34,060 bases of DNA from a virus (taxonomy: Duplodnaviria; Caudoviricetes): positions 1 to 34,060 of IMG/VR virus record IMGVR_UViG_3300032274_000030. One strand, written 5' to 3'. The position numbers and the translations under genes are program-made. Under the pieces are notes generated by a model. The model searched no databases. It was not told the DNA's origin and worked only from the letters and a program-made list of their open reading frames with translations. Position 1 is the stretch's first letter, and each line of letters starts with the position of its first letter. This document shows, piece by piece, positions 1-34,060 of the stretch.

Positions 1-122
1 CACTTTTGTCTTCGACGGTCCCATGTTCGACCATGCTTTAGATATAGAAATGGGTGAGGTTGTTACGCGGGATGGTTTTGTGTTCGCGGATTGCTGGTTG
101 CGTGAAGTGCAGTCTAATTAAG

Positions 123-127
123 CTTAA
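123..127 (+). repeat. 5-bp target-site duplication, left copy (CTTAA)
   Basis: Identical to 33934-33938. 5-bp duplication is the hallmark of Mu-type transposition. Confidence 0.9.
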
Positions 128-290
128 TGTGGGGGAGTGTTTGATTTGGCACATGGGAGGAAGCACATTAAAACGGGAGGAAACGGGATAGGTATGCGGA
201 ATACAGCATATTTTAACCAAATAAATACACACGTTAAATTTGCATAAAAATAAACACAGATTAACCAAATATGCGCATTATTTGGCACAA
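128..290 (+). promoter_or_regulatory. Left end (attL) with putative transposase-binding sites
   Basis: ATTTGGCAC at 144-152 and 280-288, the reverse complement of the right-end GTGCCAAAT. Confidence 0.75.
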
Positions 291-316
291 AGTACGCATA
301 ATTTAAAAATTCGTAA

Positions 317-1048
317 TTACATACGCCGTCCAGACCACACCACTCGACCAATTATGTGCAGCAAAACGGCATTGTCAGCTGACAGGGTCTCAGGTTCGTA
401 CTGCTGATTATCACTTTTAACGACTACACTTCCATCTAGCTTTAGCTGCATACGCTTTACTCTCAGCTCACCATTAGTGGCAAAGGCGTAGATCGCATCT
501 TGTTTGACACCCACCCCATTACAATCAATCAATAGCAGGTCTCCGGCACGTAAGGTCGGCTCCATCGAGTCTCCAATAGCGCTGATTAAAAGCAAGTTTT
601 TTGGATTGGCACCGAGTTCAGTGCGCACCCACTCTTCACGAAAGGCTAGGTGATCAACGATCTGCTCGCTATGTATCACAGAGCCATTCCCCATACTAGC
701 GGCTACGTCGTAGCGAGGAACCAGCACAAACCCGTGTGGGGCTTGTGCTAGTTCCGTTGTTGGCTCGCTTACGCCAAGCGCCATATGTATTCCAGAGGCG
801 GACTTATTGTGATCGTCGACAAGCGGTTTAAGTTCGTCCAATAACATCGAACCCTCACCTGTTAGAACCCAATTAATGCTGATGCCTAAACGCGCAATCC
901 CTGCAAGTGCATCAGACCCGGGTTCGCTTGGCCCGCTTTCATATTTTCGATAGGTGCTAGCCGGTATTCCAAATTTGGACGCTGCATTCGTTTGGCTAAT
1001 ACCCATATTTTCGCGAATACATCGCAATCGTTTGGCGATTGAATTCAT
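317..1048 (-). CDS. CI-like repressor (XRE HTH + S24 peptidase)
   Basis: N-terminal HTH (RLRCIRENMGISQ...YESG), ASMG cleavage-site region, GDSMEP Ser motif and VKR Lys motif. Divergent position at the left end. Confidence 0.93.
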   Translation of the reverse strand: MNSIAKRLRCIRENMGISQTNAASKFGIPASTYRKYESGPSEPGSDALAGIARLGISINWVLTGEGSMLLDELKPLVDDHNKSASGIHMALGVSEPTTELAQAPHGFVLVPRYDVAASMGNGSVIHSEQIVDHLAFREEWVRTELGANPKNLLLISAIGDSMEPTLRAGDLLLIDCNGVGVKQDAIYAFATNGELRVKRMQLKLDGSVVVKSDNQQYEPETLSADNAVLLHIIGRVVWSGRRM

Positions 1049-1126
1049 TTCGCGCTTTCGGTGATCAAGTGCGAAATGAAAGTGCGAACTGCATCCTTGT
1101 TTCGCACTTTAGTTAACAATTTGTTT
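1049..1126. promoter_or_regulatory. Operator region with four AAAGTGCGAA-like boxes and an IHF-like site
   Basis: TTCGCGCTTT 1049-1058, CAAGTGCGAA 1066-1075, AAAGTGCGAA 1079-1088, TTCGCACTTT 1101-1110. AACAATTTGTTT follows and is one mismatch from the IHF consensus. Confidence 0.65.
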
Positions 1127-1149
1127 TTATTGGACAATATCAACACTCC

Positions 1150-1988
1150 TCAATACAGTAGGCACGTCACGCCTACTAATGCAGTTTCCTGAGTTTTTAG
1201 AATGGTGTGAGAAACAAGTTGAAGACTACAACAATCGCCCACATCGCGGCCTAGGCAAGATCGCTGACCCAATTACTCGAAAGCGTCGCCACCCCTCACC
1301 AAACGAAGCATGGTCAGCCGCCATAACAGACGGCTGGGAAGCGGAGATGCTCAAGCCTGGCGAAGCTGATGACCTTTTCCGCCCATACAAGATCGGCAAG
1401 ACACACCGTGCCGAAGTGAGCCTGTTTGGCAATACTTATTTCAATCGTGATCTGGAGCATTACCACGGCGAACAAGTCCGCATCGGCTACGACATACACG
1501 ACGGCACAAAGGTTTGGGTGCGCGACATGAAAGGCCGTTTGATCTGCATCGCTGAATTCGAAGCCAATAAAAAAGCCTACTTCCCACAATCGCAGATTGA
1601 CGTAGCAAACCGCAAACGCGCCGAAGGCCGGATTAAGCGCGCAGCGGCACATATCGAAGAGGCAGAAGCCGAACTTAACCCACCGCTGGTGATTGAGCAT
1701 CAGCAAAGTGTTCACGTGCCTGAGTTTAGTTTTAAGGAAATGCCGATCAGCGAACGCGTGAGTGAAGTAGCAGTTGGCGTGCCAACGATTCAAGCCGAAC
1801 CGCTACCTGATAACGCAGCGTACCTGCCCGTTAAGCGGCCCGTATTTACTACCGATTCAGCCAAGTTCCGTTGGCTCAGGACTAACCCTAGCCAAGTAAC
1901 AGATCAAGACAATACATGGCTTGATTGGTATTGCAACACAGGCGAGTGGGAGGATTTGTTTGGAGATGATTTGGAGGCTGCCCTATAG
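1150..1988 (+). pseudogene. MuA-type transposase, C-terminal fragment only
   Basis: YNNRPHRGL...SPNEAW and YDIHDGTKVWVRD (Mu transposase C-terminal) motifs. Only 269 aa from ATG 1179, with no RBS. N-terminal DNA-binding and DDE regions and ner are absent. Confidence 0.85.
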
Positions 1989-2052
1989 CCCGAACTATGG
2001 GCAGCCGATGCAGCAGTAGCAACTAGAAGTAACCACAAGAGGGAGTATAGAA

Positions 2053-2805
2053 GTGAAAAGAATCTTCGTCAAAAACATTAAGAATTACGAGCGATTTCGT
2101 ACTGGCATTTCAGCGGTCGAGACACGTGGTGCATCGGAGGCCAGCTTAATGCTTGTCACCGCGCCCGCTGGCTATGGCAAAAGCCAAACAGTTGACCATT
2201 GGGCTGTCGCTAACGGTGCGGCTTACTTGCGAGCCAAAGTCGAATGGACACCGCGCTACTTTATGACCGAGCTGGCCGAGACGTTGAAACTGGACTCACG
2301 CGGACGCGCCAAGGATATTTTTGGGCGCATTGCTGGTGTGCTTGGTGGGCAACAAATACCGCTAGTGATTGACGAAGTTGAACACTGTTTGCGTGATGGT
2401 GCGCAAGTACTTGAAGCCATCCGCGACCTTTCCGACTTAACCGAGGTGATCGTGATATTGGTTGGCATGGATCAAGTACAAGCCAAGATCGCACGCCACG
2501 CACAGATAAGCAGCCGCATCGCCAAAGTGGTTGAGTTCCTCCCTACCCCGATGGAAGACGTTGCCGAGTTTTGCAAGCAGCTCGCAGAGGTGAGCATCGC
2601 GCCTGATCTGGTCGCCGAGATACACAAGCAATCTGGTGGACGGGTGCGGGAAATAATGAATGCGATCGCTACCGTTGAGCAGACAGCCAAGCGCAACAGC
2701 AATCTGGAAGTCTGCCTGCAAGACATGGCAGGACAAGTGCTTACGCATGATTGGCAGGCGCGCCGCCCGCGTGTTGTGGCTGCGACTAGAGGGGGGATGA
2801 GATGA
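2053..2805 (+). CDS. MuB-like AAA+ transposition ATPase
   Basis: Walker A APAGYGKS, Walker B LVIDEVE, ILVGM and SSRI motifs. Follows the transposase. RBS GGGAG. Confidence 0.9.
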   Translation: MKRIFVKNIKNYERFRTGISAVETRGASEASLMLVTAPAGYGKSQTVDHWAVANGAAYLRAKVEWTPRYFMTELAETLKLDSRGRAKDIFGRIAGVLGGQQIPLVIDEVEHCLRDGAQVLEAIRDLSDLTEVIVILVGMDQVQAKIARHAQISSRIAKVVEFLPTPMEDVAEFCKQLAEVSIAPDLVAEIHKQSGGRVREIMNAIATVEQTAKRNSNLEVCLQDMAGQVLTHDWQARRPRVVAATRGGMR

Positions 2806-3050
2806 AAGCATTTTGTTGGGCAGAAGGAAATATTGAGTTCGGTAGATCGACTCCAGAGGGTGCATTGGAAATCGCATCAGCACCAGCCACGCGGCTTCGA
2901 AAAACAATTACTACAACCGCACGTCATTCCTATGACGGAAAGATTTTATTTGTTCCTGGTGTGCCTGAAGCGGAAAGCGGAAGAGAAGCGGTTGATGCAG
3001 TGATTACCTATTGCAATTGGCTCAAGCCAATGTTTACGGAGGCCCGTTAA
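2802..3050 (+). CDS. Mu-like early protein (host-nuclease-inhibitor-annotated family)
   Basis: A.CWA.G.IEFG...PEGA...ARH.YDG..L.VPGVPEA pattern. ATGA overlap with MuB. Confidence 0.6.
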   Translation: MKAFCWAEGNIEFGRSTPEGALEIASAPATRLRKTITTTARHSYDGKILFVPGVPEAESGREAVDAVITYCNWLKPMFTEAR

Positions 3051-3656
3051 ATGGTTTGGACAGCTCAACAATTATTAAAGGCAATTCGCGACTCTGGCAT
3101 GCGCGAGTGCGTCACTGAAACGCGCTTAGTTGAGCTGACTGGCCTTACGCCACAGCAGGTCGAGAAAGCTACCCTCACGCTGCGCCGTAACCATCTACTG
3201 GAAAAAACTGGGCAAGGTTGCCACACGCTCACCAGCGCGGGAATCGAAGCACTTAAATCTGGTGCAAAGGTATGTTCTGGCCCAAGGGGCGCACGTAAAC
3301 ACGGCAAACGTATTGTGAAAAATAGTCTGCGCATCCGTGTCTGGCATGCGATTCGGATTCGTCGTAAATTTTCCATACCCGACATCGTTGAGTTGGTAGT
3401 TGAGGGAACAGAGCGCGGGAATATCACCAGCAATGTACAGAAATACATTCGCGCCTTGTTTAAGGCGGGATACCTGATTGAAATGCCGAAACGTGAAGCG
3501 GGATCAGCCGTTACCAGCAACGGGTTTAAGCGCTGGTGGTTGTTGGATGAAAAAGACACTGGCCGATTAGCTCCAGTCTGGCGCGCTGAAAGACAAACCG
3601 TGTTCGACCGTAACACCAACGAAGAACACGATATCAGCAAAGGAGAGGACGCATGA
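3051..3656 (+). CDS. Hypothetical tandem winged-helix DNA-binding protein
   Basis: RVWHAIRIRRKFSIPDI...YIRALFKAGYL...DTGRLAP pattern typical of Mu-like early genes. Confidence 0.75.
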   Translation: MVWTAQQLLKAIRDSGMRECVTETRLVELTGLTPQQVEKATLTLRRNHLLEKTGQGCHTLTSAGIEALKSGAKVCSGPRGARKHGKRIVKNSLRIRVWHAIRIRRKFSIPDIVELVVEGTERGNITSNVQKYIRALFKAGYLIEMPKREAGSAVTSNGFKRWWLLDEKDTGRLAPVWRAERQTVFDRNTNEEHDISKGEDA

Positions 3657-3970
3657 AAGACTGGCTCACCATCCTCAAAGAAGAGGTCGTAAAGACCAGC
3701 AAGACGGAAGTTGCGGCAAATCTTGGCTATAACAACCACACCACAATATCACTGGTATTAGCAGGAAAGTATCCGGCCAAGACAGACAAGGTTGCAGCCA
3801 ATGTGCTGGATACCTATGCCCGTATCACCTGCCCACATACAGACGTTGAGATAACCCATGCCGAGTGCCGGTATTTTTCCACCAGCTCGGTACCAACCAG
3901 CAGCCCGCAAGCAATGCGCCACTGGCGTGCGTGTAAAAGCTGCGTTCATAAAGGAGACAGCAATGTGTAA
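3653..3970 (+). CDS. HTH protein with C-terminal Cys motif
   Basis: VAANLGY..TTISLVLAGKYP HTH and CPH...C...WRACKSC. ATGA overlap and GGAG RBS. Confidence 0.75.
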   Translation: MKDWLTILKEEVVKTSKTEVAANLGYNNHTTISLVLAGKYPAKTDKVAANVLDTYARITCPHTDVEITHAECRYFSTSSVPTSSPQAMRHWRACKSCVHKGDSNV

Positions 3971-4247
3971 TTTATCACTCGTTGAATCAGGCAGAAAAGC
4001 AGAACGTTTTTTATTGGCCGAGCAAGCACATGAATGTGTGCAGTGGCTTAAATCTCAAGGGCTGGCCGTGATCAATGTTGAAAAAGGCAGCACCGGAGCA
4101 CGGATCAACATCAACAAGAGCCATTTGTGTAAAAAGTTTGAAGGCATTGTGAGCGCGTATGAGCGCACTGGTGGGCGTGAGCTGCGCTACAGCTATGTGT
4201 ATCGCTTTGATTGTGAAGTGCGCTGGATTGAAGGGAGCGTGCAATGA
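3963..4247 (+). CDS. Hypothetical protein
   Basis: AAGGAG RBS before ATG 3963. Overlaps its neighbours in the operon. Confidence 0.7.
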   Translation: MCNLSLVESGRKAERFLLAEQAHECVQWLKSQGLAVINVEKGSTGARININKSHLCKKFEGIVSAYERTGGRELRYSYVYRFDCEVRWIEGSVQ

Positions 4248-4489
4248 ATCCGGTACGCACAACAGGTTTCAAGTGTGGAGATTGCGGTGAACTGTATAGC
4301 GATGAAGACTCTGCGGTGATGTGTTGCGCACCAAAGGCAGTAGAGGTTGATCTATGGAAATGCAGCGAGTGCGGAAATGAGTACGACGATGAAGACGAAG
4401 CGCGCTACTGCTGTCTCGATGAAGATGTCGTATTGCCTGCGACACCAGGACAACTTGAGGCCGCGGGTCAACAAAGGCTGGCGATATAA
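4244..4489 (+). CDS. Small Zn-ribbon protein with two CxxC...CC repeats
   Basis: FKCGDCGELYSDEDSAVMCC / WKCSECGNEYDDEDEARYCC internal repeat. Confidence 0.75.
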   Translation: MNPVRTTGFKCGDCGELYSDEDSAVMCCAPKAVEVDLWKCSECGNEYDDEDEARYCCLDEDVVLPATPGQLEAAGQQRLAI

Positions 4490-4505
4490 GGCGAAGTGTT
4501 GATGA

Positions 4506-4691
4506 ATGGAAGACGAATACGAATACGAAGAGCGCGCAGCGATTATGGAGTACTGCGGAAAGATGACCCGAAGAGCCGCAGAGAAAGCCGCGCGAAAGTT
4601 GACCCACGTAGCGGTCGTGACTTCACCCAAAAAACTTGGCCCTAGCTACTGCGAATTTAAAGATTTCTGGGAAAACAGAAAAAAATTTTAG
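4506..4691 (+). CDS. Hypothetical protein (EERAAIMEY motif)
   Basis: YEERAAIMEY.G...R..AE motif typical of small phage proteins. Confidence 0.6.
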   Translation: MEDEYEYEERAAIMEYCGKMTRRAAEKAARKLTHVAVVTSPKKLGPSYCEFKDFWENRKKF

Positions 4692-4908
4692 GAGGCAAGT
4701 GCGTCATGACATCAGCGCGCTGCGCGACGAAGGGCAAGCGGTCTGCGGAACCCCCGCTCACGGCTATTACATTGCCGCCACAACCGAGGAGCTTGAGGAA
4801 ACCTGCGCCCTCCTACACAACCGCGCCATGCATAGCCTCAAACTCGAAGCGCGTCTGCGCCAAACCCCGCTGGCCGATCTGATTGGGCAGCTTCACTTAG
4901 CAATTTAA
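4690..4908 (+). pseudogene. N-terminally truncated Mu-like winged-HTH protein
   Basis: RQVR..I..LR.EG..VCGTP..GYYIA.T.EEL...RA..SL...L.GQL.L C-terminal part. No credible start codon or N-terminal helix. Confidence 0.55.
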
Positions 4909-4922
4909 AGAAGGAGATAAAA

Positions 4923-5546
4923 ATGCACGCAGAATCCCAAGCTGTACCGGAAAATTTACGTCTAAAGCACGACGGCTCGTATGTTCCCATAGGAAAAATC
5001 AAGCCAATTGATATCGCCAGAGATGATTTAGTGAAAGAAATCGTTGAGCGAGCCAAGCCGCTCTCGGGTGACATAGCCGCATTCAAGCTTCGCACGTTTG
5101 CCGATATACAGGCATTCATCGAAATGTCTGCTGAGCAATATGGCGCGAGGATCGGCGGCAGTAAAGGAAATGTCACGCTGATGTCTTTTGACGGCCGTTA
5201 CAAAATACAACGTGCTATATCCGAGCAAATCACCTTCGGAGAGCAGCTGCAAGCCGCCAAAGCACTAATTGACGAATGCATCCACACTTGGAGCGAAGGC
5301 GCAAATGACAATATCCGTGTGCTGGTCAACGGCGCATTTCAGGTCGACAAGGAAGGCAATATCAGCATCAGCCGAGTGTTTGGACTGCGCGCACTAGACA
5401 TTAAAGACACCAAGTGGCTTAACGCCATGCAAGCCATCAGTGACGCGGTGCAAGTCGTGAGCAGCAAAGCCTACATCCGCATTTTTGAGCGCGTTGGGGA
5501 GAGCGATCAGTGGTTACCTATCCCTCTAGACGTGGCGAAGTCCTGA
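4923..5546 (+). CDS. DUF3164-family Mu-like protein
   Basis: GG.KGNVTL.SFDG, AKALIDEC...WS, AFQVDKEG and SK.YIR..ER motifs. Strong AAGGAG RBS. Confidence 0.85.
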   Translation: MHAESQAVPENLRLKHDGSYVPIGKIKPIDIARDDLVKEIVERAKPLSGDIAAFKLRTFADIQAFIEMSAEQYGARIGGSKGNVTLMSFDGRYKIQRAISEQITFGEQLQAAKALIDECIHTWSEGANDNIRVLVNGAFQVDKEGNISISRVFGLRALDIKDTKWLNAMQAISDAVQVVSSKAYIRIFERVGESDQWLPIPLDVAKS

Positions 5547-5547
5547 C

Positions 5548-5670
5548 ATGATTACCCCTATCTTTATCGGCTTGGCACTTATCTTGGCACCACTTAGTAT
5601 CTTAGGCTTGCTGTGGGCTGCGGGGCTGATCGAATATGAACAAGGAGATGACGACCATGCGGAAAACTAA
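5548..5670 (+). CDS. 40-aa single-TM membrane peptide
   Basis: MITPIFIGLALILAPLSILGLLWAAGLIEYEQGDDDHAEN. Starts 2 nt after the previous stop and fills the gap. Below the ORF-track cutoff. Confidence 0.55.
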   Translation: MITPIFIGLALILAPLSILGLLWAAGLIEYEQGDDDHAEN

Positions 5671-5842
5671 ACAAATGTGGATGCGAACCGCGATGCTGGC
5701 ATCGCATAAGCGCCGAGGCGCTGAAATGTCCGTTAGAGGCCATGCCAGCCAATCTATTGTTATGCGACGTGGCTGCCAGCACTGGGAAAAATGGCGGCGG
5801 CGTGGGCTTCTTAAACAGATTTTGAGAGGGGTGGCGGCATGA
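5657..5842 (+). CDS. Small basic hypothetical protein
   Basis: AAGGAG RBS. ATGA overlap with gemA. Confidence 0.55.
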   Translation: MRKTKQMWMRTAMLASHKRRGAEMSVRGHASQSIVMRRGCQHWEKWRRRGLLKQILRGVAA

Positions 5843-6270
5843 GCAGAATAACCGACATCAAACGCCGCGAAATTCAGCTGATCAAGATCGCGCAAAAGCA
5901 GCTTGGCATGGATGAAACCACCTACCGCGCCATGTTGTTTAAAGTAGCGCGGGTGAAGAGCAGCACACAGCTGGATGCAGCCGGACGCAAAGCCGTACTA
6001 GATCACCTCAAGAGCTGTGGATTTAAGGTTATGCCCAAGCCAAACGAATGGGCGTTTATCGACAATGCGGTCAAAAATCGCCAGCCACTGCTGCGCAAGG
6101 TCTGCATGGTGTGCAAAAGCCTGCGAGTGGGAAAGGCCTACGCTGAAGGCGCAGCCAAGCGCCAGAGCGGCGTAGAACGAAAATTAGAAATGATGGATAC
6201 CGTACAGCTGCTACTCCTCGTTGGCGCACTAGAACACACCCGCAAGAACAAAGAAAGCCGCAATGGTTAA
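5839..6270 (+). CDS. gemA: GemA / Mu gp16 (DUF1018) regulatory protein
   Basis: I.IAQKQLGMDETTYRAML.....KSS..L......VLDHLK..GF motif, upstream of mor. Confidence 0.85.
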   Translation: MSRITDIKRREIQLIKIAQKQLGMDETTYRAMLFKVARVKSSTQLDAAGRKAVLDHLKSCGFKVMPKPNEWAFIDNAVKNRQPLLRKVCMVCKSLRVGKAYAEGAAKRQSGVERKLEMMDTVQLLLLVGALEHTRKNKESRNG

Positions 6271-6655
6271 AGATGTGACCGCGTCCACCTTAACCGTCTT
6301 GCTCGACATCATCAGCATCATCGGCGAAGCGGACGCGCTGAAACTCGTCGCATGCTACGGCGGACAAACACCGCGCATCCCCGCGCTACGCAATGTCAAC
6401 AAAGACCACCCAATGGCGCAGTGCATCGGGCTGGAAAAACTAACAATGCTAGCCAAGGAAAAAGGCGGCAGCTGGCTGTATGTAGCCAAGTGCGACCGTT
6501 GGCTGCGCAAAAAGCGCAACATCAATATTGTGAGCGACTACAGCGACGGCACAAAGGTCGATGAACTGGTGCAGCGCTATCAATTGAGCGATAGACAGAT
6601 ATGGAACATCCTCGGCAAAACGGATATGGATGACAGGCAACAATCATTTTTTTAA
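6263..6655 (+). CDS. mor: Mor/C-family transcription activator
   Basis: IIGE..ALKLV..YGG and RN..I...Y..G..V.EL..RYQLSDRQIWNIL HTH. Confidence 0.88.
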   Translation: MVKDVTASTLTVLLDIISIIGEADALKLVACYGGQTPRIPALRNVNKDHPMAQCIGLEKLTMLAKEKGGSWLYVAKCDRWLRKKRNINIVSDYSDGTKVDELVQRYQLSDRQIWNILGKTDMDDRQQSFF

Positions 6656-6667
6656 AGGAGAAACACC

Positions 6668-6898
6668 ATGAACGAAAACGCCAAAAACCGCGCCATCCTG
6701 CTGCAAGCGCTTTACGAAGCGCGCGAAGCCTACCCGAGCAAGGGCTGGAAAGTCGAACACGAACTGCGCGGGCTGGTCGCTGAACCCGCATTCCCGCTGG
6801 AAATCCTCAAGGAACAGGGCTACATCGAAGCGCGCAATCCGGGCTACCGCATCACCGCCAAGGGCGTGCTGGCCTTCGAGGCTGCGGAACAAGCGTGA
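6668..6898 (+). CDS. Small winged-helix-like hypothetical protein
   Basis: AAGGAG RBS. L.ILKEQGYIE...YRITAKG pattern. Confidence 0.7.
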   Translation: MNENAKNRAILLQALYEAREAYPSKGWKVEHELRGLVAEPAFPLEILKEQGYIEARNPGYRITAKGVLAFEAAEQA

Positions 6899-6947
6899 CA
6901 GGCAGGCTGGGTTGTTTTAAGGTGTGGGATTTCGAGGGGAGAGAATT

Positions 6948-7820
6948 ATGAAAAATATAATATTAGTCGTAATGATGATGGTGACGGGGCTTTCAGGATG
7001 CGGCGGTGGTGGTGGCTCTACTGCCGCTTCAACAACGCCGGCCCACATCTCTTCTGCCGCTGTAGTTAATGCAGAGGCAATCGCATCGTTTGGTGTGGTT
7101 TATACAAAATGGAAAGATGCATTGACTCTCGCCAAAAGCACTCCGCGTATCTCGCTTGCTACGCCGATTTCTGGTATGCAAACTATAAAACAAGATGCGA
7201 CCGTGCTTACTGCCCCTGCATGTTTAAGCAATTCAAAAAAACTACTATTGGACGGTATGAATTTAAGCATTTCCGGTTATTTAGATTTTATGGCGCAAGG
7301 TGCATTGTCACCCTACTACATTCCGGCTGGGGTAAGGCTATTATCCCAATATGAGAAAAACGTAGCGTCTTCTTGCTCATATGTTGCTGGCGGAAGCGGC
7401 GCACTAACAATATCCACACCATTTACAAGCGCTATAGGTATCACCGAGGGCACCCCAAGCCTAAAAGCAGGCAGCAATGAGATTGAATCCACCTATTACA
7501 ACTATTGGTATAGCGCAACCGGGGATACAATATTTCTGCAATATATCGCCAGTGTTTTTGGTGACAAGATGGCTTTTGATGTTGGGTCGTCTTCAACCAA
7601 TCTTTGGGCTGGAACAGATGCCACGCCATCCTATTGCAGTATTGATGGACTGCTTACATCTTTACCGAATTGCAGCACATGGGGAGTTTCGATTAATCGA
7701 GCTTCAGGATCAATTTCTTTTGTTAATACCCCAGTCACCGAAAATTCAAGCGTGTCGCCCTACACCGCTACCGGAAAATCCGGCACCATGACTGGCACAT
7801 TGAACTTTGTCCCGTTTTAA
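6948..7820 (+). CDS. Lipoprotein moron
   Basis: MKNIILVVMMMVTGLSG|C lipobox followed by a GGGGGS linker. AT-richer than its neighbours. RBS GAGGGGAG. Confidence 0.8.
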   Translation: MKNIILVVMMMVTGLSGCGGGGGSTAASTTPAHISSAAVVNAEAIASFGVVYTKWKDALTLAKSTPRISLATPISGMQTIKQDATVLTAPACLSNSKKLLLDGMNLSISGYLDFMAQGALSPYYIPAGVRLLSQYEKNVASSCSYVAGGSGALTISTPFTSAIGITEGTPSLKAGSNEIESTYYNYWYSATGDTIFLQYIASVFGDKMAFDVGSSSTNLWAGTDATPSYCSIDGLLTSLPNCSTWGVSINRASGSISFVNTPVTENSSVSPYTATGKSGTMTGTLNFVPF

Positions 7821-7843
7821 CCCGCAAGCACCTTAATTATTAT

Positions 7844-7873
7844 TTGACAACAGTGCCAAATAGGCCGCAAAAT
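7844..7873 (+). promoter_or_regulatory. Sigma70-like promoter of the c4/Rha cassette
   Basis: TTGACA 7844-7849, 18-bp spacer, CAAAAT 7868-7873. Confidence 0.55.
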
Positions 7874-7954
7874 CCGCGTCACGGTGCCTAAGAACACCAA
7901 GCGTTAGCGGATTCCGCGCCCGAAAGTTGTGGTTTTTTTACGTCCATCGTTCCG

Positions 7955-8040
7955 ATGGCCGGGTGTGCGACTAATAAAAGACCGTGCTTGCACGGGAATA
8001 CGTCCGCCGACTAACGCCGGTTCTTAGACACCTGGCCGCC
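7955..8040 (+). ncRNA. c4-type antisense RNA (P1 c4 / P4 CI-like)
   Basis: Closing stem GGCCGGGTGT 7957-7966 / ACACCTGGCC 8028-8037 and inner hairpin CCGTGC/GCACGG. CTAACGC and GTTCTTAG are complementary to upstream GCGTTAG 7901-7907 and CTAAGAAC 7888-7895, and to CTAAGAAGGAGCGTTA at the rha RBS. Confidence 0.8.
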
Positions 8041-8079
8041 CATAGCCACTGTGGGTTTCCCCTAAGAAGGAGCGTTAAA

Positions 8080-8748
8080 ATGCAAAACCAACTCGTTCAT
8101 CAATCCGATGGCCGTCTGTTTGTCACCACCCTAGAAATTTCCAACCGCTTCGGCAGGCAGCATAAGGATGTTTTAGAAGCTGTTCGCAGCCTTGAATGTT
8201 CACCTGAGTTCGGACGGCGGAATTTTACGCCGTCCTCCTACAACAACGGCCAAAACAAGGCGCAGCCCATGTACGAAATCACCCGCGACGGCTTCACCTT
8301 CCTGTGCATGGGTTTCACTGGTCAACAAGCGGCGGTCTGGAAAGAACGCTACATCGAAGCGTTCAATCAGATGGAAACCGCGCTGCGCGACAAGCTGCCT
8401 ATGCCTGCCCAGCAGCAGCTCGGCCTCGCTCGTGAGGTTGGGCAGTTGCGTGACATGATCCAGACCCAGCAGACGATGATCATGAACTTGTTTGAGCGAG
8501 TGGATATGGCGCGGCTCGGCCATATTCGTGCGCAAGATAAGCTGGCAAAGACGCTGGATCGTGAACGCAAGATGATCGCCATCAACGAAAAGCGCCAAGC
8601 CCGCGATACGATACTAACGATGGAGTCAGACGGTCAGCCGAGGGAAGTGATCTCGGCCATCACGGGCCGCACGCTCAACCATATCCGGCAGGTAGTGTTT
8701 CAGGCGAAGCGGGACGGCTATTTTCCGATGATGGGTGGTGCAGCATGA
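8080..8748 (+). CDS. rha: Rha-family phage regulatory (antirepressor-like) protein
   Basis: TTLEIS.RFGRQHKDVL, MYEITRDGFTFLCMGFTG..A..WKERYIEAFN.ME. AAGGAG RBS before ATG 8080. Confidence 0.9.
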   Translation: MQNQLVHQSDGRLFVTTLEISNRFGRQHKDVLEAVRSLECSPEFGRRNFTPSSYNNGQNKAQPMYEITRDGFTFLCMGFTGQQAAVWKERYIEAFNQMETALRDKLPMPAQQQLGLAREVGQLRDMIQTQQTMIMNLFERVDMARLGHIRAQDKLAKTLDRERKMIAINEKRQARDTILTMESDGQPREVISAITGRTLNHIRQVVFQAKRDGYFPMMGGAA

Positions 8749-8951
8749 GCGCCATTAACCCAGAAATGGCGGCGATTTCGCGCAAGGCGGGTGTGCTGGC
8801 ATCCCTCGCTATCGCGGCCAGCAGCATGATGTCCGGGTCGCATCCCGCCGAAGTTGATGAGCGCAAGGCCATCGCACTTGATTTGATGGATGCGGCGGCG
8901 TATCTTTCAGCGCAGGTGAGCATACAGTTTGATAAGATAGTTTACGACTAG
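8745..8951 (+). CDS. Hypothetical protein
   Basis: ATGA overlap with rha, followed by a terminator. Confidence 0.65.
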   Translation: MSAINPEMAAISRKAGVLASLAIAASSMMSGSHPAEVDERKAIALDLMDAAAYLSAQVSIQFDKIVYD

Positions 8952-8960
8952 CCCCCACCT

Positions 8961-8987
8961 AGCCCCGCCCAGTGCGGGGTTTTCTTC
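8961..8987 (+). terminator. Rho-independent terminator
   Basis: AGCCCCGC-CCAGT-GCGGGGTT hairpin followed by TTCTT. Confidence 0.75.
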
Positions 8988-8990
8988 GCC

Positions 8991-9033
8991 CTGAAGCCCT
9001 TCAGTATCGCCCCTCCCCGCGCGCGCGTAACCT
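8991..9033 (+). promoter_or_regulatory. Putative Mor/C-activated late promoter (lysis operon)
   Basis: CTGAAGCCCTTCAGTATCGCCC dyad, near-identical to 18685-18706. -10-like TAACCT at 9028-9033 with no -35. Confidence 0.7.
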
Positions 9034-9039
9034 CGCGCC

Positions 9040-9216
9040 ATGTCCAAATCAGAAAAAACATGTGGCACTTGTCGCCTCTGGGTTCGCTACAGCAACCCCG
9101 ATATGAACCATATGGGCCGCTGTCTTGACCGAAAGCCGGGGCAGCATTCTGACCCGGAATCCCTTTGTGTTTTACAACCCATTAAATGGAGTAAACGTGC
9201 GCCAATCCCTCATTAA
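9040..9216 (+). CDS. 58-aa Cys-rich (CxxC...C...C) small protein
   Basis: MSKSEKTCGTCRLWVRYSNPDMNHMGRCLDRKPGQHSDPESLCVLQPIKWSKRAPIPH, first ORF after the late promoter. Confidence 0.55.
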   Translation: MSKSEKTCGTCRLWVRYSNPDMNHMGRCLDRKPGQHSDPESLCVLQPIKWSKRAPIPH

Positions 9217-9547
9217 ATTACCTCGTTTTACTGGGCTAATAATTCTAACCATTGTTTTGCTAGCGTTTATTGCCTATTTAAAGCCAGAGCTAATTGGCGG
9301 TGACCTGCACAAGCTTTCTCTTAATATGCTGGGTGCGTTATCCGGTTTTTGGATTGATATGCGTGCATTTCCTTATGCCCGGCCAGATGGCTATTTAACA
9401 GCCATTTGCTGGAGGACGGTCGAAAAACGTGAGGGAGCCGCCAACTTTTCCATTGCGTCAGGCTACGAGATCGTATTTGCGGTGTGCTTGCTACGGAGGG
9501 CCCTCATGATGGTCGGTGGCATGCTCACAACCGGGATGGCGCTGTAA
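9197..9547 (+). CDS. Putative holin (2-3 TM, D3112/B3-type)
   Basis: GFWIDMRAFPYARP and LRRALM motifs with three hydrophobic segments. GGAG RBS before GTG 9197. Precedes the endolysin. Confidence 0.8.
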   Translation: MRQSLIKLPRFTGLIILTIVLLAFIAYLKPELIGGDLHKLSLNMLGALSGFWIDMRAFPYARPDGYLTAICWRTVEKREGAANFSIASGYEIVFAVCLLRRALMMVGGMLTTGMAL

Positions 9548-10188
9548 TGCGTTTTTCCCGCAAAGCCGCCCGCTGGGCGTTGCTGATCTCTGTATTTGTG
9601 CCGTTTCTGATGCTTTTACTGATAGGCACGGCGCTGGCTGATGTGCCTCGCGCATCGCTCAAGTACAAGCGCGATTTGATTCGCACTGCGCGCTATGTTT
9701 GGGGGCTGGACGCGCCTATCGCAGTGTTGGCCGCGCAGATTCAGCAGGAGTCGGCGTGGAATAAAAACGCACGTTCAATCTATGCCAGCGGACTGACGCA
9801 ATTCACACCCTTAACCGCCGACTGGATCAGCAAGATGCATCCGCATGATCTGGGTGAAGCCGCACCTCTAAGCCCGCGCTGGGCGCTGCGTGCTCAGTCG
9901 ATCTATATGCGCCAACTTTACAGGTCAACCGATGCCGCTAGCGAATGCGACGGTATGTGGATGGCCTTGTGGAAATACAACGGCGGCGCGGGCTGGGTGC
10001 GGCGCGATCAGCGCCTTGCAAAAAAGAACGGGGCAGATGTTCGTGTTGCGCTTGAGGTTGAGCCATATAACGCAGGTCGTGCGCCTGCCTTTTTTAAAGA
10101 AAATCGAGACTACCCGAGAAAAATATTGCTTCGGTGGCAACCGAGGTATGCGGTGTGGGGAGGGGTAATCGAATGTCAAACGAAATGA
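9547..10188 (+). CDS. Endolysin, SLT-type lytic transglycosylase with N-terminal signal
   Basis: AAQIQQESAW catalytic Glu, GLTQFTP, YNGGAGWV and ENRDYP motifs. Hydrophobic N-terminus ending ALA. Confidence 0.9.
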   Translation: MRFSRKAARWALLISVFVPFLMLLLIGTALADVPRASLKYKRDLIRTARYVWGLDAPIAVLAAQIQQESAWNKNARSIYASGLTQFTPLTADWISKMHPHDLGEAAPLSPRWALRAQSIYMRQLYRSTDAASECDGMWMALWKYNGGAGWVRRDQRLAKKNGADVRVALEVEPYNAGRAPAFFKENRDYPRKILLRWQPRYAVWGGVIECQTK

Positions 10189-10322
10189 TCCGTCGCGCAT
10201 GGTCGTTAATTATATTGACGATTGTCGGTGCACAGCTCGCTTTGTTGCTGTGGTTTGGCGTTGCCGATGATCGAAATTTGCCGCCTTGCCATTTTGTCGC
10301 GGAGGCCGCGACATGGGGCTAG
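10173..10322 (+). CDS. Small single-TM membrane protein in the lysis cassette
   Basis: GGAGG RBS. WSLIILTIVGAQLALLLWFGV TM segment. Confidence 0.55.
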   Translation: MSNEMIRRAWSLIILTIVGAQLALLLWFGVADDRNLPPCHFVAEAATWG

Positions 10323-10885
10323 ATAAATCCAAATTATGGACAGTAGGGTCGAGTGTTGCAACCTTGGCGCTGATTTATTCTGTCGTGCGTCTAAACAATG
10401 CGCCGCTTCCCATCAGGCTTGCTGTGCTAGCCAAACCCGCGCCAATAGTTGCAAAGATTGCCAAGGTTGATACGCCTGTGTTGACTAAGACTGTGAAGAC
10501 GTTGCCGCCTGTGGTTAAGCGCAAGTTGCATTTGCCGCCGCCTGTGCAGGCTGATGTTGATCAGCATGTCATTGATGCGGTGGTAGTTCCCGCCGACGGC
10601 CATAGTCACACATTGACACCCGTGCTGAATTTTAAAACGGGCGTGACTAAAACCTACGTCCGGGTAAACCCTGATCCTTGGTTTTCACTAAATTTTGACG
10701 GCGACGCGGGGTTGTATTTGGGTTTGTACAACGGTACACCCGCGCTACGGTTTCAAGCACGCCAGTCAGTTTTTAAAATCACGTCAATTCACTTCGGCGG
10801 CATGGGTTCGATCACTCAGCCTATATCTGGCGTGCCGATTCCGCCTTCTGGCTTTATTGGTTTGGGGATTTGGGGGCCGTGGTGA
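10313..10885 (+). CDS. Membrane-anchored lysis accessory protein, candidate spanin
   Basis: GGAGG RBS, N-terminal TM, Pro/Val-rich middle, amphipathic beta C-terminus ending in W. Occupies the spanin position. Confidence 0.7.
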   Translation: MGLDKSKLWTVGSSVATLALIYSVVRLNNAPLPIRLAVLAKPAPIVAKIAKVDTPVLTKTVKTLPPVVKRKLHLPPPVQADVDQHVIDAVVVPADGHSHTLTPVLNFKTGVTKTYVRVNPDPWFSLNFDGDAGLYLGLYNGTPALRFQARQSVFKITSIHFGGMGSITQPISGVPIPPSGFIGLGIWGPW

Positions 10886-10977
10886 ATGCGACGGGCGGTT
10901 ATGTCCAGTGCAAAAACCCCGAGTGCCGGGTTTGGCAAAAGTCGCATCGGGTGTGTGGTTGCGGCTGGCGACTTTAA
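10882..10977 (+). CDS. 31-aa Zn-ribbon peptide
   Basis: GTGA overlap with the previous stop. MNATGGYVQCKNPECRVWQKSHRVCGCGWRL fills the gap up to the next RBS. Confidence 0.5.
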   Translation: MNATGGYVQCKNPECRVWQKSHRVCGCGWRL

Positions 10978-10987
10978 AGGGGACATC

Positions 10988-11212
10988 GTGAGTCAAGAAG
11001 ATAGGGCGCAAGAGTTGGAGCTTGCCGAATATGAGCGCAATCAGGCCAGTGCCATCATGCCAAAACCGACGCAGCAATCGGCATTGTTTTGCCAAGATGA
11101 ATGCTGCGGGGTCGAGATACCTGAAGCGCGGCGGGAGGCTTATCCCGGGGTGCAGTTTTGTGTGGAGTGCCAATGCCTTAACGAAAAAAAGGATAGACAT
11201 GTTGCAAATTGA
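10988..11212 (+). CDS. TraR/DksA C4 zinc-finger protein
   Basis: DRAQELE...C...CG.EIPEARREAYPG..FCVECQ. AAGGGG RBS before GTG 10988. Confidence 0.88.
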   Translation: MSQEDRAQELELAEYERNQASAIMPKPTQQSALFCQDECCGVEIPEARREAYPGVQFCVECQCLNEKKDRHVAN

Positions 11213-11606
11213 GATTTGGCAGGTGGTGGGTTCACTGGCGGCGATTTTGACTGCTTTCGCTGGCATGATTTGGGTGTTCGGAAAAATACTGGCTGCGCAA
11301 TTCAAGGCTAGTTTGGATACACGCTTTGCAGCCCAAGATGAGTTGAGAAAGCAACGTGAGTCAGCAATGGATGAACGCTTCCGACGCATGGAAGAAGATC
11401 TTGAAGGGAAAGCGCCGCATTACAACGAACGGATATCTTATCTTGAGGCCAACGCTAAAAAATCCCCGACGCATGATGACCTGTCAGGTCTGCATGAAAA
11501 AATTAACGGTGTCAGCAATGACATTAGTGAGCTATCTGGTGCGTTTGGCGGGGTTAAAACATTGCTTGAAACCCTCCATCGCCACCTGCTAAACGGAGGT
11601 AAATAA
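11199..11606 (+). CDS. Membrane-anchored coiled-coil protein (DUF2730-like, Mu gp25 position)
   Basis: N-terminal TM and PTHDDL..LHEKIN motif. Synteny before gp26 and TerS. Confidence 0.7.
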   Translation: MLQIEIWQVVGSLAAILTAFAGMIWVFGKILAAQFKASLDTRFAAQDELRKQRESAMDERFRRMEEDLEGKAPHYNERISYLEANAKKSPTHDDLSGLHEKINGVSNDISELSGAFGGVKTLLETLHRHLLNGGK

Positions 11607-11896
11607 TGAGCTATGCCGAAGAGGTCGCTTCCTCACGCCGCCTCGCTATCCTGCAGGCACTGTATTTCGCGCCGGGCTATACGCTCAGCGCAGTCGAACT
11701 TCGCCGACAAGTCGAGTTTGCAGGTTATATCACCAGCATGGACAAAATGGCCGCTGAACTGGCATGGCTAGCTGAGATGACATTGATTGAACTGTTGGAG
11801 CTGGACGTGGTGCGGCTCAACGCGCGAGGCGAGGACGTGGCTTTTGGCCGCAGTCAAACACCGGGCGTGCGCCGCCCTTCGCCAGGGGGGATGTAA
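11606..11896 (+). CDS. Mu gp26-like winged-helix protein
   Basis: RRLAIL..L...PGY, L.WLAE..L, RGEDVA.GR...PGV.RPSP motifs. Confidence 0.8.
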   Translation: MSYAEEVASSRRLAILQALYFAPGYTLSAVELRRQVEFAGYITSMDKMAAELAWLAEMTLIELLELDVVRLNARGEDVAFGRSQTPGVRRPSPGGM

Positions 11897-12396
11897 TGGC
11901 ACACAGTGATGATGTCCGCCGCGCCGTTCGCGCGGCTTATGTTTTTGACCAGCTCGCGCTTGAGGTTGCCGCAACGACACACGGCGTACCTTACGCCACG
12001 GCGCGTAACTGGAAACGTGACGGCAAAACACTAGGCGATGACTGGGACAAGGCACGTGGTGCGCAGATGCTTGCGGGTGGCTGTGTTGAGGATGTGATGC
12101 GACAAACACTGGCGGTGGCGGTACAGCAGACGCAGTCAACCATTGAAGCATTGCAGACCAATACAGAGATGGCCCCGATTGAGAAGGTTAAAGCGCTTGC
12201 CAGCCTCTCAGACTCACTCAATAAGTTAATGGCGGCATTTGGCAAACTGATGCCAGAGACAAACAAGCTGGCGGTGGCCACGGACGTGATGAAGCGGCAG
12301 GCAGAGTTTATACGGTTGAGCTTCCCGCAGCATACAGCGGTATTTGCGGACATTTTGGCACCGTTTGGTGAGGAATTAGCGAGGGCGTATGGCTGA
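11896..12396 (+). CDS. Terminase small subunit (DUF1804-like)
   Basis: MAHS...R..VR..YVFD, TAR.WK......GDDWDKAR.A motifs. Upstream of TerL. Confidence 0.85.
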   Translation: MAHSDDVRRAVRAAYVFDQLALEVAATTHGVPYATARNWKRDGKTLGDDWDKARGAQMLAGGCVEDVMRQTLAVAVQQTQSTIEALQTNTEMAPIEKVKALASLSDSLNKLMAAFGKLMPETNKLAVATDVMKRQAEFIRLSFPQHTAVFADILAPFGEELARAYG

Positions 12397-12607
12397 TTTA
12401 ATGTGGTTGAAATATAACGAGATGCGCCCGATCAAACCATACGAAAAGGTTTGTAATGTGAGTTTTCGTGGGGAGCGCCCCGACGCGATTGTTTTTACTT
12501 CAGACGATATGGATGCGTTGTTGAGCTGCTGCCCAGCATGCGCTGCGCGTTGGTTGAAGCAGGTGCAGGCAGCAATAGGCGAAGAACAGGGAGCGGCAAA
12601 TGGCTAA
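12389..12607 (+). CDS. Hypothetical protein inserted between TerS and TerL
   Basis: 8-bp ATGGCTGA overlap, GAGG RBS, contains CCPAC. Confidence 0.65.
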   Translation: MADLMWLKYNEMRPIKPYEKVCNVSFRGERPDAIVFTSDDMDALLSCCPACAARWLKQVQAAIGEEQGAANG

Positions 12608-12833
12608 ATTATCAGGGGCTACTGAATACGCGTTGAATATTGTCGCTCATGCCCTTATGGCGCGAGGAATGGCAAAAAACGTCAAAGGGATGGACGACTT
12701 TTATGATTATTGGCTGTCATTGCAGGTAGCCAAAGATCGTGAAATCGTTGAGGCGTATATCAAGTTAGCGACTCAGGCTACAAAGGATTTTTCCGCCATG
12801 CTTGATAAGGATATGGAAAAGGCTAATGGCTAG
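12600..12833 (+). CDS. Hypothetical protein inserted between TerS and TerL
   Basis: 8-bp ATGGCTAA overlap, GGAG RBS. Confidence 0.65.
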   Translation: MAKLSGATEYALNIVAHALMARGMAKNVKGMDDFYDYWLSLQVAKDREIVEAYIKLATQATKDFSAMLDKDMEKANG

Positions 12834-14568
12834 CAATTTAGAAAAAGACTTCCTCAAAGAAATCGCCGAGCTAGCTCAAGGGTTGCGTGCGGAAATCGAG
12901 GCCAAACAGGTTGGGCTTGATCCGTCGCCTGCAGCGCGACTGGCGCGGCGTAAGCGCGTGCTGTTGGATGGTGACTTTGAGTTCTTTTGCTACACCTATA
13001 TGTCGCACCACATCCGCCCGCCTGCGTCACAGTTTCACGAGCACTTTTTTAAACGCTTCCCGATGCTGCTGGATAAGCCAACGGGCGCTAAAGAATGGTG
13101 GGTTGCGCCGCGTGGCGAGGCCAAGTCATCGCTGGCGACCAAGGTCGGCCCTGTCTGGTGTGCGGTGCGCGCTTTGCTGCAACGGCCTGCTATTCGTGCA
13201 GAGATTGGCTGGGAGGGAGAAGCGCCGTATTACATCGACTACATCACACTGCTCGGGGCAGAAACTAAGCTGCCGACCAAACTGCTTGAGGTCGTTAAAG
13301 TTGAGCTGACGGTTAACGCCGCGCTGGCGCTTGATTTTCCTGAAGCATGCGGCACTACTAAAAACTGGAAGATTGGTGAATTCACCACGAAAAGCGGGGT
13401 CAAGATCGAGAGCTTCGGCGCTGAGCAAGCGATTCGCGGCACGTTCCACGGTTCATCACGCCCTAAGCTGTTACTCGGCGATGACCTCATTACCGATAAA
13501 GAAGCCAAAAGCCCCACCGAGTGCAATAACCGCTGGGACTGGTTGGAAAAGGCCGTGGACTTCCTCGGCCCACCTGACGGCACCGTTAAATTTGTAGGTG
13601 TCGGTACGGTACTTAACAAAAATGACCCGATCAGCCGCGCCAAGGCTGCGATAGGTCACTTGGTGCATCACTTCCGTGCATTGATTGAGCTGCCGTCGCG
13701 CATGGATATGTGGGAAGAATGCCAAGCGCTGATGCTTAACCAGGACAAACCCGCAGAGGAAGCCGCTAATGAACGCGGCGAAGTACTCGAAGAAAACCAA
13801 TTGCCCTCTTTCTTGTTTTATCAGACACACCAAGATGAGATGGAAGCAGGCGCGGAAATATCGTGGCCCGGTGTGAGGTCGCTGTTTTGGCTGATGCGCC
13901 AGCGTGCTAAGAACGCACGGGCGTTTGCTACGGAAATGCAGGGCGACCCGCGTAGTGATGAAGATAAGGTGTTTACACCTGTGCGGTTTTTTATATCTCG
14001 TTCGAATAGCTGGATCATGTTTGGCGCTTGCGATCCGTCTATGGGCAAAGGCGAGAAATCTGACCCATCGGCATTGATTGCAGGTGGATGGGATCGAGAC
14101 AGGAAGAAATTACACGTAATTGAAGCTTCGATTAAACGCCGAGTACCAAGCAAGCTGGAGGCCGATTTGATCGACTTTCAGCGCGAATACAAATGCAGGG
14201 CTATTGGCTTTGAGAATAACAATGCCTATGAACATATGCGCCAGACGTTCATTAGCGCTGGGCTGGCCAAAAGTGTGCCGCTGCCTTTGGTTGCGGTGAC
14301 GGCCACGGTGGATATGGAAGTGCGCATCGAGTCGCTGGAGCCATACATTACCGATGCATTTGATCCGCGCATTTTATTTAGCCCTGTCTTGACCTTGCTG
14401 CTGGCTGAGCTAGATAGCTGGCCAGAGAAACAATCTAGCCACCACTACGACGGCCTAAGTGCGCTACACATTTTATGGATGATGGCGACAACACGCAGCG
14501 GAAAAATTGAATATCAGCGCGCGCCAAGCGGGCGCGATGCAAGCGATACGGGGAGAAAAGGATGGTAG
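12826..14568 (+). CDS. Terminase large subunit (Mu gp28-like)
   Basis: APRGEAKS Walker A, RPKLLLGDD Walker B, VGT, GACDPS nuclease motif and HYDG. Confidence 0.93.
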   Translation: MASNLEKDFLKEIAELAQGLRAEIEAKQVGLDPSPAARLARRKRVLLDGDFEFFCYTYMSHHIRPPASQFHEHFFKRFPMLLDKPTGAKEWWVAPRGEAKSSLATKVGPVWCAVRALLQRPAIRAEIGWEGEAPYYIDYITLLGAETKLPTKLLEVVKVELTVNAALALDFPEACGTTKNWKIGEFTTKSGVKIESFGAEQAIRGTFHGSSRPKLLLGDDLITDKEAKSPTECNNRWDWLEKAVDFLGPPDGTVKFVGVGTVLNKNDPISRAKAAIGHLVHHFRALIELPSRMDMWEECQALMLNQDKPAEEAANERGEVLEENQLPSFLFYQTHQDEMEAGAEISWPGVRSLFWLMRQRAKNARAFATEMQGDPRSDEDKVFTPVRFFISRSNSWIMFGACDPSMGKGEKSDPSALIAGGWDRDRKKLHVIEASIKRRVPSKLEADLIDFQREYKCRAIGFENNNAYEHMRQTFISAGLAKSVPLPLVAVTATVDMEVRIESLEPYITDAFDPRILFSPVLTLLLAELDSWPEKQSSHHYDGLSALHILWMMATTRSGKIEYQRAPSGRDASDTGRKGW

Positions 14569-16136
14569 ACATAGTTGATGTGAACGGAAAACCAATCAAA
14601 AGCGAAGCGCTTAAAACGCAGCAGACCTCTAGGCTTGCGCAATTGCACCGTGAATTTGCGACACACCCCAGCCGTGGCTTAACCCCATCTCGACTGGCAA
14701 ATATTTTGCAACAGGCCGAGATGGGTAACATTGCCGAGCAGCACAATCTATTTGAGGACATGGAAGAAAAGGATGCGCATATTCACGCCGAGATGAGTAA
14801 GCGTAAGCGTGCGTTGCTGACAGAGAAGTGGGATATCGTACCGCCGCGCAATGCCAGTGCTGCCGAGCGGAAGTCGGCTGCATATATCAAAGAGGCCATT
14901 GAAGACATTCCCAATTTTGAAGATGTGATTTTGGATGCGCTAGACGGCATCGGCCACGGCTTTTCATGCCAAGAAATCGAGTGGGAATTGTACGGCAAGG
15001 AATGGGTACCCAAACAGTTTAACCATCGGCCGCAGAGCTGGTTTCAAACTGATGTCGCTACGCGTACCGAGATACGCTTGCGGGACATGTCTCAAGACGG
15101 GCAAGCATTGCAGCCGTTTGGCTGGCTCACACATGTGCATAAGGCAAAGAGCGGATACCTTTCACGCGCGGGCCTGTTTCGCGTGCTGGTATGGCCATAC
15201 TTGTTTAAAAATTACTCAGTGGGCGATTTGGCTGAATTTCTAGAAATATATGGTCTACCGCTACGCCTCGGCAAATATACCATCAACGCTGACGACGAAG
15301 AGAAGGCAACATTAATGCGCGCCGTGATGAGCATTGGGCACAATGCTGCGGGCATTATCCCGGAAGGTATGGCTATCGAGTTTATCGAGGCCGCGAAAGG
15401 TTCGCCCGACCCGTTTATGGCGATGATTGATTGGTGTGAAAAGAGTGCAAGCAAGGCGATATTGGGCGGCACGCTGACCAGTCAAGCGGATGGCAAAACC
15501 AGCACCAATGCGCTGGGGAACGTGCACAACGAGGTGCGCCACGATTTGATGGTGTCAGATGCGCGACAGTTGGGCGGCACGTTTACGCGTGACCTGGTAT
15601 TCCCTTTGCTCTACCTGAACAAGGGCGGCGTGCAGGATCGCCGCCGCTTGCCAAAGTTTAAGTTTATTTTTGACGACACCGAAGACTTAACTGTTTTGGC
15701 TGAGGCGCTTCCTAAGCTGGTTGGGTCTGGCATGCGGATTACACGTAAGTGGGCGCATGAACGCGCCGGGATACCTGAGCCGGAAGATAGTGATGAGCTG
15801 CTGACTGTGGCGGCACCCGCTCCGCCGTCTGCTTCATCAACTTCAGCGGCTGCCGCGACATCAACGGCGGCGCTCTCGGCAGTTGTAGATGCGCCTAGTG
15901 GCAATCCGACTGCTGCTGAAGAGGATGCGCTGGCCGCTGCGACGGCTGCGCATTGGGACGTGGTGATCGGTAGCGTTAAAAATATAGTGGATAGCGCTAC
16001 GAGTATGGCAGCGTTGGAGCAGCAGTTAACTGAGGCTTACGGCTCACTGGAAACTGATGAGCTGACGCGCATCATGGCGGCGGGCTTTGCGTTGGCTGCG
16101 CTGCGGGGCATTGCGGATGTGAGTGATGGCAGATAA
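14562..16136 (+). CDS. Portal protein (Mu gp29, DUF935)
   Basis: LFEDMEEKDAHI..EM.KRK.A, FLEIYGLP.R.GKY, SKAILGGTLTS and LGNVHNEVR motifs. Confidence 0.93.
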   Translation: MVDIVDVNGKPIKSEALKTQQTSRLAQLHREFATHPSRGLTPSRLANILQQAEMGNIAEQHNLFEDMEEKDAHIHAEMSKRKRALLTEKWDIVPPRNASAAERKSAAYIKEAIEDIPNFEDVILDALDGIGHGFSCQEIEWELYGKEWVPKQFNHRPQSWFQTDVATRTEIRLRDMSQDGQALQPFGWLTHVHKAKSGYLSRAGLFRVLVWPYLFKNYSVGDLAEFLEIYGLPLRLGKYTINADDEEKATLMRAVMSIGHNAAGIIPEGMAIEFIEAAKGSPDPFMAMIDWCEKSASKAILGGTLTSQADGKTSTNALGNVHNEVRHDLMVSDARQLGGTFTRDLVFPLLYLNKGGVQDRRRLPKFKFIFDDTEDLTVLAEALPKLVGSGMRITRKWAHERAGIPEPEDSDELLTVAAPAPPSASSTSAAAATSTAALSAVVDAPSGNPTAAEEDALAAATAAHWDVVIGSVKNIVDSATSMAALEQQLTEAYGSLETDELTRIMAAGFALAALRGIADVSDGR

Positions 16137-17334
16137 GCAGGGCGCGGCGTTTGGGTTTGGCACGCCCTTTGAAGAGCAACTGGCATTTTTCCTGAAGAAG
16201 CTGAATCTACCCACTGAGCGCTGGGATGACATTATGCGCTCGGCGCATGATCGCGCCTTTATGGTGGCTGGTGCAGCTAAGGCGGATCTGCTCAACGATC
16301 TGCGCGGTGCGGTGCAAAAGCGCATGGCAGACGGCAAAGGGCTGCAAGCTTTTCGCAAAGAGTTTAAGGATATTGTGCTCAAGCACGGCTGGTCGGGTTG
16401 GACGGGGGAAGGTAGCAAGGCGGGCTGGGCATGGCGCACGCGCATTATTTACTCGACCAATATGGCGACTAGTTACGCGGCTGGGCGTTGGAAGCAACTT
16501 ACTCACCCTGACTTGCTCAAGTTGCGGCCGTTCTGGCAGTACAAGCATGCGGATGGTGTGGCGCACCCTCGACCGATGCATGTGCTGTGGGACGGCATCA
16601 CCCTGCCCTACGATCATGTGTTTTGGCTGACGCACTTTGCCCCTAACGGCTGGCTGTGTCATTGCTACATTATTGCGGTAGACGCTAAAGCGTATGCGGC
16701 AGCGTTGCTGGCGGGTAAAGGTGTGCCGCCTGCGGGCTGGGAGCTGCTCGACCCTAAAACGGGCGCACCCGCCGGGATCGATAAGGGTTTTGATTATGCG
16801 CCAGGGGCGAATGCCGATACTTCGTTGCGTCAGATGGTGCAGGACAAGCTAATTATCTACCCGCCTGCGATCAGCAAGGCGCTATCGAGAGATGTTAACC
16901 GATACGTTAATGCTGATCAGAGCGCCGCTGCGTTTGCGCGTGATGTGTTGGCGGATACGCAGCGTACCGATCCTTTGTGGCTTGGTTTTGTTGAGAACGT
17001 TGAAGAAGTTAATGCGGCGCTGGCTGTTAACAAAATTGATACTCGGGGCTATATGGTTATGTTGCCAGCCGATGCACCACGTCATATACAACGGCATCAT
17101 CAATACGATGGCGCGGGGCAGCGATTGCCAGTTGACGGCGATTATGAACTGATGCTGTCCGCGATCAACGCGCCGGATCTGATACAGGAAGGCATCGTAG
17201 TAGGCGGACACCAGCGCTTGGTGATCGTTAAAAAGATCGGTGCGGAAGTGTATAGATGGATTTTTGAGTTAAGACAGGGAAAGCACAATCGCAGTCTTGC
17301 TTTAGTTACGTTGGCAATTAAAACGGCCAAGTAG
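16126..17334 (+). CDS. MuF (gp30) minor head protein fused to a C-terminal PBECR-like nuclease domain
   Basis: HDRAF.VAGA, RP.H..WDG, PNGW.C.C and GID.GF.YAPG MuF motifs. Extra ~140-aa C-terminus with D..RHI..HH...GQ.....D......I..PD...FE.R.GK..L.L.T pattern. Confidence 0.85.
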   Translation: MADKQGAAFGFGTPFEEQLAFFLKKLNLPTERWDDIMRSAHDRAFMVAGAAKADLLNDLRGAVQKRMADGKGLQAFRKEFKDIVLKHGWSGWTGEGSKAGWAWRTRIIYSTNMATSYAAGRWKQLTHPDLLKLRPFWQYKHADGVAHPRPMHVLWDGITLPYDHVFWLTHFAPNGWLCHCYIIAVDAKAYAAALLAGKGVPPAGWELLDPKTGAPAGIDKGFDYAPGANADTSLRQMVQDKLIIYPPAISKALSRDVNRYVNADQSAAAFARDVLADTQRTDPLWLGFVENVEEVNAALAVNKIDTRGYMVMLPADAPRHIQRHHQYDGAGQRLPVDGDYELMLSAINAPDLIQEGIVVGGHQRLVIVKKIGAEVYRWIFELRQGKHNRSLALVTLAIKTAK

Positions 17335-17337
17335 AGG

Positions 17338-17409
17338 AACTGGGAGCCGATGCAGTGCTTTCACACCCCCCGACCTATACGTCTATCGAATCGATAACGA
17401 ACCAGTTAT
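17338..17409 (-). ncRNA. Candidate ~72-nt structured RNA convergent with the MuF-nuclease gene
   Basis: Three-way-junction fold with a GAAA tetraloop and G-U pairs on the minus strand. Minus-strand TATAAT at 17421-17416. Confidence 0.55.
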
Positions 17410-17415
17410 GTATCC

Positions 17416-17445
17416 ATTATAGGGTAAAGCTATGCATTTTGTCAT
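17416..17445 (-). promoter_or_regulatory. Minus-strand sigma70 promoter for the candidate RNA
   Basis: ATGACA (17445-17440), 18-bp spacer, perfect TATAAT (17421-17416). Confidence 0.55.
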
Positions 17446-17971
17446 TGAGGTTAAAGATACAGGGGGGCAGGCGGTGTTTAACCGCATGATCCAGATGGGG
17501 CAAGATACGGGGCCGATACTGCGCGTGCTGGGCGAACATGAGACTGCGCGCATTAAGCAGCGCTTTCAGACGATGACCGCACCGGATGGCACGCGTTGGC
17601 AGGCGAATGCGCAAAGCACCATCGAGCGTTACATCTACGGCAAAGGCGGGTTCAGTAAAAAGACAGGCAAGATTACCTCACGCGGTAAAGCCACCGCGAT
17701 GGGTAAGCGCCCATTGCAGGGTGAATCTGGCGACCTTGCGCGGCAGATTGATTACAGCGTAAACGGCGATAGCGTAACGATCGGTAGCAATCAGATTCAG
17801 GCCGCGATGCAAAACTTTGGCGGTGCTAAAGCGGAGTTTCCTAATTTGTGGGGTGATATACCTGGGCGGCCGTTTATGCCTGTGATGGCAAATGGCATGC
17901 TTTACGCGGATGAAGAGCGGGATATTGTCGAGGTAATTAACGGTGAGCTGCTTAAGGGCTTGGAAGGGTGA
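17432..17971 (+). CDS. Virion morphogenesis protein (Mu gpG-like)
   Basis: RF....APDG..W, L..SG.L...I, V.IGSN...AA.Q.FGG and IPGRPFMP motifs. Confidence 0.88.
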   Translation: MHFVIEVKDTGGQAVFNRMIQMGQDTGPILRVLGEHETARIKQRFQTMTAPDGTRWQANAQSTIERYIYGKGGFSKKTGKITSRGKATAMGKRPLQGESGDLARQIDYSVNGDSVTIGSNQIQAAMQNFGGAKAEFPNLWGDIPGRPFMPVMANGMLYADEERDIVEVINGELLKGLEG

Positions 17972-18142
17972 AAGTGAGAGCGGCCAATAAGCACCGCTGT
18001 GCCGTTTTGGTGTGCAAGTTGGTTGCCTGTGTAGCCAAAAGCAATGCGGCGCGTTTTTAACGGGGGTCTAACGGGGTTGGTGGGGGTTGTGTTGGGGTGT
18101 TTCGGATTTGGGTATTGTTTAGGTGCAAGATTGGAGGTGAAA

Positions 18143-18373
18143 ATGGTAATGCATTCGCAAGAAATCGAAGAGCGTAAAAAAACTGAACATGAAAATTTAA
18201 TATGGTGGGAGCTGGATAAGATTGCAATTGTGTGTTCCAACCAAGCGCCTGAGTCAACAAGGGAAGAAAGGATGCTTAAAGCTAAAGCGGCCACCAATAT
18301 GATGAGTTTCTTGCGGAAGCCGACGGCGGAATGGGCGAGAGAAAAATACAGGCAAGAAGTTCGTGGTTATTGA
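18143..18373 (+). CDS. Hypothetical moron protein
   Basis: Strong GGAGGT RBS, AT-rich, at the G-I accessory site. Confidence 0.6.
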   Translation: MVMHSQEIEERKKTEHENLIWWELDKIAIVCSNQAPESTREERMLKAKAATNMMSFLRKPTAEWAREKYRQEVRGY

Positions 18374-18461
18374 CAACTGATTTATCTTATTTGTATCGGG
18401 GAACTACATGAGCAATCCGACAGAGCCAACCACGCCATTGGCTGAGCGCTCGAATGCTGGT

Positions 18462-18653
18462 TTAGAGGTTGGTGTGCAGCGCAGCCAACTCATTGGTGAG
18501 AATGTTGAGGTTTTGCAAAACGGTGGCCTGAGTTTTTGGCCGGCGCTTAGTGCAACACTTAAAGTGTATGACCTCTAACATTTGATCTAACTGCCGGCAC
18601 TTTTTTGAAATCGCATTGATTGTTGGGTTAGACTCTATGTAATACGTGGTCAT
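18462..18653 (-). CDS. Possible small antisense-oriented hypothetical protein
   Basis: 63-aa ORF from ATG 18653 with a GGGGA RBS. A competing plus-strand 56-aa ORF (18408-18578) also exists. Confidence 0.3.
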   Translation of the reverse strand: MTTYYIESNPTINAISKKCRQLDQMLEVIHFKCCTKRRPKTQATVLQNLNILTNELAALHTNL

Positions 18654-18684
18654 AAAATCCCCAAACCACACCCCTCCTTTAGCT

Positions 18685-18729
18685 CTGAAACCTTTCAGTA
18701 TCGCCCGCGAATGACCATCGCGCCACAAT
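18685..18729 (+). promoter_or_regulatory. Putative Mor/C-activated late promoter (head operon)
   Basis: CTGAAACCTTTCAGTATCGCCC dyad matching 8991-9012. -10-like CACAAT at 18724-18729. Confidence 0.7.
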
Positions 18730-18735
18730 GGCGAC

Positions 18736-19866
18736 ATGGCATCGAACACCCCCCCAAAAACACCTAAACCCACACCGCTACGCTTTGGCGTTGCTGCTTG
18801 TTCTGTGGCTATCAACACGGCGGGTGAAATACAGCTGGTTCCGAGCGGTGATTTTCGCGGCGTAGATGGTCGCCCAAAAGACGCGCCGAGCTGGGTGATG
18901 GACGCTCAGGGGGCGGCGGATGTGATGGCGTTCTGTTCAGCGCGCCAGAACGATATTGTGATCGACTACGAGCATCAAACACTGCATACCGACAAGAATG
19001 GCCAGCCTGCGCCTGCAGCGGGCTGGTTTTCTGGTGCGGCGCTGCGCTGGGAGGAAGGTGTGGGCCTGTTTGCAAAGTCGCGCTGGACTGCTCGTGCGCA
19101 GGGCTATATCGACAACGACGAATATAAGTACATCTCACCAGTGATCCTTTACGAAAAGGGTACGGGCCGAGTCAAAGGCATTATTTCTGCGGCACTCACA
19201 AACAACGCATGTATCGACGGCATGGACGATGTGTTGTGCCGTGCGGCGGCTAGTTTTTTGTTGGATGAATCAATTTCACAGGAGGATTTAAGTATGGATA
19301 TCGACGAGTTTTTGGACAGTCTGCGCTGGATGCTTAACTTGCCAACGTTGGCGCCGAAAGAAGAGGTGCTGGCCGAATTGCAAAAAGCGGTGACGGCAAT
19401 TAAAGCGTCTGCACCCGAGGCGGTGGCGGCGGCTGGTTTTAGTGTGGTTGGGTTGGTGGATTCGCTTGGCTCGCAGGTGGCGGCGTTAAAAGCGGCGGTG
19501 CCTGATCCGTCACAGTTCGCGCCAGTGAATGCGATGCAGGCGATGCAGGTGGAGCTGGCTGCTTTGAAAGCTAGTTCAACTGGGCGTGAGGTTGGTGAGA
19601 TCGTAACTGCCGCGTTAAAGAGCACCCAGTTGCTGCCCGCTCAGGAAAAATGGGCAACGGATTTAGGCATGTCGAACATTGCGCAACTACGTGAATACGT
19701 TAAGTCGGCACCGGCGATTGCTGCGCTGACATCAAGTCAAACGGATGGCAAGCCGCCAGTGGATGGCGTAAACGCAGAGAGTTTGAGTGATTTGCAGATG
19801 GCGACTTGCAAGGCGTTGAGTGTTGACCCTAAGGATTATGCGGCCAATTTGGCGACGTCGGCATAG
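18736..19866 (+). CDS. Head maturation protease / scaffold (Mu gpI)
   Basis: G.F...DGRP, IDYEHQT, APAAGW, EYKYISPV and ALTN motifs. Confidence 0.92.
   Translation: MASNTPPKTPKPTPLRFGVAACSVAINTAGEIQLVPSGDFRGVDGRPKDAPSWVMDAQGAADVMAFCSARQNDIVIDYEHQTLHTDKNGQPAPAAGWFSGAALRWEEGVGLFAKSRWTARAQGYIDNDEYKYISPVILYEKGTGRVKGIISAALTNNACIDGMDDVLCRAAASFLLDESISQEDLSMDIDEFLDSLRWMLNLPTLAPKEEVLAELQKAVTAIKASAPEAVAAAGFSVVGLVDSLGSQVAALKAAVPDPSQFAPVNAMQAMQVELAALKASSTGREVGEIVTAALKSTQLLPAQEKWATDLGMSNIAQLREYVKSAPAIAALTSSQTDGKPPVDGVNAESLSDLQMATCKALSVDPKDYAANLATSA
19294..19866 (+). CDS. Internal in-frame scaffold (Mu gpZ-like)
   Basis: CAGGAGG RBS 8 nt before in-frame ATG 19294, as in the Mu I/Z arrangement. Confidence 0.65.
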   Translation: MDIDEFLDSLRWMLNLPTLAPKEEVLAELQKAVTAIKASAPEAVAAAGFSVVGLVDSLGSQVAALKAAVPDPSQFAPVNAMQAMQVELAALKASSTGREVGEIVTAALKSTQLLPAQEKWATDLGMSNIAQLREYVKSAPAIAALTSSQTDGKPPVDGVNAESLSDLQMATCKALSVDPKDYAANLATSA

Positions 19867-19897
19867 CGCAATTTAATAGATTTGATGGGAGATAAAT

Positions 19898-20302
19898 ATG
19901 GCTACATTGGTTGCGGATAGAAATACACCTAGACAGGCAGGCGTGCTGATCTCAGTACCTGTTGCTGCTGCGAAGAAGGTTTTTGCTGGGTCGTTGGTCG
20001 CGGCAAGCGCGACAGGTTTTGCTACGCCGGGTGCGGTGGCGACAACGTTGACTTACCTTGGTCGTGCTGAAGAGTTTATGGACAACTCTCTGGGTGGTGA
20101 TGGTGCGAAGGCTGTGCTGGTGAGGCGTAAAGAGGCGTTTAAATTTGCGAATCTCGGCGCTGACTTGGTGACTCAGGCGGGCTTGGGTAAGCCTTGTTAC
20201 ATCGTCGATGATCAGACTGTGGCAGGCACTAACGGGGTGAACACGCGCTCTGCTGCTGGCGTGGTGATCGGCATTGAGGCCGACGGTGTTTGGGTGGAGT
20301 AA
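19898..20302 (+). CDS. Capsid decoration/cement protein (DUF2190-like)
   Basis: L.ADRNTP, G..CYIVDDQTV and RS.AG......DGVWVE motifs. Between protease and capsid genes. Confidence 0.8.
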   Translation: MATLVADRNTPRQAGVLISVPVAAAKKVFAGSLVAASATGFATPGAVATTLTYLGRAEEFMDNSLGGDGAKAVLVRRKEAFKFANLGADLVTQAGLGKPCYIVDDQTVAGTNGVNTRSAAGVVIGIEADGVWVE

Positions 20303-20341
20303 TCCAGTCACGGTATTTGTTAATTTTTTGAGGGGGTAGGT

Positions 20342-21253
20342 ATGTTAGTAAACAAGGAATCGTTGGCCAGTATTTTTACTGGGCTGAAAACGCTTTTTCA
20401 CAACGCTCTAAAAGCGGAGCCGGGTAACTGGCAGCTAACCGCAATGGAGGTGCCGTCTGATGCTGAAGGCGAAGACTATGCGTGGCTCGGGCGTTTTCCG
20501 AAATGGCGTAAGTGGGTTGGCGACAAGGTTATTAAAAACATTGTGGCTGGAATCTATTACAAAAAAAATGAGGATTTTGAAACGACCATCAGTGTGCGTC
20601 GTAATCATATCGACGATGACCGTTTGGGCATTTATAACACGCAAGCCACTCAGGCGGGGGAAGCCGCAGCCGAGCTGCATGACATTATTGTTGATGACTT
20701 AAAAAACAACGCCTTTTCGGCGACGTGTATTGACGGTCAGTTTTATTATGACGTTGATCACCCCGTAGCAGGTGTCAGTGTGAGCAATAAGGGTGTCAAA
20801 CAGTTGTCAAGCGCAACTGCCGCAACGGCTGCGGCTAGTTATGGTGCCGCACGAATCGCCATCATGAGTTTTAAAGATGAAGAAGGCATGCCTTTGCGGT
20901 TGGTGCCTGATGTCTTGGAAGTGCCGCCCGCACTGGAGGCGATTGCAAAGAAATTATGCAATGCAGACAAGCTAGACGACAACTCGCCTAACCCCTATCA
21001 AGGCACGGCAACTGTGCTGGTTAATCCGGCATTGAGTAGCGCCACGGGCTGGATGCTGCATGTCACTCAAAAGAAATCTGTAAAGCCATTCATCGTTCAG
21101 ATGCGTAAAAAACCAACGTTTGTTTCTCAGACCAGTCCTGAAAATGAAGAAGTGTTCATGCGCGGTGAATTTCATTTCGGTGCCGAAGCTCGTGCAACTG
21201 GTTTGTATGGCTACTGGCAACTTTCTTACGGTTCTAACGGCACGGTTGCATAA
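20342..21253 (+). CDS. Major capsid protein (Mu gpT)
   Basis: Y.WLG.FP..R.WVG, FE.TI.V.R..I.DD.LGIY, C.DGQ..D.DHPV, L.VPP.LE and G.G.WQL motifs. Confidence 0.93.
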   Translation: MLVNKESLASIFTGLKTLFHNALKAEPGNWQLTAMEVPSDAEGEDYAWLGRFPKWRKWVGDKVIKNIVAGIYYKKNEDFETTISVRRNHIDDDRLGIYNTQATQAGEAAAELHDIIVDDLKNNAFSATCIDGQFYYDVDHPVAGVSVSNKGVKQLSSATAATAAASYGAARIAIMSFKDEEGMPLRLVPDVLEVPPALEAIAKKLCNADKLDDNSPNPYQGTATVLVNPALSSATGWMLHVTQKKSVKPFIVQMRKKPTFVSQTSPENEEVFMRGEFHFGAEARATGLYGYWQLSYGSNGTVA

Positions 21254-21273
21254 AGAGACTAGTTATTAATCTT

Positions 21274-21295
21274 GTGCCTCACTTCGGTGGGGCAC
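21274..21295 (+). other. Stable hairpin downstream of the capsid gene
   Basis: GTGCCTCAC-TTCG-GTGGGGCAC (cUUCGg loop) with no U tract. Likely an mRNA-stabilising or attenuating element. Confidence 0.6.
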
Positions 21296-21315
21296 GTAAA
21301 TAAGCAGGAGGTGTT

Positions 21316-21591
21316 ATGTCGGTAGCAAAGAATGATGAAACAGCGGCAGCTGAGAAAGCAGCAGCTGAAAAGAAAGCAGCAGATGAAGGCGCGACGGTAG
21401 TGGTTGAAAAGGTAGCCGCTCTTAAAGTGGTTTCGACTATTGAGGGCTTCCGCCGTGGCGGTTTGGCTTGGAGCACTGCGGTGACGGTGGTCAAGGTGTC
21501 TGATTTGTCTGAAGAGCAGCTTGAGCAGATCAAGGGCGAATCGAGGCTGATCGTGGTTGAAGTTGAGATTGATGCCGGAGACGCTGAGTAA
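21316..21591 (+). CDS. Mu gp35 / HI1506-like protein
   Basis: L.V.S..EGFRRGG, LSEEQLEQIK.E..L.V motifs. AGGAGGT RBS. Confidence 0.8.
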   Translation: MSVAKNDETAAAEKAAAEKKAADEGATVVVEKVAALKVVSTIEGFRRGGLAWSTAVTVVKVSDLSEEQLEQIKGESRLIVVEVEIDAGDAE

Positions 21592-22001
21592 TGACTTACG
21601 CCGCCCGTACCGACATGGTGCGCCTTTACTCTGAGCCGGTGCTTGTGGCGCTAACTGATTTGCTTGGTGCTGGCGTGGTTGATGAGGCATCGCTGAGTGC
21701 TGCGCTGGTGGCGGCTGACGCTGAGGTTAATAGCTATATCTCTGGTCGGGTTGTGCTGCCCTTGGCTAGCGTGGTGCCTGGACTTGCTGATAAAGCGGCT
21801 AGCATTGCGCGCTATTTTCTCGACGGGCAGAACGGTGATGAGAATGTGCGATTACGTTACAAGGATGTGATCGCATGGCTGAGGGACGTGCAGGCTGGGC
21901 GCGCTAGTTTGGGGCTGGATGTAAATCAAGCGCCAACACCTGTGTCTAACGGTGCGTTTATTCAATCTGGTGGTCGGGTTTTTGAGCGTGGGTCGCGCTA
22001 A
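21591..22001 (+). CDS. Head-tail adaptor (Mu gp36, DUF1320)
   Basis: M.YA...D, A..EVNSY...R..LPL, IARY.L, RY...I.WL..V..G..SLG motifs. Confidence 0.88.
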   Translation: MTYAARTDMVRLYSEPVLVALTDLLGAGVVDEASLSAALVAADAEVNSYISGRVVLPLASVVPGLADKAASIARYFLDGQNGDENVRLRYKDVIAWLRDVQAGRASLGLDVNQAPTPVSNGAFIQSGGRVFERGSR

Positions 22002-22420
22002 TGCCACACGCTGCGATTATTGCAAGGTTGAAGACGGTTGTTGGTTTGAAATCGGTGGGTGGTTCGATTGATTTTAGTGGCATTGAAACGGCACCGAAAT
22101 TACTCAACGCGGCGTATGTGTTGCCGTCTAGTGATAAGTCTGGGCCGAATGCATTGGCTTCAGGTGGTATTGAGCAAAAATCAACGCTGCGTTTTAGTGT
22201 GGCAATTTGCGCTAGAAACATTAAAACATTAAGCGGACAGTCGAATCCGATGGGTGAACTGCCAGCGGTGCGGGCCGCGATTGATGCGGCGCTGATCGGC
22301 TGGGAGCCGCTGCCCGAATACGACTTGATTACTCACGATAGCGGTCGGTTGTTGCAGGTTGGTAAGGGTGTGATGTGGTGGATGGATGATTACATGACCG
22401 GATATTTCAGGAGACAGTAA
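22001..22420 (+). CDS. Tail terminator / Mu gp37-like
   Basis: AAYVLP, F.V.I, VR.A...ALIGW.P and G.LL....G..WW.D.Y motifs. Synteny. Confidence 0.75.
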   Translation: MPHAAIIARLKTVVGLKSVGGSIDFSGIETAPKLLNAAYVLPSSDKSGPNALASGGIEQKSTLRFSVAICARNIKTLSGQSNPMGELPAVRAAIDAALIGWEPLPEYDLITHDSGRLLQVGKGVMWWMDDYMTGYFRRQ

Positions 22421-22593
22421 TGGCAAATGATGAACACGCGGGAATGGGTGGCCGTTTCGAGATTAACGAGGCAGGTGAAAAGGTGTTGGTGCACCGCACG
22501 GATTATGTTACGCCAGTGATTGCGCCAGCCAAACAAGCTAAAGTTTCTGCGCAAGCAGTGGCCAAGGTTCAACAAGTTAAAGGGGTGAAATGA
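22420..22593 (+). CDS. 57-aa hypothetical protein preceding the tail tube
   Basis: TAATG and ATGA overlaps on both sides, AGGAG RBS. MANDEHAGMGGRFEINEAGEKVLVHRT... Confidence 0.7.
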   Translation: MANDEHAGMGGRFEINEAGEKVLVHRTDYVTPVIAPAKQAKVSAQAVAKVQQVKGVK

Positions 22594-23780
22594 TGCCAGC
22601 GATGTCGTGGAAGAAAAAGATTGTTTGGGTCGCCATTGAAGCAATTTACAGTATAGACCCGGGTTTGTCGGCGGCTCTAAATGGTGTTGAGGTGCGCAAT
22701 ATGAGCCTCACGCCGCTGAAGATGAAGAAGGTTGAGCAGAATATTGAACAGCCCTATTTGGGCAGTATGCGTGAGCTGACGGTTGGCGAAGAGGTGCAGT
22801 TAAAGTTTGATATTGCTATCGCTGGCTCAGGCGCTGCGGGTACGGCGCCGGCATGGGGGGCGCTGATGCGTATGTGTAAGCGTTCGGAAACTGTATTGGC
22901 GGTCGCGGTGGCGGGCACTGCGCAGGCGGGTGCGGTTGGGTCTATTACGTTGGCGGTTGCAGCTAGCGCAGTGAATGATGTGTATCGCAATATGGAGATC
23001 ACCGCGACGGGTGGCGCGGGCATTGGTCAGACCGCGATTATTGCGAGTTATGACGGCGCAACCAAGATTGCTACATTTTATGAGCCTGTCGCGATTGCCT
23101 TCGATGTGACTTCGCTCTATTCCATCGACGCTCAAACTGTTTATGCACCTGTTGATAGCGGTGACGATTCGGGTACGTTCTACGCCTATATTGATAGATT
23201 GAAATTCACTATGTTGGGTACACGAGGCAATGTGGTGCGGACGCTTGACCCACTTAAAGTGCCGGTGTTTACGTTCTCATTTACGGGGCTATGGGGTGGT
23301 TATTCGGATGTGGTGGCGATGCCAACTAATACGGTCTATACCCCTTGGAAAGTTCCTTTGGCGGTAAATTCTAAAAACACCTCTGGATTCAAACTGCATG
23401 GTTTCGCAACGAATATGTACAGCTATTCGGTTGATGATGGGAATCAGGTTGTGCACCGCGACGATATGGTGGGTGTTGAGGATGTGGTGATTAATGATCG
23501 CAAAGCAACAGGTAGTGTGTCTATTCAGATGCCGCTTAAAGCTGAGCATGATTTCTATGCGGATGCATTGGGTGGCACGAATAACGGCCAGCCAATTGAA
23601 GGGTCGATGATGTTGACGCATGGCAACGTCGCTGGGAATGTCGTGCGGTTTTATGAGCCTGCGGTGACAGTATCTGACCCGACACCAGAAGATAAGAATT
23701 CTACCGCTGCGCTGCGATTAACTTTGCGCATTTTGCCAATCGCCCCGGGCGGGAATGATTCGCTGATTATTGTTAAGTAG
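22590..23780 (+). CDS. Major tail (tube) protein with an inserted beta-rich domain
   Basis: K.....IE..Y..DP, AGSG.AGTAP.WG.LMR.C, G.RGN and HG..AGN.V motifs. No sheath gene is present. Confidence 0.8.
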   Translation: MMPAMSWKKKIVWVAIEAIYSIDPGLSAALNGVEVRNMSLTPLKMKKVEQNIEQPYLGSMRELTVGEEVQLKFDIAIAGSGAAGTAPAWGALMRMCKRSETVLAVAVAGTAQAGAVGSITLAVAASAVNDVYRNMEITATGGAGIGQTAIIASYDGATKIATFYEPVAIAFDVTSLYSIDAQTVYAPVDSGDDSGTFYAYIDRLKFTMLGTRGNVVRTLDPLKVPVFTFSFTGLWGGYSDVVAMPTNTVYTPWKVPLAVNSKNTSGFKLHGFATNMYSYSVDDGNQVVHRDDMVGVEDVVINDRKATGSVSIQMPLKAEHDFYADALGGTNNGQPIEGSMMLTHGNVAGNVVRFYEPAVTVSDPTPEDKNSTAALRLTLRILPIAPGGNDSLIIVK

Positions 23781-23854
23781 TACTGCGCTCCCTGTGTTGT
23801 GGTGCAGCACCGTTAAACCGGGTCTTTCTTTATTTAATTTAAAAGGAGTTGATT

Positions 23855-24220
23855 ATGTCGTTAATCGTTAGTAGCAGCAAAGAACGCAAAATTATTAAAG
23901 GTTGGCCTGTTGTCGTGCCGACCTCGCTCGATGGCGGAAAAATTCGCAAAGATGAAATTCTTGTGGATTTTGAAGTGCTATTGCAAAGCGAGGTGGATGA
24001 CATTATTAAAACGGCTCAGGAGACGGAAGAGAATTACAACAAAGCGTTAATGCGTGAAGTTGTAAAAAGCATCAATGGAAAAGTTGATGAAAATAATCAG
24101 CCGATTGAGTTCAACGAAGAAACGCTGGCAGATTCTCTGGATTGTGTGAATCAACTGGGCGCGTTTGTTGGGGCATTTTTTGATGTTCAAAACGGGCGGA
24201 AGGCTGCAAGAAAAAACTAG
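23855..24220 (+). CDS. Tail assembly chaperone (G-like)
   Basis: AAGGAG RBS, WPV.V....DGG, ends RKN at a slippery site. Confidence 0.8.
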   Translation: MSLIVSSSKERKIIKGWPVVVPTSLDGGKIRKDEILVDFEVLLQSEVDDIIKTAQETEENYNKALMREVVKSINGKVDENNQPIEFNEETLADSLDCVNQLGAFVGAFFDVQNGRKAARKN

Positions 24221-24603
24221 CAGATGCCGCTCGCTGGTGGGCATCCGGCAAAGGGTCGCTGGATAGCGCATCAGATGTGGATGAGGTGGCGAGTGATTTG
24301 GCGCTGGCTGGCCTTTCAATGCCACCTCGGGCGGCTGAGGTGGAAGAAGATGAGGAGGTTGTTTTTGAGCTATGGGAAGAGAACCTTGATTCTTACAACT
24401 GGTTTGTGCGGCTTGCGCGGCGGTGGGTTTTTAACCAGTTCGATGGCTCGCGCATCCGGCTTGATGATGTGGCGGTCGCTACTCAGTTTGCAATTTTCGG
24501 TTTAAAAAAATCAAAGCGAAAAGCCCTATTAGAGGATCTACTGGTAATGGAATCCGCAGCGCTCGAAGTGTTGAATAAAAAGAAAGAGGTTGACCGTGAA
24601 TGA
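24211..24603 (+). CDS. Tail chaperone frameshift extension (T-like, DUF1799-like)
   Basis: -1 frame open from the A AAA AAC site: KLADAARWWA...FELWEEN...W...L.VMESAALEV. Confidence 0.78.
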   Translation, partial: KKLADAARWWASGKGSLDSASDVDEVASDLALAGLSMPPRAAEVEEDEEVVFELWEENLDSYNWFVRLARRWVFNQFDGSRIRLDDVAVATQFAIFGLKKSKRKALLEDLLVMESAALEVLNKKKEVDRE

Positions 24604-27600
24604 TATGGTTTTTGGGATAAAGCTCACTGCGGACGGCAAGCAACTTGTCGCTGAGGTGGGTGCATCCGCAGACGCTATTAATCGTTTAAATGGCGCGGTT
24701 AAAATTAATCAAGTGGATGCGGCGAAGATGAATGCCGAGGCTGGACGCTCGTCGGATGCATTACGGCAAGCAAGCACGAGTACGGATGCGCTGGCGCAAT
24801 CTCAGCAGCGCTCGGCGGCGGAGGTGCAACGGGTCACCGATGCACTGGCTCGAAATGCGGCCTCGGTGCAGGCCTATAAAGATCGGATGCGTGAGTCGGC
24901 AAGTGTTAATGCGCAAACGTCTTCTTCCGTCACAAAATTGCTGGATCGCTATGACCAGCAGGGCGCGAAACTTCGGCAGTTGAAGGGGGATTTTGAGGCG
25001 CTGAATCGGGCGGCGCGGTCGGGCAATGTTGCAATGCGTGATGATGGTCGGCTGGACATGGTTTACGCGAAGATGAAAAAAGAGATCGATGCGACTACTG
25101 GCTCAGTTGAGAATTTTTCAGGCAAGGCTGTAAAGGGGATGAATAAAACTCGACATGCGTCGGCTGGAATGAAACGAGAGTTGATGGTTATCGGCCATGA
25201 GGTTCTGACTGGTGATATATCACGCCTTCCGGGTAGTTTTATGGTGTTGGCGGAATCGTTCCCTAAATTAATCACTCCATTGAACATTGGCATTGTTGGA
25301 TTGGGGGCCGCAGTATTCGGTTTGGGGTATGCGTTAAAGTCAAGTGTGCACGATATTGAGTTAATGAATAACGCGCTCGTTCTTAATAATGAATACGCCG
25401 GAATGTCGAGTCAGGGAATGGACATGCTGGCATTCAGTATGACTAATAGCGGCAAAATCACTATCGGTACGTCGCGGGAAATTGTTACTGCAATGGTGTC
25501 GTCTGGCCGGATTGGGGTTAATGCTATCGGCAAAATTGCTGATTTGTCTGCCAGTTATGCGGCGGCAACGGGTGCTGATATATCAAAAATTGCGCCGGAT
25601 TTGATTAGGTTGTTTGCTGACCCGCTGAAGGGCGCGGAGGAATTGAATAAGCGGATGCATTATTTGACTGTTGCGGATTTGGATTATATCGAATCTCTAA
25701 CAAGAGTTGGCAACGTACAAGATGCTCAAATATTCTCGGCTGAAAAGTTTAATGTACAACTAAAAAAACAAAAAATACATGTAAGCGGACTCGCTCTAGC
25801 ATGGCGCGATTTTACTAACGATTTCGCAAAAATTGCTGATGCGGCATTAGGTGCCCCGCATCAAACAAAAATCAATCGCAGCCAGTCAGAAAACGACGCG
25901 GCTGCGGCAAAGCAAAAAGCCGATCAGGAGGCGCTTTGGGTTAGAGAGCAGCTCAAGCAAACCGATTCTTACAAAATTAAGCAACTGCAAGCTGACATGG
26001 ATCGGCTGAATGCGCAAAAGCAGACTGTGCAGGTTAAAGAGCGCGAGCTTCAACTGACTAAGCAAATTAATCAGATCAGTGAAAAGATGGTTAAAGGCAA
26101 GCACCCAGCCGCTGCAAGCGAATACGACAAGCTAATGGCGAGGCTCAAGGGTGACACCATTACCTCATCTGCAGACGCTCAGGGAGTACAAAACGGCTAC
26201 AACAAGTCTCAAATTAATGCGTTAAAGGTTTTTGCTTCGCCTGTCTGGGCGAAGGCGACTGACGCTGAACGGCTGAATATCGCAAAAGAGTTGGAATCAC
26301 AAATTGCTAACGATGCGCTGACGGCATCTATTAAACAAAAAAATAAAGCCACAGTTGACGCGGCCAAGGCAGCGGCAGATGAATTAAAGCATTACGACGC
26401 GATTACGTTGGCGGCGAATGATCGTATTTCCGTCCTGAATGCGGAAGCGGCAGCGAATCATCGGCTGACGCAATCTGAGCGTGAGCTGGCCGTGTACCAG
26501 GAACGCATAAAAAATGGCAAAACGGGTCTGGTCGGCGATCAAGTTGCAGCGCATGAGGCTCAGCTTAAAGCCAATGTCGATGCGCAAGCATTGGCCGCTG
26601 GCAATGCAGAAAAACGCCGATCAGATGCGGCGGCTCAAAAGCAAGTGGCGGCTAATTTCAAGGATGTATTTTCCCAGGTGTTTGCGCCTAATTCGGATGT
26701 GATGCAGGTGGCTGGCCATAATTTTGGTACCGCGCTTAAAACCTCGCTCACTGACTCTTTTTCCTCTGCGATATTTACTAAGCCGTTGGCGAGCTTTACT
26801 AATGGTTTGTCCTCCTCTTTGACTAAGGCGATGTCCGGTAATTTTAAGGGGATGACTTCTGCCGATAAAGGGTCGCTCTATCTGGCGGTGGCGGCGACGG
26901 CGGTGGGTTATCTTGGCAGTAAAGATACTCAGGTGACAGCGGCGCAGCGTCAATCTTTGCAAGGCTCCGGCTCTGTGTTGGGTGACTACAACGCAAAATC
27001 GGCCTCGATTGCGAAGGGTATTGAGGTGATCGCGGCAGCGTCGATGGCTTCTACTCCGGTGACTGAGAGTATGGCGGCTTCGTTGAAATCGGTCGATAAA
27101 AATATGTCGGACTTTTTGACTGTTGCTGTGAAATCAATGGGCGGGTCGTTTTCGGGGAATATGGGCATTACGCCTGGGGTGATGAGTAACCCTGCCTTGC
27201 GTGATACTGGGATTGTTGCCGGGGCCACTTCAGGCGCGGCGATTGGTAGCTATTTCGGGCCGTGGGGTACGGTGATCGGTGGAGCACTGGGCGCGCTGGG
27301 TGGGGCCACATCTAAAACAGATAGAGCGATTTCGGATAAGGGTTTGCAAATTAATGGCACGCTGGGCGATTTTCGCCAGGGCGGCGGGTCGATTAATCAG
27401 TATGTGTCTGGCGTAGACAATAGCTCTTCGATGTTTGGGCTGTACAGCTCCTCCGCTCCATGGCGTAAGCAGCAGGCGGTGGGTGGGGATGTTAATGGCG
27501 CGTTTGCGAATATCTTTACGGGTATCGCGACGACGTTTAAAACAGCGGCTACGGCGATGGGTAAGGATTCAACTACATTCGATGCACAGATGAATAAGAT

Positions 27601-29464
27601 GTCTGTGAACATCGGTGATTTGAGCTTGATGAATTTGTCTGTGCCGGATCAGCAGACGGCGATTATGAATGCGATTTCTAAAACCACTGACGCGATGGCG
27701 TTGCAGTTGTTCCCTCAGATGCAGCAGTTCAACGTCGCTGGCGAGGGGATGGCGCAGACGGCTATCAGGGTTGTGGCACAGAATGAGGCGGTGACGACGG
27801 CGCTGAATCATATGGGTGGCGCGCAACGCGTGGTGAGCAGTGGGACGTTTAAGCTGACAGATGAGCTGACGCGAGCCGCTGGTGGGCTGGATAAGTTGCT
27901 GCCAGCTATGGCGCAGTTTACGAAGTTTTATACAACTAGCTCGCAGCAGTTAAGCAATTCGTATGCTAAGTCTAAGTTTTCCGGCACGGTGCTTTCTGCA
28001 CTGGTGAACGATAAAACAACAGCGACGCAAATGGCTAACTATGTTCGCGCGGCGTTCGCCAGCGGGATTACACCTGAGTCTAAGATGCAGATTTTGGATG
28101 CATCGAACAGCTTCTCGGCCTTTTTGACATCTATGCAAACTGGGATTGATAAGCTGCGCCAGAGCTATGATTCTGTGATTTCAAGCCGTGATGGGCTGGT
28201 GAGTTCGGTTAAGAGTATTCAGCAGTTTAACGCGGGGCTGGCTGATTTTCGCCGTTCGGTGGCTGTTGATATGGCGGCGCAGACTAACCCTTTAGCTGGG
28301 TACCAATCTGCAAAACTTGTGTTTAGCGATATTGCGGCCAAAGCTGCCGCAGGCGATACAGTTGCGCAAAATCGCTTGCAAGGCGCGGGGCAAAATTTGT
28401 TGGCCGAATCTAAGGCCACGGCTAGCTATAGCCAGTATCAGGCGGATATGGCATCCGTGCTCAATGCCACAAGCAATACGATTTCGTATAACGATTCGAT
28501 GATTCAGAACGGCATGGATATGCTGTCTGCGTTGGATACGCTTAATAATATTTCGGATGTGGTTAGACAAAATACCTGGGCGACTAATTTAACGACGATT
28601 GATCTGGCTAAAAATGTTGCTGGGTATGCCGCCGCGACGAATCAATTTGCACTGGATAGCGCGTCTGCTTCTGATGCTGCGAATAATTCCTTGACTGATT
28701 ATATCGGCCGCACAGACGCGAATATGAAGGCGTTGATTTCGGCTATTCAAAAGCCGGTGTCTGTGTCGGTTGCGGTGACGGGCGGGAGTGGTTCGACTCA
28801 AGCTTCGGTGGCGGTGGATGCGGTGGTGGCTAATCAGCCTGCGCCTCCGGTTACGACGATTTTGCCTACTAAGGCGGCTCCGGTTGTGTTGCCTCCTCCA
28901 CCGCCTCCACCTGCACTGCCTACGGCCCCAGTATACGGCCCTGACAATCCTGACCCCGTGCATGTTAAGGCCAAAGCGGATGCGCTCCTTGCGTTGACCA
29001 ATTTGGGCGCTACGTTCGCCGCGCGCATGAACACTGGCGGCAGGTCTCTTCAAGAGTTAATTTCGGCGAATCAGAATGGTACGCTGTCAAAAGGCCTGCG
29101 GCGTCAAATAGCCCCGTATCTATTCGAATATACCAATAAACAGGCCGTATACAACGCTCTGCCTTCTTTTGATGTTGGGACTAATGCGCGCCAAATCACT
29201 CGCAATACGGTGGCTCAGGTGCATGCGAATGAGGAGATTAAGCCTGCTGCGTTTGTCGATTTAGATAAATCTGCTCGGGAGCAGACTAATAATCTGCTGA
29301 GCCGTTTGCTGGCGAGCAACGAATCCTTAACTGGCCAAGTGGCGGCGCTGAAGGATGCTCAGGATAAATCAAGCGGTAAGTTGGTTACGGCGGCTGAAAA
29401 GACGGCGAGCTTGTTGAATGAGGTGACTGCTGGCGGTAATGCGATGGCGGTGCAGATCGTATGA
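24596..29464 (+). CDS. Tape measure protein
   Basis: ~1620 aa, Ala-rich helical. RELMV.GHE...G....L.GS.MVLAE N-terminal motif and LPSFDVGTN...A.VH..E.I.P C-terminal motif. Follows the chaperones. Confidence 0.93.
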   Translation: MNDMVFGIKLTADGKQLVAEVGASADAINRLNGAVKINQVDAAKMNAEAGRSSDALRQASTSTDALAQSQQRSAAEVQRVTDALARNAASVQAYKDRMRESASVNAQTSSSVTKLLDRYDQQGAKLRQLKGDFEALNRAARSGNVAMRDDGRLDMVYAKMKKEIDATTGSVENFSGKAVKGMNKTRHASAGMKRELMVIGHEVLTGDISRLPGSFMVLAESFPKLITPLNIGIVGLGAAVFGLGYALKSSVHDIELMNNALVLNNEYAGMSSQGMDMLAFSMTNSGKITIGTSREIVTAMVSSGRIGVNAIGKIADLSASYAAATGADISKIAPDLIRLFADPLKGAEELNKRMHYLTVADLDYIESLTRVGNVQDAQIFSAEKFNVQLKKQKIHVSGLALAWRDFTNDFAKIADAALGAPHQTKINRSQSENDAAAAKQKADQEALWVREQLKQTDSYKIKQLQADMDRLNAQKQTVQVKERELQLTKQINQISEKMVKGKHPAAASEYDKLMARLKGDTITSSADAQGVQNGYNKSQINALKVFASPVWAKATDAERLNIAKELESQIANDALTASIKQKNKATVDAAKAAADELKHYDAITLAANDRISVLNAEAAANHRLTQSERELAVYQERIKNGKTGLVGDQVAAHEAQLKANVDAQALAAGNAEKRRSDAAAQKQVAANFKDVFSQVFAPNSDVMQVAGHNFGTALKTSLTDSFSSAIFTKPLASFTNGLSSSLTKAMSGNFKGMTSADKGSLYLAVAATAVGYLGSKDTQVTAAQRQSLQGSGSVLGDYNAKSASIAKGIEVIAAASMASTPVTESMAASLKSVDKNMSDFLTVAVKSMGGSFSGNMGITPGVMSNPALRDTGIVAGATSGAAIGSYFGPWGTVIGGALGALGGATSKTDRAISDKGLQINGTLGDFRQGGGSINQYVSGVDNSSSMFGLYSSSAPWRKQQAVGGDVNGAFANIFTGIATTFKTAATAMGKDSTTFDAQMNKMSVNIGDLSLMNLSVPDQQTAIMNAISKTTDAMALQLFPQMQQFNVAGEGMAQTAIRVVAQNEAVTTALNHMGGAQRVVSSGTFKLTDELTRAAGGLDKLLPAMAQFTKFYTTSSQQLSNSYAKSKFSGTVLSALVNDKTTATQMANYVRAAFASGITPESKMQILDASNSFSAFLTSMQTGIDKLRQSYDSVISSRDGLVSSVKSIQQFNAGLADFRRSVAVDMAAQTNPLAGYQSAKLVFSDIAAKAAAGDTVAQNRLQGAGQNLLAESKATASYSQYQADMASVLNATSNTISYNDSMIQNGMDMLSALDTLNNISDVVRQNTWATNLTTIDLAKNVAGYAAATNQFALDSASASDAANNSLTDYIGRTDANMKALISAIQKPVSVSVAVTGGSGSTQASVAVDAVVANQPAPPVTTILPTKAAPVVLPPPPPPPALPTAPVYGPDNPDPVHVKAKADALLALTNLGATFAARMNTGGRSLQELISANQNGTLSKGLRRQIAPYLFEYTNKQAVYNALPSFDVGTNARQITRNTVAQVHANEEIKPAAFVDLDKSAREQTNNLLSRLLASNESLTGQVAALKDAQDKSSGKLVTAAEKTASLLNEVTAGGNAMAVQIV

Positions 29465-30393
29465 GTGAGGTGAGTGTATTGAATCCGATCGCAATCACCG
29501 ACGCGATGCTGATTAGCTCTACAGCGGTTGAGCCGGATACGGGTCTACTGGCCTATAACCCATTAACTAATTATGCCAATGGCGAACAATGCGTGAGTCT
29601 GGTCACGCATCGGGTTTATACGAGTCAAGCGGCAAATAATCTGGGGCATGATCCTACTGATATCAATAATCAATTGGGGCTGACGGTCTGGTGGTTGGAT
29701 GCAGGATCGACAAATCAACGGCGGATGTTCGACGGTTCAAACAATACACAAACCGTGGTTGTATCGACCCTGACTTTTGTTTTGCGTCCCGGTTTTTTTA
29801 ATGCTTTTTACCTCGGCAATGTTGATGCCGAAACCATTGCGGTAGAGCTTAGAGATGCGCCAGGCGGTACGGTGATTTATAGCTATTCTGCTGCGCTCGA
29901 AAACAGCCAGCCAGCGGATTGGTACGAATATGATTTTTCTCCATTCCGTCCACAGCGTGAGTTTTTAGCGAGCGGCATATCTCCCTACAGTACTGCCGAG
30001 CTGACGGTCACGCTGTCGAGTCCGGCAGATTTGGTGAAGTGTGGACTTTTTGCGATTGGCGATTTACAGCCGCTCGGCACGACGCTGAAGGGGGTTGAAG
30101 TCGAGCCAGTGACATCTAGCATCTTTAAGGAAGATGCATGGGGGAATACGACGATTTCGCCTCGATTTAGCTCGCGCAATATGGTTGTGAGTGCGCGTCT
30201 CGATATCGCGGAAGCGGGTTATGTGACTGATGTACTGACCGAGACACAAGACAAGCCGTGTTTATGGGTCGGTTCTTCGAGTGTTTTGTATTCAAAAACA
30301 TGGATTTTTGGGCTCGGCAAAGGGAAGCTGACATATGACACGCCCGCAACTGGCTACTGTGCGTTGAATGTGACTGTGAAAGGATTTAAATAA
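29461..30393 (+). CDS. Tail tip / distal tail protein
   Basis: ATGA overlap with the TMP. P..ITDAML.SST, HRVY.S, W...G.TN...MFD and D.WGN.T motifs. Confidence 0.7.
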   Translation: MSEVSVLNPIAITDAMLISSTAVEPDTGLLAYNPLTNYANGEQCVSLVTHRVYTSQAANNLGHDPTDINNQLGLTVWWLDAGSTNQRRMFDGSNNTQTVVVSTLTFVLRPGFFNAFYLGNVDAETIAVELRDAPGGTVIYSYSAALENSQPADWYEYDFSPFRPQREFLASGISPYSTAELTVTLSSPADLVKCGLFAIGDLQPLGTTLKGVEVEPVTSSIFKEDAWGNTTISPRFSSRNMVVSARLDIAEAGYVTDVLTETQDKPCLWVGSSSVLYSKTWIFGLGKGKLTYDTPATGYCALNVTVKGFK

Positions 30394-30887
30394 TGGCAAT
30401 AACACCTCCAAACGGAATTGCACCAAGTCCCACCCCACTGCCTGTACGCGGCGACCGAACTACCTTTAGCGCACGTGTCGATGCGTTTATGCCCTGGTTC
30501 ACGGGGGCGGGTTTGCAGCAAATTTATGACTGGGCGCTCAACGTCTATAACAACGCGTCTTATATATATAGTCAGATGTGGGTGGTTTCGTCGCTCGTCG
30601 ACAGCGCGATGGGCGCGGGTCTGCAAAATGCGTCGAACAATGCGATTTTGGCTACTACGGCAAAAACAGCGGCTGAAACCGCGCGCGATGAGGCGGTGTC
30701 GGCATGGACTGCGGCGGTGGCGACTAACCCTAATCTGGATGCGGCTGTGCGGCTGAACCCGTCCACGATTTCAGCAGATTTTGTGGTGCCGAGTTTTTAT
30801 AACGCGGTGTCTACGGGGCCACTCCTCACGATTGGCAGGGGGGTTCATGTGACTGTTAATAAAAATGGTAGTTGGACAATTATTTAA
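30393..30887 (+). CDS. Tail fibre-associated protein
   Basis: P.P.RGDR.TF..R.DAF N-terminus and NA.S.GP..TI..GV.VTV...G.WTI C-terminus. Confidence 0.65.
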   Translation: MAITPPNGIAPSPTPLPVRGDRTTFSARVDAFMPWFTGAGLQQIYDWALNVYNNASYIYSQMWVVSSLVDSAMGAGLQNASNNAILATTAKTAAETARDEAVSAWTAAVATNPNLDAAVRLNPSTISADFVVPSFYNAVSTGPLLTIGRGVHVTVNKNGSWTII

Positions 30888-30899
30888 AGGAGGTAGCGG

Positions 30900-32273
30900 A
30901 TGAGTACTTTAGGGGTAGATGCGATTACGAGCAGTACAGGTGGACCAGTGTCATTCCCGGCGGGTTTTGTGATTGGCCAAGGTGCCGCTGGCGCGGTGAA
31001 CAACATTGGCATCCAAGGTCAACGCGGATTTGGCGTGGGAATTTGCCCTAATACATTACCGGCAGGCATGATTGAGATGACGGGTACTCGTGATCCATCG
31101 AGTGATAATTATGGTAATTATCAGTTTTCAGATGGGTCTGTGATGATTTGGATTCCGGCGTTTTATTACAAGTGGGGTACGGGTGCGAACGGTCTGGCGA
31201 TTAATCAGATTTCAGTTCAATCATTTGATGCCTACACCGATTTGGCAATAGCTAATGCGGCTGGCTACGCTCTGCATCGGGCGTTTTACGACGGAGGCGC
31301 GGTTCAACCGGGGTTTTTTCGTGATAAATATAAGTGTTCGAATAATGGAGGTGTCGCGTCGAGTGTTAAAAATGGCATCCCACTTGGTAGCGCACAGCGC
31401 GGCACCTTGTCAGCAGCTGTATTTTCTGCATGCACTGGCAACGGACAGGCACCTGCCAATACCTACGCCGGGGCTATTGCTGCGGCGAAGTCGCGAGGCG
31501 CTAATTTCTTTTCGTCCAGCCTTTTCATGCGAGCGGCGATGGCATTGCTAAGCGTTGCGCACGGGCAGGCGGCTACGGGTACACAGTTTTGTGCTTGGTA
31601 CGATGCAACCGGCGTAAAAAACTTCCCAAAAGGCTGCAATAACAATGCATTGGGTGACGCGAGCGACTCAACGATGGCATTTGTTTCTGACGGAAACGGA
31701 ACCTATGCAGGAGCAGGAAAAACAGGTAGCGCAAATTTTTTCAGCCGCAGCGCGCATAACGGACAGAACTGCGGTTCAGTAGATGACAACGGTATGCTCT
31801 ATGAAGTATGTCTTGGACTCACATCGAACGGAACCAACATCTACATCCTGAACACCGCCGTTGCCATGAAAAACATGACCGGTGGCAATGCACTATCACC
31901 GACGGATGCATGGGGCGCGACCGGTCTAGCTGCGCAATACACTAGCCTCGGTACTACGTTCGGCGCGTTGTGGGCGACCGGTGCGAGCCGCACTGCTTAT
32001 TTTGGATCAGCAACTCAAGTATTTGATGCGGCTGCCAGTGGTAATGCATGGAATGCAACAGGGGCAGGCATCCCGCTGGCTACGGGGGTCGGCGGGACTA
32101 ATGCTTTTGGCAACGACTTTCTCTCTGACAACACTCATGCCAATGAGATGTGTCCTATCGCCTGCGGCGGTTGGGACGGTGCTGCGAGCGCGGGCGTGTG
32201 GTCTCTGGCTTTGAGCGATGTTCGGGTCACGTCGAACAGTTCCGTGGGCTTCCGGGCGGCCTTGTATCTTTGA
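30900..32273 (+). CDS. Receptor-binding tail protein with C-type-lectin (Mtd-like) C-terminus
   Basis: AAGGAGGT RBS. M.WIPAFYY, HRAF...G....GFF.DKY, D.NG...E and terminal GGW.....AGVW.L........S...VGFR motifs. Confidence 0.8.
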   Translation: MSTLGVDAITSSTGGPVSFPAGFVIGQGAAGAVNNIGIQGQRGFGVGICPNTLPAGMIEMTGTRDPSSDNYGNYQFSDGSVMIWIPAFYYKWGTGANGLAINQISVQSFDAYTDLAIANAAGYALHRAFYDGGAVQPGFFRDKYKCSNNGGVASSVKNGIPLGSAQRGTLSAAVFSACTGNGQAPANTYAGAIAAAKSRGANFFSSSLFMRAAMALLSVAHGQAATGTQFCAWYDATGVKNFPKGCNNNALGDASDSTMAFVSDGNGTYAGAGKTGSANFFSRSAHNGQNCGSVDDNGMLYEVCLGLTSNGTNIYILNTAVAMKNMTGGNALSPTDAWGATGLAAQYTSLGTTFGALWATGASRTAYFGSATQVFDAAASGNAWNATGAGIPLATGVGGTNAFGNDFLSDNTHANEMCPIACGGWDGAASAGVWSLALSDVRVTSNSSVGFRAALYL

Positions 32274-32297
32274 TTCATCATTTAAAGGAGTTTCATT

Positions 32298-32717
32298 TTG
32301 GTCACAATAATTTCATACATTAAACATATCACCCCTCAGATAACACGCACGCTGGTTATGCCAATGGATGTCAATAATCACGTAATCGGCACGGAGTTAG
32401 CTACTTTAGCGGATGCTAAAACATACATCTGCTTGCCTGCAGGAGCTAAATTGCCTGCAAATCAACCTCCAGAAATTGCGACAAGTATTGCAACAGTAAC
32501 GTTGACACCAGCACAGATTACGGAAATTAAAGATTTAAGCCCTCATGTGGCGCTAATTCGTTCGCGAGTGGTTTCGATGATTGCAGATAAATATTCGATA
32601 CAGGACGAAATTAAGATTTTAAAAGCTCCGCCCGGCTCAGTTGTTGATGCGTATAACTTGCACGTCAACAATTGCCGTGCGTGGGGCGTGGCAGAAAAAG
32701 CTAAGTTGGGGCTGTAG
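32298..32717 (+). CDS. Hypothetical protein, possible tail-fibre assembly chaperone
   Basis: AAGGAG RBS before TTG. I.DKYS..DEIK...YN..V..CRAWG..EKA.LGL motif. Confidence 0.7.
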   Translation: MVTIISYIKHITPQITRTLVMPMDVNNHVIGTELATLADAKTYICLPAGAKLPANQPPEIATSIATVTLTPAQITEIKDLSPHVALIRSRVVSMIADKYSIQDEIKILKAPPGSVVDAYNLHVNNCRAWGVAEKAKLGL

Positions 32718-32721
32718 ACGT

Positions 32722-32824
32722 AAAAAAAGACAGTGCGACCGTCGCAGGTGATGACACACCTACAACAGCCACCTCCTGCAGACAACACCTGCATTTAGCC
32801 TAGGCACCGTGCTGTGATCACAGC
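32722..32824 (-). ncRNA. Candidate ~100-nt structured RNA divergent from com
   Basis: Long G-U-containing stem that pairs fully only on the minus strand, U7 tail, extended -10 TGGTAGCCT (32839-32831). Confidence 0.5.
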
Positions 32825-32855
32825 GGGCGTAGGCTACCACGCTGGAGTGGTGCAG

Positions 32856-33044
32856 ATGCAAGAAATTAGATGTGGCAAGTGCAGTAAATTGTTAGCTAAA
32901 GCAGATTTTATCTGTATCGAAATAAAGTGTCCGCGCTGCGGCACGTTGAACCAAGTGATGAGCGCCTTGAGCGCCTCACCAGAACGCCTTGGAGCGTCTA
33001 TCCGAAAGGACACGCACCATGAACAAGAATCAACCGTTCCTTAA
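32856..33044 (+). CDS. com: Com-family zinc-finger translational regulator
   Basis: EIRCGKCSKLLA......IEIKCPRCGTLN. Directly upstream of the methylase, as in Mu com-mom. Confidence 0.88.
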   Translation: MQEIRCGKCSKLLAKADFICIEIKCPRCGTLNQVMSALSASPERLGASIRKDTHHEQESTVP

Positions 33045-33813
33045 CAACTTTAAACATGCACCGCTTATCCCGTGGATCGGCGGCAAGCGCCGTCTGGCCA
33101 AGCACATCTTGCCAATTTTCCCGGAGCATACTTGCTACGTTGAGCCGTTCGCCGGTGCCGCCGCGCTCTTTTTTTTAAAGGATCAGGTCAAGGTCGAAGT
33201 GTTGAATGATGTGAATAGCGATCTGGTAAACCTGTACCGAGTGGTAAAGCATCACATGGATGAATTTTGTCGTCAGTTCCGTTGGGCACTAACAAGCCGC
33301 GAAATATTCAAATGGCTACAGGACACCCCTGTCAAAACGTTGACTGATATACAGCGTGCAGCACGTTTTTTCTATCTCCAAAAAAATGCCTTTGGCGGCA
33401 AGGTGAGTAGCCAGTCCCTCGGCACTGCCACCACCAGTCCACCACGGCTCAACCTGTTACGTTTAGAAGAGGATTTGAGTCAGGCGCACCTACGCCTCTC
33501 TCAGACTTACATTGAGCACCTTGATTGGCAAGCTTGTATCGCCAAGTATGACCGCGCTCATACTCTGTTCTATTGCGATCCGCCGTACTATGGCACTGAG
33601 GGTTACGGCGTGGACTTCGACATTGAGCAGTACGACCGCATGTCCGAACTGGCTAGATCGATTAAAGGCAAGATGATTATCAGCGTAAACGACATCCCAG
33701 AGATGCGATCAGCGTTTGCTGGGCTCCACATGGAAAGTCTACCGATCACATATACGGTGGGTGGCGGAAAGAAGGGATGTAAGGCTGCGGAGTTGGTAGT
33801 TCGGAACTGGTGA
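33019..33813 (+). CDS. DNA adenine methyltransferase (Dam/D12 class) at the mom position
   Basis: PWIGGKRRL, YVEPFAG, NDVN and YCDPPY motifs. AAGGA RBS. Confidence 0.92.
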   Translation: MNKNQPFLNNFKHAPLIPWIGGKRRLAKHILPIFPEHTCYVEPFAGAAALFFLKDQVKVEVLNDVNSDLVNLYRVVKHHMDEFCRQFRWALTSREIFKWLQDTPVKTLTDIQRAARFFYLQKNAFGGKVSSQSLGTATTSPPRLNLLRLEEDLSQAHLRLSQTYIEHLDWQACIAKYDRAHTLFYCDPPYYGTEGYGVDFDIEQYDRMSELARSIKGKMIISVNDIPEMRSAFAGLHMESLPITYTVGGGKKGCKAAELVVRNW

Positions 33814-33884
33814 TCTGTCGGTGGTAATCGGCACGTTAATTATGTTGCCGATTACCATTGAATTAACGATATTCGGATAAAAAA

Positions 33885-33933
33885 CTGTGTCAAATGTTTT
33901 GCAAATCAGTGCCAAATGCGCCGCGCGCTTACA
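33885..33933 (-). promoter_or_regulatory. Right end (attR) with putative transposase-binding sites
   Basis: GTGTCAAAT at 33887-33895 and GTGCCAAAT at 33909-33917, ending CGCGCTTACA. Confidence 0.75.
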
Positions 33934-33938
33934 CTTAA
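33934..33938 (+). repeat. 5-bp target-site duplication, right copy (CTTAA)
   Basis: Immediately follows the terminal CA and matches 123-127. Confidence 0.9.
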
Positions 33939-33984
33939 GTGTGGAGTTTGTTGCAGAGAGCTTGCTGTAAGCCTTTGGATTTAC

Positions 33985-34060
33985 TGGTGGGTCGTGCGGG
34001 GTTCGAACCTGCGACAAATGGATTAAAAGTCCACTGCTCTACCAACTGAGCTAACGACCC
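33985..34060 (-). tRNA. tRNA-Lys(UUU)
   Basis: 76 nt GGGTCGTTAGCTCAGTTGGTAGAGCAGTGGACTTTTAATCCATTTGTCGCAGGTTCGAACCCCGCACGACCCACCA. Anticodon TTT, encoded CCA. Confidence 0.97.

Follow-up and report, generated by a model that had tools for sequence, protein, structure and literature searches.

What keeps a predicted nuclease in check when it is fused to a virion protein and no immunity gene follows it? The question is raised by a Mu-like virus record (Caudoviricetes; IMG/VR IMGVR_UViG_3300032274_000030), whose positions 1 to 34,060, some 34 kb, form the stretch analysed here and called the window. Its portal, MuF and gpG genes stand in the order of a Mu-like late operon. A preliminary description, made from the letters alone, had noted an extra C-terminal domain on MuF containing the motif RHIQRHH, with gpG as the next gene after a gap of 97 bp and no immunity ORF in between; inspection of the ORFs gives the same picture. 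The protein-coding features are as follows.

14562-16136, portal gene, directly 5' of MuF
16123-17334, plus strand, MuF ORF, 403 aa
16123..16830, plus strand, N-terminal domain of the MuF (gpF) minor head protein (Pfam Phage_Mu_F, E 4.9e-9)
16900..17334, plus strand, C-terminal PBECR3-type predicted RNase domain, the last 144 residues of MuF
17080-17100, plus strand, RHIQRHH motif in the MuF tail
17083-17085 and 17098-17100, plus strand, His codons of the PBECR3-type tail
17308-17310, plus strand, Thr codon of the PBECR3-type tail
17432-17971, plus strand, gpG, virion morphogenesis gene (Pfam Phage_tail_S, E 1.2e-13; TIGR01635, E 1e-4)

The window tail matches Pfam PBECR3 (PF18812) at E 0.004 and 17.6 bits, below the Pfam cut-off of 30; PF18812 is carried by 14 of 56 close homologs, and one relative, locus L210, reaches 38.6 bits. 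MuF and PBECR3 are the only Pfam domains found in the window MuF protein, which contains no ToxN or HEPN toxin match. The top fold matches of an AlphaFold model of the tail (pLDDT 90.9) are 7vd7, BrnT (3u97), CdiA-CT (6cp9 and 5i4q) and RelE, all of them BECR RNases, at middling Z-scores (4.9–5.9, with rmsd 3.0–4.3 over 76–87 aligned residues); as expected of that fold, a helix precedes a sheet of 4–5 strands. Predicted active-site residues in P0001 are His62, His67 and Thr137; the first His is kept in 64/64 relatives and the second in 63/64. On sequence and modelled structure the tail appears to be a PBECR3-type BECR-fold domain with its predicted catalytic residues intact and a predicted RNase, in agreement with the earlier assignment. 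It shares with the PBECR domains described in passages of Iyer et al. (2017; PMC5512222) its likely family, the active-site residues given there (His in the region of the N-terminal helix and Ser/Thr near the C-terminus), and fusion to MuF, portal or polyvalent proteins. The PBECR section of that paper names no inhibitor or RNA partner, and it suggests mRNA or CRISPR RNA targets, not tRNA. Single-protein scanning of viral contigs with P0001 gave 14 pattern hits, none confirmed; tblastn found no match to P0001 in 50,697 phage records and none to the L060 domain in plasmids.

The locus also resembles the MuF polymorphic toxins, as portrayed in parts of Jamet et al. (2017; PMC5576092), in combining a MuF N-terminus with exchangeable C-terminal tails. 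In the same parts of that paper a small ORF follows 89.4% of MuF toxins, whereas the window lacks such an ORF, and the toxin status of many unassigned proteobacterial MuF tails is left open. Three small ORFs near the window locus have no tblastn match in 295 loci reaching ~0.6–2.5 kb past the match. Elsewhere in the window, two small ORFs between gpG and a protease gene (18044-18373 and 18408-18578) match no family and gave no tblastn hit in the collected loci, and a 269-aa transposase-like ORF (1179-1988), short for a Mu transposase, matches only Mu-transpos_C.

The 97-bp gap holds, on the minus strand, a predicted promoter and a predicted structured RNA convergent with the nuclease gene.

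17338..17409, minus strand, predicted three-way-junction RNA, 72 nt
17407-17402/17343-17338, minus strand, RNA helix P1
17399-17396/17383-17380, minus strand, base of RNA helix P2
17375-17370/17350-17345, minus strand, RNA helix P3, with G.A 17369/17351 and G-C 17368/17352
17366-17363/17358-17355, minus strand, distal stem of P3
17416..17421, minus strand, -10 hexamer TATAAT of the predicted promoter, start near 17409
17440..17445, minus strand, -35 hexamer ATGACA, within the first gpG codons

The reverse promoter reported earlier (ATGACA-18-TATAAT, 17445-17416) is indeed there, matching at 11 of 12 positions and ranking top of three sites in 1.5 kb; shuffled 1.5-kb sequences contain 1.4 ± 1.2 promoter-like sites. 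The 72-nt minus-strand segment folds at -23.1 kcal/mol (z -2.11; 3 of 200 shuffles equally good), against -14.1 (z -1.31) for the plus strand of the same segment, and with flanks (81 nt) its z falls to only -1.23. At such values the window fold alone is weak evidence, and we judge the RNA real because of its conservation and covariation in relatives. The fold agrees with the earlier drawing, apart from a few details. Only the 4-bp base of P2 (CGUU/GACG) is conserved, its AUCG/CGAU extension being an insert specific to the window, and P3 is longer than GGUCG/CGGCU, continuing through a conserved stack of G-U, G.A and G-C. The fold, once placed 4 nt from the nuclease stop codon, ends 3 nt after it. 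No terminator-like site was found in window positions 16500-18000, and the window RNA has no U-rich 3' flank.

A scan with the domain alignment yielded 40 viral loci, and 33 of them were put to two covariance models after removal of six near-duplicates and one locus without downstream DNA. Each model had its own seed subset of 10 sequences, MAFFT alone having misaligned the junctions; together they match 32/33 loci at E<1e-3, including 16/17 among non-seed loci. A genome scan added 37 loci, mostly from Betaproteobacteria and at least four of them repeats of earlier sequences. Of these, 32 match at E<1e-3, four have the core by eye, and one (L213) is without the RNA. Distant members (L081-L096 and others) are missed by the models and were read by eye or with a descriptor, which misparsed L026, L060, L066, L083, L085, L096 and L129 and was used alone for no count.

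The family comes in two circular permutations, one open at P1, as in the window, and one open at the far end of P3, where P1 is closed by a loop. Among 31 P1-open sequences, 16 of 20 pairs vary on both sides and 99.2% of cells pair; among 43 P3-open sequences the values are 9 of 15 and 98.4%. These alignments are model-fitted and the relatives non-independent; 0 of 500 shuffles match the level of covariation, and slid controls pair at 21–58%. P2 shows little covariation because it is nearly invariant at its two base pairs. The preliminary description had argued for the minus strand from its G-U pairs and GNRA loop: the first half of the argument holds (G-U 182 times versus A-C 9 times on the minus strand) and the second does not, the loop being variable among relatives and missing from the permuted form. 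A -10-like hexamer precedes 68/74 family members, compared with 532/14,800 random positions (3.6%), and in 64 of those 68 it sits 4–10 nt upstream of the RNA; the -35 is weakly conserved, mostly at 3–4 of 6 positions. Both the covarying minus-strand structure and the conserved reverse promoter that had been proposed as checks are therefore present among homologues. A U-rich stretch flanks the 3' end of 33/43 P3-open and 11/31 P1-open copies. Two further ideas were dropped. Repeated switching between permutations appears as seven changes on a quick tree, of which well-supported branches force one (10 of 74 rows excluded), and an anticodon in the P2 loop (UUUCGGA) is contradicted by variation in that loop's length and sequence.

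For the window, Rfam 15 yielded no match at E<=10 except a chance snoRNA fragment, with no tRNA match, and nothing reached the gathering score at 19 loci. No published description of the RNA turned up in the openly accessible texts searched; BECR, MuF and antitoxin are all absent from the main text of a 2026 non-coding survey. The element matches no known Rfam family, and those texts contain no account of it that we found.

Circular permutation is typical of small ribozymes, and the two permutations would suit a mere passenger of the nuclease gene, be it a small catalytic RNA, self-cleaving or of another kind, or an element acting at the DNA level. We think this very improbable: invariant unpaired bases are few, even P2 varies (in L121), Rfam offers no match, the G-U bias speaks against a DNA palindrome, and the joint loss of element and active site described below would be unexplained. 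A guide RNA steering the nuclease to its targets by base pairing, a variant in the preliminary description, would have a precedent in the HEPN-RNase RNA antitoxins that gave rise to Cas13 guides, as stated in part of PMC13064643. We do not favour it and give it next to no credence, as no single-stranded stretch is kept in both permutations and the window holds no complement to its RNA of >=12 nt, only one of 11 nt.

The orientation of the RNA brings in another explanation. Convergent type I antitoxins lower toxin synthesis by antisense pairing, and here too a convergent RNA with its own promoter is fully complementary to the late mRNA where the nuclease gene has its 3' end, and it frequently overlaps the ORF. 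Pairing, however, needs neither a conserved three-way junction nor the invariant P2 base and G.A stack; the RNA is nearly fully paired with itself and covers neither start codon, and cleavage of a polycistronic message for head proteins would cost the phage essential functions as well. Control of nuclease synthesis by antisense pairing therefore seems quite unlikely. Regulation of gpG translation was also considered and rejected, since 58 other MuF-gpG junctions are without the RNA, whose first nucleotide lies 23 nt ahead of the gpG start.

Does the RNA, then, belong to the gene junction or to the nuclease? Among the 80 closest relatives of the MuF N-terminus, the RNA models match 22/22 PBECR3 tails and 0/58 others. 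Searching with an RNA-only pattern returned 37 loci, 26 with PBECR3, comprising 15 MuF fusions, 11 giant polyvalent proteins (nine of them near-copies of one), 2 doubtful cases and 9 unrelated ones. A second RNA-only pattern returned 33 loci (22 distinct), and a profile built for this analysis found the PBECR3 domain in 32 of the 33; the two stem positions left free in this pattern pair in 33/33, in seven combinations. In the polyvalent proteins the PBECR3 domain ends just ahead of the RNA, which lies with its promoter antisense within the ORF; this arrangement is seen inside polyvalent or portal ORFs at L051, L060, L052, L084, L089, L217, L219, L220 and L248. An RNA antisense inside an open frame should leave a peptide imprint. 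Such an imprint of the RNA core, sought in any of three frames, lies <=45 aa past 65 of 115 internal PBECR3 domains from an independent profile search, versus 96 of 4,187 control windows; its frame differs (TSET, YVRN and RPKR types), and 50 of the 115 domains are without one. In a Pfam-only sample of 401 proteobacterial genomes there are 12 places: seven of eight His-type domains have the core, most with a -10, three "IKQ"-type domains have a different element, and one place is cut off. At the eighth His-type place (L257), as at L080, no recognisable core was found beside an intact-looking PBECR3, which may use another RNA, or none. By eye the RNA is visible, unannotated, in the cultured phages RS1 and phiE131 (portal fusion). 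On this sequence evidence it is the nuclease domain, and not the MuF-gpG junction, with which the RNA belongs.

Several neighbouring observations are worth recording. At L066:1154-1234 the RNA and a strong promoter lie in a long ORF in which only the last PBECR3-like residues are recognisable. At L080:1845-1900, and in P0098, P0108, P0125, P0142, P0188 and P0208, an internal PBECR3 is followed by a recurring peptide, LTDANR...PISDLS, which may be an imprint left by another antisense RNA. In L044:1157-1240, L063 and L069, at a prophage end, an element with the P2 motif converges on the gene for a D12-class adenine methylase, and no nuclease is seen beside it. In L256 a repeat-like sequence ~170–190 nt past the domain, which we take to resemble a type I-E CRISPR repeat, breaks the start of a gpG-like gene.

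The same 80 MuF relatives fall into five tail clusters and tail-less forms, and the tail types other than PBECR3 (MuF_C-like GxKxxRH, RDxELxHA and IKQ) each have their own conserved convergent element, often with a reverse -10. Elements of GxKxxRH tails lie just past the MuF stop (L101:3035-3135, L105, L113, L120, L125, L137, L139, L154, L168), and five that were scanned gave no Rfam match. RDxELxHA elements show a T-loop on the minus strand (L114:3043-3120, L119, L126, L127, L131, L132, L153, L155, L159:2032-2111, L160, L165, L169, L170, L172, L174). Longer convergent elements accompany IKQ tails (L141, L144, L150:3030-3140, L166, L173, L252, L254, L259), those of L252 and L254 having T-loop-like ends. 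Rfam returned only weak tRNA-Sec matches (E 0.02–0.3) for sister-family elements at 16 and 20 loci, and ARAGORN called one such element a tRNA of unknown type; the T-loop of tRNA-Sec-like cloverleaves (RF01852) is a feature of these sister-family elements.

Element and active-site motif tend to disappear together. Where GxKxxRH tails are intact the MuF-gpG gap is >=72 nt in 13/13 measured; in 10/10 MuF_C-like tails that have lost the motif it is -26 to +10 nt, and the convergent element with its reverse -10 is gone. A loose regular expression produced two false calls, L111 and L158 (gaps of 4 and 16 nt), and L136 keeps the element with a partly changed tail. L213 combines a deletion in the PBECR3 His region with loss of the RNA and an overlapping gpG. 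In phage Mu, whose PBECR domain is called inactive in the part of Iyer et al. 2017 (PMC5512222) that deals with it, F and G overlap by 4 nt, leaving neither gap nor RNA. Of five tail-less MuFs measured, three have a gap of <=16 nt, and the other two have 78 and 201 nt without a recognised element. Two Nitrosomonas loci, L205 and L207, retain the RNA beside a frameshifted nuclease gene with a His-to-Arg change and may be recently decayed prophages. Co-loss is compatible with any dependence between RNA and nuclease, not inhibition alone.

One branch of the P3-open form suggests what the RNA imitates. Its P1 is a 5-bp stem with the loop YUCAUAC (including CUCAUAC), and this arm matches, at most positions, the anticodon arm of initiator tRNA in the same genomes: ARAGORN-confirmed initiator tRNA-Met genes of three genomes (G001, G108, G330) read G-UYGGG-CUCAUAA-CCCRA-AG, and G26, the outer stem pairs, G31-C39, loop positions 32-37 and A44 agree, whereas the middle stem pairs vary and position 38 is C. 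The PBECR3 RNA is nevertheless not a tRNA, having no acceptor end or T-arm, and ARAGORN found no tRNA in L001, L002, L003, L081, L082, L051 or L060. The window shares the junction core of the anticodon-arm branch (L081 being the link), to which relatives of Rhodovulum phage RS1 also belong, and the window RNA would start and end where the anticodon-arm loop would be, like a cut product. As the window RNA has neither anticodon loop nor T-loop, and the loop of P1 varies among the P3-open forms closest to it, the decoy step is evident only in another branch. The tRNA-decoy variant of the preliminary description is supported by one subfamily directly and also by the sister families. A separate observation comes from a Helicobacter cetorum prophage (L218:1040-1130), in which a hairpin like an anticodon arm (CUUAUAA) lies behind PBECR3 and P2 is apparently missing.

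At three loci (L294:701-915, L161:3051-3260, L170:3030-3210) the cognate element stands in tandem with a second, foreign one. At L294, the thirty-third locus of the second RNA-only pattern, a new tail with its own T-loop element is followed by ~28 codons of an old PBECR3 end and then the old RNA. Orphan immunity genes occur at polymorphic toxin loci, and the tandem RNAs mirror that arrangement. The likeness to MuF polymorphic toxins, as given in parts of PMC5576092, thus extends to a cognate partner right behind the tail and to orphan partners behind displaced tails.

The strict co-occurrence and co-loss would fit equally well if the RNA were an effector or cofactor, that is, if the PBECR domain matured, carried or were activated by it and the pair countered defences of the host, for instance as a bait occupying those of its anticodon nucleases whose substrate is initiator tRNA. 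Look-alikes of anticodon and T-arms are what a bait would show, and 20/31 P1-open copies, the window included, are without a U-rich 3' flank, so that some enzyme may have to make their 3' end. Even so, a protein that has predicted RNase residues but is not accompanied by an immunity ORF would still require a guard, every type of nuclease comes with a separate type of RNA, as in toxin-antidote pairs, and a cofactor role does not explain why orphan RNAs outlast their nuclease. We regard an effector role as unlikely.

Our preferred reading is that the RNA is probably a type III-like RNA antitoxin, the immunity determinant of a virion-borne polymorphic RNase. In this model the small RNA would bind and inhibit the PBECR3-type nuclease, taking the place of a protein immunity gene. 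Transcribed from its own host-type (predicted sigma-70) promoter in the lysogen and during late growth, it would keep free MuF-nuclease quiet by mimicking a tRNA arm, either as substrate or as product; recognition by shape is inferred because circular permutation leaves the junction intact. The MuF N-terminal domain is predicted to bring the tail into the virion. The nuclease would then enter a new cell with the DNA and cut host RNA, tRNA being the likeliest target, until the incoming genome transcribes the RNA and switches it off. Needing no translation, an RNA antidote could lift a block on translation from inside the blocked cell. A lysogen that makes the RNA would be resistant to nucleases from related phages, and this would account for the orphan copies. 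A wider proposal, somewhat less likely than not, is that the whole PBECR/MuF_C group has RNA immunity genes, each type mimicking a part of tRNA, lying antisense behind or inside the toxin gene, swapped whenever the toxin tip is swapped and accumulated as orphans; once injected, the nuclease would cut tRNA (initiator tRNA for PBECR3) and stall host translation in the first minutes, timed out by an antidote requiring transcription only.

Like the type III systems ToxIN/AbiQ, CptIN, TenpIN, AbiF, AbiV and AvcID (PMC10511110), in which, as far as the relevant passages describe them, the toxin is a protein, usually an RNase, and its partner a structured RNA, the locus combines a predicted RNase with a non-coding RNA as its predicted direct inhibitor; a structured non-coding RNA gene appears here to adjoin the predicted toxin, as in that class. 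ToxIN/AbiQ, CptIN and TenpIN have tandem repeats and a terminator upstream of the toxin on the same strand (passages of PMC12283969), and AbiF and AbiV are HEPN toxins with RNA antitoxins (passages of PMC13064643). The predicted toxin here has a BECR fold, by contrast, not ToxN or HEPN, and is a domain of a virion protein, encoded in a phage structural module rather than a host defence locus. Unlike ToxIN, CptIN and TenpIN, it has a single-copy, convergent RNA, downstream of or inside the ORF and with its own promoter, without an upstream repeat array and terminator and without a pseudoknot in our models.

Up to 26% of polyvalent proteins contain a PBECR domain, according to a passage of PMC5512222, and a profile for just this one family retrieves 3,555 clusters at the 50% identity level. 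The RNA gene and its promoter are hidden antisense in long coding sequences, where intergenic screens cannot see them. The element would serve as a marker separating active from dead tails, in a system of ~0.6 kb. An RNA partner, if true, would account for the missing immunity ORFs and would bring both the BECR fold and toxins delivered by virions within the range of RNA antitoxins, with the initiator tRNA as a testable target in one branch.
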